The position numbers and the translations under genes were made by a program. Source: Lytechinus pictus (Eukaryota). From it: 64,000 bases of DNA. Below are positions 1 through 64,000 of the stretch, one piece after another. The stretch covers positions 29,514,001-29,578,000 of the forward strand of contig NC_087251.1 in the NCBI RefSeq assembly GCF_037042905.1. Direction: 5' to 3'. Position 1 is the stretch's first letter; every line of letters starts with the position of its first letter. A model generated the notes under the pieces. It saw only the letters and a program-made list of their open reading frames with translations. It was not told the origin of the DNA and ran no database searches.

Positions 1-3000
1 AAAAATTGGACAAAATTGGCCAAAATTGAGCAAAATAATATTTGTTCAATATTTCCCCCGAAACCCCCCCAAATCAGCCATCTTTGCTCCCTGGGATGTT
101 TTAGCATCCTAACCGATTATTACAGCGAGAATCAAGAGGATCCAGATGGGTTTGAATTTTCGACCCCCTCGCCCCACCCGCGACATGGAAAATTGGGCAA
201 AATTGGCCAAAATTGAGCAAAATAAAATTTGTTCAATATTTCCCCCGAAACCCCTCCAATCAGCCGTCTTGGCTCCCTGGGATGTTTTAGCATCCTAACC
301 GATTATTACAGCGAGAATCAAGAGGATCCAGGAAGTCTGAATTTTCGACCCCCTCGCCCAACCCTCGACATGGAAAATTGGGCAAAATTGTGCAAAATAA
401 TATTTGTTCAATATTTCCCCCAAAACCCCCCCAAATCAGCCGTCCTCGCTTCCTGGGATGTTTTAGCATCCTAACCGATTATTACAGCGAGAATAAAGAG
501 GATCCAGGGAGTTTGAATTTTCGACCCCCTCGCCCCACCCGCGACATGAAAAATTGGGCAAAATTGGCCAAAATTGAGCAAAATAATATTTGTTCAAAAT
601 TTCCCCAGAAACCCCCCCCCCCCCAAATCAGCCGTCTTCGCTCCTTGGGATGTTTTAGCATCCTAACCGATTATTACAGCGAGAATCAAGAGGATCCAGG
701 GAGTTTGAATTTTCGACCCCCTCGCCCCACCCGCGACATGGAAAATTGGGCAAAATTGGCCAAAATTGAGGAAAATAATATTTGTTCAATATTTCCCCCG
801 AAACCCCCCAAAATCAGCCGTCTTCGCTCCTTGGGATGTTTTAGCATCCTAACCGATTATTACAGCGAGAATCAAGAGGATCCAGGGAGTTTGAATTTTC
901 GACCCCCTCGCCCCACCCGCGACATGGAAAATTGGGCAAAATTGGCCAAAATTGAGGAAAATAATATTTGTTCAATATTTCCCCAGAAACCCCCCCCCCC
1001 AAATCAGCCGTCTTCGCTCCTTGGGATGTTTTAGCATCCTAACCGATTATTACAGCGAGAATCAAGAGGATCCAGGGAGTTTGAATTTTCGACCCCCTCG
1101 CCCCACCCGCGACATAGAAAATTGGCCAAAATTGGCCAAAATTGAGGAAAATAATATTTGTTCAATATTTCCCCCGAAACCCCCCAAAATCAGCCGTCTT
1201 CGCTCCCTGGGATGTTTCAGCATCCTAACCGATTATTACAGCGAGATTCAAGAGGATCAAGGGAGTTTGAATTTTCGACCCCCTTACCCCACCCATGACA
1301 TGGAAAATTGGGCAAAATTGGGCAAAATTGGGCAAAACTGAGCAAAATAATATTTGTTCAATATTTCCCCCTAAACCCCCCCAAATCAGCCGTCCTCGCT
1401 TCCTGGGATGTTTTAGCATCCTAACTGATTATTACAGCGAGAATCAAGAGGATCCAGGGAGTTTGAATTTTCGACCCCCTCGCCCCACCCGCGACATGGA
1501 AAATTGGGCAAAATTGGCCAAAATTGAGCAAAATAATATTTGTTCAATATTTCCCCCGAAACCCCCCAAAATCAGCCGTCTTTGCTCCCTGGGATGTTTT
1601 AGCATCCTAACCGATTATTACAGTGAGAATCAAAAGGATCCAGGGAGTTTGAATTTTCGACCCCCTTGCCCCACCCGCGACATGTAAAATTGGGCAAAAT
1701 TGGGCAAAACTGAGCAAAATAATATTTGTTCAATATTTCCCCCTAAACCCCCACAAATCAGCCATCCTCGCTTCCTGGGATGTTTTAGCATCCTAACTGA
1801 TTATTACAGCGAGAATCAAGAGGATCCAGGGAGTTTGAATTTTCGACCCCCTCGCCCCACCCGCGACATAAAAATTGGGCAAAATTGGGCAAAATTGAGC
1901 AAAATAATATTTGTTCAACATTTCCCCCGAAACCCCCCCAAATCAGCCGTCTTCGCTCCCTTGGATGTTTTAGCATCCTAACCGATTATTACAGCGAGAA
2001 TCAAGAGGATCCAGGGAGTTTGAATTTTCGACCCCCTCGCCCCACCCGCGACATGGAAAATTGGGCAAAATTTGCCAAAATTGAGCAAAATAATATTTGT
2101 TCAATATTTCCCCCGAAACCCCCCAAAATCAGCCGTCTTTGCTCCCTGGGATGTTTTAGCATCCTAACCGATTATTACAGCGAGAATCAAAAGGATCCAG
2201 GGAGTTTGAATTTTCGACCCCCTTGCCCCACCCGCGACATGGAAAATTGGGCAAAATTGGGCAAAACTGAGCAAAATAATATTTGTTCAATATTTCCCCC
2301 TAAACCCCCCCAAATCAGCCGTCCTCGCTTCTATGGATGTTTTAGCATCCTAACTGATTATTACAGCGAGAATCAAGAGGATCCAGGGAGTTTGAATTTT
2401 CGACCCCCTCACCCCACCCGCGACATGAAAAATTGGGCAAAATTGGCCAAAATTGAGCAAAATAATATTTGTTCAATATTTCCCCCGAAACCCCCCCAAA
2501 TCAGCCGTCTTCGCTCCTTGGGATGTTTTAGCATCCTAACCGATTATTACAGCGAGAATCAAGAGGATCCAGGGAGTTTGAATTTTCGACCCCATTGCCC
2601 CACCTGCGACATGGAAAATTGGGCAAAATTGGCCAAAATTGAGCAAAATAATATTTGTTCAATATTTCCCCCGAAACCCCCCCAAATCAGCCGTCTTCGC
2701 TCCCTGGGATGTTTTAGCATCCTAACCGATTATTACAGCGAGAATCAAGAGGATCCAGGGAGTTTGAATTTTCGACCCCCTCGCCCCACCCGCGACATGG
2801 AAAATTGGGCAAAATTGGCCAAAATTGAGGAAAATAATATTTGTTCAATATTTCCCCCGAAACCCCCCAAAATCAGCCGTCTTCGCTCCTTGGGATGTTT
2901 TAGCATCCTAACCGATTATTACAGCGAGAATCAAGAGGATCCAGGGAGTTTGAATTTTCGACCCCCTCGCCCCACCCGCGACATGGAAAATTGGGCAAAA

Positions 3001-6000
3001 TTGGCCAAAATTTAGGAAAATAATATTTGTTCAATATTTCCCCAGAAACCCCCCCCCCCAAATCAGCCGTCTTCGCTCCTTGGGATGTTTTAGCATCCTA
3101 ACCGATTATTACAGCGAGAATCAAGAGGATCCAGGGAGTTTGAATTTTCGACCCCCTCGCCCCACCCGCGACATGGAAAATTGGGCAAAATTGGCCAAAA
3201 TTAAGGAAAATAATATTTGTTCAATATTTCCCCCGAAACCCCCCAAAATCAGCCGTCTTCGCTCCCTGGGATGTTTCAGCATCCTAACCGATTATTACAG
3301 CGAGATTCAAGAGGATCCAGGGAGTTTGAATTTTCGACCCCCTTACCCCACCCATGACATGGAAAATTGGGCAAAATTGGGCAAAATTGGCCAAAATTGA
3401 GGAAAATAATATTTGTTCAATATTTCCCCCGAAACCCCCCAAAATCAGCCGTCTTCGCTCCCTGGGATGTTTCAGCATCCTAACCGATTATTACAGCGAG
3501 ATTCAAGAGGATCCAGGGAGTTTGAATTTTCGACCCCCTCGCCCCACCCGCGACATGAAAAATTGGGCAAAATTGGCCAAAATTGAGCAAAATAATATTT
3601 GTTCAATATTTCCCCCGAAACCCCCCCAAATCAGCCGTCTTCGCTCCTTGGGATGTTTTAGCATCCTAACCGATTATTACAGCGAGAATCAAGAGGATCC
3701 AGGGAGTTTGAATTTTCGACCCCCTCGCCCCACCCGCGACATGGAAAATTGGGCAAAATTGGCCAAAATTGAGCAAAATAATATTTGTTCAATATTTCCC
3801 CCAAAACCCCCCAAAATCAGCCGTCTTTGCTCCCTGGGATGTTTTAGCATCCTAACCGATTATTACAGCGAGAATCAAGAGGATCCAGGGAGTTTGAATT
3901 TTCGACCCCATTGCCCCACCTGCGACATGGAAAATTGGGCAAAATTGGCCAAAATTGAGCAAAATAATATTTGTTCAATATTTCCCCCGAAACCCCCCCA
4001 AATCAGCCGTCTTCGCTCCCTGGGATGTTTTAGCATCCTAACCGATTATTACAGTGAGAATCAAGAGAATCAAGAGGATCCAGGGAGTTTGAATTTTCGA
4101 CCCCCTCGCCCCACCCGCGACATGAAAAATTTGGCAAAATTGGCCAAAATTGAGGAAAATAATATTTGTTTCAATATTTCCCCCGAAACCCCCCCAAATC
4201 AGCCGTCTTCGCTCCCTGGGATGTTTAAGCATGCTAACCGATTATTACAGCGAGATTCAAGAGGATCCAGGGAGTTTAAATTTTCGACCCCCTCGCCCCA
4301 CCCGCGACATAAAAATTGGGCAAAATTGGCCAAAATTGAGCAAAATAATATTTGTTCAACATTTCCCCCGAAACCCCCCCAAATCAGCCGTCTTCGCTCC
4401 CTTGGATGTTTTAGCATCCTAACCGATCATTCCAGCGAGAATCAAGAGGATCCAGAGAGTTTGAATTTTCAACCCCCTCGCCCCACCCGCGACATGAAAA
4501 ATTGGGCAAAATTGGCCAAAATTGAGGAAAATAATATTTGTTCAATATTTCCCCCGAAACCCCCCCAAATCAGCCGTCTTCGCTTCTTGGGATGTTTTAG
4601 CATCCTAACCAATTATTACAGCGAGAATCAAGAGGATCCAGGGAGTTTGATTTTTCGACCCCCTCGCCCCACCCGCAACATGGAAAATTGGACAAAATTG
4701 GCCAAAATTGAGCAAAATAATATTTGTTCAATATTTCCCCCGAAACCCCCCCAAATCAGCCATCTTTGCTCCCTGGGATGTTTTAGCATCCTAACCGATT
4801 ATTACAGCGAGAATCAAGAGGATCCAGATGGGTTTGAATTTTCGACCCCCTCGCCCCACCCGCGACATGGAAAATTGGGCAAAATTGGCCAAAATTGAGC
4901 AAAATAATATTTGTTCAATATTTCCCCCGAAACCCCTCCAATCAGCCGTCTTTGCTCCCTGGGATGTTTTAGCATCCTAACCGATTATTACAGCGAGAAT
5001 CAAGAGGATCCAGGAAGTCTGAATTTTCGACCCCCTCGCCCAACCCTCGACATGGAAAATTGGGCAAAATTGTGCAAAATAATATTTGTTCAATATTTCC
5101 CCCAAAACCCCCCCAAATCAGCCGTCCTCGCTTCCTGGGATGTTTTAGCATCCTAACCGATTATTACAGCGAGAATAAAGAGGATCCAGGGAGTTTGAAT
5201 TTTCGACCCCCTCGCCCCACCCGCGACATGAAAAATTGGGCAAAATTGGCCAAAATTGAGCAAAATAATATTTGTTCAATATTTCCCCCGAAACCCCTCC
5301 AATCAGCCGTCTTTGCTCCCTGGGATGTTTTAGCATCCTAACCGATTATTACAGCGAGAATCAAGAGGATCCAGGAAGTCTGAATTTTCGACCCCCTCGC
5401 CCAACCCTCGACATGGAAAATTGGGCAAAATTGTGCAAAATAATATTTGTTCAATATTTCCCCCAAAACCCCCCAAAATCAGCCGTCCTCGCTTCCTGGG
5501 ATGTTTTAGCATCCTAACCGATTATTACAGCGAGAATAAAGAGGATCCAGGGAGTTTGAATTTTCGACCCCCTCGCCCCACCCGCGACATGAAAAATTGG
5601 GCAAAATTGGCCAAAATTGAGCAAAATAATATTTGTTCAAAATTTCCCCAGAAACCCCCCCCCCCCCCCAAATCAGCCGTCTTCGCTCCTTGGGATGTTT
5701 TAGCATCCTAACCGATTATTACAGCGAGAATCAAGAGGATCCAGGGAGTTTGAATTTTCGACCCCCTCGCCCCACCCGCGACATGGAAAATTGGGCAAAA
5801 TTGGCCAAAATTGAGGAAAATAATATTTGTTCAATATTTCCCCCGAAACCCCCCCAAATCAGCCGTCTTCGCTCCCTGGGATGTTTCAGCATCCTAACCG
5901 ATTATTACAGCGAGATTCAAGAGGATCCAGGGAGTTTGAATTTTCGACCCCCTCGCCCCACCCGCGACATGGAAAATTGGGCAAAATTGAGCAAAATAAT

Positions 6001-6424
6001 ATTTAGTCAATATTTCCCCCGAAACCCCCCATAATCAGCCGTCTTTGCTCCCTGGGATGTTTTAGCATCCTAACCGATTATTACAGCGAGAATCAAAAGG
6101 ATCCAGGGAGTTTGAATTTTCGACCCCCTTGCCCCACCCGCGACATGGAAAATTGGGAAAAATTGGGCAAAATTGAGCAAAATAATTTTTGTTTAATATT
6201 GCCCCCGAACCCCCCCAAATCAGCCGTCTTCACTCCCTGGGATGTTTTAGCATCCTAACCGATTATTACAGGGAGAATCAAGAAGATCCAGGGAGTTTGA
6301 ATTTTCGACCCCCTCGCCCCATCCGCGACATGGAAAATTGGGCAAAATTGAGAAAAATAATTTTTGTTTAATATTGCCGCCGAAACCCCCCCAAATCAGC
6401 CGTCTTCGCTCCCTGGGATGTTTT
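1..6424. repeat. Tandem satellite array, ~186-bp monomer, ~34 copies, running off the left edge of the window
   Basis: Monomer AAAATTGGGCAAAATTGGCCAAAATTGAGCAAAATAATATTTGTTCAATATTTCCCCCGAAACCCCCC...GGATGTTTTAGCATCCTAACCGATTATTACAGCGAGAATCAAGAGGATCCAGGGAGTTTGAATTTTCGACCCCCTCGCCCCACCCGCGACATGG repeats continuously, with one BamHI site per unit. Units degenerate after ~5950 and stop at 6424. Confidence 0.98.
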
Positions 6425-7521
6425 ACATGTAGGTTTTATAGGAAAGAAAATTGTAGGCCCTATAATTCTATATACAAAACTTAGGGATTTTCTTCACTTC
6501 AAATTGCCAAGTTTTTTTTCTAAAAACAACACCCCTTTAATAATTGATCTAAAAATCCTCTTTACAGTAAATAGGTAAAAGAAATAGAATACAGTATGAA
6601 AAATTCTTCATAACAGTCACCAAGAGAATTTCAATTATCATGGTTATTTTTATCCACAGATCAGAAACCAAATCCTGTAGTTACCGGTAATGGAAATGCT
6701 TTTTCTCCAAGCATATTATTTGTGCACTGGTTTGAAAATTGATAGAAAAGGCATTTGATAAGATATTTAACCTGTAAAACAAATCAAAGTACTAAAATGT
6801 GTGTACATCCTGAGAAGTGTATTAAACTTATCAAACAGATAGCTTGTCTACAGGGCAGCGGCCAGCTCTCAGAGAATACATTCAAATCAGAAAACACAAA
6901 AGAGGATACATAAATCTATTTTTTGTTGACTGCCTGTTCAACTTATTGTTTTTGTTAAAAATTGGAAGAGTCTGAAATATCCATCAAAGAGGTACGTTAA
7001 TATCTATATTAGATATTAACATACAATATAGTCATCAGTCTTATCAGACAGTGTTTGACTTAATTAATTCAGTGTGTTTTTTTTTTCTTTTATTCCCCTT
7101 CTTTCCCTTCCTGTTCAGTAGTCTCCAGTCTTCGTTAGCACAGAGGGTGACCCAGGATTTTCTGAATTATATTATCACCTTTATTACACACCAACCACTT
7201 CGGGTTTTTTTTTAACAAAGAGGGACCCCCCACTCACTTCTAGGGTCTTATACTTTACATGTTATTGTAGTGCACATCTACCAACTGATAAATCTTGACT
7301 AGATCTAGGCCTCTACCCCTGGCAATAGAAAACAGTATTATAATATATTAGAGCTACACTACCCTATTCCATAGCTCTATCATAAACCCAGGGGGCTCCA
7401 CCACCAAAGCGAAGGCAGCGGAGGCCCCATCTCCCGAAGGTCTAAGTTAGAACCTACACATGTACATGTACTGGATTCTATTTGAATTTTAATGTCAGAG
7501 TTAAAAAGTCAGGTTTAAGAT

Positions 7522-8360
7522 TAGACCAAAAGCTTCAGTCTCTGTATTTTGGTTGTTCCGCTGAACTACGTTGGCTCCACTCACCATACATAGACTGAAG
7601 GGGATGGGGCCCCGTACCTACAGCCAACGTATAGTGAACTAGCGTTTTATAGATCGCGATTTAAAACTGTTTTTTAAGCAAAATTGAAAGTTTCATGGTT
7701 TCCATTATCAGGTAAATATAAATAACTTAAGTGATTGCATACCTTGGGCCGGAGTTATTGAAAAAAATCCTCTGGATGATTGAGAAATCTGTCATCTAAG
7801 ACATTTTCACCTGACCTGACGGTTTTTCTTGCAAGTTGCCATCTTGAATGACGTCATTATCGTATTAACTTAATGTCTCGAATCGATATATCGCGATTAT
7901 AACTAGTACTAGTACTAGTATAACTAGTATCGTTTATCTTCGGTTTCGTTCGCATATGGAGCAGATCGTATAATATCGAAAGCAATATCGATATCACATT
8001 CGTGATTGTTGACGTTCGTTTGTAAACATTTTATAGTTTGGCTGCCATTTTGACCATTTTTATCGTGTTCAACCCAATTAAACATCGGTAAAGTATATTT
8101 TTCATGCCTTTTTCATCTATATCGTTTAAAGTATTTAAATGTTAAAATATAAAGTTTTAAAAGTTTGTTGTTTATACATCCTTAGATTGTAAATTTGATG
8201 TGTAAAATTACATCAAACTTTGGACTGTGAATTGACAAAAGGGAGGGAATGAGAACACATGCGAGCCCACACGTACACCCTACCGTCGGTAAATGGGGAT
8301 TACAGTAAAATGTCAGAAATTGTTGAATAAATCCCCAGAAACGACGGTTATTCCTGTCTA
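7522..8360 (+). mobile_element. Non-autonomous DNA transposon, TAGAC...GTCTA termini, 9-bp TSD (AcademH-like or MULE-like), copy A
   Basis: Flanked by the perfect direct repeat GTTTAAGAT (7513-7521 and 8361-8369). A near-identical second copy lies at 23289-23937 with a different 9-bp TSD. Confidence 0.9.
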
Positions 8361-11300
8361 GTTTAAGATAAGACATAGAAGAGATCTAGAGTAACATTTG
8401 TGGTTCTAGTAGATCTATAATGTTAGCTTACTAATGATGTAAAGACAGTTTCAATCTTGGGCCCTTGAATCTAGACTAATTACAAGCGATTGCTCGTATT
8501 GCCTGAGCTAGATATCTATCCTAGATCTCTTGTATTGCTAAACTAGATTAGGTCCCGCATTAGGTCTCGATTTTGATCTATAAAGCATGAATGGAAGGAG
8601 CCCCAGCCAGACCCAGTCCAGGGGCAGGGCTGCACCACCCCATTCCCTGGCCAGGACCAAGGTCCAAACCGGGGTAGGCCTAGACTAAAGTAGTAATGGT
8701 ACTGGTAGGGCCAGCTCAGCTCATCCAAAATTTCTTAGATCAACAAGACAACAGTTAGATCTAGACTAGGCCTAAGTCTAAATTAGACGCTAAGTCCTAG
8801 ATAGAAAACTATCTACTGTAAATCTAGACTAGGAGTTAAAAGGGGCCAAGCAAGTACTTGCTAAATGCTAGGGCCTGGCCCTGCATGGCCATGCCTATTT
8901 CATGCTTTTTTTTTAATCTCCGAACAGTTACATAGATAGGCTCAGCCCAACTTATTTAGGCCTGTGCTAGGCCCTAACTTCCGGCTAGGCCTAGAAATAG
9001 TCGAGGGCCTGGCTCTAACGGTCAGTGAGTGATAGAGTAAATTTTGTATAGGTAGGCCTAGACTAGACTCTAAACTCTAAAGAGAGGGTCTAGTCTAATC
9101 TAGACTAGGCCTAACGTTGGAACTTAGATCTATTAGTATTAGTATTAGAATTTTCCAGAAAGGGCAGGGGTGCTCCTACGGCCGGGCCTAACATCGTTAG
9201 GTTTAAAATCAATGAAAATGTCCTGAAGGTTAATTAAAACTTTTTTCTGTCAGTGTTGATTCCATGCATTATGATTACGCCATTATAATATGTCTGTGTC
9301 AGACGCCGGAACCTCCGCTCCGGTTAGCACTGCCGGCGTTGTACGGCTAAAAGCAGCCGGGGAGCATCCGAGCAATTATTGCATAAAATTGACGGCGATA
9401 ATAATTCATTTAAAAGATCTATTTATACTTTGAAACTTTGAATTCTGGTCAGAACGTGAGATATATCTATTAAGCTACGATATATAGCAATGATCTTTGG
9501 ATACATACCAAAATATGCCTCTATCCCGTCAAAATGGGAAGTCGAAGACACTTTCTCGCACGAACTTGCAGCGGCTGAATATATATATAGTGATAACTTA
9601 TGCCAAGTTTATGTCAACAGGCTAGGCTCGTTCATGACTATTCAGTTTATGTAATGATGATTAATTCGCGTCACAAGCTAAAACAATGCATATATATTTT
9701 TATGCAACGGAATTTATGTCAACGGCAATATAAGCTATGCATGATTTTATGTCAAGATCGAAATTTATGTCATTATGACATAAATTTTTATGCAACAGGG
9801 CCCTGAAGTTGTAAAACTTGATTTATGGTCAATTATGGGGCTAATCATTGTTAAAAGGGCATCCTTGCGCAATGTTGCCAGCGCGAACCACCAGCTCAAA
9901 CTTCTTGACATGTCGTGTAATAAGACATGGAAATTAAATATTCTTAGCTGGTTTTGTAATCATGAAAAAGATGTGTATCTAACTAAAAAATAACTGTACG
10001 CTCGCTATTTTTTTTATATACTGACCAGTAAAGGAAGCAGTTAATTACTGCATTTTAAATAGGATACATAACTCACCAATAAAAATAATGCGAGCGCAAA
10101 GCGCGAGCTCAAAAATATGTGATATTCCAACCTGAAAACTGGACATTCTAAGTATTTTTTTGTGAACGGGAAGAGAACGAGTACAATAATTGATGCGAGA
10201 AGCGAGCCAAAAATTGTGATATTCCAACCATAAAGCAACATTCTATACATTTTTGTAACCATGAGCAGGATTAGTACTGTACTAAACAATAATTGATGCA
10301 AGCACGATTCAAAATCTGTGATTTTCGAACCTAAAATGTATTATGTTTTATTATTAAAGAAGGTATATATTTATTTTAAAAAAAGGCATATTTCATTTGG
10401 AAAAAAAAATCCTACAGGGATTTTTTTTTGGGGGGGGGTGCAAGAGAGCACAAAGCGCAAGCTAAAATTTTCAAATGCTTAAACTGAAAATGAGTCATTT
10501 TTACGATTCTTGTCAGTTTTCATATTTTTTTTTTGCTTACAACCACTTTTAAATTTCAATTCTCATTTCTTGTATCTTCTACACTTATTTCACCTTAAAA
10601 AAACAGAATAAAGAATACTAACAAAATAAAGTTATATTTAAAAGGATATAAAATAAACAGGGCGCACCCCATATCCTTTGTTGGGAGAGGGTAAATCTTA
10701 ATTATTTCTTGAAACAGTTAATCAATCCTTAATTATTAATACTTATTGATAATATCAATAATTATTGATTATTCAATTATTATTTTTGTATTAATTATTA
10801 TTTCTTGAAACTATATTGACACAAAACAAATACGTTGTTTATTTCATTGAAACTGTAGAGACATGAAATTCACTATTGAACGATTATAAATTATGATTAA
10901 AAAGAAGTAAACATTTTTTCCCCTTTGTTTTGTCAATCTGATCCAAAACAAATATACAATTTAGAAAAGAGATATATAGAGAGAAGAAGTTCCACCACCA
11001 AGAATAAACTTAGACAAGGGGGGGGGGGGAGGGAAAGTAAAAGATGGAGTAAATGTGATATTATTTTTTAAACAATCTATCGCAATATTAGCTTTCCTAT
11101 AGAAAGAGGGGGACAAATTTTGTTCACTCGCTCGTTTCAATCGCTTTCTTCTTTTTTTGACATAAATTTTGCTCTATATGCCATGCTTGGCCCCTCAAAG
11201 TTTCTGGTTCATCATGCCATTGACATAACCCATTTGGATATGACAAATTGAAGACTGTGTTCAAGTTTACCAAATCTTTTCAGAATATCATTAAGACTTA

Positions 11301-11749
11301 AAACATTCTTGTTGGCCAAAGAAAATAATACAAGGAAAATCCTAATGGAATAGATATCAACCTTGTTACCGTTCTTTAGAGTTAGCTATATTTAAAGTAT
11401 GAAAATTGTTGTCAAAATTGCAGTCAGATGTCAAATTTATTCTTGTCATCAAAGCACTATTATCTTGATCATGATCATTATTATTTACTGTCATTATCAT
11501 CATTAGTCATGATTACAACACATTACCAATACATAATGCTATTTTTCATAACTGATATATTCTTTGTTTGAAAACTCTTGATAATGGTGACAATTACAAT
11601 TGATGACACTGCTAGTACACTTACTACTGCTGCTGCTAATGTTACTGGTGACTGGTAGTATTTACCATTAGTGTCATTAAATATAAAAAAAAAAACAATT
11701 GAAACATTTATAATAACTTATTTAAAACAAATGAAAGTACAAAATACAA

Positions 11750-11889
11750 AATGCCTTGAAAAGGCCTTGAAAATGCCTTGAAAATGCCTTGAAAACGCCT
11801 TGAAAATGCCTTGAAATTTCAAGGCTCAAAGTCCCCAAGGCCAAGCTGGCCCTCTCAAAAAGTTAATGCGCTAGCCTAAGCGAGCCCTG
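11750..11889. mobile_element. Probable right end of a DNA transposon with 11-bp subterminal repeats
   Basis: About six tandem AAATGCCTTGA units followed by ...GCTAGCCTAAGCGAGCCCTG (reverse complement of a CAGGG-type terminus). The matching left end was not found. Confidence 0.45.
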
Positions 11890-12469
11890 CCATTAATGGC
11901 AGCTAGTTTGATCAAGGAGATATATCACCTCTAGAGGTGATATCTCCTTGGTTTGATAAGTGTTTAAGAACAATTTCTGCAGGAGGTGCAAAAACCACAC
12001 CGGCAACCTCAACAACATCAAGATGTCCAACAACCACTCCGGGAACATTAACAGCAACCACAACTTCAGCAAGAGTTTCAACAAACACATCAGCAAAAAC
12101 CAACAGCAGCAGCAACAATAGCACTTATGAAAGGAATTTAATTGAAACTCAAAAGCCAATGAGGAAACATCTTTTACCAAATGAGACATCATTTGTTCAT
12201 TCTTTTACAGGATAAAGGAAAGCTTTTTTGAAAGTGTAAATTTGCAGGAACACAATGTATGTTCCCTCTGTATCTATTTATTGAAATAAATTTGACTTTA
12301 AAAAGAATGAATGATGATTCAATAAATATCTACTTTTTATTTGTCAATGAGTAAAAATACATGTATTTTCTATTTAGAATGACAAAAAGCAATTTATCAA
12401 ATCAAAATCATCAAACAATTGACCAATATGGCTCTTAGGCCCTCAAAATTGTTGGTATTTTGATGAAAA

Positions 12470-12724
12470 AGCTGTTTCTGCGGCAATATTTGACGCAGCT
12501 CAAATAGCTTCGTCAAATTTGCCGCAGAAATTGTCATTTGCCGCAGCTCCTTGAGCTGCGTCAAATATTGCCGCTGAAATTGTCATTTGCCGCAGAAAGT
12601 ATCTGCGGCAAAGTTTTATGAAACGGAAACTTGACGCTGTTTTAAGATTTGCCGCAGAAACACAGATTTGCCGCAGAAAATGGGAGTTGCCGCTGCGGCA
12701 AATGTTTTATGAAACGGGCCCCTG
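12470..12724. mobile_element. Right end of a MITE/DNA transposon (Harbinger-like) with repeated TTTGCCGCAG motifs
   Basis: Many direct and inverted GCCGCAG/CTGCGGC motifs ending in TTTTATGAAACGGGCCCCTG. A related terminus, TTTTATGCAACAGGGCCCTG, lies at ~9785-9805. Confidence 0.5.
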
Positions 12725-12810
12725 AACTCGGTGGGAAAAATAATTTCGCCCCCCGGCCATCCCCCAATAATTCACGTAGGCCTACAATCATGGTTAGTGC
12801 GGCCCTCAAC

Positions 12811-12979
12811 TAGTCTACAAATGTAGACCCACATCTGCAGTGTGTGTACCTCAGCTGATTCAACGAGTCTGCATAGCAGACTAGGTCTACTGAGGCTCCG
12901 CTCGCCCTTTCAGGCTGGTTTGCGAAGCAAACCAGCAGATCCCACCTCACGAGCCATTCAGAGTCTGCATAGCAGACTA
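12811..12979 (+). mobile_element. 169-bp mini-transposon, TAGTCT...AGACTA termini, 9-bp TSD
   Basis: TSD GCCCTCAAC at 12802-12810 and 12980-12988. The right-end motif GAGTCTGCATAGCAGACTA is also duplicated internally (~12865-12883). Confidence 0.85.
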
Positions 12980-13001
12980 GCCCTCAACCACTGTGAACAC
13001 A

Positions 13002-13179
13002 TAGTCTAGCTACTGGGCAAACCCTTCACTCGAGTTAAGGGTCTGAATGTGCAGCCTGCTCATGCCTTGTGTACTGAAGGCTCTCTCGCTCAGGAACAGC
13101 AAGTTTTGTATGTGCTAGTCATTGCGTGGAGGCACACTTATTGATCAAAGTTCCAATCAGGGTCTGTGCCTGCAGACTA
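13002..13179 (+). mobile_element. 178-bp mini-transposon, TAGTCT...AGACTA termini, 9-bp TSD
   Basis: TSD GTGAACACA at 12993-13001 and 13180-13188. The internal sequence differs from the adjacent 12811-12979 element. Confidence 0.85.
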
Positions 13180-14152
13180 GTGAACACACGTGTGTTATTC
13201 AGTGCCCTCAACCCCCGCCCCGGCCCCCTTTCACACTCACAAGCAGGGCCGTCGCTAAGGGTTGGGGTGCGTTAATTTGGAAATAGTCGGTATAAGTCAG
13301 CCACGGACTCAGCGCTTTCGTCGGGAAAATGAAGAAAAGGGGCGAGAGGAAAAAAAAAGAAGAGAGACAGAGGAAAGAAAAAGGGAAAGAAGAGAAAGAG
13401 AAAAAATAAAGAAAAATGAAAGGACGAAAAAGAAATAAAGGAAGGAAGGATTGAAAGAAAGAAAAAAGACAGGAAGAAATTAAAAAAGCCAATGGAAGGG
13501 AAAAAGAGAAAGAGTTAAACAAAAGGAAGGAGTAAAATTAGAGAGCCAGAGAACGGGGTAGTTAAGGTTTTGATTAGGTAAACATGACTGTGTATCGGTG
13601 TAATTAAAGATGCAGAGTCTGAGATGCTCGACCTTTGAGTTCCATTACCTTTGTTGGTAAAATAATGTAAAAATTGCATACTACTATTCATTTTTTTCGG
13701 AATGAGAACGTGGGGAGCTCTCTGTACCGACAATGATTAGAAAGTCCAAGTTTAAGGTCTTAATCTTAAAAAATTCCGCTCACACTTCATGGCTCCCATT
13801 AAGATACACAGATTGTTAAATTTCAAATGCAGCATCTGTGTTTGTTCTTTATATAAAAAATCGTGTGAAAATGTCAAGTTTTAAGTCAAAATGACAAAAT
13901 GATGAGTTTTTAAGTCAAAATCTCAAAATGTTGCCAGCTCGTACTTCTACCGATAGTAATAAGAATGTAATATATAGTCTAAATAAAATATCAATTAGCT
14001 CGCGCTTAGCGCTCGCATCATTGAAGAATCGATATTCTCTCCACGATATTCCTTCATGTTGGACAGTGCTTAAAATTTCCCTTTCAGGGCAGTATAAAAT
14101 TTCAGCTTCCGCTTTGCGCTCGTATTGTTTTTGAGATGCACAGCTTGTTTAA

Positions 14153-14788
14153 AGATCAAGTCCACCCAAGAAAATCTTGATTTGAATCAATAGAGAAAAA
14201 TTAAAAAAGCATAACGCTGAAAATTTCATAAAAATCGGATGTAAAATAGGAAAGTAATGACATTCTAAATTTTCGCTTATTATTCACAAAACAGTTATAA
14301 TTATGCACAACTCAGTAATATGCAAATGAGAGAGTCGATTATTCCGCTCACTCACTATTTCTTTTGTTTTTTTAATTGTTTGAATTATGCAATATTTCAT
14401 TTTTTTACATATTTGACAAGATCGAAGAACCAACTTGATTGAACCATAAAATGTTAAAACACTGGTCATTCTACATCTTCGATCGATCGGTGAGGAGAAA
14501 ACTTTGTTTTACAGGACAATAAGGAGCAAATCAGAATATTTCATATTTCATGTAAAAAAATGCAAAATAAATAGTAAGTGGGTGATATCATCACTCCCCT
14601 CATTTGCATGCTGACCAGAATGTGTATAACCATGATAACTGTTTTGTGAAATAAAGCGAAATTTCAAAATGTCATAACTTTCTTATTTTACATTTTGATG
14701 AAATTTTGATGAAATTTTCAGTGTTATATGCTTGTTGCATTTTTCTCTTTTTATTCAAAACAACTTTTTGTTAGAATAGACTTGTCCT
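14153..14788. mobile_element. Kolobok-like MITE (TTAA target, AG..CT ends)
   Basis: TTAA|AGATCAAGTCCA ... TAGACTTGTCCT|TTAT imperfect TIRs. The internal halves are partly inverted copies (GCTGAAAATTTCAT / ATGAAATTTTCAGTG). Confidence 0.7.
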
Positions 14789-15350
14789 TTATTTACAGAT
14801 GCAGAAACTGAGCTTGTTTTAATGTAAACAAAAAAAAATGTGTAAAATGTTTAGTTTTTTAGTCAAAATATCCCAAATTTTCAGCTCGCGCTTCGCGTTT
14901 GCATCATTCAGTGATATCATTCACTGGCGTAAATCCGGGGGGGGGGATGGGGGGACATATCCCCCCACTTTTCGAGGAGGGGGTGATGGCCTGTACAAAC
15001 ATCCCCCCCCCCCACTTTTTACGAAAGAAATGAAAAAAAAATCACAAGAGATAATTGTTTTATTGGTGAAAATTCTTCCAAAAATACCGCTTAACAAATA
15101 AAATAATATTATTGAATCATAAAATGCAAAAAAAGAGCCAGTTCACCATTTCCAAACGAAATACTTATGTCCTTATTATAACATTGAAGAGAAACCCCCG
15201 TTTCTTCCAATTCATCAATGTTGGGGTCTTTGGGAAGGGATTAAGATGGAATGTCAATTTTTTTTAATGTAATCTCTAATAAAACCCGATTAAACCATAA
15301 TGGGGTAAAAAATATAATAATATTGGAGGGGTATTTGCCATATGGACATA

Positions 15351-16247
15351 CAGTGGCGTAACTACGGGGGACATGGGGGGCACATCCCCCCCCCCCCCAT
15401 TGGCTGACCAAAAAAAAAACGGGGAAAGGGGGAAAATGAGAAAAGAGGGAGAAAGGAAGAGAAACGTAGTGGGAAAGAAGAAAATATTATTCATTATAAT
15501 GTTATATTATATTATAATAATGTTAAGTTACATTACATAAGAAACATTTTTATCATAACTTTATGAAACATAATTTGCCCAGGGCCTACGTCTTCATTGT
15601 TCCTGGTGCTCGCATTGTCTGTTTAACAAGATATATAATCCTGTTGTATTAAAACATCCCGTTTTCAAGTCAATATAAACCAAAGATATTTCCTAGCACT
15701 TGAGTTATCATTATTTTATGTAGTGACATATGCTTCTTTTTCGTATTTATGAAACATTTCCTGTCCGTGATTACGTTCGCATTAGTGGATTGGTGAGATA
15801 TGTCTGCTCTTCATGAATTCCTAAAATTAGTCCTTAAAATGTCCCTTCTTCTGATCTGAATATCAAAAATTTTCAGCTCGCGCTTCGCGCTCGTATCATT
15901 TGGTTAATGAAATACGTATGGTCCTAGTTAATTCCTACAAAGAAACCTTAGAATGTCCCATTTCAGGTCTGAATTATCTAAGTTTTCAGCTCGCGCTTCG
16001 CACTCGCATTGTTAAGCGAGACAGGTACCTATCATGATTACACAAATTTGATTATAATGTCCCTTTTTAGGTGTGAATATAAAAAAATTCAGCTCGCGCT
16101 TCGCGCTCGCATTATTTGATCAGTTAGATACATATCCGTTTAATGACATTGTCCTTAAAATGTCTCTATTAGGTCACTCACTCAGTCATTCAAAAATTGT
16201 GCTGGTGCCCCCCCCCCCCCCATGCCGTGACCCACGGTACGCCACTG
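15351..16247. mobile_element. hAT-type MITE with 8-bp TSD
   Basis: TIRs CAGTGGCGTA...TACGCCACTG. TSD TGGACATA at 15343-15350 and 16248-16255. Confidence 0.9.
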
Positions 16248-16365
16248 TGGACATATCAATGACAATTCCTTGCATATCTAAAAACATGATTGCAAAAAAA
16301 TGCCAAAATATACAGCATGCAATGTCCGATTTTAAGTCTAAATTTGATTAGATACTCACCGTGTT

Positions 16366-18546
16366 CATGGGCGGATCCAGGGGAGCCGAGGGGCCCGTTC
16401 CCCCCCCCCCCCCTATTGGCGGAGCAAAAAAAAAGAAAACAAGGGGAAAGAAAGAAAAAAAGAAAAAGAAGGGATGAGAGAGGATAAAAAAGAAGGGGAA
16501 ACATAAGAGGAAGAAGACGAGTGAATAAAATGAGATGAGGGGAAGACTTGGAAAATAATTTTACAAATCTTTCACGTGACTATATAAAATTTTGGCTCGC
16601 GCTCGCATTTCCTTTTAGATGATATCTTGTTCAATATGGAGTTTAAATATCAAGGTTGGAAGTCAATTTCCAAAAAAAAAACATATTTCATCTCGGAAAT
16701 CGAACTTTTATTATTTTGCGTGATATACAAATTGATTTTTTAAAAGTGCTCTGTAAAAATGTCAGTTTTATGGTCTGAATATCAAATTTTTCTGCTCGCG
16801 CTGCGCGCTCGCAAATTTTGATTTATCAGGTACCTATTATTTTCGTGTATTCCATAAAGTTTTCAAAATATCCCTTTTCAGGTCTGATTGTCAAAACGTA
16901 TCAGCTAGCGCTGCACGCTCGCATTTTGATTGGCGAGTTATGTAAGTTTCAATTTTGATTATACAACAAACTACTTAAAATCCCCTTTTCATGACAGTGT
17001 ATAAAAAAATTAGGCTCGCAATTTGCGCTCGCATTAATGGTTTATAATATATTAACTGATGCATTCTAGTTATATTTACAAATATTCTTGAAATGTCTAG
17101 TTTTCAGGCCATCATATCATCAGATTTCGCGCCCTCATAAGGCATTAACGAATAAGATATTAATGTAATAATCGAATTGTCCCTTTTGTTTCATCTCGCG
17201 CTTAGCAAGAGGAATAAGAAGACAGTCTTCATTTTCATATGATGACATGTCCTATAAGGATGTGCCGGTCCTATGTCAAAACTCAAAGTAATAACAATGA
17301 AAAATATAAACTCTTTATTAAGTGCGATCCATATCCACCTCACAATTTTCCTACAAAGTGCTTGAAATATAGAGCTGAAATTGACTTTTTTCAGATCGGA
17401 ATATAAAATAGTTTAAGTTCGCGCTTCGCGCTCGCTTTGATTTTCACGATAAAAGATGTATTTAGAATGCTTATATTCTAGGTCTAAATATGAAACAGGC
17501 ACGTGCATGTTTATTCGACACTCAACTTGTTCTTTATTTAAATCATTATCCAGTTTCAGATCTCAATATCAAAAATTTTCTGCTCGCGCTTCAGTGCTTG
17601 CATTATAAATGGAGAAAGATTCCCTATTACTCCTTCTTTTCATGATTTACAAAACATGAATAGAGTGTCCCGTTTTTAGGTATTAATCTCGATTTTTTGC
17701 GTTCGCGCTTCGCAGTCGCATCAATTGTTTAGTTATATAGCTATCTTATCTTTTTCACGATTATAAAAATTGATTAAAATTTTCCTTTCTTTATGTAGAA
17801 ATGTCAATTTTTTCAGCTGGTTCTTCGCGCTCGCATTATTTGATTGTTGAAATATGTAACGTCTTCATGGCTAAGTGGCAGTCCTTAACAGGTACCTTTT
17901 CGATCAGTTCAAAACGCATATGAAAATTTTCTGCTCGCGTTTTGCGCTCGCATTATTAATGTGAGGAAGATCCCCAATTACTCATCCTTTTCATGATTTA
18001 AAAAAAAAGAATAGAGTGTCTTGTTCAGTAGGTCTAAATCTCGAAATTATCCGCTCGCGCTTCGCGCTCGCATCAATTGTTTAGTTATATACCTATTCTG
18101 TTTAAGTTACAAAAAGTGCTTAGAATTTCATTTTTTGGGGTAAAAATGTCAATTTTTTCAGCTCGCGCTTCGCGCTCGCATTATTTGATTTTTAAAATAT
18201 GTAACTTCTTCATGGCTAAATGCATGCAGTCTTTAACAGATACCTTTTCCATCAGTTAATTTCTGCTCGAGCATCGCGTTCGTAGTAATCATTTAGTTGC
18301 ATACACATCTTTTTCAGGATAACAAACATTGCCCAGAATTTTCAAATTTTAGGAAAAAATGCATAAGATTTCCCAAAAATTTAGCTCGCGCTTCGCGCTC
18401 GCATTATTTGATTTTTAAGATATGAAACATCTTCATGGCTGTAACTTACTTCATGCATGGCTAACTGCATGCAGTCTTTAACAGGTACCTTTTCCATCAG
18501 TTAATTTCTGCTCGCGCTTCGCGTTGAAGGCTGGATCCGCCCCTTG
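16366..18546 (+). mobile_element. ~2.2-kb non-autonomous hAT-like element with an internal array of GCTCGCGCTTCGCGCTCGCA motifs
   Basis: Ends GGGCGGATCCAG / CTGGATCCGCCCCTTG, with the 8-mer GTGTTCAT on both sides. Related copies lie inside 19888-21245 and, inverted, at 31903-33180. Confidence 0.75.
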
Positions 18547-18693
18547 GTGTTCATGATTGCAAACAGTACAGTGTTAGGACTTAGGAATATCAAATTTTCA
18601 GGTTGTAAAATTACTGAAAAAAAATCAGCTCGCGCTTCGCGCTCGCAACAGTTTGCTTATAATAGTTCTATGCCCACCCTCTTCATGGCATGA

Positions 18694-18881
18694 GCTGGGA
18701 GTGGTGGCGTGCGCCCATGTAATCCAAGCTATGTGGGGAAGTTACAATTTGATGCAGAGGTTCGAGGTTCGGGCCCTGGTCACGTCTTTCGGATGGTGAC
18801 GTTAAAGGTCGGTCCCAGACGTAAATAATCGTATCTGATTGATACACGTCTCACAAAACTCAAATACACTGACTTACACAC
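18694..18881 (+). mobile_element. SINE with 7SL-RNA-like (Alu-domain) head, B-box and Deu/Nin-like core
   Basis: 18694-18731 GCTGGGAGTGGTGGCGTGCGCCCATGTAATCCAAGCTA matches the human 7SL 5' end as recalled at 29 of 36 aligned positions. B-box-like GGTTCGAGGTTCGGGCCC at 18759-18776. CGTCTTTCGGATGGTGACGTTAAAGGTCGGTCCC at 18783-18816 resembles the Deu/Nin domain. A diverged second copy lies at 21898-22056 (-). Confidence 0.7.
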
Positions 18882-19838
18882 TAGCGTACCTACGGGGGGG
18901 GGGGGGGGCAGAGAGGGCAGAGTGCCCCCTGACGAGTCACAACCCATGCAAGGGGGATATCCCTGACCCCCCTGACGAGTCTTGAAGACCTTTTTTTTTT
19001 TGCTTGTCAATTTTTTGTCTGGTACGAAATCCTTTATTTGCGGTTGAAGACTTTTTCTTTTTTTTTGCTTGTCAAATTTTTTGGCCGACTCTATTGAGAT
19101 ATAATCTCCAGCTTGGACCATCCCTTTAAGAACAAAAGTCATGGTCGTCGGGAGTGTTGGTAATCGGTACCGATATTTGTCGGTATTCAGGGCCCACCCC
19201 CCCCCCACTGGAATAAGCCTAGCGACGCAACAGGGGGCGACTCTTCTGACGGGGGGATGACCCCATGACCCCCCCTGGTGCCGCCACTGTTTTCATAGAC
19301 CAACCCGTTACCCCACTAGGCCACTCCTTTCTGGCGTCATTTACTAAATTGAAGACCTCCATAAATTCCTTGTGCATTGCGGCCATCAGTTAGGTCCAAC
19401 TTTTTTAATAGCAACATGATTTATGTAGTTTAAGGAAATTAAGGGTAGGTTTCAGACTTTGGGGCCTCACATCCCTATCCTTTGAATCCGAGTAGGCGTG
19501 ACCCCCCCCCCCCCCGTACGCCGCACCCCCGGCCATTCAGGGCAAGCAATGCGCAAAATTTCATATTTACCGGTTTAATGACAAAAGCTGCAAGAGAGCC
19601 AAAATTTTGACATTTTGAATACAAAATCGAATTTTTGATAGATTTTTTACATGAAAGAAAAATATCCCTTTTACCCTTTATATTTTTCCTTGTTTTCCGG
19701 GCCCTTCTTCTTCCCCTTTTTTTTTGTTTGATAATGAGGATGATAATGATAATAACTATTAGTTTATCATTACATGCTCTTATTTTTTTCACCTTAAGAC
19801 CTGGGGAGAGGTTAATTTGGGGCCCGGAGGGGATTGAT

Positions 19839-21696
19839 CCAGGGGGCCAGTCAAATATATTGCTGTACACATGCGTGACCCCCCCCCCAGTGGCGTAGCT
19901 ACGGGGGTGGGGGCATGGGGGGGCACGTGCCCCCCCTGAGATTTGGTGTGCCCCCCCAGGTGCCCCCCCTGAAAAAAATGGCAGAGCAAAAAAAAAGGGA
20001 GAAAGAAGAAAAGAAAAAAGGAAAACAAGAAGACAGAAGAAAAAAAAGGAGAGGAAAATAAGAGGAGGAAGACGAGTGAATGAAATAATGTGAGGGGAAG
20101 ACTTGCAAAAAAAAAAAATCCTTCATGTTACTATATAAAAATTTTGCTAGCGCTTCGCGCCAGAATTGCCTGTTCGATGAGATTCATATCTTGCTCAATA
20201 GGCTGATACGGAGCTAGTTTTGAAGTCAATATACAAAACATATTTTAGCTCGGACATCGAGCTTTCATTATTTTTTTTCATTTACAAATTTAAGTGCTCT
20301 GTAAAATGTCCGATTTATGGTCTACATATCAGCATTTTAAGCTCACGCTGCCTGGTCACATTGTTTGATTTGCCAAGTTCATATTGTCTACGTGTCCCGG
20401 CTACGTGTATTCCATAATGTTCCATTAAACAAATGTATTCAGAATCCCCAGATTCTAGGTATAAATTTAAAACATGCGCGATAGCCTGCATGTTCTTTAT
20501 TTAAAATGTACTTAAATTATCCAGTTTCACATCAGAATATCAAATATTGTCTGCTCACGCTTCACGATCGCATTATTAATGATACCCAATTAACTATTTC
20601 CTATTTATGATTTACAAAATATGAATAGAGTGTCCCGCTTTTAGGTCTAAAATCTCAATTTTCTTCCTCTCGCGCTTCGCGCTCGCATCAATTGTTTAGT
20701 TACATACCTATCCCATTTATTAATCCAAAAAGTGCTTAGAATGACCATTTTTTTTAAGGTCAGAATGTCAAAAAATTTGCTCGCGCTTCGCGCTCGCATT
20801 ATTGAAATATATTTACCTTCTTACTTAACAGGACCCTTTTCGATAATGCTAGAACAATTAATAAAAAATTTTGCTCACGCTTGGCATTCGCAGTAACTAT
20901 CTAGTTACATACGAATCTTGTTCAGGATCACACATAACATTGCCCAGAATATTAAATTTTCAGGACAAAATACATGAAAGTAAAAAAAAAAAATCGCTCG
21001 CACTTTTTATAAGGCTTATGAGATTATTTAATGTTTATGTTGTTTTATAAGAATAAAACTGAGAAGTGACTGATCGGGAAAATATAATAGGTGAAGATAA
21101 TTTCGGGTCCCGTCCCCTATTGGCGAAAGTCGGATCCGCCCTTGTGACACATACACACACACCGGAAAAAATGGTGCCCCCCCCTGAAAAAGCAAGGACC
21201 CCCCAGTGCCCCCCCCCCAGGAAAAAAATCCTAGCTACGCCACTGCCCCCCCCCCCCAAAAAAAAAGTATTTAAAGGAGTTTTTTCAGTTTTGGACGCGG
21301 GCCGAGCGTGCACCCGTTAAGGGTATCAAAAACACCGATTTTCAAAGCAATGGGTGCATGGTTTTGAAAGACTGGTCAATGGTCAATCGCTGGGTCAAAC
21401 GTATCAGGGTATGTTTATTTTCCAAAGCTTTATGTATATATATATTATATATATATAGCCAATTTAAACGTGTTTAGGGTATGTTTTTTCCCCCAAGCTT
21501 TTTCCCCGGGGTCATATCTTCTGGCGGAAACTTGTTTAGGGGCCAAAATGTGTGAATAAAGCCCAAATAAAGTCAACGAAAAACTTGTGTAGGGGGTTAT
21601 TTTGCACAAAGGGAAAAACTCGTTTAGGGCGTGTTTGGAAATAATTTGGTCACGCATGTGTACAGCAATACATTTGACTGCCCCCCCCCCCCCGGG
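19839..21696. mobile_element. MITE with ~40-bp TIRs (CC..GG ends) that hosts a nested hAT element
   Basis: CCAGGGGGCCAGTCAAATATATTGCTGTACACATGCGTGACC at the left and GGTCACGCATGTGTACAGCAATACATTTGACTGCCCC...CGGG at the right. Confidence 0.8.
19888..21245. mobile_element. hAT-type non-autonomous element nested in the 19839-21696 MITE
   Basis: TIRs CAGTGGCGTAGCTA...TAGCTACGCCACTG with poly-C on both flanks (consistent with a C8 TSD). The interior is homologous to 16366-18546. Confidence 0.8.
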
Positions 21697-21897
21697 GGAT
21701 CGAGTTGCCTGCATCCCCATCCATCCCGCTGTCCATGCCTCTGGAAAACTAATAGCCCTATTTAGATATATATTTAGAGACCACTGAATATTTTCATCTC
21801 TTTGTAATTATTTTTTTTTTTTATAACGGCTATCTTCAGTGAAGGCGAAAAAAATGTTATGCGTGATGTGCAAGCATGTGTATGTGAGGGGGGATAC

Positions 21898-22056
21898 AGA
21901 CGTGTTTTAATCAAATGAGACCGACTTTGGATGTCAGCATCCGAAATCCATGTAGTGATCAAGGTTTGAACCTCGAACCTCGCCTCTGCGCACAATCGCA
22001 CATTACTTCCACATATTTCCCAATTCTCGACAGATCGCGCATCAGCAACGCCCAAA
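21898..22056 (-). mobile_element. Diverged second copy of the 18694 SINE
   Basis: The reverse complement reads ...TGGGCGTTGCTGATGCGCG...ATATGTGGAAGT...GCAGAGGCGAGGTTCGAGGTTCAAACCTTGATCAC...TTTCGGATGCTGACATCCAAAGTCGGTCTC...TGATTAAAACACGTCT, colinear with 18694-18852. Confidence 0.65.
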
Positions 22057-23288
22057 GTCTTCCTGGTTTAGTCTCTTTCCAGATTGTTAGGTATCGGGTT
22101 GAAATTCAGATTTCATTATTATCAAAGCAAAGCAATGAATATAAATCAACAACATATTTTACTTGATATTGTAAAAAATAATAAGATAATTCTAATTTCG
22201 TAAATGATGTAATAATAATATAAATATTTTCAAAATTTTGTAAATATCCTTTTCGACTTACGACAAAAGCTAGCTACGAACACTTCCATTTTATTTTGAT
22301 TATTTTGTGCGGATTTCCGGATAAGAGTCGTCTGTCTTGAGCTTTCCTTTTCTCGATTATCTTGGACAAAATTCGATATGGTATGTTCAGATACATTGTA
22401 TTTATTTTTCAGTTTACAAATAGACTGTAATTAAGTTAGGTATATTATTCACTGCACTGGAATCTGGCTGAATTCCGTGATATCGAGGGAGAGGCGCCTG
22501 CTACCGGTATAAAGCTGCCCAGCCCAGGCAGCCGAGGCCGAGCTAGGGGCTCGAGCCCCCGAGCCAGGCCAAGCTTGCGCTTGAACGGTACCGCCAGTGC
22601 AGCGCGGCGCAAGGGGCAGTCACTAGTAACAGTCAGACTGCAGGTCCCAAGAAAGTGGCTTCTTTCATCCAAGTGATATTCATGACTTGAGATGTTTTGC
22701 ATATTTAATGAGCTTGATGCGGACCAAAACACCTCTTTTCATTCGGTCATTGCTGCTCTAATTATGAATCGAATTTCATGAATTTGGTACCATTGTATAG
22801 GTATGTGACAAAAAAAATGAAAATCATCAAATATGAATAAATTTGGTATCACTTGAAAGCTCTTAAAAAGACCTTTAAAATGATACAAAGAACTTTAATT
22901 TTCATCAAGAAATTAGAAAGTTATTCCAGTTTAAGTTGCGCATATTCATCCAAATTTGTGGTCATTGTCTTAATGTAAAGTCAATGGAGTACAGAACCCA
23001 TTTTTGTGACCATTTTGTGACCATTTTGAACCCAAGTCTTCAACAGGTTCTAACTTCTTTGTTTTTGAGTCCTATGAAGTAATTTAGGTATCAATGGAAA
23101 GGTGAGAGAATGCTCAATTGATGTATATCAATTCATCTTGTAATTTTTCTTATTATGTGTAAAATAATTTCTTCTAATTAATTCTAATTAATTATGCAAA
23201 TAACACAAAATCACAATTACTCGCCTCTTTTTTTGCCAAATGAAGGTGATTATGATAGATAATTCATATAATTTAGTTGGCATCAAGA

Positions 23289-23937
23289 TAGACCAAAAGC
23301 TTCAGTCTCTGTATTTTGGTTGTTCCGCTGAACTACGTTGGCTCCACTCACCATACATAGACTGAAGGGGATGGGGCCCCGTACCTACAGCCAACGTATA
23401 GTGAACTAGCGTTTTATAGATCGCGATTTAAAACTGTTTTTTAAGCAAAATTGAAAGTTTCATGGTTTCCATTATCAGGGAAATATAAATAACTTAAGTA
23501 ATTGCATACCTTGGGCCGGAGTTATTGAAAAAAATCCTCTGGATGATTGAGAAATCTGTCATCTAAGACATTTTCACCTGACCTGACGGTTTTTCTTGCA
23601 AGTTGCCATCTTGAATGACGTCATTATCGTATTAACTTAATAAAGTAAAGTATAGTATAGTAAAGTAAAGTATATTTTTCATGCCTTTTTCATCTATATC
23701 GTTTAAAGTATTTAAATGTTAAAACATCAAGTTTTATAAGTTTGTTGTTTATACATCCTTAGATTGTAAATTCGATGTGTAAAATTACATCAAACTTTGG
23801 ACTGTGAATTGACAAAAGGGAGGGAATGAGAACACATGCGAGCCCACACGTACACCCTACCGTCGGTAAATGGGGATTACAGTAAAATGTCAGAAATTGT
23901 TGAATAAATCCCCAGAAACGACGGTTATTCCTGTCTA
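23289..23937 (+). mobile_element. Copy B of the TAGAC...GTCTA element, internally deleted
   Basis: TSD GCATCAAGA at 23280-23288 and 23938-23946. Near-identical to 7522-8360 except that a 213-nt segment is replaced by 23 nt of filler. Confidence 0.9.
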
Positions 23938-26171
23938 GCATCAAGACAGCATCATGTAGATAATTTCCTAAATGAATTTGTCCAAAGTATTGTTATTGTA
24001 ATTTCTAATGTATTTCTTTGTTTTTCTGATATAAATTACAAGCTCTTTTTCAACTTAGTATTGTAATTTTGTATATGTGTATGTACGGGGGTCCTTTTTT
24101 ACATATAAAACATTTTCTTTTGTACTTTGTATGACCAAATAAAAATGTGTGTGCTTTTTTCTGATGATTTTGATTGTTTCACCAATTCCTTATGTATTCT
24201 ATTGTTTCAACAATTTGTTATACATGTATAATATGTAGCTTTTGATTTGAGAGACAATGGACATGTGATTACATTTTTTTAGAAGGAATGAGCAGCTGAG
24301 TGTAAAATATGTATGTAGAATTGTATGCAATTTATTTCAAGTATCAAGAAGGACGAAAATTAAGTTTTAATATATTCTATCAGTTGTCAATGTCTTATAT
24401 TTGTATACATACATTGTATTACTAAGGCCCTGTTTAAGCTCTCTTTTTAAAGAAAAATAAATAAATTCAAATTATTAGTCGAAGCCAAAAGAAAAGGAAA
24501 AGAGTGGTCTATTTCTTTCAAAACAAAACAAAAAACAACCAGGAAAAATATATAACAAAGCTCTAAACAACAACAAAACAGACATCAAAGCTCCAAACAA
24601 GCACTAAAAACAAGAGAAACAAAAGTGACACAAAAACTTGTACCAATCCCATCCCCATTTTCCAATTCAAAACACAACCCCCACCTGCGCCCCTAAAAAA
24701 AGAAAAGTGAATAAAAAAATAAATAGTAAAATTAATAATAAAGAAAATATAAATACATGACTTAGACCCATCTGGAAATGAAATATTCTTTCCTCTGAGT
24801 TTTCAAAAAAAAAAAATAAACAACATCTAGTTCGTGCATTTTAATAAAAAAAAATCAACATTTAAGATATTCTCCTTTCAAAAGCAAATCCAGTCTCCTA
24901 ATAATGAAATATGACCCCCCAAAAATGAAAAAATAAACAATACAATAATTTAAAAAAGAAACTTTAAAAAATATATAAAAAAAGAAACTGAAAAATTAAC
25001 AATTTTTGCATTTTAATTAAGAAGTCAACATTTATGATATTCCCCTTTCAAAAGCAAATTCAGTCTCAAAATAATGAAACATGATTGAAAAGTTTCAAAA
25101 TATATTTTTTTTCTACAAAAGAAAAAAAAGAAACACTAGATTTTGCATTTTAATTTAATAAGTCAACATTAATATTCCACTTCCAAAAGAATCCAGTTTC
25201 CAAATGATAAAACATGATTGAACAATCAAAGTAAAACATGTTGACTCTATAACCTTAGGAGGAAAGAATGTTTTTGTGACAAAATGTATATATTTAAATC
25301 AATATCAGAATAACAATCTACGGTATAATGACAGACATTTTCAGAAAAAGGCACAATATTATCAAGTAAACAATTTAGATCCAGTTCAATCCAGCATGAA
25401 CGACTCACTATCGACCGCTCCCGTCACCAAGCCCTCCGCATCGGGTACTGGTAGCTCGACTGCCGAAAGACGGACGGGAGCCCACCGCATCGGGCAGCTC
25501 GACTGCCGAGAGACCGGCTGTGACAAGGGTAGCTCGCTTCTCTTATATCTGGACAGCTCAACGATAGAATCTTTTAATTTTAATTTTTTTGTTGATTTGA
25601 ATATATTCTATAACAATTCAGATACATAATTGGATCGTAGTTCTACTTACCATTAAAAAATTTCGATCATTTGCGCATCCAAAAATTTGATGAACTTTCA
25701 AGCTCCGATATCCACACTTCACAGGCGAGTATCCACACTGAAACTTATATGTACAGAAAGAGCACATTTTCAACTGTCTGTATCAAGGCACGAGATTGCA
25801 TCAACTATGTGCGCATGCGAATGAAACCCCATTTTCGATGAGCCTCCCAGACAGAGGCGATGCCACTTGCAGCGAAACCCGCGCGAAAACCGTGCAGCCA
25901 AAACCAGCGCTCGCGATGCGCCCGTATTCGCACATACCTACATTGTAAAGAAGAAGAATCATTCTTTCATGTCATGTGTTTGGATTTATTCAAAGATTTT
26001 GTAATATAGGTTAACATTTTGATCTAAAATATGCTACAAAATAAATATTTTCACCTGACAAAAGCTGCTATTTTCACACTTTATTTTTGCTTGAGCCCAA
26101 ATGATTTTTATATCATGATAAAGCTGAATATGTTTGCTTTGAAATGATATAGGTTTCAAAATAAGAATTGG

Positions 26172-26474
26172 TTTAATCGGGTCAAGATCACACTTTTCAT
26201 TTGCCAAGTACATAAAGCAGCTTGAAAACAAGTATACTGCACTCTGATTGGTCAAAAAGACCACACAATGGCAAATTCCAACGGTTCCAGTGCCTGGGTT
26301 CGTGGGAAGGTCACACTTCCCAAGGCCCATGTGGTAATCTCCTCAAATACCCCGCGCCTGTTGTTCTGTGAACCTTATCCAGCCAATCAGAACTCTGGAT
26401 TTCATGCAAGTACAAAATTTCAGAAATCTCGTCTGGTACCTTGGTGGGAAAAGTGTGATCTTGACCCGATTAAA
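26172..26474. mobile_element. ~300-bp MITE with a perfect 27-bp inverted repeat
   Basis: TTTAATCGGGTCAAGATCACACTTTTC (26172-26198) and GAAAAGTGTGATCTTGACCCGATTAAA (26448-26474). The TSD/TIR boundary (TA, AT or TTAA) is ambiguous. Confidence 0.8.
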
Positions 26475-27211
26475 AGGTGCCGCATATCAAGAGTGGCATT
26501 ATGAGAAAGTACAGAAGTTCAGCTTTATGGTGATATAGATATCATTGAGGCTCAAAATAAAAAGTTTTGCACAATTTGCAAAAGAAAACAGAGGAAGAAA
26601 ATTCAGTTTTGAGGCACAATTTCAGGCCAGAAATTTACTTATTTAACAAAATATTGTATACAAAATAAATGACCAATATGAAAGAGTAACTTTTACTCTA
26701 TCTGATGGTGCAATAATATTTCATTTAACTTGAGGTTAAAACAGGTAAATTCTTAGAGAAAGAAAATCTCACGAATCACAAGATTTTGCAAGGAGGGGGA
26801 TTCAGCCACGAGATGATTTGGATGAATCTGGCCTTTTTGCTCATTAGCATAGGGACCTGCGGTCTGACTGCTAACTTACCGTAGTTACTGTACCTTCCTT
26901 CCTGGTTTTCTCCCTCCGCTGCTTTCGGAGATCAGCCCTATGAAGGCAATAGTATCCAAAGTTAACAATCATCCAGGGGTTAAGACAGGACAAGTCGATT
27001 ATCATCATGTGGTTTAATTGTGGCTACATCATGTAGATCTATGCACTCTAAGCACCAAGGCTATTAATTCCTGTGTTAAAAAAGTGAGTGCACGCGAATT
27101 AAATGTTGGACTTAAATTACTAGATCTTACCATGGAGCTCCATGACGAAATATGTTCTTAAATTAGACTCTAGATATTACTAAATTGAAAAAATGTATAA
27201 ATAGTACTCGC

Positions 27212-27285
27212 CTGGTCTTTTCTTGGGGTATTGAAGCCTTTTTGTCCAGAACTTGCTCAACTTTTGCGGCAAATTTTGTCGCCAT
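27212..27285 (-). CDS. Possible first coding exon of an unidentified minus-strand gene (MATKFAAKVEQVLDKKASIPQEKT...)
   Basis: ATGGCG start about 30 bp downstream of a GTCACGTGAC palindrome, ending at a possible GC donor CAG|GCGAGT. No downstream exons or homology recognised. Confidence 0.25.
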
Positions 27286-27317
27286 AGGGTTGTGCACATT
27301 CTCGTTTAATACTGGTT

Positions 27318-27327
27318 GTCACGTGAC
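27318..27327. promoter_or_regulatory. GTCACGTGAC E-box (USF/MiT-TFE CLEAR-type) palindrome
   Basis: Perfect 10-bp palindrome in a non-repeat, CpG-containing patch next to the candidate minus-strand start codon. Confidence 0.35.
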
Positions 27328-30278
27328 ACGGCAATGTCGTTAGGCTGTTTGGCCTGTATTCAAGGCGTTCTATCCGTTATGATTTTATATTGAATGAAGC
27401 TAATTCCATCAGGTATAGGCCCCTATAAAGTCAAAATCGATACAGAGGGGGGGGGGGGGGGTGGAGCCAAAAATTTCCCAGTCACATGGTATGAAAATGA
27501 TATTTTTTATGATTGTCCACGATCATTGGGGCAAACCCGTGTGTGGCAGTACGGTAACGTGATGAGTAAAAAAAAAAATAAATAAAAGAAAGAAAGAGGG
27601 CCAATGTAGGCATACACGGCGCGTGGGAATAAAGTTGCTTTATATGTTCCAAGCGAGTGAAGCAAGCGAGAAAAAAACTTTTCGTGCAAATCTAAATTTG
27701 AGATAGATATCTTAACTTACACTTTTCCTTTTCTTTTCATTAATTCCCTTCATTTCTTTTTTATCTTGGTTGTAGAACTTTTGGGGGCCCCTAGGCCTAA
27801 CCCTTTCATCGTGTACCCCCAGTGCAATATCAGCAGGTGGGTCTCGATAACTCTGGATATTTAGCAATTAGACCTATTTATAGAAAAACATAACGTTAAT
27901 GTTTTGACCCCTTCCCCCCAAAAAAAGGAAAAACAATTATAAACTAAGTTATATACATCCCCCTTTTCTCATTTCGCTTTTTATTTTCTCTATTCCCTCC
28001 TTATTTTTTTTTTGGGGGAGGGACCTTTTCGGGGGGCACTACGCGCCTACCAGATGAAGAGGCGAGCGAGCAAAACCTTTGTCACTTTTATTACAAATAT
28101 CAATTTTTGCAATAGATTTTGACATAACATTCGGAATTATTCTCGCATGCATTTTTCTTTCCTTTTGCTTTTTTATGGCCTTTTATTTCTCTTCCCTTTC
28201 TCTTTCTGTCTTTCTTTCTTTCTTTCTTTCTTTCTTTTCCTTCCTTCATTCCTTTTCTCTTATCCCGTTTTATTTTTGGTGAAATCCACTGGACCGGGGA
28301 TCAAGGGCCAGCCTGCATGCCCCCGGCGGTTTACGCCTCTGCCGTGGATGTAAGCTATATATACGCATGATCTTAATCTTCATTATGATTCAAACTATAT
28401 AGAGGCGCATCCAAGATTTTCCAAATTAAGTAGGGGGGGGGGGGCGGGGTGAATTTTCTCAAGTAAAATTTGACAACTCCCAAAAAAGGTTCTTACTAAA
28501 AAAAAAAAAAACGGTCATTATATTGTCTCGCGTAAAGTTTGACAAGTTAAAAAAAAATGGTCACTCAAAATGAAAGTCATTTTGTCCGCGTAATATTCGG
28601 CAAGCCCCCCCCCCCCCCACAAAAATAAGAAAAGGGAAAGTCATTTTGTCCATGTGATATTTGGCAACCCCCCCCCCAAAAAAAAAAAAAAAAAAAAAAG
28701 GTTTTAACTATAGCAATGATCGAAGGTCATTTTGTCTCGCGTAAAATTTGACGATTTTTTTATAAAGTTGTCACTAAAAAGAAGGTCATTTTTTCCACCA
28801 TTGATTATATTTGGCAAGCCCCCAACCCCCACCCCCATAAAAAAAAGTTTGTCCCTAAAAGTGATGTATAGAAAGTCATATTGTTAATTCGTTCCCAGTA
28901 AAATTTTGAATTTGGCAATTAAAAAAAAAGGCAAAAAAGAGAAAAGAATATGAACGAAATATCCCCATTACAAATAATGCTGTACGTGATTCTCATGAGG
29001 GGGGGGGGGGCACATAACTAGTATTAATAACATATTTAATTCCAAAATGTTTACTATAAATCTCAAAAGGAGGAACGGGCAGAAATGCTCACCCCAACCC
29101 CCCCCCCTCCCCCCCCCCCCCCGCCACTGATTCCAATCAATAATGACTTTTCTCTGCAATACTGATGCTTTGAAATCAAGATACTGAAGATTGATACGCT
29201 TAACATAAATTATGAACGTCTGACAAAAAGATAACCAACCGATCACCTGACCGATCAGCTGACCAGTAGTTGATCACTCGTCGCAGCTGTGTGGAACGCT
29301 CACCGAAAATCAACAAAAAGGGCCTGAAATGTAAGTTTAACAATAATCGATTTTAATTTAAACTATTTTTACAACTAAATAAAGGTTTGCCGTCCGAATG
29401 AAAGGTATATCGGATAACTCTAACTTGTATTAAGGTGTACATTTTCCAAAGTCTTGGGTTGGAAATCAGAACAGCATTGTCCAACCCATAATTTGGGTAA
29501 TGTCGCCTATGAGGTCCATACATGTTAATGTGTGGACCTCATTGGTACTAGGAGTGGATCTATGCAGGCTCTGAGCTTGCCCCGGGGACCTCGACACGAC
29601 GTCTTTAGACAAGCTCTGACTCTGAGCATACTATTACTATCAAGAGATTTCAAACGACACATATGAAGTTTATAGATAAAAAAATAAGGTCTTTAGAAGT
29701 AGGCAGTCAGTTTGATAGAAACTGGTGGATCAGATACAGGAGGAAGAAGCACAAATAGGGTTTGCTGAGTCATAAGAAGAGATCACATCTGGGTAGTCTT
29801 TCAGAGATTCCTTGTGTAAGGAGATAACACGTATGTTCATCACCCATAGACTATGTATCAACCCAGCGGAGTTCGCCATTAAAGGTCTTTGCACAGTTTC
29901 AACGTTAGTGTCGTGATACTTTTCAATAAAGAAAATGTGTGTCCTACCATGACAACATGTATTGTTGCTGGAATTTCCAGGGATTTAAAGTGGATATGGT
30001 GTGATCAAACTATGAAAATTTATAATCCATTATATCAATGGTCATATCATGACTTTAGTTAAGAATATCGTGCGCAAATAAAGGCAGATCAGCATAATTT
30101 CATATCATTGTCTAATACGTAATAGATCGAGTGTGGGAGACGGGGGTAAAAAATTTCAACATTTTATTATCTTTATTGTACTAAGTTCTCAATTTTTTTA
30201 ATACTTTCTTTCTATAGTATGTTATTTTGTTGTTATTTTATTGTATATTTGTGTTGAGTTTGACAACTCTCCAGTTTT

Positions 30279-31618
30279 TTGTCTCGCCTGCATAGCAGAG
30301 CGAGACTATAGGCGCCGCTTTTCCGACGGCGGCGGCGGCGTCAACATCAAATCTTAACCTAAGGTTAAGTTTTTGAAATGACATCATAACTTAGAAAGTA
30401 TATGGACCTAGTTCATGAAACTTGGACATAAGGTTAATCAAGTATTACTGAACATCCTGCCTGAGTTTCAGGTCACATGACCAAGGTCAAAGGTCATTTA
30501 GGGTCAATGAACTTAGACCATGTTGGGAAAATTATTTTCAAAATCTTAACCGAAGGTTAAGTTTTTGAAATGACATCATAACTTAAAAAGTATATGGACC
30601 TAGTTCATGAAACTTGGGCATAAGGTTAATCAAGTATTAGTGAACATCCTGCTCGAGTTTCAGGTCACGTGACCAAGGTCAAAGGTCATTTAGGGTCAAT
30701 GAACTTTGGTCAAGTTGGGGGCATTTGTTGAATTACTATCATAACTTTGAAAATTTATGGATCTAGTCCATGAAACTTGGACATAAGGTTAATCAAGTAT
30801 TAGTGAACATCCTGCCTGAGTTTCAGGTCACATGACCAAGGTCAAAGGTCATTTAGGGTCAATGAACTTTGGCCAAGTTGGGGGTATTTGTTGAATTACC
30901 ATCATAACTTTGAAAATTTATGGATTTAGTTCATGAAACTTGGACATTAGGTTAATCAAGTACCACTGAATATCCTGTGTGAGTTTCAGGTCACATGACC
31001 ATGGTCAGTGGTCATTTAAGGTCAATGAACTTTGGCCGTGTTGGGCGTATATGTTAAATTACCATCATAACTCTGAAAGTTTATGGATCTAGTTCATAAA
31101 ACTTAGACATAAGAGTAATCAAGTATCACTGAACATCCTGTACGAGTTTCAGGTCACATGACCATGGTCAAAGGTCATTAAAGGTCAATGAACTTTGGCC
31201 GTGTTGGGGGTATTTGTTGAATTACCATCCTAACTCTGAAAGTTTATGGATCTAGTTCATAAAACTTGGGATATAAGAGTAATCAAGCTTCACTGAACAT
31301 CCCCTGTGAGTTTCAGGTCACAAAACCAAGTCAAAGGTCAGTTAAGGTCAATAAACTTAGGCCATGTTGGGGTAATTGTTGAAGTGCCATCATAACTTTG
31401 AAAGTTTATGGATAGAGAATGAATGAAATGTGGACATGGGTGTAGTTGACAAGTCTTAAGTCACCGTTCAAATGTCATCTATGGTCAATGAACGTGGTAT
31501 TATATCATTATATGAATGGTGTTTTTGTGAATGATTATTTTATAGTAGTTTTCAAAGTTAGCTGCTGCTATGTTAAATTGCGTAATGCAGGCGAGACTGC
31601 CAGAGGCGTTCCACTTGT
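30279..31618 (+). mobile_element. Helentron/Helitron2-associated non-autonomous element (HINE/DINE-1-like), copy 1
   Basis: 5' T-run, then subTIR GTCTCGCCTGCA with the adjacent partial inverted repeat GCAGAGCGAGAC, a (GGC)n microsatellite, ~7 internal tandem units (first 192 bp, then ~163 bp), 3' subTIR TGCAGGCGAGAC and a short tail ending CTTGTT. No TSD. Confidence 0.85.
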
Positions 31619-31902
31619 TTTAATGTGTAAGCTAAATAAATAGTCAGTGGATCTTGGGGCTATATTGCAATTGAAATCACGCACGTCAAGTGGCGTAATT
31701 CATCTGATCGGGGGGGGGGGGGGGGTGTGAGAGCAATAATTATGTTGAGTTAAAAAAAAATGGTCCCCCCAGAGCTGTTAGTAGACGGGGATATACAAAA
31801 CGTGTGTGAAGGGATGGGGGTCAAAGCAATATATTGAGCTGAATATTCAACAATAATATTCAAGGGTAACTCATCCCCCCCCCTTCAAGAGCTATCAGTA
31901 GA

Positions 31903-33180
31903 CAGGGGCGGATCCAGCCTTTGCCAATATGGGGGGGGGGGGGAGCCGAATTTTTTTAGCCACATTTTCCCGATCGGCCACTCGAAGTTGATTTTTGTTT
32001 GTATCTTTGAAGGGGTAGTCTTTTATTATAATAGTCTAAGCTTTATTCTTATAAATCAACATAAATATATAATAATCTCATAAGCCTTATTTGATTAGTG
32101 CGAGTGCAAAGTATTTTGTCCTAAAATCTAAATATTCTGGGCAATGTTTGTGATCCTAAGACAGATGTGTATCCACCGCAACTACATAATAATTACTGTG
32201 AGCGCGAAGCGGGAACAGAAAATTTTAATATATGTTTTGATCTGATCAAAAACAGCTGCTTGCAGTTAGCCATGAAGACCTTACATTTTTCAACAATCAA
32301 ATAATGCGAGCGAAAAGCGTGGGCTGAAAATTTTGACATTTCTAGACGAAGTATGGAAATTCTAAGCACTTTTTGTAATCGTGATAATAATAAGTAAATG
32401 ACTAAACAATTGATGCGAGCGCGAAGCGCGTGCGGAAAAAAAATCGAGATTTACACCCAAAAATGGGACACTCTGATCATTTTGTGTAAATCATGAAAAT
32501 GATAATTGGAAATCTTATAATGCGATCACAAAATGTTTGATATTTGGATGATTTAAATAGTGAACAAGCTGCGTATCTGAATAAACATGCGCGACCTAGA
32601 ATCTGGGCATTCTAAATACCTTTTACATCATGAAAATCAATAAAGCGAGCGCAAAAAGCGCGAGCTTAAAGTATTTTATATTCCGATCTGAAAAAGGGAC
32701 AATTTAATCTCTGTATTTCAAGCACTTTGTAGGACAATTGTGAGGTGGATTTGGATCACAGTTTTAAAAAAGCCGATATGTTTCAATATTATTCCTTTGA
32801 GTTTTGACCTAGGACCGGGACATCCTAAGAACATTATGTCATCAAATGAAAATGATGACTGTCTTCCTATTTCTCTTCCTAAGCACGAAATAGAACTTGT
32901 CGATATTTTATTCTGAAAACAAGGACATAGTGATTACTAAATTAATATCTTATTTATTAGTCTAATAAGCCTAATGAGAGCGCGAAATCTGTTAATATTA
33001 TGGCTTGAAAAATGGACATTTAAAGCACTTTTGTAATTATGATGCACGATTTAATATATTTTCAACAATCAATGCGAGCACAAATCGTAAGCCGAATTTT
33101 TTTATAATCTGTCATGAAATGGGGATTTTAAGTAGTTTGTTATAAAATCAATATTGAGATATACATAACTCACCCGGTGT
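31903..33180 (-). mobile_element. Inverted, partial copy of the 16366-18546 element family
   Basis: Begins CAGGGGCGGATCCAGCC. Contains GCGAGCGCGAAGCGCG motifs and blocks reverse-complementary to 16950-18540 and 20450-21140. Confidence 0.75.
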
Positions 33181-36100
33181 ATTGGAAAAGAGAGGGAAAG
33201 GAGCACCCCCTTCTCCCGATCCGCTTGAGACAACATTATACCTTCAACTTTCTTCTTCGTTCTCTTTTTTATATATTTCTTGTACATACCATCTCAAGAT
33301 CTTATTTATTTTTAATAGTAATTCATATTCATATTTATAGTGTAAACAGATTTTACCTTTTATAATTACAATTCTATACGTGTTGAGGACCCCACTGAAA
33401 ATAAGCTTTCGAACTATCCTATTAAAGATTACTGACTTTTATTTTAATTTAATTTAATTTCATTTATTTATTCATTTATTTATTTATTCTTACTCATTAT
33501 TATTTTTGGGGAGGGGTCCTTTCACACCTATAATCATCAGACAATAATCGTTCCGAATCCTCCTTTATTTAGGTTATGTAAATGAAATACTAAAATATTA
33601 AATTAAGAGGAAAGGAATTAAGACAAAGTAATTTTACAGCTACAACTATGATTCATTTGCGAAAAAGGGTATTTCTTTTTTATTTTAAGACCGCTCGGGG
33701 GACATTCATAATGTAGTTTTAGTCAAAAAATAATTTGTGTCAGGAACTTGTTGGCTGCAGTAAATAAATATTGTTTTTAAAAATGGATAACCATGAGAAA
33801 CAAAATAATCATATCCATCTTTAGTCGAAGTGCCAGGAATGAGCTCTTTGGCAAGCTCTTTGGTGTAAAAACCGCTTGCGAACCAATTCTGCACATTGAA
33901 AAATAAACGCTGACTAAGCAAAAGAAAATTATAAACTGATTGATTGAAATTGCCGTTGCATACGATGACATGTTCAAATAAAATTGGAATCATGCAGTAT
34001 TTTGTTTGTTATACACAAAGAAAACTCAGACCATGACACCCGTCATGATTTTTGTATCCAATATGATTCTATAACATATATTTACATCAGGACAATTTAT
34101 ATAATATAGACACACATAATAGAAATTGTAATAGATATGCGCTATGCTAAACAGTCAATGTGAGTATATGCAATCTTGACCTAAATTTGCCTTTTGGTAA
34201 TTCAGGAAAGAAATAATAATTCTAGAAAATGAAATCATTTATGTGTTAGGTATATTCCGAACATTTTCCAAAATCGTTAAACCATTAATTTCACAGATTA
34301 AGTGTCAAAATTAAGTATTAAAGTGCGAAGTGGTCATTACAAGGGGAAAAGGTACGTGGAAAATACCACCTTACACCAGTATGGGACTAGATATCCGTCC
34401 CCGCAGACACGGCGATCAGCCCGTGTGCGCACGCTAAAATTTATCATTCTGCGGCTCGCGTGCTAGGAATGAACTTGATTTTTCTCTCAATTACGAAACT
34501 CATCGTCGAAAAGGTTATCCAACATGCAATGATATACTCTTAAAATTTGTCGTCATGTATCATTTACACACAGATTATAGAATATAACCCTTCTTTTGGC
34601 GAACTATTAGTAAGTTGTTCGAATCTAACGATTTTCTTTTAAAAATATAACAACAATTTACCTGATTTCAAATGCCTGCCATTTCTTAAAAAAAAACTAG
34701 AATCAATAAGCCACCACCGTTATCAGTTGTGAAAAATTCTAGGAAACGTACTAAGATGCTTTTGCAAATAATTAAAATTTAAGGGGATATGAAAATAAGG
34801 ATTTTGCAATGCTATATCAAATTTCTGTTATATTTTCATCAATTTTGGGATTGCATCGAAATGACTGATAATTCAAAGTCTTACCCACACTTGCTTGTAA
34901 ATTCGGTATATGTTGGTACACTGATAGTCAATGTAAATGATAAACATTCATAGCCTCACTAAAATTCAACAAATCCATTGTTTTTAGAATTTTAATGTCG
35001 CAGACATTTTGGAGAGTGAGCAAAGTGATGCTAACAAACGTCGCTAACAATATTGCTAGGCAAAAAGGCCTTTCAATGTTGCGCTCCACTGAGTTGAGGC
35101 CGTGAACATACGTGATAAGGCCATGAACATACGTGATAAGGCCATGACTTCGGGCATGAGAAGTAAGGTATGGCAGTGTATCCTATTGCCGGACACCTTT
35201 ATTTCAGTGCTTTAAAAATGACAACTTGAGGAAATACAATAAAAAAAAATTCACACTTGCTATTCCAAATATTATGAAAAACAATTATTTTTGTGCGCGA
35301 CAAATAACATCATGATTCCGGACGCGCGCCGGACGGGTAAAGATATCCTTGATTATAATGATGTAAGAACAAATTTTTGTGATTTTTTTCTTCTTATAAC
35401 ATATCATGAGTTAAATTCTAAGTATTATTTGCTTTTTTTATATCGAATCTGAGCAGATGTTGGTAATAAATTCATATTTGATAACTTATTTTATTTTGTC
35501 TTGTTAGCTAGTTCCATGGCACTTTCCAATAATAATATGCTGGCGTTTGTATCGTGACGCTCATCAAGTTCTATCGATGCGCTGCCGATCGACGGCTCTA
35601 CTCACGGTAAACCTCGCGCACGGGTACCTTGAGAACTAGCCGTCGACGATCACCCACAATACACCACACCTCATCATTCGATCGAAGGAGTGGACGAGAC
35701 CAAAATTCGGCAAATCAGGCCCATATTTCCGTTAGAAAATATATCAATTGTTAATACAAAACTATGTTATATGATATTTTAAGCATTTTCTGTCATTTTT
35801 AGAGATAATTAGGTAAAAGTGGGATTTTTCGCCTTGTTTTTGCAATCTTGTTCTATGTATTGCTCTGTGAAATTGAATTGCAGAAGTCTTACGGTACGAA
35901 TTTGTATTAGAACGCAGTAATATGCGCGTCCGGAATCATAATAGTGTCCGGTAATACAATACGTGACTATATTAGATTTGCGTCCGGAAATTTTTCAAAT
36001 GACATGAGGCTTTTTTTCATTATTCATTATTCATTATCTAGCGGGCGTGTACATTTTGCTTATTACATGACGTCATCTAGCCACTGCTGAGAGCCAATTT

Positions 36101-36906
36101 ATGAATGAAAATATAGTAAGCATGCGCATTGCAAGCCTTCCATAGCCCCACACAGTATTCCACCAAAACAAGTGTGCAATTCTCTATCAGTATCACCTCG
36201 TACCAAAATCGACCTAGAATTTCACTTTCTTATATTTTGTATGAATTTTGAAAGGTATTCTCGGAGGATCTATTTTCTCACCGATACCGCACAGGTAAGT
36301 GAATTTCGATAACTTCTTGCTTTTCGGTCAAAATCTTACGAATTAGCGTCGATATGGCATCGTGTTCGTTGGAGTTTGTAGAGTCTATCGCAACGTGTAC
36401 AAAGTCAATTGATTTCCGGGTTTCGGAGCGTCTCGTGAATATGCATGAATTGTCGAGTCTCGATAATTTTCGATCGATACTGGAGCGATCCGATCACGAA
36501 CCAAGACCATTTCCCGCGTAGACAATGTGACCGGATATCGTTATCGCTATCGATACTATCGCACGCAGTGAGAAGGAATTATTTTGGCAACCACGTAGTC
36601 ATGACGTGATCTGCACGATTGGCCAATCAGCGATCTCCGATTCGCTGAGCCGAGACAGTCTATCTGTGTTGTACAATTTGCCACAGCTAGCTAGCTGTGC
36701 GAAGATCGAAGGTGCGCTGCAGTGGTATACCGTATGCACGTAGTAAGTGCATATTTACTGCCCTGCGATGATTTGGAACTTGTAATTTCGTGATGGAGAG
36801 CAAGGAAATGATTTTTTTTTTGAAATAATTAAATTTTTTAGAAATAATGAAATTTTCATGCGGGAGGTTTTGGAGCATGCGGGCGGTGGACGCAAATCTA
36901 AAACTT

Positions 36907-37800
36907 TCATTCTCTTGGCCCAAACTCAAAGCAAATTGAGTTGGAATGGGGACATGTGGCAATAAAGTGTACTACTGTTTCGTCTGCACTATGACAGTGC
37001 TGGCAAGTTGAGTCTGCGGTCTTAGCAATCTTGTTCGGTCTAGTTTGAAGAAGGTAGGTGGAAGAAAGAAGCTGTGCTCTCACTGTCAAGGCCTTTCTTA
37101 TCAATATCAAGGAGGATGGAGGGTTTCTTGGATAGAAGTCCTTGACATAAATAGGCAGATTACCTACCCAGACTGAAAGACTGGATTTTAAAAGGATGGT
37201 TTGCTCTAAATCCTTCTTGACAATGACTTTTCTCCTCACTGCTATGTTGATGATGCGCTTCCACTTGTTGTATTTTGGTGGATCTGTAATTAGATCTACA
37301 GGTGGTGGGAGATGATATTTGGACAGAGTATCAGCAAACATCCGGATGGTTCGAGTTGATTTATCTGAGGCATGAAGGAAGATTTTAAACTCAAACCGAC
37401 AGCAATCAATAGAAAGAACTAACCCAAGGAGGAGGAGTCTGTCCAGTTCAATCTGAGCAGACACTGTAATCAAGTCTGTGAGAAGATAGACAATTTCATC
37501 ATCTGCAGTGATTGGTACTCCTATGATCCTTTTGAATCTATAGCTGAAGCTGTGTTTCGTTCAGTTTCTTTAGCATTGCCTGGGTGAACTTCAGAGTAGC
37601 ACAGCCATAGAGTATACGTGGGATGCAGTAAGATGTCCATAGGCGGGCAGTCACTAAAGGCACAAGACCCTCCGAGTATGCACCAGTTCCTATCATTTCA
37701 TAGATTGGTCTGATTTCGTACTGGTCTTGAGAATTCCTAGATGGGTGTGTGAGTCCATCTATCCTGGTTACTGGCTTTGCGAGGATTGGTGACAACAATA
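36907..37800 (-). mobile_element. Degenerate non-LTR retrotransposon ORF2 C-terminal fragment (RT thumb to C-terminal CCHC-like zinc finger; RTEX/RTE-like)
   Basis: Translations LWTSYCIPRILYGC...LKKLNETQ and RAQLLSSTYLLQ...TCQHCHSADETVVHFIATC are typical LINE ORF2 C-terminal motifs, split by frameshifts/stops. Confidence 0.8.
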
Positions 37801-38109
37801 CCGGTACCTAAAGTGATGTTCGTGCAGGCTCCACTCCACTTCACTACCGCTACACTACGCTCCACCTACCCAAACCTTGAGGTACAAAACTCACTCGGAT
37901 ACTCCGAGTGGCAAAGCCAAAGGTGGGAAAAAATGCATATTCATTGTAAAAATTATACGACGAAAAGTCTTTATTTCTATACAACCTAATCACTCCATAT
38001 CCATCCTCCGGTTAGCCTAAAAATTGGTGATTTAGAGCCAACATGGAGTTCCTCACACGTATATAATTCGCTGCCGATTTCAAACCATCGCATGGGCATG
38101 CGCGAGGGT

Positions 38110-38360
38110 CTGAGCTCCTCACGCCTTGATTTTGTTAATAGTCTTTTCTTTAATATACCTAACTCTAAAATTACCCGACTTCAAAAACTTCAGAATTCAG
38201 CAGCTCGGATTGTTTCTCTGTTAAATAAACATGATCACATCACTCTTGTTCTTAAAGACCTCCATTGGTTGCCCATAAAGGATCACATAGTTTTCAAATT
38301 TCTACTTTTGGTTTATCATATCATAAATAGATCCGCACCCGATTACAACAAGTCTATTAG
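38110..38360 (+). mobile_element. L2/CR1-group LINE ORF2 C-terminal fragment
   Basis: SRLDFVNSLFFNIPNSKITRLQKLQNSAARIV...HDHITLVLKDLHWLPIKDHIVFKFLLLVY is the classic L2 motif. An L2-like 3' tail AAGCGCCTTGAGCA...AAAAGACGCTATAT...TATTATTA lies at ~39218-39278 beyond intervening MITE fragments. Confidence 0.85.
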
Positions 38361-39279
38361 GCCGTGTTTATGCTTCCACTTTTCAGGCCAGAATCAGCGT
38401 TTCCATACGTGATTAGTCCAAAACACTGTTGCGTCCATGTATTACGTCCATGCTTACTTTCATTTAAACAACGTTTCAAAACGCCTAATAAACTCACAAA
38501 AAGGTGCGTTTGTAAATGTCGTTTGACCAGAATCAGGCTTTCTGGGGAAGTATAAACAGAACCATGATCGTAAACGTGTTTAAATGAGGTAATTGGTACA
38601 TGCTTCCGGTGAGATGAAAATCCGCCGGCAAATGCTGTCGCAATTGCTCCATGGTCGCATATGTTACCTCCACGGAATTACTTCTCATCTCCCTTGTTAA
38701 ATTTGACTGTGTGATAATTAATTTAAGTACTATCACTAGTATTACTCTTCCAATTTGTCATCACATAAATGTTGAGGGATTTACAAAAAAAACCTGGAAC
38801 ATAAGTTATAATTATAATGAGGAGACATCGCCAGATGCCCCAGTAGCATAAACAAATAGATGTTTTATTATTTTATTATGTATACTTAAAGGAGAATGAA
38901 ACCTTTGGAACAAGATAGCTTGTGTGGAAACAGAAAAATAAAAGAAATAGATCAACGAAATTTTGAAAAAAATCAGACAAATAATGAGAAAGTAATGAGC
39001 ATTTGAATATTGCGATCACTAATGCTATGGAGATTCTCACATTGGCAATGCGATACAGATGTGTGATGTCACTTGTGAACAACTCTCCCCATTTCTGCCT
39101 CTTTTATCACATCTATCAGCATGTACCAGGTTTGAAGACAGATATTTTTCCTCATTTGTAATTAACCCTTTCTTGTTCTTCTCTTAGTTCTCTTTACTTT
39201 TATGCTTTGCTCTCTTCTAAGCGCCTTGAGCATTTAATCAAAATGGAAAAGACGCTATATGAATCATATATATTATTAG

Positions 39280-41500
39280 TTATGCATATTTATGCTTAAC
39301 CAAAGCCCTTTGCTGAAAACCTTGCAATTGCGTGAAACCTTATGCCTACATAAAGATCCTGCTTCAGTAAAACCTAAGGTATAAACAAACATGCATGAAC
39401 AGAAACCTCATGCTAAAAATCATCAATATCCTATGCTAAAAAATCATATTATAAACAAAACTTTATGCATCAACGAAAACCCTTGGCTTAAAAACCATAT
39501 ACTTGACCAAAAGCCTTATGCTAAAAAACCTTATACTTGTCCAAAACCCTATGCTAAAAAACCTTATCACTGACCAAAACAATGTCTAAAAACCTTATTC
39601 TTGACCATAAGCTTATGCTAAAAAACCTCATGCCCAAAACCTTATGCTTAAAAACTTTATAACTAACCCAAACCTTATGCTTGACAAAACCTAATGCTTG
39701 TCCAAACCCTATTCTTAAAAACCTTATGCTTGACCAAACTTTATACTTAAAAATCTTATGCCAAAAAACCATATATCTAAACAAAACCTGAAGTTTAAAA
39801 ACCTTATGCTTGACCAGCATCTCATGCTTAAAATCCTTATGTTTAACCAAAACCTTATGCTTAAAAACCTTATGCTTAACCAAAACCTAATGCTTAAAAA
39901 CCTTATGCTTAACCGAAACCTTATGCTTAATAATCTTATACTTAACCAAAACCTTATGCTTAAAAATTGTATACGTTACAAGACCTTATGCTTAAAACCC
40001 TTGGGCGGTATTTTGAAAGCTCAATTAGCAGTCAATAAGCATTTTGGTATTCTGAAAAGTCACTTAAGTGACCCTTTCCTTATTTGGCAGGGGTGCGTTG
40101 CACGCACTTGCAATAGTATGGGTTATGACCGCGCGAAGACTTAATTGAGTAGTTACTAGACTTTTGGTTTTTTGAAGTCTCATAGCACTCAATTAGCTGA
40201 CTTACCAATGGGGAAAGATAATGGTGATAAAAGGTCCATTAAGTTTCATCATCTCTTAATATATTTGGTAATAAAGACATTTGAAAAGAGGCAAAAAGGA
40301 AACAGAAAATGTGTACATAACGGAAATATGACAATTTTTTCTATATTTCCTTTTGTTATTTGCATCATACAGTATTGTATTTTTGCACATTATTTTAAAT
40401 CATCCTCCCTAAGAGAGGGAAAATCGAATATTTCAAAAGAAAAAACAAGCTACAAATGGATTCAAATAGGTGGATGTGAAAATCAGAACACGTTCGAAAT
40501 TGAAAAAAATGAAAGCAACAAAGGTACAAGAATAATGACAGAGAAAGAGATAAGACAACAGTTAACTTAAACAACATAACGAACCTCTAATGCAAAAATA
40601 TTTATCATTCTTTTTCAGTAAAATTTAATTGTATTAAGCTCGTGGCGCAGTGCACCTGCAGCAGCTGGGTGCTGCAAGCCAGCAAAGTGAAGAGACACTG
40701 CGCGCTTGTACAATATAAGTTGTAAGAGCGCAATTGATTGACCAATTCGGTTCAGTAAGGGAGTGACCTAAAGCAGAGGCGGCAGAACCGGGGGGGGGGG
40801 GGGGAGGGGAGCAGGAGGGGCAAGTACCCCCTCCCCCCCCCACCAAAATAAAAATCCCCCATGGAAAAAAATGCCTTTTTTTCAAAATGAAATACCCTTT
40901 TTGAAGTAAAACTAAATGAAGTCAATTGAGCGCTAATAGAGTTGTCAGAATCGGAACTTGGAGATCCATTAGTGCTTCATTAAATGGGGACTAATGAGGA
41001 AACTTATGAGACTTTTCAGAATACCCCCCACATGCTTAAGTATAATAAAGCATAATGTTTAAGTATAAGAACCTTAAAATTAACCAAAACCTCATGCTTA
41101 ATACAACCATTGGCGTAGAACTTGATGTTTCCATACAACCGTAAGTTTATGAAAACCTTAACTAAATATATATCATACACTCAAACAAGACATTAAGTTT
41201 AGTGTTATGCTTTAAAACTTTTCTTAACTTATGATAAAAATCTGATGGGTAACGAAAACCCTATGCTTTATAAGCTTAAACGAAACATCATGCTTTATTA
41301 AGCCATGTATGTAAACTGATGTTTGCATCCAACCGTAGGCCTACTAAAACCTTATGCTTAACTAAAATCACACACTCAACCAAGACATTAAGTTAAAAAC
41401 AAATAGGCTAGAAAACTACCTTAACTTAAAAAAACAACCTTGTGCTGGCTAAAAATACAGTTTACAATCTTAACATTCTTTGCTATCAAACCATATGCTT
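39280..41500. repeat. Degenerate minisatellite of AAAACCTTATGCTT(AACC) units, interrupted by a MITE
   Basis: Alternating ~15/18-bp units, most homogeneous at 39790-39998, resuming in degenerate form after 41030. Confidence 0.85.
40003..41029. mobile_element. MITE inserted in the minisatellite
   Basis: Imperfect TIRs GGGCGGTATTTTGAAAG / CTTTTCAGAATACCCCCC. The repeat array continues on both sides. Confidence 0.65.
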
Positions 41501-43522
41501 AAATCTTACCTCTCTAATTATGGAAATGCGAAAATTTGCTCTTAGGTAGTGTGAGATGCAATCTTAAATTTACTAGAATATGAAACAGTAACTCAGTAGC
41601 TTTTCATTAAAATTATGAAATCCTACTCATGTAAAAAACAAATCGAAAAAGTTCAAAGGCGAGGAAGCGAAGTTACCGTGCTGCTCAGTAGGGCAATTTT
41701 GTGGGGTGTTTTTTTACCAGTCAAATGAATGGATTTCGTGCACTCTTTTCGTAGCTTTAAGAATTAATTCAATAAAATATTCAGAATTTCTGAGGGCATC
41801 TGTCCCCTGCTCCCCCCCTCCCTCCCCGCTGCGTTCGGTTATGAAAAATTACTACTGCTAATTGTCTAAACTCATAATATAAATATTCATAGCATCGAAT
41901 AAAGAATCATTGAAATAGGCTAGGTCAATTGATTTTTATATGTTATAGAATGAATATGCATCATCAATCATTAGTAAATTTAGGGTAGTAAGGACAACAA
42001 TCGTGGATATGCTCATAAGGTGCTGATTTTTTTTTTTTTTTAAAGATGTCTCTTACATGTAGTTTTGGATATTTTGGGCATCCTTTTCCATCTTAGCATG
42101 CATTCGCTCCCGGGCACGTTATGGCCATCCCCTTAGAAAAATGACATGCTCTCAAGTTACAAAAAGACATTCATGGCCATGCCTACTGAACTGAATAAGT
42201 GGGATTTATCACAAAAGCATGTACGCATCAGTTTGAGTTTTGACTGCATTTATGTGCTTCTTATATACATGCGATACGCGTTTAAAGAAAGATCTGTTCT
42301 TGGGGAACACAGTTCAAAATTTGATACCTTGCACTGCTGGAAATGGCAGAAATTAATGAAAAGGATAAGGTGTCTGTATCGGAGCATGTAGTAGAGTCAT
42401 GTATGTATTTAACTTCCTGTTATCCTTTCAGTCATTCACCTTCACTTGTTTACAAACTCCCCCAATGTCATCTAAGAATCCCAAAACCCCCAATACCATT
42501 AAAACTCCTAAACCTTGACCATTAAGACCAACCCTCAATGACGTCAGCTAACTTCAAGGAACATAAGTTATAGGAAGTATGACTCACACTTCCAGTCCCA
42601 GTCACTTGCAAAGAGCATTACCACACCCCTTATACCAGAGAAAGTTTGATAGACAGTTAACTGTAGACCAATCAGATCAAGTTTATATCACTCCCACCTT
42701 AAACTTTTACACCCCCAAAACTAATGATCTAAATAAGACTTCTTGATTTTTAGCGAGAGATATAATACTAGACCCACATTCATCGATATAGACTGACTGA
42801 CTTCAAGACTTAGACGTCCATTCTAACTTCAGAATTTAATCATATACTTAAAATTAGCATTTTTATCGTCCTATTCAGTAGGTCCATGATCGGAGTGCCG
42901 GAGCTTGATTGAGTCGTGTTAGGAGGGATGTATGTTACTGGAATTTGTGAAAGACAGTAGAAAATGATTTGTGATTGTCGGATGTGATAGTTATGTACAT
43001 TATAAAATACCGGTATTTAAAAGAAAAATACAGGGGGAACCTGATTTCGTGGGGGTGATGCCTATGGAAAATAATACACGCATCACCCCCAGGAAAATTT
43101 CTAGGGGTGCTGAAGCACCCCGCACCCCCAACACCCCCACTTCCCAGGTCCATGCCTGCCTGGATCTACGTCTAGACTGAGAATCCGCTGTTTTGGATAA
43201 GTTTTTCTCATCATTTTCTCAACATTTCCTGATTTAATTTTCCCCACTGAAACAAGCCCTCAATATTTTTTTTGACAGAACAAAATCTGCATATTTCCGC
43301 CTGTAAATTGGAATATCTCCGTCAATATTTTAGACAATGAGTTGATTCGCACACCATTATTTTTCTTATTTCACAAACTTTCCAATGGTATCAAATTTGT
43401 TGGGATTCCTTCGAGATTTCAAAAAGTCACTGAACTCCCTACCCAGATCTAAGTCTAGAATGATAAATCCACTATTTTGGAGGAGTTTTTCAACATTTTT
43501 TTATTTTGTTTGTCCTACTACA

Positions 43523-44124
43523 CAGATGGATGACGGCCATTGGGCTCGTAATTGTGGAGCAAACAACCGCCGCTTAACTACAGTGTCTATGGAGAAAGGG
43601 TGCAAACGATTACTCAAAAATTTTGCTTTTTGACGGGGGAAAATTGAAGAAATAAGAAAGAGAAATTTATACCAAATACAATCAGCTTACATCCTTTCTG
43701 AAAAATATGCTGGAAAATAGCAAATTTTGATGATAAACAGAACAGGATCAGCCAGGTTCTTCATCGCTTGCCGTCAGCTACAGCTGAGCATACAGACGGA
43801 CCAGTGGATTGGCTGGCATGTTCGTGCGCTAGCTCAGCTGTAGCTGCGCTGACGGTGATTGAGTGATCGAAGAAGAACCTGGCTGATACTGATCTGTTTG
43901 TCCTCAAAATTCGCTATTTTCTGGCATAATTTTCGGAAAGGTGGTAAGCTGAATGTTTTTTATATAAGTTTATCTTGAGTATTTCTTCCCTTTTACTCTG
44001 CCAAAAAGCAAAATTTAGGAGTAATCGAGGAGGGTGCAAAAGTACACCCTTTCTCCATAGACGCTGTAGTTAAGTGGCGGTCGTTTGCTCCACCATTACG
44101 AGCCCAATGGCCGTCATCTGTCTA
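43523..44124. mobile_element. ~600-bp foldback (almost fully palindromic) element
   Basis: GATGACGGCCATTGGGCTCGTAA...TTAACTACAGTGTCTATGGAGAAAGGGTG is mirrored by CACCCTTTCTCCATAGACGCTGTAGTTAA...TTACGAGCCCAATGGCCGTCATC. The arms pair in to about 43790/43830. Confidence 0.85.
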
Positions 44125-44647
44125 TTGATGGAGGGGATGCCGCGGAGCCAGAAGAAGTCTCAGCAGAGCATATCCCAGACAGAAATAGACCTATATATCG
44201 GACTAGATTTGAAAATGCGTTACCTCGCCATCTGCAATTTTTAAAAAATTTTAGACACCTGAAATCTGTATGTTAGAGGATTTTTAAAACATTTTTTTAC
44301 TTTTAAAATTGTTTAATCGTACATGGGGCAGATACAATCGAATAAGATGTAGTCTAGTGCCACCGAAGAACAGAGACTGAAGCTTTTGTCTAAGTCAAAG
44401 TTGGACTTAAACGGTCCGTACAGTCCGCGCAACTTTTCTTGGGCGATGGTTTTAGCTGCCCCAACTATGCAGTTGATGTTCCCAAGCTGCCCCTGCAAGT
44501 TACCAATATTTGGTATCAAAATAATGATCATATAAACTTGCTTGTGATCTTTCAATGTTGAAAGTGGGGGCGATAATTGTTATCATAATAAGAGGGGAGG
44601 TGCCTCTTTTTTTGTATTTATTTTTCTTTTATTTTTTCTTTATGCAG

Positions 44648-44744
44648 GCAGCAAACTTAAAAGTCTGTGATATAGACGAGAGTTTAATACCGCTATTCAA
44701 GAAATTTCGCTACAGGAAGGACACAAATAATGCTGCAATAGTAA
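44648..44744 (+). CDS. GMF: GMF coding exon 2 (97 nt)
   Basis: Polypyrimidine tract + TGCAG| acceptor; AANLKVCDIDESLIPLFKKFRYRKDTNNAAIV; donor A|GTAAGT, phase 1. Confidence 0.93.
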
Positions 44745-47700
44745 GTAAGTAGTACACTGCTGAATGAAATATAGGAAAATGAAACCCTTAGAACAAGCTC
44801 ATGTGAAAAAAAGTTTCAGAACAATATGAAAAACAATAATAATTTTTTAAGCATTAGAATGTGGATATGGATAATGCTACTTCCATCACAATGGTGACCA
44901 AGATGTGTGATGTGACACATAAACAACTCTTCCATGCTTTGGACTCTGAAAATGTTTCCCCAAACATCTATTTTAGTCATTCTGTGATAGCACAAATTCT
45001 TTGTCCATTTTACATTTTAGGAAACATGTATTACATGTCCTCCCATAAAAGAACACTTAGGCTATGGATTTCGATAAAGTGGGGATGTAAGTGAAATGTA
45101 TACATCAGTAATGTGGAAGTTGTTCAATATGACATTACAGGTCTGAACATCCAAATTCTCATAGCCTTATATTATCATTTATTCAATTTATCAACATTTC
45201 TTTGATTTGTCTGTTTTAAATAATTCTACTGGTTTCAATGGTTCCATATTGCCATTCTCTCATTTTACACCATGAACTTTGGATGATTATAGGCCTATCT
45301 TATAAAACTATTGTTAGTATTACTGATGACAGTCCAGAAATCAAAATTGTAAAGTCCTTCTTAGCTCCAGAAAGTAGAATTTGGCCATGCAACACATCAG
45401 TATGATGGCCAAATTTTACTTTCTGGAGCTAAGAAGGACTTATGGCCAAATTTTACTTTCTGGAGCTTAGAAGGACTTTACAATTTTGATTTCTGGACTG
45501 TCATCAGTAATACTAAAAATATAACAGGCCAACTGATGTTACTGCTCTACCAGAAATAATTGGTAGCCATTACACATGGGAAGGTTAACATGGTATTATG
45601 AGAAAACTTTGGAAAGAGAAGGCTTGAAGGACTATAAATAACATCAGGAAGTTAGTAAACTTTATAAAGCAAACAGACAGTTTGGGCCTTTGATGGATAT
45701 TCATGCAATGCAATGATACCACACTGGAAGTATTTACCATCTCAAATAGGCATGTTAATTCCCCCCCCCCCCCCCCCAGTGAGCTCACTTGACTATTAAC
45801 GTCCTTGTCTTGACCCCACTGGATGAGGACTGGATAAGGACTTCTAATAAAATGATACTTTAAAATTTAAATGAAAAAAATAGACACAAAAAAAAAACTC
45901 GAAAAATTATCCAATATTTTGCCTTCATATGACAGTTCCTTGGAGTTTGAAATTTTCCAATTATTACTTTTTAACAGGAGGACTGAGGAGGCCAAGGGGA
46001 TAAGATACTATACACTATTTTGTTTAGTTTAAGAAGACAAACAATTTGACTTGTCACTTGACACAATCAGGGCATTTTAAGAAATTGACCTGACTTTAAT
46101 CCTTCAGTTGGTCAAGATGGTCATTAGAAATTTCACAGCAAGCAGAAAGTTGTTCCTTGTGATGTAATTGAAGACATAAAAGGGAAAAATCAAGCTTTGA
46201 GAATGTTCTGAAGTAGATGACAAATGCTGCCTGACTAATTTTTTATTGTCAGACACTGGTTTTATTAGTACAATATTCTGTATTTCTTTATTACATCAAT
46301 CTATTACAAACAAATCCGGTCTGCCAGGAATTGTTCTGGTGACTGGCAGCATTTGGTTTGACTTAGCACTAATGTTTAACATATGTATTTTCTGTTTGAT
46401 TTCTCATTATACAGTGAAGATAGACAAAAGTAAGTTGCTGGTGGTGTTAGATGATGAGTACGAGGTAAGAATATCGTGCAGACCTGCCAACTGGTACTGA
46501 TTTTCAGTATTTAGTACTGACAAATGAGAAGAATACCGATGGTTTCAGAATGCAAATTAATACTGATTTCTCAAATTTCTGTTTTATGTGTTTTCCTATG
46601 GCAGGGGTTCTCAAACTTTTTCTATGAAGGGCCAGATGAGACTCGAAATACACCTGAAAGGGCCAGGGTGAAGTGGATACTTAGAAGGAAAAAAATGTGA
46701 ACGAAGCGCGAAGAACCTTGCGGCCGGGGTCCTAGATGCTCTCTGGTGCAATCTGGCCCGTATCTTGGGAGAATTTAACCCAACAAATTTATAACAGTTT
46801 CATATGAAACACAGGCAAAATTAGAAAAGATTTCAATTACAGCGAGAGTCAATAGTAATGACAACAAAATTGTACTTAGTTTAAAGGAATGTAGATTGTA
46901 TCTATGTAAATTTTAACACATACCTGGAATTGAAGAGACAGACAATGTTTTGTAGTAGGCCTATCAATATTTTTTGAAGGCCAACACATTGGACTTCTGC
47001 TCGATTGCGGCAAAATGAATGCATACTTGTCTGTCCATTCTTTATGGAAAACACGATTTCAGCATCCATCTTGCTTTTCTTTGCCAAATTTGATGCCATC
47101 TTGACCTGGCTAAAAATTAATGATGACTAATGTACCCCTGAGAAACTCAGCATAACTGAACCGGCAATTAAGTTCACGTTTTAACCAAATTGATAGCGTG
47201 TTGGAATTTGTGCGCACGTGTTTTCAAATGAAACGTGTTATCAACGTTTGACGTGAAACTACTTTTTTTTCAATGTGGCGCTGCGCTGGTCATCTAATAA
47301 GAAAGTCGAAAAGACTCCACTAAACATTGTTTAAAAGTCAAAGTAATTTGACTGCCATTTCTTTTATTACAGTTTCATGGATACACAATGTAATCATATT
47401 GAGCTATGTTTCATATTGTGACTTAAAATTAGTGATTAAAAAAAAAACAGCAGTCTCGCGGGCCAGATCCGGGCAGTATTTTGAGAACCTGTCCTATGGT
47501 ATTTCTTTGAAAATACTGATTTCCTCACCAAAATACTGATTTTCAGCTTTTCTAATACTGAAATGCCCTTTTTCAGGTTGGCAAGTCTGTTAGTGATAAT
47601 GAAAGGACTTTAATTTCAATATTTTGGGGGCAAAGTCACTTTTTCAATAGGGTGCATATCTATATTATGTTTGCACAAATGGGGATTATAAATGAAGGGC

Positions 47701-50700
47701 ACAAAAATTTCCAAAGCCAATCAGAAATGCATCAAGATCAATCAAGGCCATCCACAGCCATGTTTTTTGTTGGCCTTGGATTTATGAGTTAAGCAATTAT
47801 AGACACTCCAGTTATCAGTTTATCTTCCAGCATGCAATGGGTCTGGCAAGCAGCAGGGTAAGGTCTCATTTTTAAAAAGCCTGTGATATGACTCAGGCTA
47901 GAAAATAGATTACAACTAGCTCCACATTTTGTGAAGTTACAGAAAATTTATTTTGTGTAGCAAGTTTTTTTTACATAGGACTGTACAGAACATGGATGAA
48001 AGCTTTTTTCTTACAACCAGAACTGCTGATCGAATTTGAAAAGTGAATTAATTTCCTGTAATCTAAAAAGGTATGTTCTGTAATTGATTTTTGCATTGTG
48101 GCCAAAAACCAAAAATACTTTTATCGTCATTATTTTTTTTATTGTATGATTCACTTCTTCATGTGTCATTTTTAGGATATGACCCCAGACGAATTAAGAG
48201 CTGAACTACCTGAACATCAACCAAGATATGTACTCTATAGTTACTGTTATCACCATGACGATGGAAGAATATCATATCCACAGGTGTACGTTCACATACA
48301 TCCAGAAGGTGTGTATAACATTAAAAGAAAGTGTGTTTGGTGTATAATCAAGTAAAACAATAGTTTAAGATAAGGAGGGTCTTTTTTATTCAAAAAGGGT
48401 CCAAGCCAAGATTTATTTTCTGCAATTTTATATGAAATTTTTAAGTTATGATAATAACATATCACTGTTCCATGAAATAATGTACAACTACCAACTGTCA
48501 GAAATTCATATTAAGTTTTCATCCAAATTTGAGGGAATGTTCTGTTCTATTTTATTCTTTCATTTGCTCTACAGCGGCGAGTAGAAAACACCCGTTTTAT
48601 TCATTTTAATTTAAACCACCTAAACATGTATGTAGCTGTTACAAAAAAGATGTTCAACCAGCTGTTTTCAACTCACTGTATGACTGCCTTAGAGCAAACG
48701 TGACTGGGGTATAATTTACTTTGCCTCAAATGCAACGTATTAGGATGCATGGCAAAAATGCATGAATGCATGTAATGCTTATGAGCTCTGAGGTGACTTG
48801 CTTACAGCTAAAAATCAATTTCAAGTGAGATGAAATTTACTATCTAATGATTGAATTGGTCTACTGCTTGGTTGAATCAAAATTGTATGCCAATCAGAGT
48901 TAAAGATTATGCAATATTTTCATCCTCTAAAAATGATAGTTTGGTGTTTTAGTGTAAGCTTTATATTCATACATGAGTAATCTCCCCACTGCACATTACA
49001 TGTAGGCCCTATATAACAATGGTTTGGGGGGGGTTTTCTGGGTGCAAGGCAAAAATTTTGGTATGGGCATCTGAAATGATGAATTGCCTTGATGCTCCAA
49101 GCACCTAATCAGGTCAGCCGTGCTAAAGACCGGGTAAGAATTGCACAATTTGCCGTGCTTACAAACATTTATATTTAAGGGGTATTATTATTTTTTAACT
49201 GACAATATAGCAACGACTTCCATCAGCAACCAGAAAAGGGTAAATGAAAACAAAAATTGGCTGTAATGATTTATGTGTGAGGATGTATAGACTGCTTGAC
49301 ATCTGTTCTTTCTTTCTTTTTTAATTTAGGTTGCCAACCAGAATTATCTATGATGTACAGTGGGTCTAATAATTATGTTGTACAAGCAATTGGTGTTACT
49401 AAGGTATGTATAAAATACTTGATGACAATTCAACTACATTATCTTAGTAAGTAGTGTATGATGATAGTATTCTTGTTTTGTTTGTTGAATATAATGGAAA
49501 TGGTTGATTAATTATGGGTACTTTTAAATCGTGATAGTTTATAAGAAAATGTAGGCTATGGATGGGCATTTCATGGAAGAAAGAATGTGAAACATGAATT
49601 TTCAGCTTTTAAAATAAAGTAATTTGAGGTTTTTGATATTTTTTTTTGGAATTTCAATTTTTGGCAAGGCTGCATTTTCTTTGGATTTTGAGGGTCTTGT
49701 TGTGAGGCCACCAACCACTTATTGCAAATCAGTAACTTTTACCCTAGAACTATTCTTCTTTCTTAGAGTGTGAATCCTTTTGTTGGAAGAAGGCCCATTG
49801 TAGAGTCACAGTTAAGATCCTAGTTGCTTTAAGTTCATTTTTAACGTCTTTGGTTCTGCTAAATTGTCATTCAAATTTTTTTTTCAGCATTTCCTTTTTC
49901 AATTTGGAAGACAAATCATTTTCAGAATCAATTAGAAGTTGATTAAACGCAACCATGGCTTGAACTCAACTTCTTTGAAAAACATGTTTCTTAAAAAATT
50001 GAATAAGCAAAGCATTACTCTTTGACCTAACTTTGGGAGGTTGCAAGCAAATACATGTATATCTTTCATATATGACTAATTAGCTTTCAATTCATAATAA
50101 GCTGTTAGGCAAGGATCACTATGAATGTCCAAAATATTAATTTGGGCTGTAAATTCAAACTCTGTATTAGTTGACAGAGTAATTCCCTCTCAATCTTCGG
50201 ACCTGATATCAGTTTTCGAGTCCAGGTTCCTCTCCCTTTAAAGGACACAGGATGTTAAACTTCCTTGCCTTCAATCGAAAGGAAGTAGAGGACCTGTGAA
50301 CAATTCTAAAGCTTTTGTACCCATTTAACTTCTTGCCATCGTGATTTGTAGCATTTCTAGTTAGAAAATGAGGATAAAGGTCTGTGAGATGGCCAATAGA
50401 TATCCAGTGATGTTTTATGTATTCTGCATGACCTGTGTTTCAGTTGTAAAAAGTGCTTGTTTGTGCTCTGATTACCCCGACATCTCTCCAGAAGCTTACA
50501 TATTTGAAACCCCTAATCTTCCGCAAGAAGCTTGCTGTATGCCAACTATTGGTAATGGATATCTAGCCACTACTGTGTATGGTAACTTCATTCATGTGAA
50601 TGGTATCTATAACGGCAGGTATGGTGACAGTCACCATACAGAGGTCCCCTCCATGGCAGACATTCATATAGAAAGCAATGGCAAGGAATTCTTCACTGAA

Positions 50701-53358
50701 TCTTTCATGTTGAATGTAATCAAGGGAATATTTTACCACAAAATAACCCTCAAAGCAGGTAACATAGAACACAGAATATATGCTCATCAACATACGACTC
50801 GTCTCATTGTGAACGAAATATTAATCTCCAGAAAGCAAGAATCTACTGAGGAAATAACAGTCTCTTTGACTCACAAGTTCAACCCAAAGAGTGATGATGT
50901 TAGATTACAGGTGGTAGCTCCCAAGACAGAAGGTGATCCATGGTTCTCAAGTGGGAGTACAATTACTTCTGAAACACCTACAAGTTCAACTTCACAACTT
51001 TATATGTATTGGGATGATGTGCCTAGAACCCTTACATTGGTGTCAGGTGCTGATTCTCAAGTGTGGACATTTCTTTTTGCAATATCTGGAAGGAAATCTG
51101 AAGCCTTGCTGTCACTGATAGCAGGATGGGAGTTGAGGGATGCAGGGATGCTCTGTCAGATGCATGAGCATGCCTGGCAACAAAAATGGAAGGATGGGAA
51201 GATTGATCTAGATGGAACCAACCTGGAACTGGCCAAAGCTATCTATGGTAGTATGTATTATATTACAAGCTCTCTACCTCCTCAAGGAAATGATGTTCAA
51301 TTTCCATTCCATTTTTATGGCATCAGTCCCGGAGATTTGGCTCATGGGGGACGTGATCCTGATGGTTATAAAGGACACGTTTTCTGGGATCAGGAGACGT
51401 GGATGTTCCCACCAATACTGATGTTCCATCCAAATGTTGCACTCGAAATGTTGAAGTCTAGATCTCACCACCTGCAGGCAGCTAAGGACAATGCTGCCAA
51501 GAATGGCTACAGAGGTGCACAGTATCCCTGGGAGATGGCATTTACAGGTGTGGAAGTCTGTCCTGCTACACCGTACCTACCAACGAACTTCACATCAGTG
51601 GAGACATTGCTTTTGCTGTGCAGCAACACTTGTGGGCAACCAATGATACAACATTCCTTGAGGACCACGATGGATTTGAGATGATCAAGAGTATTGCAGA
51701 ATTCTGGGAGAGCAAGGTGGAGTACAACCAAACGTTGGAAGCATACACAATTAGCAATGTCATGCCACCAGATGAATATCATGAAAGTGTCAATAACTCT
51801 GTCTTTACCAACACTATTGCCCAAATAAGTCTCAGACTACCAGCGTATGCTGCTTCATTGATTAACAAGTCAGTTCCTGCAGAATGGGCAGACATTGCAG
51901 ATAACATGTTCATTCCCTTTGATCATAAGCTACAGTATCACCCAGAGTTTGAAGGCTACACTCCTGGAACCATTGTCAAACAAGCAGATGCCATCCTGCT
52001 TGGATACCCATTGATGGCCAATATGACAGCAGCCACCAGGCGGAATGATCTTGAGATCTATGAGACCTATGAAGGAGCCAATGTAACCGATCCTGATGGG
52101 CCTGCAATGACTTGGGGAATGTTTGCCATTGGCTGGTTTGAAATGAAAAACCTGTCCAAAGCTGAAAAATTTATTGCTCGCAGCTATGCCAATATCCAAG
52201 AACCATTTAAAATTTGGACAGAAACAGCCACAGGGGCAGGTGCTGTTAACTTTGTCACTGGAATGGGAGGATTCCTTCAGGCCATTGTCTTTGGTTATGG
52301 TGGAATACGACTACAAAGAAACAGTCTCCTTGTTGACATCACACTTCCTGCAAACACAGATACTATAACCTTTAGAGGTCTCAACTATTTGGGAAACTCC
52401 CTATGCATCTGTGGGAAAAATGACACTGTTCATGTCACTGTCCTTGACAGGAATAACCTTTCCTTCCATGCTGATCTGCAACTTGTTCAGGGATCTCATG
52501 TTATACCGTTATATCTCAAAACTACAGTTACTGTTCCTCGTTTTACATTCAGCATAGAACCAACACACTAGTAGATATTAGAGGTACATTGTCTCATTTA
52601 GTATAAACTTATGCAGTTTCTATTTATGCATGCATATACACATAAGATATGGTCAGATTGGTGGAAATGAACTAATTGTTTTTTCTTTAACCTTCAAACT
52701 ATATTATCTTGTTGTCAATAAACACCTTTCAACTGCAGCTACTCATTACACTCACTAAATTGGTAATGCAAGACAATAATATAATATGCAATACTAAATT
52801 AGAATTATAGAACCACATTTTTCTAAATTGCAAGTGAATCATATTTCTCAAAATGTGTTATAAATCCATATTTATTTTCTTCTAAACTATGTAAAGAGTT
52901 TTTTTTTAAACACAAATGATTTATGTGCAATAATAATGATTCAAAAGAACCTCCCTGGTTTTTCCTATTTTATGGTCAATTGAATGAGAGTAACATAAAA
53001 TTTATTATTTTCTTTGCCCAAAGTAATTCCATTTTGATAGTTTTCATTATGTTTGCTGCATAATGTTCAAAGGTATGTTTATGAAAGATTTCCTTTGTGA
53101 ACGCTTATTACTTCTAAACTTGTTATATGAATAAGGCCCTTTTTTCAAAAATGCATTTGATGAAATAATACTATTTTGATATATTATGTTTTTGTCAGAA
53201 CCTACACGTATGTGCTTTCAATTTGCACTTTGATGTTGATTTTACATTTTGTTTTGTCTTTCTTTTTTTCTCTTTTTCTACTGCAGCATTTTGAATTACG
53301 GGACTTGGATGAGTTCACAGAGGAGTGGATGCAAAAAAAACTGAAATTTTTTAGATGA
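44648..53358 (+). CDS. GMF: Glia maturation factor (ADF-H family, Arp2/3 debranching factor), spliced: join(ATG exon unlocated, 44648-44744, 46415-46464, 48176-48308, 49330-49403, 53287-53358)
   Basis: Spliced translation (M)AANLKVCDIDESLIPLFKKFRYRKDTNNAAIVMKIDKSKLLVVLDDEYEDMTPDELRAELPEHQPRYVLYSYCYHHDDGRISYPQVYVHIHPEGCQPELSMMYSGSNNYVVQAIGVTKHFELRDLDEFTEEWMQKKLKFFR* is colinear with vertebrate GMFB/GMFG. All introns are GT-AG with compatible phases. The protein is 142 aa if exon 1 contributes only ATG. Confidence 0.95.
45314..45516. repeat. Intronic near-perfect inverted repeat (~75-bp arms) with an internally duplicated arm segment
   Basis: TTAGTATTACTGATGACAGTCCAGAAATCAAAATTGTAAAGTCCTTC...TTTGGCCA and its reverse complement. 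ATGGCCAAATTTTACTTTCTGGAGCT(A/T)AGAAGGACTT occurs twice in tandem. Confidence 0.9.
46415..46464 (+). CDS. GMF: GMF coding exon 3 (50 nt)
   Basis: TACAG|TG AAG ATA GAC...; (M)KIDKSKLLVVLDDEYE; donor GAG|GTAAGA. Confidence 0.93.
46479..47589. mobile_element. Composite MITE in a GMF intron
   Basis: TIRs CAGACCTGCCAAC / GTTGGCAAGTCTG with subterminal AATACTGA repeats. A hAT-like end CAGGGGTTCTCAAAC is nested at ~46602. No clear TSD. Confidence 0.6.
48176..48308 (+). CDS. GMF: GMF coding exon 4 (133 nt)
   Basis: TTTTTAG|GAT ATG ACC...; DMTPDELRAELPEHQPRYVLYSYCYHHDDGRISYPQVYVHIHPE; donor AAG|GTGTGT, phase 1. Confidence 0.95.
49330..49403 (+). CDS. GMF: GMF coding exon 5 (74 nt)
   Basis: TTTAG|GT TGC CAA...; (G)CQPELSMMYSGSNNYVVQAIGVTK; donor AAG|GTATGT, phase 0. 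Confidence 0.93.
50368..52571 (+). CDS. PGGHG: Intronless glycoside hydrolase family 65 gene, protein-glucosylgalactosylhydroxylysine glucosidase (PGGHG/ATHL1)-like; one 1-nt frameshift near 51577 (pseudogene, null allele or sequence error)
   Basis: GH65 motifs IGNGYL, YKGHVFWDQETWMFP, GAQYPWE, (NE)LHISGDIAFA, MPPDEY, NNSVFTN, VKQADAILLGYP, DGPAMTW and NFVTGMGGFLQ are spread over two overlapping ORFs. About 734 aa when one base is restored. Hydrophobic N-terminus. Confidence 0.9.
52717..52722 (+). terminator. Candidate polyadenylation signal for the nested PGGHG transcript
   Basis: AATAAA about 145 nt after the PGGHG stop and upstream of the GMF last-exon acceptor. Confidence 0.4.
53287..53358 (+). 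CDS. GMF: GMF last coding exon (72 nt including stop)
   Basis: Long polypyrimidine tract + CTGCAG|; HFELRDLDEFTEEWMQKKLKFFR* matches the GMF C-terminus (FEIRxxxDLTEEWLxEKLxFF). Confidence 0.95.
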   Translation, partial: HFELRDLDEFTEEWMQKKLKFFR

Positions 53359-54136
53359 ATACAAGGAATTTCACTTTCTTAGTAGTCAATGCAGTTTATG
53401 TTTCTTGATATCTATTTAGCCAGGTCAAACATTGATAATATATAGTACACATTTTTTATCATGAAAAACTCTCAAGAAAAAACATAGTTGTCCTCGTGGA
53501 ATTAAGAAATACCCATGAACAACTTAATTGAAGATATCATGGTATGTGATATTGATAATATTGTATATTTCAAAAAAGTAGCATAAAAATAAAAAAAATA
53601 TGTTTATGCAAGTGAGAATGTAATATATATGTTGTCACTCTTCATTGTATGTACTCATGTGAATCAGATTGAATCTTCGGCAATAATGATGGAAATATAA
53701 AGCAATTTCATCACAGAATATCAACCAGTTTTCTGATCATCGTGCGCTGTTCATGGCGTTAATATTTTGGCCAAATCAGTGCCTGATAAACATAATGCTT
53801 GATTTCCATTGATGACATTTGATCTATTTCCCTCATTAAAGTCCATATATATTGTTCACAAATTTTTAGATTTCAAGGATAAATCAGGACAGTGACTATT
53901 AATATTTTGGAGAGCTGTAGCTTCAGCATATAAGTTAGTAGTTTGCTACTGTATGCTGAATTTGTGTGTTTCTGCACATAGATCAGAAGTGCAAACAAAA
54001 TGAATTGCAGTTTGGGTCACGGTAAGTTGGTATAATGTATGCAATTTTAATCACTGAATGCTGAGCATATTTCTTTTCTTTTCGTGAATTGATGAAAAAT
54101 CTTGGCTTGCCGAGAAGAGGTCACAACAGCAGCCTG

Positions 54137-54397
54137 GATCCCATCTTACAGAGAGTTGTGACTGATCTGATCAACCTCAAATATATGGAAATCCGTCAAT
54201 GTCATAATTTTTCCTACAGGAAATTTGTACAATATCTTTTGGTAAACAAAAATTAGCACACTGAATTCTCAAGACAACAAGGAATGTATGAGTGTTCATC
54301 ATCATCTAGAAAACAGTTTGAACAAACAAGCATTTTAGATGTTGCTTGCTTTCCATAGTTGTGGTTGATCAAGATCAATCACAACTCCTTGTAAGAC
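54137..54397. mobile_element. Degenerate MITE downstream of the GMF stop
   Basis: TCTTACAGAGAGTTGTGACTGATC is mirrored by GATCAATCACAACTCCTTGTAAGA. Confidence 0.55.
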
Positions 54398-57088
54398 AAT
54401 ACCATGATACCATGGCAACAGGACCACCACTAATGTTGAGCCTTGCCATTGATCGCAACTGTAACTATAGTGTTACAACACTGAAGTTCATATAGGTCAG
54501 GAAATTACTGGAATATTCAAGAAATGTCAGGGAAAGTCAATGAGTTTGTGACTTTCGGAAAATTGTGAAAACTAATGTATAAAAACAGGTTTGTTTTGCA
54601 CAGTTCCTTGGCACTCAGGTTGTCTTTGTTCCTCCAGCATACTCTATTTACTTCTTACTAAAACAGCACACACAATCAATGACGCAGTCAGGGAATTCAG
54701 AAAATGTACAAGTGTATAAACCCTGTATTTATCACTTTTACCTCTAAGATATTGGATGACTACATTTTTGTTGTAGTAAGAATATTCTTTGTCATGGAAG
54801 AAACTTTGATATTCAAATTTGATTTATCTTTCGTTATTTATTCTTGCATCCAATTCTAGTTCAGCATTATTTGTGTAAATTTATTAGGTTTTTATAAGCT
54901 TAGATAGTCAGTTTTGCTATTATTGAAATAATGATTTAGAGTAGCAAAAACATTTCTACGTATAGTCTTATTTGTGCACAAAGGAGTCACTTTCAAATTC
55001 AGTATGTCTCTTGAACATATTGATTTTATTACATGTTGCTGTAAGAGCATGTATGTGTGTGTGTTTAAGTGATTTATAAGTGCAAATGATAAAATATTTT
55101 TTCAATATTTCCCTCCTATTATAGTTTCATGTAAGGACAATTTCTCTACATATTTGTTTGCCAAGAACGTCACATTTTCAGACAATCTTGATCTAGGATT
55201 ACTATTTTATCTTGCCCATACTATTTTTAAGTCTGTACTGGCTTTGTACACAGTATATACAGGAATTACTTGTACGCTACATTAATAACAACACTGTAAA
55301 AGGAGCAGATGAATTATGCTGGAAGTCCAAATTGCCAACCCAGGTATCACATCATCCAAAGAGAAAGAGAAAAATATATATGGCTTTGTTTTTCACCTAG
55401 TTGCTAATTGTGATGAGTCATGGATCAATGAATAATAAATCATTAAGAGCAATCATGCATATTTTCAGACCTTCCTGTGGTCATTAAAGGGTAACTCACC
55501 ATGATCAGGACTAATTTCATATTTATTTATCGAGAGAAGAGATGATATGCTCTTATTTGATATAAAATTCTGATACTTCCTGTTTTATTCATTCAGCCAG
55601 GAAATGAAATATGAATAATTGATCTAATTGCACCCCTTTTTCAGAAGTCAAAGAGGCAACAGCAGTCATGCATTCATTTGTCTAAAATTGTTTGCAAAGT
55701 GTGTTATACTGATTAAAATACTCAGATTTGTATATCAAAAGAAGGCACTTCATCTCCTCTCTCAGAAGAAAAAAATATGAAATTAGACATGAACATGGAA
55801 GCAAAGCATGATCACAGCCAGGTATAAAGATTTGCATTATTGCATATAATCATCCATACTTGACTGCTCATAATTTGGAAGTAGGTGTAAAACAAAGGCT
55901 ATGCTTTTCATTCATATGTTATGAAATTTATACACTGTGATTGCTAGATCAGAGGTTTTTTTTTCATTTCCAGCAAAGCTCATCTTCTTTTTCAGTGTTA
56001 TCTTTTTACACTGTTTTAATTTACAGTGTACAAATAACTCATTGCTATTGTTTTATTCAGAGGTGTGAAAATTGTTAAAATCAAATAACAAAGGGCCATG
56101 GTGATCAAGTGCTGCATTTCTAAATATTTTACAATTGTAATAATGAGTGATATCTTTACTAATTACAGTTTAACAATATTGATATTGACAGGAAATTATA
56201 CAGTTTACTTATCTATGATACTGTACTGATGTTCTCACTTAGCATTTTGCATACTATTATTTTAAACATTAATCATCCTACAACAGAAAGACACAATATT
56301 TGGGGGCCTTTGATAAATCTGTTCATAAATCCATTCATGCCATCATCTCAATATATTTTGTTTTTGCCATAGGCATACATCATTAATTGCAATAAATCTG
56401 TTCTCTGAATATTTCAACTTAATGGAATTTTGCTTAATCTAAAAACCCCATTAAGTTAATCCTATTCCATTTGAAATGTGGGCTGGTACTAATTAACTTC
56501 CTACTGTGTATGCTGTTGTTCACATCATCATATAGTGATGTAATGCTGTGATTTTATCTATTATTGAGAACTAAAATTGTATTTAAAAGGTTTCCTGACA
56601 CTTGACACGGCTGTCTCTATTAGGACATATTTCTTAGTTCTTTTAAAGTCTTCCACTATTCTACTTTCATCTTTCTACTTCAGGTTCTTCATCACATTAA
56701 TGACTTTCAACTTTTGTATGCTCCAAACAAGCTAACGTTATAGAATTATTATGTGAAATATCAGATTGTGTTTGATAAAAGAGGTCAGTATGCGTATGTG
56801 TATTTCATACTCCTGATATGACTAACAGTTGTATTTGATTGAGTTAGTATACTTGTACATTATGCACGAATACCATTTTTTGAAATTTTTTTATGATTAA
56901 ATATGATGGATAATCATGTTTTGAAATGTATTTTAGATCGTTTAATGATGTATTAATAACTTTTAAATAAAGTTTGGTATTGCAGGTCTGGGAAGACATA
57001 TTTTTGTTCACATTTATATCATATTCTTATTCAACTATATCCCCCGTTTGGCAATGCTGTTCAAGTTATGATCATATCAAGAGACTAA

Positions 57089-57388
57089 GGTCCAAATTCC
57101 CAAAGGTGGTTTTTAAAGCCATCGGTTGAACCCATGGTTTATGCAGATTTCCTGTATAAATTACACTTATTTTTAGTCATTAAACCACTGTTTGAAGAGT
57201 GGACTCATGAATAAAATAGCGTAGATAACCACGGCAACAGGCGTCAATTGGTGCACTGTGACAAAAGCGTGCATCAGCATTGGATATCTTTTAATATTTG
57301 TGGTAAATAAGCGTAATTTATACAGGAAATGTGCATAAACCATGGACTCAACCATGGGTTTTCAAAACCTCCTTTGTGAATTTGGGCC
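57089..57388. mobile_element. PIF/Harbinger-type MITE with TAA TSD
   Basis: TAA|GGTCCAAATTCCCAAAGGTGGTTTT ... AAAACCTCCTTTGTGAATTTGGGCC|TAA, with extended subterminal inverted symmetry. Confidence 0.85.
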
Positions 57389-57581
57389 TAAGGGGCTTCT
57401 GGATATATGAAACTTAGTAAATAGTGGCATGGTGCATCCTGTCAATATAACATTATTTGTGCCATTGGAGAACATTGGTAATATTGACCAAACTAATAAG
57501 ATAATTTTTTACCAGAGTTGAAGATGAGTGCAATATTGACTTTGTACATTCAAAATTTCTGATGGGTGTATATTCCCATCA

Positions 57582-57775
57582 TTGGAGGGGCATGCCACAT
57601 TCTAATCAAACAAAAAGATTGGAGGGGCAAGTCACATTCTAATCAAACACAAAGATTGGAGGGGCAAGTCACATTCTAATCAAACAAAAAGTTTGGAGGG
57701 GCAAGTCACATTCTGATCAAACAAAAAGTTTGGAGGGGCAAGTCACATTCTGATCAAACAGAAGTTTGGATGGGC
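57582..57775. repeat. 37-bp minisatellite, about 5 copies
   Basis: TTGGAGGGGCAAGTCACATTCT(A/G)ATCAAACAAAAAG(A/T) units start at 57582, 57619, 57656, 57693 and 57730. Confidence 0.95.
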
Positions 57776-58679
57776 GAGCCATAGAGCTATGTGGTATGCC
57801 TGGGGACACTGGGAATGGGTAGAATATTGAAATATTTCCTCGCCCAATCATTGTAAATTATCATTGAGGAACTGGGGCTATGATTTATAATTAATTTATC
57901 ATTATGGCAAATAATGATTCACCATAATATGTATACGTTTTCTATCTGTTCATATTTATGTGATCTCAATCCAATCAATTTTCTCAGAATGAACATTGTG
58001 ATAGAATTATAAATCAATTATGTAAAATAATGTAAGTTGAAAAACTTAATATTTTGGCTAATTAGCTCCATTGATATCATGATTACGTTCAATTTCTTTA
58101 ATCCACACATAGCTTCTATTTGTTTAAATTTTCAAGTAATATTTTTGGTGAAATGATGGTTCTTCAAAAGGATCCTCATATTTGTCATAAGCATGTTGGG
58201 AATCTTATAAAGAAAAGAGACCAAATGGAATTCAAGATAATACTATTGGTGTGCTATTTGAGGCTTACTTTCTTTATATTTACATCCTTGAAAACGAATG
58301 GAAATTAATGTGACCAACTTTTTGAGAAAACAAGATTTGCAAATGAACTAAATTGTGTTTTTGATTTTTTCAGTGTAATCCTCATAATATTATGTTGCTC
58401 AAGTGTCATCTAAACATTTCTATTTGATAATTAGTAAAGTATTCGTTAATAATTGCAATAATCACATACATAGACGTGGTACATGATTCTCCTTGGATTT
58501 TTCACTGATTAGATGGCTAAGGCATTGGAATTGTGTATTTAAATCCTGCTGTAAAAATTATTGTAGATTTAAATTTGATATTTAATCATTCAATTGGGAC
58601 ATATTGGTAAACAGCATTTTGTACACTAATAAAGATTTCGAAGAAATATACTCCTGGCTTAAGTCACTTGACATAGTTT

Positions 58680-59816
58680 TTGTCTCACCTGCATAGCAGA
58701 GTGAGACTATAGGCGCCGCTTTTCCGACGGCGGCGGCGACGGCGGCGGCGACGGCGACGGCGACGGCGGCGGCGGCGTCAACACCAAATCTTAACCTGAG
58801 GTTAAGTTTTTGAAATGACAGCATAACTTAATATGTATATGGACCTAGTTCATGAAACTTGGCCATAAGGTTAATCAAGTATTACTGAACATCCTGCATG
58901 AGTTTCACGTCACATGACCAAGGTCAATGGTCATTTAGGGTCAATGAACTTAGACCATGTTGGGGGAATCAACATCAAAATCTTAACCTAAGGTTAAGTT
59001 TTTGAAATGTCATCATAACTTAGAAAATATATGGACCTAGTTCATGAAACTTATACATAAGGTTAATCAAGTATCACTGAACATCCTGCATGAGTTTCAC
59101 GTCACATGACCAAGGTCAATGGTCATTTAGGGTCAATGAACTTTGGCCGAATTGGGGGTATCTGTAGATTTACCATCATAACTTTAAAAGTTTATGGATC
59201 TGATTCATGAAACTTAGACATAATAGTAATCAAGTATTACTGAACATCCTGTGCAAGTTTCAGGTCACATGATCAAGGTCAAAGGTCATTTAGGGTCAAT
59301 GAACTTTGGTCAAATTGGGGTATTTGTTGAATTACCGCCATAACTTTGAAAGTGTGTTGGTCTAGTTCATAAAACTTGGACATAAGAGTAATCAAGTATC
59401 ACTGAACATCCTTTGCGCATTTTAGGTCACATGACCAAGGTCAAAGGTCAATGAACTTTGGCTTAATGGGGGTATCTGTTGAATTACCATCTTAACTTGG
59501 AAAGTTGATGGATCTTTCTCTTGAAACTTGGACATAAGAGTAATCAAGTATCACTGAACATCCTGTACGAGTTTCAGGTCACATGATCAAGGTCAAAGGT
59601 CATGTAAGGTCAATGAACTTTGGCCACGTTGGGGGTATTTGTTGAATTACCATCATATCTCTATAAGTGTATGGGTCTAGTTCATAAAACGTAGAAATAA
59701 GAGTAACCAAGTATCACTGAACATCTTGTGCGAGTTATAGTAGTTTTCAAAATCAGCACTGCTGCTATATTGAATCGCGTGATGCAGGTGAGACGGCCAG
59801 AGGCATTCATCTTGTT
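58680..59816 (+). mobile_element. HINE/Helentron-associated element, copy 2
   Basis: Same architecture as 30279-31618: T-run, GTCTCACCTGCA subTIR, expanded (GGC/GAC)n, ~163-bp tandem units, TGCAGGTGAGAC, CTTGTT end. Confidence 0.85.
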
Positions 59817-61317
59817 TGTTGTTGATTTTGCATTCTTCATCTTTTTTTTTTTTTTTTTGAATGAGAAGTGGATAATGAAAGGTAATAAGAGCGAGGGGTG
59901 ATTATAGGGGGGGGGGGGGCTATAGAGAGGGAGAGAGAGATAAAGGGTGAAGATATACTTGCATTATCGGCATTAGTTATGCATTTCTTCTTTTATCTGT
60001 TTTGAAAGAGGCAAGAGATGTGCATTATGCATTACATTACATTTCTTTAGGCTTTGATATTCATTCCATATCAAACTCTAGTATAATTAGGCAAATGTAA
60101 AACACTGTCATGCTTTGCTGATTATGAATGGAGATTGTCAGTTTAAATAAAATAACAATGAATATAGGTACTAATAATTGATGTAGACATATACGTTTTA
60201 AATGTATTTCTATTGGTTCAATATGTTTTGGGGTGAGATTTGCTGAATGCTAGCTCGTAATTATTTTTTTTGGGCAAAATATTAATGTCACATACTATAC
60301 ATGTCATCTACAGACGTAAATACGATAAACAATGGCACTTATTAATATTGACATGGTTCAAATAAGAAGGGGCCGTGGACTGATCATTGGAGCACACCTT
60401 TATCGACAATAAAATAGGATTTATAGTAGACACAATACGATAAACAAGTCATGAGTCAAAATGTGTACCACTAGCAGTAATACTGATAGCTAGCCATCAA
60501 CTTTCGACAAAAACCTCTCAGCTGTCCACTGTGATTTGACTTGATTTTTTTAAAAATAGATTTCCCACATCGCAGAATCTGTCCCTGTTGCAATTGCAAA
60601 ATCCCTATAGCTCACCAGGCTAGATCCCATTAAAAAAAATTCTTATCTTTTAAGAGCGAGAAAATAGCCACATTCTTATTTTGGTTATGGTTGGGGCAGG
60701 CAATACAGCATTGAAAGAGACCGTATTATTTAACATCGGCGAACTTAATGACTCTCAAACTTCATTCTTTCTCATTTTTGTCCTTTTCTTTTAACTTATA
60801 TTTCCACCTGATCTTATAATGCATATTTCCCTTTCATTTTTTTACTAACTAATTCTCATATAGACTTTAAGCCCATTCAACTCCACTTTTTTCACTTTTG
60901 TCATTTTCTTTTGAATTATATTTCCGCCTGATCTTATAATGCATATTTCCTTTTCCTTTTTTATTTTTGCTTTCCCTTTTTACTAGCTAATTCTCATTGG
61001 CTTAGGCTCATTCAACTTCATTCTTTCTCATTTTTGTCCCTTCTTGAATTTTTTATTTATTTTTTAGTTCCATGTATTTTTTCTTTTCATTTCCATGTTT
61101 GTTTTGTTGCCTCTTCTTTAATCACTTGCTATTCATGACGGATTTAGCCCAATCATTTGACCTCTTTCACGAATGATTACAACACCCCAGCCCCCCCCCC
61201 CCCTCATATCCGCGCCCCAATCTCATTCTAATACGGGCCTTCAAAAAAAAACAACCACGTTCTGATAAGGCGAGGGAATCAATATTGCCTCGCATCTTCG
61301 CTTGATCGAACTAGTCT

Positions 61318-61325
61318 TGACGTCA
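61318..61325. promoter_or_regulatory. CRE palindrome TGACGTCA upstream of a probable first exon
   Basis: Perfect TGACGTCA in a CpG-enriched patch about 115 bp upstream of the ATG at 61440. Confidence 0.4.
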
Positions 61326-61439
61326 CAATTAGATCGGAGACAGCAGCGCATCAAACCACAAAGATATAGCCTGATCGAACGACGACGAAGAGTTTTCTTT
61401 TGATTTTTCCTTGAAGTCGACAACGTTCTCATTGTCGAG

Positions 61440-61578
61440 ATGGAGAACAACGGCTTTGATACTTTGGAAATGAAGGAGACTTCTAAGAAGATGGAAGCAG
61501 GGGAAGGGGTTTCTGAGGTGAATGAGGTTGAACGAGGGACTCCAAGTAGGCCTCAGCTCAGCTCAAGACCTTACGCAG
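61440..61578 (+). CDS. Probable first coding exon of an unidentified gene (MENNGFDTLEMKETSKKMEAGEGVSEVNEVERGTPSRPQLSSRPYA...)
   Basis: GAGATGG Kozak context, purine-rich open frame of 46 codons + 1 nt, strong donor CAG|GTATGT, CpG-rich 5' leader. No family recognised and no further exon identified in the window. Confidence 0.6.
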
Positions 61579-64000
61579 GTATGTCTCTAAATTAGCTATT
61601 ATTCTACTTCAGCTATCAATCTTCCTGTAATTTAAGAGTATTCCATGAACCTTTTCATCGTTTTGTGAGATATACTTATATAGAGGCACTTGTTTCATTT
61701 CACAATTGTCTTTCTTTCACATCCCCTCCCCCTCTCTCTTTCTCTATTAATTTGGAAGAGTAGTTTAATTACTTTATACATAGTTATGTCTATATTCTCG
61801 TAACTTTAGGGGAGTCATGACTGGCTTACATCCATAAGCCATGATTTCTAAAATACCATTTTATTTTTTATGAGAGATACATGTGCTGTTAAAAAGTGTT
61901 GAGAAGCACTTGTTTCATATTTCACATTTTCCCCTCGCTTTCTAATTCCCACTCCCCTTTCCGAACATCTCATTTTCTGTTTAGTGATAGTTATTTTGGA
62001 GAGTGCAGTATTTCAATTTCTTTATTCCGATTTATGTCTATTCTCCGGACTTTTGGGGAGTCATACCAAGCTTATATCCATAATTTATGATACGATTGAA
62101 AAATAAATCTTCTTGATATTTTCAAAGATGACGGGGGATATTGTCGTGATATGCATGAACTCTGTGACAAAACTTCCAAGCAAGAACATGAAGAAAATAG
62201 ATTTTTCAATAAGACGTAATTTAGATTTTAATCTTTGAAAAATGTTTTCAACCATGATGAAGGTATGTGCTTCGCAAAGTAAACTGCAACATCCGCTGGA
62301 CAAAATATTGCAGTTTTACATCGAAAAACAGCATTATGTATTAGCTCTTGGATTTGTGGGATCTTTATTTCGTTGGGTGTAAAGTTCACATTTACACGGG
62401 GCGTATGATATTTGCTTTAATCATCTGAAGAGACCTTTCACGATGATAAAAGGTGATACTACTATCGGTACAGTTTTGTATGAAGGAGTAGCTGCATTAA
62501 ATAAACAGATTTCATGTATTTGCCCTAATGATAATTTTTATAGACGTTAAAGGCCATTTTCTGAGGTTAACCACTATTGTATCAACCCAAGGTGATCTGC
62601 ACTAACTATATATCGCGTGTTTGTTTCATTTATTAAAACAAAAGTTGAAAGATTAATGAAAGCCCTGTAGTCTGGTAGGCACAATGACCACCCCCCCCCC
62701 CCCATTGATTGATTAGCAAAAGATAGTAATAAATAAATAAACAAATAAGAAAGAATGAATGAAGGAATCAAAGAAAGAAAAACGAAAAAGAAAGATAGAA
62801 AGAAAGAAAGAACATGAGGATGGAATAAAAACAGTGTTGTGGATTTAATGTTTTAAGTTCCAGTTGTGAAAACATCAAATTTTGTTGCAGTATCGCACTT
62901 TAATTCATCACGTACATTTTATGTGGGTTCAGAATACTAAATTTAACTGGGGTATATACCGATTTTCTTATTTGGTCACTACGCTCCCTCACACACATTT
63001 AATCTTATTGTCACTAAAATGTCTCATTAACATTGTTTCAGGCAAAAATACTGTTGAAATTTAAAAAAATCTCGCTTCGTCTTGGATTTCAATGATGAAT
63101 ACAACATGATATTGAAAAAGAAAACTTTTTGAATGTCTTGAGTCGATTGTGTTGATCTAAACGTTGGAATATTATGACACATTTCAGATCAACCTTTGTC
63201 AATAATTAACTTTACCATGGTGCCTCAGTCACAATCATCAAACCGACTCGGGGACCGATTAAAAACTATTTCGTTATTTTAAATGGAAAATCCTTAATCG
63301 GTTAAGAGGGGCTTTTTGGTGTGACGGTGTACGGGGTGTGGGATTGAAAGAACTGGTACTAACCGGTCTTACAAGAAGAATGAAGACAAATATAATATCG
63401 GTCAAAGTCTCAAACACGCCTCAGATTATTTTAGTCTTCTCATAACGTTGATCATATATACTTAAGAGAAAAAAATCTATAAAAAAACATTTTCTATAAA
63501 AAATAAATAAACATAATAGGGTATGATAAGTAGAAAAACTAAATAAACTTGCCGATTTTTTTTTTATATTGAGCCTTATCCCTTTTTATACCACATGCAA
63601 GTTCCTTTAATGCATGCATGAGGACTGAACCCAAATTGAGAATTATCATTTTAAATTTCTTTTCAAATAATCGCTTATTCGTCTATTCTTGTTCTTTCGT
63701 GCTAATTTTTTGTAGTATCAACAAATATATTAGACAATATTAAAGATGTGTGCTTCCTGAAGCCCGAAAATGTAAAAAATATAGTTATATGCATATGACA
63801 TCCATTTTAGAAAATAGAGGATTCCGTCATGTAGCACCCAATACAGCACATAATTACCCACGACCTCAAATGGCGTCTTGAATTGCAAATGGAGGCTTCT
63901 TTCAGGAAATAAACCCCTCGTCTCCATCGATTTCTGGCGCGGGAATGTACGCCAAAATCTTATACACAGCAAAATTTATCCCCCGGGGCTTAACCCTATA

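Follow-up and report, generated by a model that had tools for sequence, protein, structure and literature searches.

A young dispersed SINE family in Lytechinus pictus with a chimeric anatomy and a head very probably taken from the host 7SL RNA

The window analysed here is a 64-kb stretch of DNA from Lytechinus pictus, and at positions 18694..18881 of its forward strand lies a slightly worn copy of a dispersed SINE. Compared with a consensus-like copy of the same family (L004:1500-1673), the window copy differs by 6 mismatches over 173 aligned positions and has two extra nucleotides, CA, in its head. Its parts are listed in Table 1. A sequence-only reading of this DNA had described a 7SL-like start, a tRNA-type B box and a Deu/Nin-like core at this place. 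The B box is present in the window copy, and all of the strings given for the three parts are found in the window letters, with GGTTCGAGGTTCGGGCCC at 18759-18776 and CGTCTTTCGGATGGTGACGTTAAAGGTCGGTCCC at 18783-18816.

The head includes the UGUAAU motif. In the window copy the CA insertion is at 18716-18717, and this insertion and two substitutions fall within the stretch that is identical to 7SL in the consensus-like copy. The B-box consensus is GGTTCGANNCC; the GAGGTTC duplication of the window copy produces two overlapping GGTTCGA motifs, the second of which (18766-18776) reads GGTTCGGGCCC. The core holds a small hairpin, CGTC...GACG, and the 3' stem-loop of the window copy is weakened by two changes, at 18831 and 18852. 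The Metazoa_SRP model of Rfam aligns to window positions 18694-18843 with 17 bits (E 0.019), ARAGORN finds no tRNA in the window, and no Rfam tRNA match falls on the window copy at E up to 10. No clear target-site duplication was found for this copy in the window flanks.

Directly behind the SINE tail, at 18895-18990, is a repeat bounded by a G-run and a C-run (GGGG...CAGAGAGGGCAGAGTGCCCCCTGACGAG). Similar poly-G/poly-C units occur in the flanks of other loci, and the Rfam PyrR207 match at 18895-18990 is spurious. Further away, two overlapping ORFs of 439 and 361 aa lie in different frames at 50365-52571 on the forward strand, and both match Glyco_hydro_65m (E 4e-19 and 3.5e-30). Judged by these matches, the region is a GH65-type gene which is either frameshifted or split by an intron. 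At 291-6034, also on the forward strand, nine long ORFs (122-522 aa) lie in a repetitive stretch; their Pfam matches are short and low-complexity-like, and no stretch passes on its own.

Table 1. Parts of the window copy, its old relative in the window, and the family copies that lie beside 7SL genes. Assignments follow sequence matches.
Feature	Position	Strand	Remarks
7SL-derived head	18694..18742	+	family 1-47; corresponds to helices 2, 3 and 4 of the SRP Alu-domain 5' part
Linker TACAATTTGATGCA	18743..18756	+	family 48-61
B-box segment	18757..18776	+	family 62-81; subfamily with the 7-nt duplication GAGGTTC
Nin-DC/Deu-like core GGTCACGTCTTTCGGATGGTGACGTTAAAGGTCGGTCCC	18778..18816	+	family 83-121; resembles the 5' end of the domain
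3' stem-loop	18816..18852	+	family 121-157; outer stem CAGACGT/ACGTCTG, inner stem TAATCA/TGATTG
Tail ACAAAACTCAAATACAC, then decayed (AC)n run TGACTTACACAC	18853..18881	+	window letters
Old, strongly diverged relative	21878..22056	-	body and part of tail alignable
SINE copies upstream of 7SL genes	L031:1291-1467, L035:1295-1460, L036:1316-1460		contig 10

The head was compared with the 7SL genes of the same genome. A genome search with Metazoa_SRP found seven full-length 7SL genes at 272-283 bits, each with a TCCTTAnTTT-type box about 30 nt upstream and a T-run at its end. The same search returned 18 weak matches at 31.9-34.9 bits, and the three weak loci given (L038-L040) are all copies of the SINE. 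In blastn-short the consensus-like copy is identical to the contig-12 7SL gene at 31 of 31 bases (positions 1-31, E 8e-14) and to the other six genes at 28 of 28 (positions 4-31, E 5e-12), so that aligning the head to the species' own SRP RNA gene, a check proposed together with the original claim, yields 28-31 consecutive identical bases. The SINE starts at the same A as the 7SL genes. It shares with the contig-12 gene both the ACT at positions 1-3 and the AGT that closes helix 2; the other six genes have ACC...GGT, which makes ACU...AGU a compensatory helix-2 pair. Another subfamily (L039, L040) reads AGCTACATGG or AGCTACGTGG, and the AGCTACATGG variant is identical to a contig-1 7SL gene over CTACATGG.

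The similarity to 7SL ends after the closing AGT (position 47), where helix 5 begins in 7SL. Since it ends just after helix 2 closes, the SINE keeps the exact helix 2-3-4 unit with its UGUAAU and is without the 3' part of the Alu domain. Past the head, blastn-short against the seven genes gave only 8-nt noise and left the 7SL 3' region unmatched, and the helix-5 pairs proposed by the Rfam alignment are mostly mismatched. Metazoa_SRP matches all five clean copies examined (24-32.6 bits, and up to 34.9 for the best copies in the genome), and no Rfam tRNA match appears on the clean copies at E up to 1. This Rfam comparison had also been suggested at the outset, and it favours a 7SL head: the copies draw SRP matches and no tRNA match, and the head does not fit a tRNA better than it fits the host 7SL. 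There are also weak mir-1268 matches on the head. Taken by its letters, the first 47 nt of the SINE are a copy of host 7SL RNA, although the 31-of-31 match to the contig-12 gene could come from gene conversion in either direction.

Folded in isolation, the head forms the two hairpins that the 5' domain of host 7SL also forms, with a folding energy no better than that of shuffled sequences (z +0.28), and real 7SL pieces behave likewise. The full-length minimum free energy structure (z -1.42) does not keep helix 3. The 3' hairpin at 121-157 persists whether the MFE or the centroid fold is taken. A genome pattern search also asked whether any SINE copy has a 7SL-type box upstream, spaced as in the genes. 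It matched the contig-12 7SL gene alone, and no source gene for the family came to light.

Two observations concern the surroundings of the 7SL genes. At six of the seven (L031-L036, contigs 1 and 10) a B-box-like GGTTCGAGTC(C/T) stands 17-45 nt behind the terminator, that is, downstream of the T-run of the gene, and is followed by GGTGT and a further T-run; it is absent at the contig-12 gene. Going by its letters, this motif may be a downstream TFIIIC site. In addition, a SINE copy lies about 37 nt upstream of each of the three tandem 7SL genes on contig 10, just 5' of the TCCTTAATTT box. The paralogous genes on contig 1 have this upstream position unfilled. The three copies go back to a single insertion, which was duplicated afterwards as part of the gene unit. 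For a family whose copies number roughly one per 500 kb, to lie so near a Pol III gene is striking.

The sequence-only reading had taken the element for a member of an interspersed family, as opposed to the SRP gene itself, and the genome-wide search bears this out. A DNA search of the 811-Mb assembly with the element gave 1,687 first-look candidates, and the 48 matches listed are 87-100% identical, nearly all of them beginning at query position 1-4. Exact words were counted as a floor for the copy number, with backward-pattern controls that each gave 0. The SINE-specific head 15-mer CCTGTAATCCAAGCT occurs 1,161 times in the genome, a tail 16-mer in SINE context 979 times, and a 30-mer across the junction of head and body 756 times. 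These three counts give the family the copy number that SINEBase expects of a SINE. The element is about 174 nt long plus its tail, its copies are found on all large contigs with unrelated flanks, and it falls within the SINEBase definition of an interspersed, non-tandem repeat below 1 kb. A satellite was considered and rejected, since most copies are single and have unrelated flanks. A DNA transposon was rejected as well, as the target-site duplications vary in length and terminal inverted repeats are absent.

A sample that does not depend on the head was drawn from the places of the tail 16-mer on contig 1, where 54 of 55 were examined (C1:43696423 was left out). Of these tail-anchored copies, 41 begin at position 5 or earlier and 3 at positions 6-14, while the other 10 are 5'-truncated at 79-129 with unrelated DNA upstream. 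The head is therefore present in 44 of 54 copies; its absence from most copies, named beforehand as an outcome that would count against the 7SL reading, is not what the sample shows. The truncation points form a cluster at 87-90, immediately before the small hairpin of the core, and a tail-pattern search found more truncated copies that end near 128-134.

The high copy number is accompanied by target-site duplications, a feature that the sequence-only reading had proposed to look for. Many copies have duplications of 5-13 nt after the (AC)n run, which are clear for example at L003, L006, L008, L029 and L239. Among 41 unbiased copies, 9 have a flank repeat of at least 7 nt, against 5.0% of 796 mismatched-pair controls, and 5 have one of at least 9 nt, against 1.3% of the mismatched-pair controls. 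Many of the shorter duplications start with AC or CAC, which would fit priming on the (AC)n tail. Target-site duplications, 5' truncation and a 3' repeat tail are together the marks of LINE-mediated retroposition.

The chimeric anatomy is uniform among the copies, and the identity of the head to 7SL is host-specific. Subfamilies can be told apart by shared indels and sites, which are the 7-nt duplication, a TA deletion at 35-36 and T/C at 39. Of 45 full copies, 26 have a single B box, while in the other 19, as in the window copy, the 7-nt duplication is present. Median divergence from the subfamily consensus is 1.2-2.3% in substitutions, and some copies stand at 0-0.6%. By its low divergence, the dispersed family is young. 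Among dispersed copies the head is more diverged (76 of 2,033 sites, 3.74%) than the body (78 of 5,454, 1.43%); CpG decay of the CpG-rich head would explain this, and it shows no sign of constraint. The element contains no stretch of four consecutive T.

A minority of copies form head-to-tail arrays of 2-4 units joined by (AC)n plus TA, A or CTTA. Such arrays are found at C19:10865248-10865949, C2:17634174-17634686, C8:17842740-17843113 and L039:1502-1875. Tandem duplication could have produced them, as could the insertion of a new copy into the (AC)n tail of one already present.

The Deu/Nin-like core that had been claimed holds up in part: about 24-40 nt resemble the domain's 5' end, but the rest of the domain is not alike. 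True Nin-type tRNA-headed SINE copies from the same genome, found by a motif pattern that has two exact matches there, served as the reference. The core is identical to them at 20 of 24 bases with a score of 26, against a shuffle mean of 17.5 (sd 2.4), and this score was reached by 7 of 500 and 3 of 500 shuffles for the two copies. Aligned by eye with BivaMD-SINE1_AsNo, it has 32 identical of 37 ungapped columns (44 with gaps). In the available part of PMC4824008, the stretch after the Meta-domain of BivaMD-SINE1 is a partial Deu/Nin domain that starts ...AGTCACGGGTCTTTCGGATGAG-ACCTTAAA-AACCGAGGTCCCG..., and in that of PMC4758252 the Nin-DC domain reads TCGGATGGGACAATAAACCGAGGCCC in Lottia and GTCTTTCGGATGAGACTCAAAACCGAGGTCC in the gastropod Pan_1.

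The Deu/Nin-DC SINEs, such as SINE2-3_SP of sea urchin and BivaMD-SINE1 of bivalves, resemble the element in that its core, GTCACG..TCTTTCGGATGG.GAC.TTAAA...GGTCCC, matches the start of their domain (PMC4824008, PMC4758252 and PMC5804259, each as far as available). The match is to the Nin/Deu start as printed for BivaMD-SINE1, Pan_1 and Lottia_Nin; SINE2-3_SP is likened by description only. In the parts of these sources at hand, the Deu/Nin-DC SINEs differ in having tRNA heads, and only about 24-40 nt of a domain of roughly 120 nt are alike in the element. As read from the alignments, the likeness to Nin-DC/Deu is real but short, and is confined to the 5' end of the domain. The two reference copies, at L129:1340-1700 and L130:1270-1700(-), are tRNA-headed and have a typical Nin-DC/Deu-type domain (TCGGATGGGACATTAAATGGAGGCCC...), and this SINE is possibly of the SINE2-3_SP kind.

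The body was also looked for behind other heads. RNA runs were compared as contigs, which show neither starts nor strand, over L004:1542-1673, that is, from the linker onward. A run from organism A (X4) covers this whole stretch, linker included. In a run labelled 'sea urchin metagenome' (X15, 134 contigs) the cover extends from SINE position 71 to about 157-168 with 80-99% likeness, and in one labelled 'echinoderm metagenome' (X16, 131 contigs) it extends from position 84 to about 157-168. In both of these the linker is without cover and the upstream loose ends differ from the SINE, with consensus lines that agree at only 0.6-0.86; the upstream consensus of X16 contains GGTTCGAAAC, a B box. 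The downstream loose ends of both are TAAAAAC..AAC-rich tails. A further run, X17, gave no cover at all. The uncovered linker and the other upstream letters suggest, with moderate force, that the same body stands behind other fronts there. Read this way, the 7SL head is probably a lineage-specific add-on, made in the lineage of organism A, to an older SINE. Within the genome, a search for an abundant sibling with the same 23-nt B-box segment and another head found none; its 5 matches are all indel variants of the SINE.

Older relatives are present. The sequence-only reading had reported a second copy at 21898-22056 on the reverse strand, and this is a genuine relative, whose 21897-21981 the body profile matches at E 4.3e-9. 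It is an old one, though, with a head that is only remotely alike and survives as remnants (GGGCGTTG..., ATGTGGAAGT); it has no SRP or tRNA match in Rfam and no near copy elsewhere in the genome. A further old relative was seen at L232:3250-3600; remnants of a 7SL-like head survive in it, and where the core would be it has a palindromic insert of about 80 nt. As old relatives still have head remnants, the graft is older than the present burst.

The family is likely copied by a LINE, and the 3' stem-loop is predicted, by analogy, to be the recognition site for the reverse transcriptase of that partner. Pattern searches for the partner around the tail found only SINE copies with indels or 5'-truncated copies. 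A tail profile run over 460 kb of sampled DNA found a look-alike of the hairpin plus tail; this was rejected as a LINE because the composite repeat around it, at least 3 kb long, is non-coding and has no RT ORF. No partner was found in 30 RT loci and 40 stretches of 4.5 kb downstream of RT matches, which held one ordinary SINE copy and one old relative. The composite repeat gave 809 first-look candidates (family loci L162-L191). Its hairpin and AAC-rich tail resemble the 3' end of the SINE at L158:1626-1669, L075:402-450 and L076:760-790, and one stem pair of its hairpin is changed on both sides, from A-T to G-C.

Altogether, the explanation that we hold to be very probable is a young dispersed family of chimeric SINEs whose head comes from the host 7SL. 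In the mechanism proposed for it, the 5' domain of 7SL RNA, or of an ACU...AGU-type 7SL gene like the one on contig 12, would have been joined, by template switching or recombination, to an older Nin/Deu-type SINE in place of its own front, and the B box of the older SINE would have been kept. By analogy with Alu, Pol III would begin transcription at the first A, which corresponds to +1 of 7SL. The promoter would consist of the 7SL-derived A-box region at positions 6-15, where Kojima 2020 places it in human 7SL (PMC7245038, in the part available), and the B box at about 64-81. With no T4 inside the element, Pol III would read through to a T-run in the flank. The head, predicted to fold like SRP RNA helices 2-4, could bind SRP9/14 as proposed for Alu, and this binding would bring the SINE RNA to ribosomes that are making LINE proteins. 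The 3' hairpin and (AC)n tail would then be the entry site for the reverse transcriptase, as in stringent-type SINE/LINE pairs, with priming on AC-like microhomology at the nicked target. The SRP9/14 step is less assured in that the element is without the 3' Alu-domain part, which Alu, B1, Urop and SINE1-1_EBu all keep.

An account that asks less of the head deserves appreciable weight, though clearly less than even. It holds that the head serves only as a promoter, an A-box-like start region for Pol III, that SRP9/14 is uninvolved, and that the element spreads by means of a LINE-like tail as tRNA-type SINEs do. It agrees with the short length of 7SL that is kept (just 47 nt, with the 3' half of the Alu domain missing), with the ordinary folding energy of the head, with a B box that belongs to the non-7SL part, and with relatives that seem to have other heads in other echinoderm-labelled data sets. 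It leaves less well explained why the cut falls exactly at the end of helix 2, so that the complete helix 2-3-4 unit with UGUAAU is kept and not only the first 15-20 nt, why the compensatory helix-2 variant is retained, and why head remnants persist in old diverged relatives.

A separate question is whether the family has been catalogued already, for example as a SINE2-n_SP of Repbase or in Dfam, with a head called tRNA-derived or of unknown origin, so that only the reading of the head would be new. We regard this as possible and somewhat improbable. Repbase has contained SINEs from sea urchin with Meta, Deu/Nin and CORE domains since 2005, and SINE2-1, -2, -3, -4c and -6_SP are filed, in the descriptions available, as tRNA-derived with Meta, Deu/Nin, CORE or L2-tail modules. 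The SINEBase rule as given in the available part of PMC3531059 requires an overlap of at least 60 nt with a small RNA, and the origin of a 47-nt head could be overlooked under it. Set against the SINEBase wording of at least 60% identity to tRNA, 5S rRNA or 7SL RNA over at least 60 nt, the element offers 47 nt. Among the SINE classes, it has the head from 7SL that defines SINE1 (31/31, 28/28, the helix-2 variant and the SRP-model matches), but of the 5' and 3' Alu-domain regions that SINE1 joins by deletion of the S domain it has only 7SL 1-47. It has no head recognisable as the tRNA of a SINE2, only the B-box motif.

Statements in the literature stand against an existing entry. The available parts of texts by a Repbase curator (PMC7245038) and by the SINEBase authors (10.1101/2024.08.25.609555) restrict 7SL SINEs to supraprimates, hagfish and shrew mole, and four distinctive words of the element are unmatched in the papers that were searched. 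A search of the literature, as distinct from the sequences in repeat libraries, found no 7SL-derived SINE from an invertebrate. The family may still be deposited in repeat libraries under another label.

The remaining alternatives are far weaker. It is very improbable that the copies are chance truncated 7SL retrocopies, or products of repeated template switching, in place of one family: LINE machinery does make chimeric small-RNA retrocopies (PMC7245038, in the part available), but such products would not share the same junction 30-mer 756 times, a head in 44 of 54 tail-anchored copies and subfamilies with common indels, and we read this uniform chimeric structure as that of a family. That the head is a diverged tRNA with a 7SL likeness by chance has little beyond the tRNA-type B box behind the head to suggest it, and is refuted by the 31/31 and 28/28 identity to host 7SL together with SRP-model matches where the tRNA model gives none.

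Among known systems, the chimeric SINE with a 7SL head comes closest to SINE1-1_EBu of the hagfish Eptatretus burgeri. In the available part of PMC7245038 (Kojima 2020), a well-defined SINE1 is stated only from Euarchontoglires, and SINE1-1_EBu is added to these as an element that arose as a chimera between 7SL and a pre-existing SINE2 and is mobilised by RTE. According to the same text it is young, has roughly 10^3 copies, takes its head from host 7SL, joins 7SL to an older tRNA-type SINE, does not depend on L1 and has a microsatellite-like tail, and in all of these the two are alike. They differ in that SINE1-1_EBu is described there as keeping both 5' and 3' Alu-domain parts and as having a bipartite RTE-derived body and an identified RTE partner, whereas the Lytechinus element has 7SL 1-47 only, a B box and Nin-like core from an older SINE, an (AC)n tail and an invertebrate host.

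The better known families share less with it. Alu, FLAM and B1 of Euarchontoglires and Urop of the shrew mole also start at the 7SL +1, have helices 2-4 with UGUAAU and reach high copy number, and they are unlike the element in consisting of 7SL sequence only, ending in poly(A) and using L1 (10.1101/2024.08.25.609555, in the part available). The Euarchontoglires families keep 7SL regions 1-63, 76-83 and 267-299 (PMC7245038, in the part available). In the Lytechinus element, by contrast, the 7SL part is limited to 47 nt and the 3' domain is missing; a foreign B box, a core and a 3' hairpin follow, and the tail is (AC)n. The Tu-type SINEs known from tree shrews and the bushbaby GarnAlu are also chimeras of 7SL-derived and tRNA-derived SINEs, but as set out in the available part of PMC7245038 they are whole SINE monomers fused within the Alu/B1 lineage, while here a 47-nt 7SL 5' domain appears grafted onto the T-arm region of another SINE.

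Papers to 2024 know 7SL SINEs only from supraprimates, shrew mole and hagfish, as far as the available parts of PMC7245038 and 10.1101/2024.08.25.609555 go, and by the same sources 7SL-derived SINEs, of which Alu and B1 are the best studied, are yet the rarest by origin, with three births counted, all in vertebrates. The idea that this is a further, independent birth, as the sequence-only reading had proposed, gains from the host-specific letters of the head and from a body with other upstream letters in two echinoderm-labelled data sets. We put it forward tentatively, as an attractive but doubtful reading, that in this family a SINE with a 7SL head was born once more, independently and for the first time in an invertebrate, and that a bare 47-nt 5' domain, lacking the 3' domain and combined with a foreign B box, was enough to be taken up and retained by a SINE independent of L1. 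A fourth birth, in an echinoderm-type genome, with a much shorter 7SL piece and a tail that is not in the L1 style, would bear on whether 7SL heads matter as promoters or through SRP9/14, and with a head that is the exact helix 2-4 unit the family would be a natural minimal test case.

The case also shows how 7SL origins can go unnoticed in existing repeat libraries when a SINE is formally defined by, for example, an overlap of 60 nt with a small RNA. If the full reading is true, the hijacking of SRP9/14 and of ribosomes would be a general route to SINE success across deuterostomes, and this family would be a minimal natural construct with which to test it.

Follow-up and report, generated by a model that had tools for sequence, protein, structure and literature searches.

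The last intron of the GMF gene of Lytechinus pictus contains, on the same (+) strand, a full-length PGGHG-like GH65 coding sequence (50368-52571, within the intron at 49404-53286), which raises the question of whether the nested sequence depends on GMF transcription or works as a gene of its own. Positions are those of the window, i.e., the whole stretch of 64,000 nucleotides that was analyzed, and the features are collected in Table 1. The answer that we favor, with good confidence, is that of an old intronless echinoid paralog of the PGGHG-like GH65 type, most likely retroposed, which sits sense-nested in GMF's last intron and behaves as a gene in its own right.

Table 1. Features of the GMF/GH65 locus, in window coordinates
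Feature	Position	Strand	Basis or remark
GMF coding exon 1 of 5	44642..44744	+	ATG at 44642, peptide placed; RNA joint 44744>46415
GMF coding exon 2	46415..46464	+	RNA joints 44744>46415 and 46462>48174 (cut +2); AG/GT borders
GMF coding exon 3	48176..48308	+	PDB GMF beta/gamma matches; RNA joint 48306>49328 (cut +2)
GMF coding exon 4	49330..49403	+	ends AAG, followed by gt; RNA joints
GMF last intron, host of the nested gene	49404..53286 (3883 nt)	+	RNA joint, GT..AG ends
TATA-like TTTAAA, candidate core promoter element	50237..50242	+	motif scan; 83-107 nt upstream of contig starts
Span of RNA-like contigs, nested gene	50325..53042	+ (from ORF)	X1 50325-52630, X15 50349-53042
GH65 ORF, N-terminal part	50368..51576	+	403 codons; hydrophobic signal-like N-terminus, residues about 13-27
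Frameshift site	51576..51577	+	CC, relatives imply CCC; one base missing
GH65 ORF, C-terminal part	51579..52571	+	330 codons plus TAG stop at 52569-52571
General-acid Glu codon (PPDEYH)	51774..51776, GAA	+	aligns with FjGH65A Glu = Glu472 and with the Gln position of 9sd6
General-base Glu codon (KIWTETA)	52221..52223, GAA	+	aligns with FjGH65A Glu = Glu616 and with the Gln position of 9sd5 and 9sd6
TATAAA, candidate poly(A) signal	52602..52607	+	about 23 nt before the X1 contig end (52630); inferred
AATAAA	52717..52722	+	motif; not the sole 3′ end in X15, whose contig runs to 53042
GMF last coding exon, stop codon included	53287..53358	+	starts CAT after cag

To define the host gene, the five coding exons of GMF were joined, which gave a complete coding sequence of 432 nt (143 codons) with 0 inner stops. 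The segment 48176-48307 matched solved GMF beta and gamma chains in a PDB search (E 9.4e-14 to 8e-13). Splicing across the nested gene was observed directly: the last-intron joint 49401>53285 (cut +2 = 49403>53287; skip 3883, GT..AG) was carried by 5 reads of X19 and 15 reads of X20, two raw RNA runs of which about 6 in 100 were sampled in each case, and by one contig each of X15 and X1, i.e., by 4/4 runs examined. X15 and X1 were taken as RNA from these GMF spliced joints and not from their run records. The GMF 3′ UTR extends to at least 54213 (X15 contig 53285-54213), and an additional 5′ non-coding exon further upstream is possible. An earlier note on this DNA had placed the GH65 reading frame between two GMF exons, one ending at 49403 and the next starting at 53287, and this placement holds, with RNA splicing across it. 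The exon that ends at 49403 had been called exon 5; its end is right, but it is coding exon 4 of 5 and would be the fifth only with the putative 5′ non-coding exon. By splicing out its last intron, GMF would remove the whole nested unit.

The nested coding sequence had been described as a full-length intronless frame, and its place, its strand, and its lack of introns all stand, but the frame is broken once, at 51576-77. In the assembly it is written in two frames (frame 1, 50368-51576; second frame, 51576-52571), offset by a single missing C: the window has TACCTACC where the “PYPTNE” of relatives needs TACCCTACC, and PYPTNELHI is read alike in proteins P0070, P0071, and P0072 at this position. 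The earlier note hints at this break when it speaks of a repaired protein. The break is located 5′ of both catalytic glutamate codons, and the window copy as written gives a 403-residue fragment plus 36 out-of-frame residues, with neither catalytic Glu included. The frameshift reflects either a consensus (assembly) error or a null allele, and L. pictus does have an intact version (XP_054758478.1). If the frameshift is real and the locus decaying, the sequence would be a dead processed pseudogene, which would agree with the position of the break upstream of both catalytic Glu, with the 9 amino-acid differences from the same-species RefSeq allele, and with the absence of reads on the ORF in X19 and X20. 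We regard this as very improbable, as there is just one lesion in the 2.2-kb ORF, the gene is already annotated as intact in L. pictus, Lytechinus variegatus, S. purpuratus, and Diadema (ORFs of 716-745 residues, two Diadema species included), and the window protein retains 98 of the 103 columns that are invariant in 16 other rows of the alignment. In addition, two organisms yielded RNA-like contigs that span the ORF, and a clade of such age would not be expected to stay open without selection. The frameshift in the assembly needs checking before the locus is called a pseudogene. Misassembly of the locus was also considered and is unlikely: the window is without N, one X15 contig reaches 53042, and another (53104-53314) enters the last GMF exon, while the upstream side is without such an independent link.

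We then asked what the nested frame encodes. Both halves of the ORF matched Pfam PF03632 (E 4e-19 and 3.5e-30; 69.3 and 105.7 bits, with a curated cut-off of 27 bits). The best structural matches of P0070, the L. pictus protein that shares 98.8% identity with the window, were PGGHG chains, with 9sd7 at E 3e-161 and urchin residues 43-696 aligned on residues 9-652 of the chain; the next family member followed at 4.6e-62, and the named matches were PGGHG or PGGHG-like, not trehalase or phosphorylase. The two catalytic residues were located by alignment with FjGH65A, where the general-base Glu lies 144 residues after the acid, which is the spacing of 472 to 616 (the chain index is 3 below the paper numbering for both residues). 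A general-base Glu is thus present where phosphorylases have their phosphate site, as is characteristic of GH65 hydrolases. The N-terminus reaches a Kyte-Doolittle mean of 2.07 over residues 13-27. The likeness to vertebrate PGGHG (ATHL1; PDB 9sd4-9sd8) is one of homology over almost the full length with both catalytic Glu kept, whereas identity is about 36-39%, a value that covers the N-terminal 399 residues only, and the urchin protein is extended at its N-terminus by ~35 residues that include a hydrophobic, signal-like core and a CxC motif. The vertebrate PGGHG gene is multi-exon, unlike the intronless and nested urchin gene. According to PMC8626586, vertebrate PGGHG frees glucose from collagen Glc-alpha1,2-Gal-hydroxylysine, and subsite +1 residues vary among GH65 hydrolases. 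Judged from its sequence, the nested gene probably encodes an inverting alpha-1,2-glucosidase of PGGHG type that is secreted or lumenal, with secretion and substrate both predicted; the encoded protein keeps the general-acid and general-base glutamates together with the N-terminal signal-like segment. A joint-term search for “glucosylgalactosylhydroxylysine glucosidase” and “sea urchin” found no literature.

To place the gene among its relatives, identities were computed on the window protein read through with X at the break. It was identical to the L. pictus protein XP_054758478.1 at 724/733 positions (98.8%, 9 residue differences), to L. variegatus XP_041468544.1 at 695/733, to S. purpuratus XP_001198480.4 at 591/733, and to the Diadema protein at 408/725, compared with 350/718 (48.7%) for the multi-exon type of L. 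variegatus (P0073). A check of this genome for a multi-exon relative found a paralog, the ortholog of P0073, with 10 coding exons over 23 kb on another contig (C4:32372205-32395440, G000); the nested gene is on C7. The two share their family, their echinoid clade, and a signal-like N-terminus, and differ in exon structure (10 coding exons vs none), by their 48.7% identity, and in contig. A careful tree of 23 rows supported the echinoid clade with 99/98 and the nested-type clade, Diadema included, with 100/99. A quick tree of 35 rows agreed (98 and 100); the 12 rows left out of the 23-row tree were Amphiura b and c, Glandiceps c, Ptychodera b, two Branchiostoma paralogs, Astyanax, Mustela, Liolophura, Haliotis, Nematostella, and Daphnia. 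The trees place the duplication in the echinoid stem, so that any retroposition would be ancient. No closer S. purpuratus or Diadema relative of the multi-exon type was found among the best 120 of 294 matches.

Of the 103 invariant residues, 5-6 are lost in the Lytechinus copies versus 1-3 in other urchins, which, together with the 9 differences from the RefSeq allele, hints at some relaxation. The proteins of the two Lytechinus species agree at 94.8% of amino acids for the nested gene, compared with about 95.7% for the multi-exon paralog, in keeping with constraint. A rough dN/dS of ~0.27, which was not counted as evidence, is obtained from 89 nucleotide differences (X1) and 38 amino-acid differences (L. 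variegatus) if the X1 organism is assumed to be L. variegatus. S. purpuratus and Diadema have only the nested type among the matches listed. Horizontal transfer was rejected, as the protein sits within the echinoid clade and rows with bacterial or metagenome names cover at most 41% of the query among the matches listed. A scan of metagenome contigs with the S. purpuratus protein returned 89 pattern-matched stretches, 0 of which were confirmed.

Because the nested gene is intronless, whereas its same-genome paralog is divided into 10 coding exons and lies on a different contig, an RNA-based origin is the most economical reading and the most likely one. Two characteristics of a retrogene were found, namely the absence of introns relative to the 10-exon paralog and a location away from it (C7 vs C4). 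No A-run of 7 or more that could represent a poly(A) relic is present in 52572-53286, a loss that is expected in an old copy, and the intron holds 4 direct-repeat pairs without one that brackets the ORF as a target-site duplication would. Consequently, it is the absence of introns that carries the case for retroposition. The absence of both marks would also suit a DNA-level duplicate that was never retroposed, either with nine introns lost later or with intron-bearing orthologs outside Lytechinus. This origin is unlikely, as an RNA intermediate explains the loss of nine introns and the relocation in one step. The label “retrocopy” given to the gene in the earlier note therefore remains apt insofar as an RNA-based origin is the most economical, but not in the sense of a recent copy, given the 350/718 identity to the multi-exon type and a clade that includes S. 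purpuratus and Diadema.

We next examined the RNA evidence over the nested gene. In two organisms, RNA-like contigs follow the genomic order along the entire ORF, with no intron removed (X1 record 4 at a depth of 7.5, with 89 differing letters and 4 gaps; X15 record 12 at a depth of 5.67, with 4 differing letters and 3 gaps). Such contigs cannot reveal RNA starts, ends, or strand, and the strand of the nested RNA was assumed from the ORF. The coverage pattern differed between samples: X19 and X20 had zero reads in 7/7 bins over 50028-52715, with depths of 3.2-10.4 in GMF exon bins. In the intron bin upstream of the ORF (49644-50027), depth was 0 in X1, 2.24 in X15, and at most 0.67 in the raw runs. 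The contig starts at 50325 and 50349, the bare upstream intron, and the raw runs that show GMF without ORF reads all fit a separate transcription unit. The nested gene appears to have its own transcription start just upstream of the ATG at 50368 and to be expressed independently of GMF. As far as the contigs show, this would be an independent start of the kind that the earlier note had associated with an ordinary nested gene. Transcription would begin some tens of nucleotides 5′ of the ATG, with the exact RNA start and end inferred, and the RNA would stay unspliced over the ORF; the gene would be active in only part of the samples, irrespective of GMF. The region 49404-50367 has a GC content of 0.326 and a CpG o/e of 0.28, with no CpG island, in agreement with the reported lack of a CpG-rich promoter upstream of the ORF. 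There was no sign of a TE-derived promoter, the 964 nt upstream being unique in the genome except for 3 weak short matches, and Rfam families gave 0 matches in 43500-55000.

These observations bear on the model of the earlier note, in which the nested gene lacks its own promoter and is transcribed together with every GMF pre-mRNA, its RNA being formed by intronic polyadenylation at ~52720 in competition with splicing to the last GMF exon, as an either/or switch. The same-strand position within the intron, the AATAAA (present at 52717, as reported) and the TATAAA at 52602, and the CpG-poor upstream region are all compatible with it. However, X19 and X20 contain spliced GMF with zero ORF reads, meaning that GMF transcription does not yield GH65 mRNA. 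The switch itself finds no continuity with GMF among the joints and contigs listed: the GH65 contigs begin at 50325 (X1) and 50349 (X15), and the intron from 49404 is bare or nearly so (depth 0-2.2 upstream of the ORF in these two). The X15 contig also continues 320 nt beyond the AATAAA, and an RNA made from the GMF promoter would carry the GH65 ORF downstream of that of GMF, a position from which translation is not normally expected. We therefore give the switch very little credence; the locus is better described as an ordinary old nested gene.

A looser coupling would be transcriptional interference, for which the mouse H13/Mcts2 pair is the model. Mcts2 is a retrogene. As described in PMC13309782, the nested gene occupies an intron of H13 and interferes with transcription of this host, whose RNA is polyadenylated within the intron; a switch of this sort is what the earlier note envisaged. 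By analogy, an active nested GH65 promoter would truncate or lower GMF transcription in the same cell. The sense-nested intronless architecture is the same in both cases (PMC13309782), and GH65 expression is sample-specific. Nonetheless, interference is improbable at this locus: no GMF RNA was seen to end upstream of the nested gene (bin 49644-50027 at most 0.67 in the raw runs, which are without GH65 expression), and the depth of the GMF last-intron joint is still 26.5 (X15) and 42.8 (X1) where GH65 RNA is present, although bulk samples are blind to per-cell exclusion. The two loci are alike in that one gene lies within an intron of another, under its own promoter in mouse and, as proposed, also in the urchin. 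They differ in that the nested promoter of Mcts2 is an imprinted CpG island and the host poly(A) sites lie upstream of the nested gene, whereas the urchin locus has no CpG island, and neither host RNAs that stop within the intron nor interference were seen there, with X19 and X20 not expressing GH65 and the contigs being blind to ends.

A more far-reaching scenario combines these elements: retroposition into the last GMF intron in the echinoid stem would have produced the main or only PGGHG-like gene of most urchins, with the intron-bearing parent surviving in Lytechinus and with the copy coupled to GMF by interference. We consider it quite doubtful; if true, it would represent an invertebrate, non-imprinted counterpart of H13/Mcts2. 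No evidence of coupling was found in the four runs, and the locus could serve as a non-mammalian test case for transcriptional interference between host and nested genes. Under the preferred reading of an independent nested gene, the finding bears chiefly on annotation: GMF and the PGGHG-like gene, single-exon and nested, are to be listed separately. The locus also illustrates clearly how a gene that is probably retroposed can persist for a long time within the intron of a host on the same strand. A survey in Drosophila (PMC5174743) describes nested genes formed by short duplicates inserted into long introns, the general class to which the present arrangement belongs. The insertions in that survey are mostly young, whereas in the GH65 case the gene itself, at least, occurs across euechinoids.

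Some 734 codons of GH65 coding sequence occupy positions 50368-52571 of the + strand, with a GC content of 0.39-0.45 against 0.26-0.37 in the flanks. In this assembly, one open frame at 50365-51684 (439 aa between stops) carries the first half and another at 51486-52571 (361 aa) the second, and both halves match the GH65 catalytic domain (Pfam PF03632) above the curated cut-off (E values of 4e-19 and 3.5e-30). The frames meet at 51574-51581, where the window reads TACCTACC; all close relatives have Pro-Tyr-Pro-Thr-Asn-Glu at this break, which would require TACCCTACC. The lesion is therefore a single C missing from the C run at 51576-77, upstream of both catalytic Glu codons, and no further frame-breaking lesion was found in the ORF. 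The nested intronless ORF described in the earlier note is confirmed, except that its frame is not unbroken.

The five exons of the host gene, encoding the actin regulator GMF (glia maturation factor), join into a 432-nt coding sequence of 143 codons plus a stop, without inner stops. A search of solved structures with the exon at 48176-48307 recovers the beta and gamma chains of glia maturation factor (E values from 9.4e-14 to 8e-13), and RNA joints confirm all four introns. The last joint, 49401>53285 (cut +2), has GT..AG ends and was present in 5 reads of X19 and 15 reads of X20, two raw RNA runs, as well as in one contig each of the sequencing runs X15 and X1. Because this joint skips 3883 nt, the GH65 ORF lies entirely within the last GMF intron and in the same orientation, as previously claimed.

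GMF coding exons in the window
Feature	Position	Strand	Borders
GMF exon	44642-44744	+	AG/GT
GMF exon	46415-46464	+	AG/GT
GMF exon	48176-48308	+	AG/GT
GMF exon	49330-49403	+	AG/GT
GMF last exon	53287-53358	+	AG/GT

Upstream of the GMF ATG, a GC-richer stretch (0.43) at 43884-44267 is covered by RNA reads, with signal near 44075-44153 (at 44153, about 26 reads have the orientation of GMF and X15 depth is about 197), and may represent either a non-coding 5′ exon of GMF or promoter-proximal RNA. A polypyrimidine tract followed by CAG just 5′ of 44648 would fit an acceptor; together with the RNA signal, it leaves room for an additional GMF 5′ exon, which would justify the earlier exon numbering. 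At the other end, one X15 contig (depth 36.8, 0 differences) starts in the GMF last exon and runs from 53285 to 54213, which gives the 3′ UTR a minimum length of about 860 nt. Two regions, 46188-47723 in GMF intron 2 and 53868-54635 downstream of the 3′ UTR, reach word depths of hundreds to thousands in RNA-like contigs. Reads there fall on either strand, loose ends and non-canonical "joints" are numerous, and both regions resemble dispersed repeats or transposable elements.

Neither X15, near-identical to the window, nor X1, a relative with 89 differences in 2306 nt, is recorded as RNA, but both behave as such because they contain spliced GMF joints. Each has one long contig that is genome-colinear over the ORF, spanning 50349-53042 in X15 (depth 5.67) and 50325-52630 in X1 (depth 7.5), and the upstream intron bin 49644-50027 has depths of 2.24 and 0, respectively. 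X19 and X20 are rRNA-depleted, and in the approximately 6 in 100 of each run that was read, GMF exon depth was 3.2-10.4, with a depth of 0 in all seven bins of 50028-52715. The contig spans, the near-bare upstream intron, and these zeros suggest that the GH65 RNA is a discrete unit starting no more than a few tens of bases from the ATG. In the joints and contig pieces listed, it is not linked to RNA of the GMF exons, and its presence varies independently of GMF, although contigs do not establish where an RNA starts or ends or which strand it comes from. The proposed either/or switch, in which intronic polyadenylation of GMF pre-mRNA would yield one product or the other, is therefore unsupported, and contig coverage points to a separate start shortly before 50368, the outcome proposed as its refutation. 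The two genes may still be coupled in a different way, by transcriptional interference such as that described for mouse H13/Mcts2 (PMC13309782). The X1 contig ends at 52630, 23 nt beyond a TATAAA, and that of X15 passes the AATAAA at 52717. Another X15 contig (53104-53314, depth 11.3) is unspliced across the GMF last acceptor and deeper than other intron stretches; it may be GMF pre-mRNA or nested-gene RNA reading through into the GMF last exon.

The window's genome (811.7 Mb, 368 contigs) holds exactly two family loci, the nested gene and, on a different contig, a paralog of 10 coding exons over 23 kb with per-exon identities of 89.6-100% to the multi-exon L. variegatus protein P0073. Read through with X at the frame break, the window protein is identical to L. 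pictus XP_054758478.1 at 724 of 733 aligned residues, to L. variegatus XP_041468544.1 at 695/733, to S. purpuratus XP_001198480.4 at 591/733, to the Diadema antillarum protein at 408/725, and to P0073 at 350/718. Several sea urchins thus already have an intact annotated copy of the nested gene; the arrangement is of a known kind, and only the description of its nesting, intronless state, and age is new. No paper in the collection searched mentions both the enzyme under its full name and "sea urchin". In a careful tree (23 rows), all nested-type proteins, Diadema included, form one clade (support of 100/99) whose sister is P0073; the echinoid clade as a whole receives 99/98, and a quick tree (35 rows) agrees (98 for the echinoid and 100 for the nested-type clade). 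The duplication is thus older than the Diadema-camarodont split, which occurred more than 200 million years ago. In a search with P0073, none of the S. purpuratus or Diadema proteins among the best 120 of 294 matches was nearer to it than the nested-type proteins are. L. variegatus P0207, a 655-aa RefSeq model, matches the multi-exon paralog at 97% identity across 52% of its length and also carries PF03372 (endonuclease/exonuclease/phosphatase); it is possibly a partial duplicate fused to a fragment of LINE-like sequence, and the window's genome showed no counterpart. A scan for stray urchin DNA in metagenome contigs found none.

We infer that the nested gene arose by retroposition, since a single such event accounts for both its intronless state and its separation from the 10-exon paralog. 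The usual traces of retroposition are missing, as expected at such an age: no A-run of at least 7 was found downstream of the ORF, and none of the intron's four pairs of direct repeats brackets it. The term "retrocopy" is reasonable, but for an ancient event.

Outside the nested-type clade, the 16 rows of the alignment agree without exception at 103 columns; the shared residue is retained at 98 of these in the window, at 100 in S. purpuratus, and at 102 in Diadema. The replacement of 5-6 of these residues in the Lytechinus copies, the window's 9 residue differences from the RefSeq allele, and its frameshift count against full constraint. L. pictus and L. variegatus share 94.8% identity for the nested protein and about 95.7% for the multi-exon paralog, and the two therefore evolve at similar rates. 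In FjGH65A, Glu472 is the general acid and Glu616 the general base (PMC8626586); two Glu of this chain, 144 residues apart, align with window Glu in PPDEYH (51774-76) and WTETA (52221-23). Among solved PGGHG entries, 9sd6 has Gln at the first of these sites, and 9sd5 and 9sd6 have it at the second. An N-terminal hydrophobic core (residues 13-27, mean hydropathy of 2.07) and an alignment with the solved vertebrate PGGHG chain that begins only at urchin residue 43 (chain residue 9) suggest that the urchin enzyme may be secreted or lumenal. Both echinoid paralog types share a C-x-C-x-x-Y-(P/K)-D motif after the hydrophobic N terminus (50368-50480 in the window; also in P0073 and in P0072, a nested-type echinoid relative), a segment that the alignment to the vertebrate chain does not reach.
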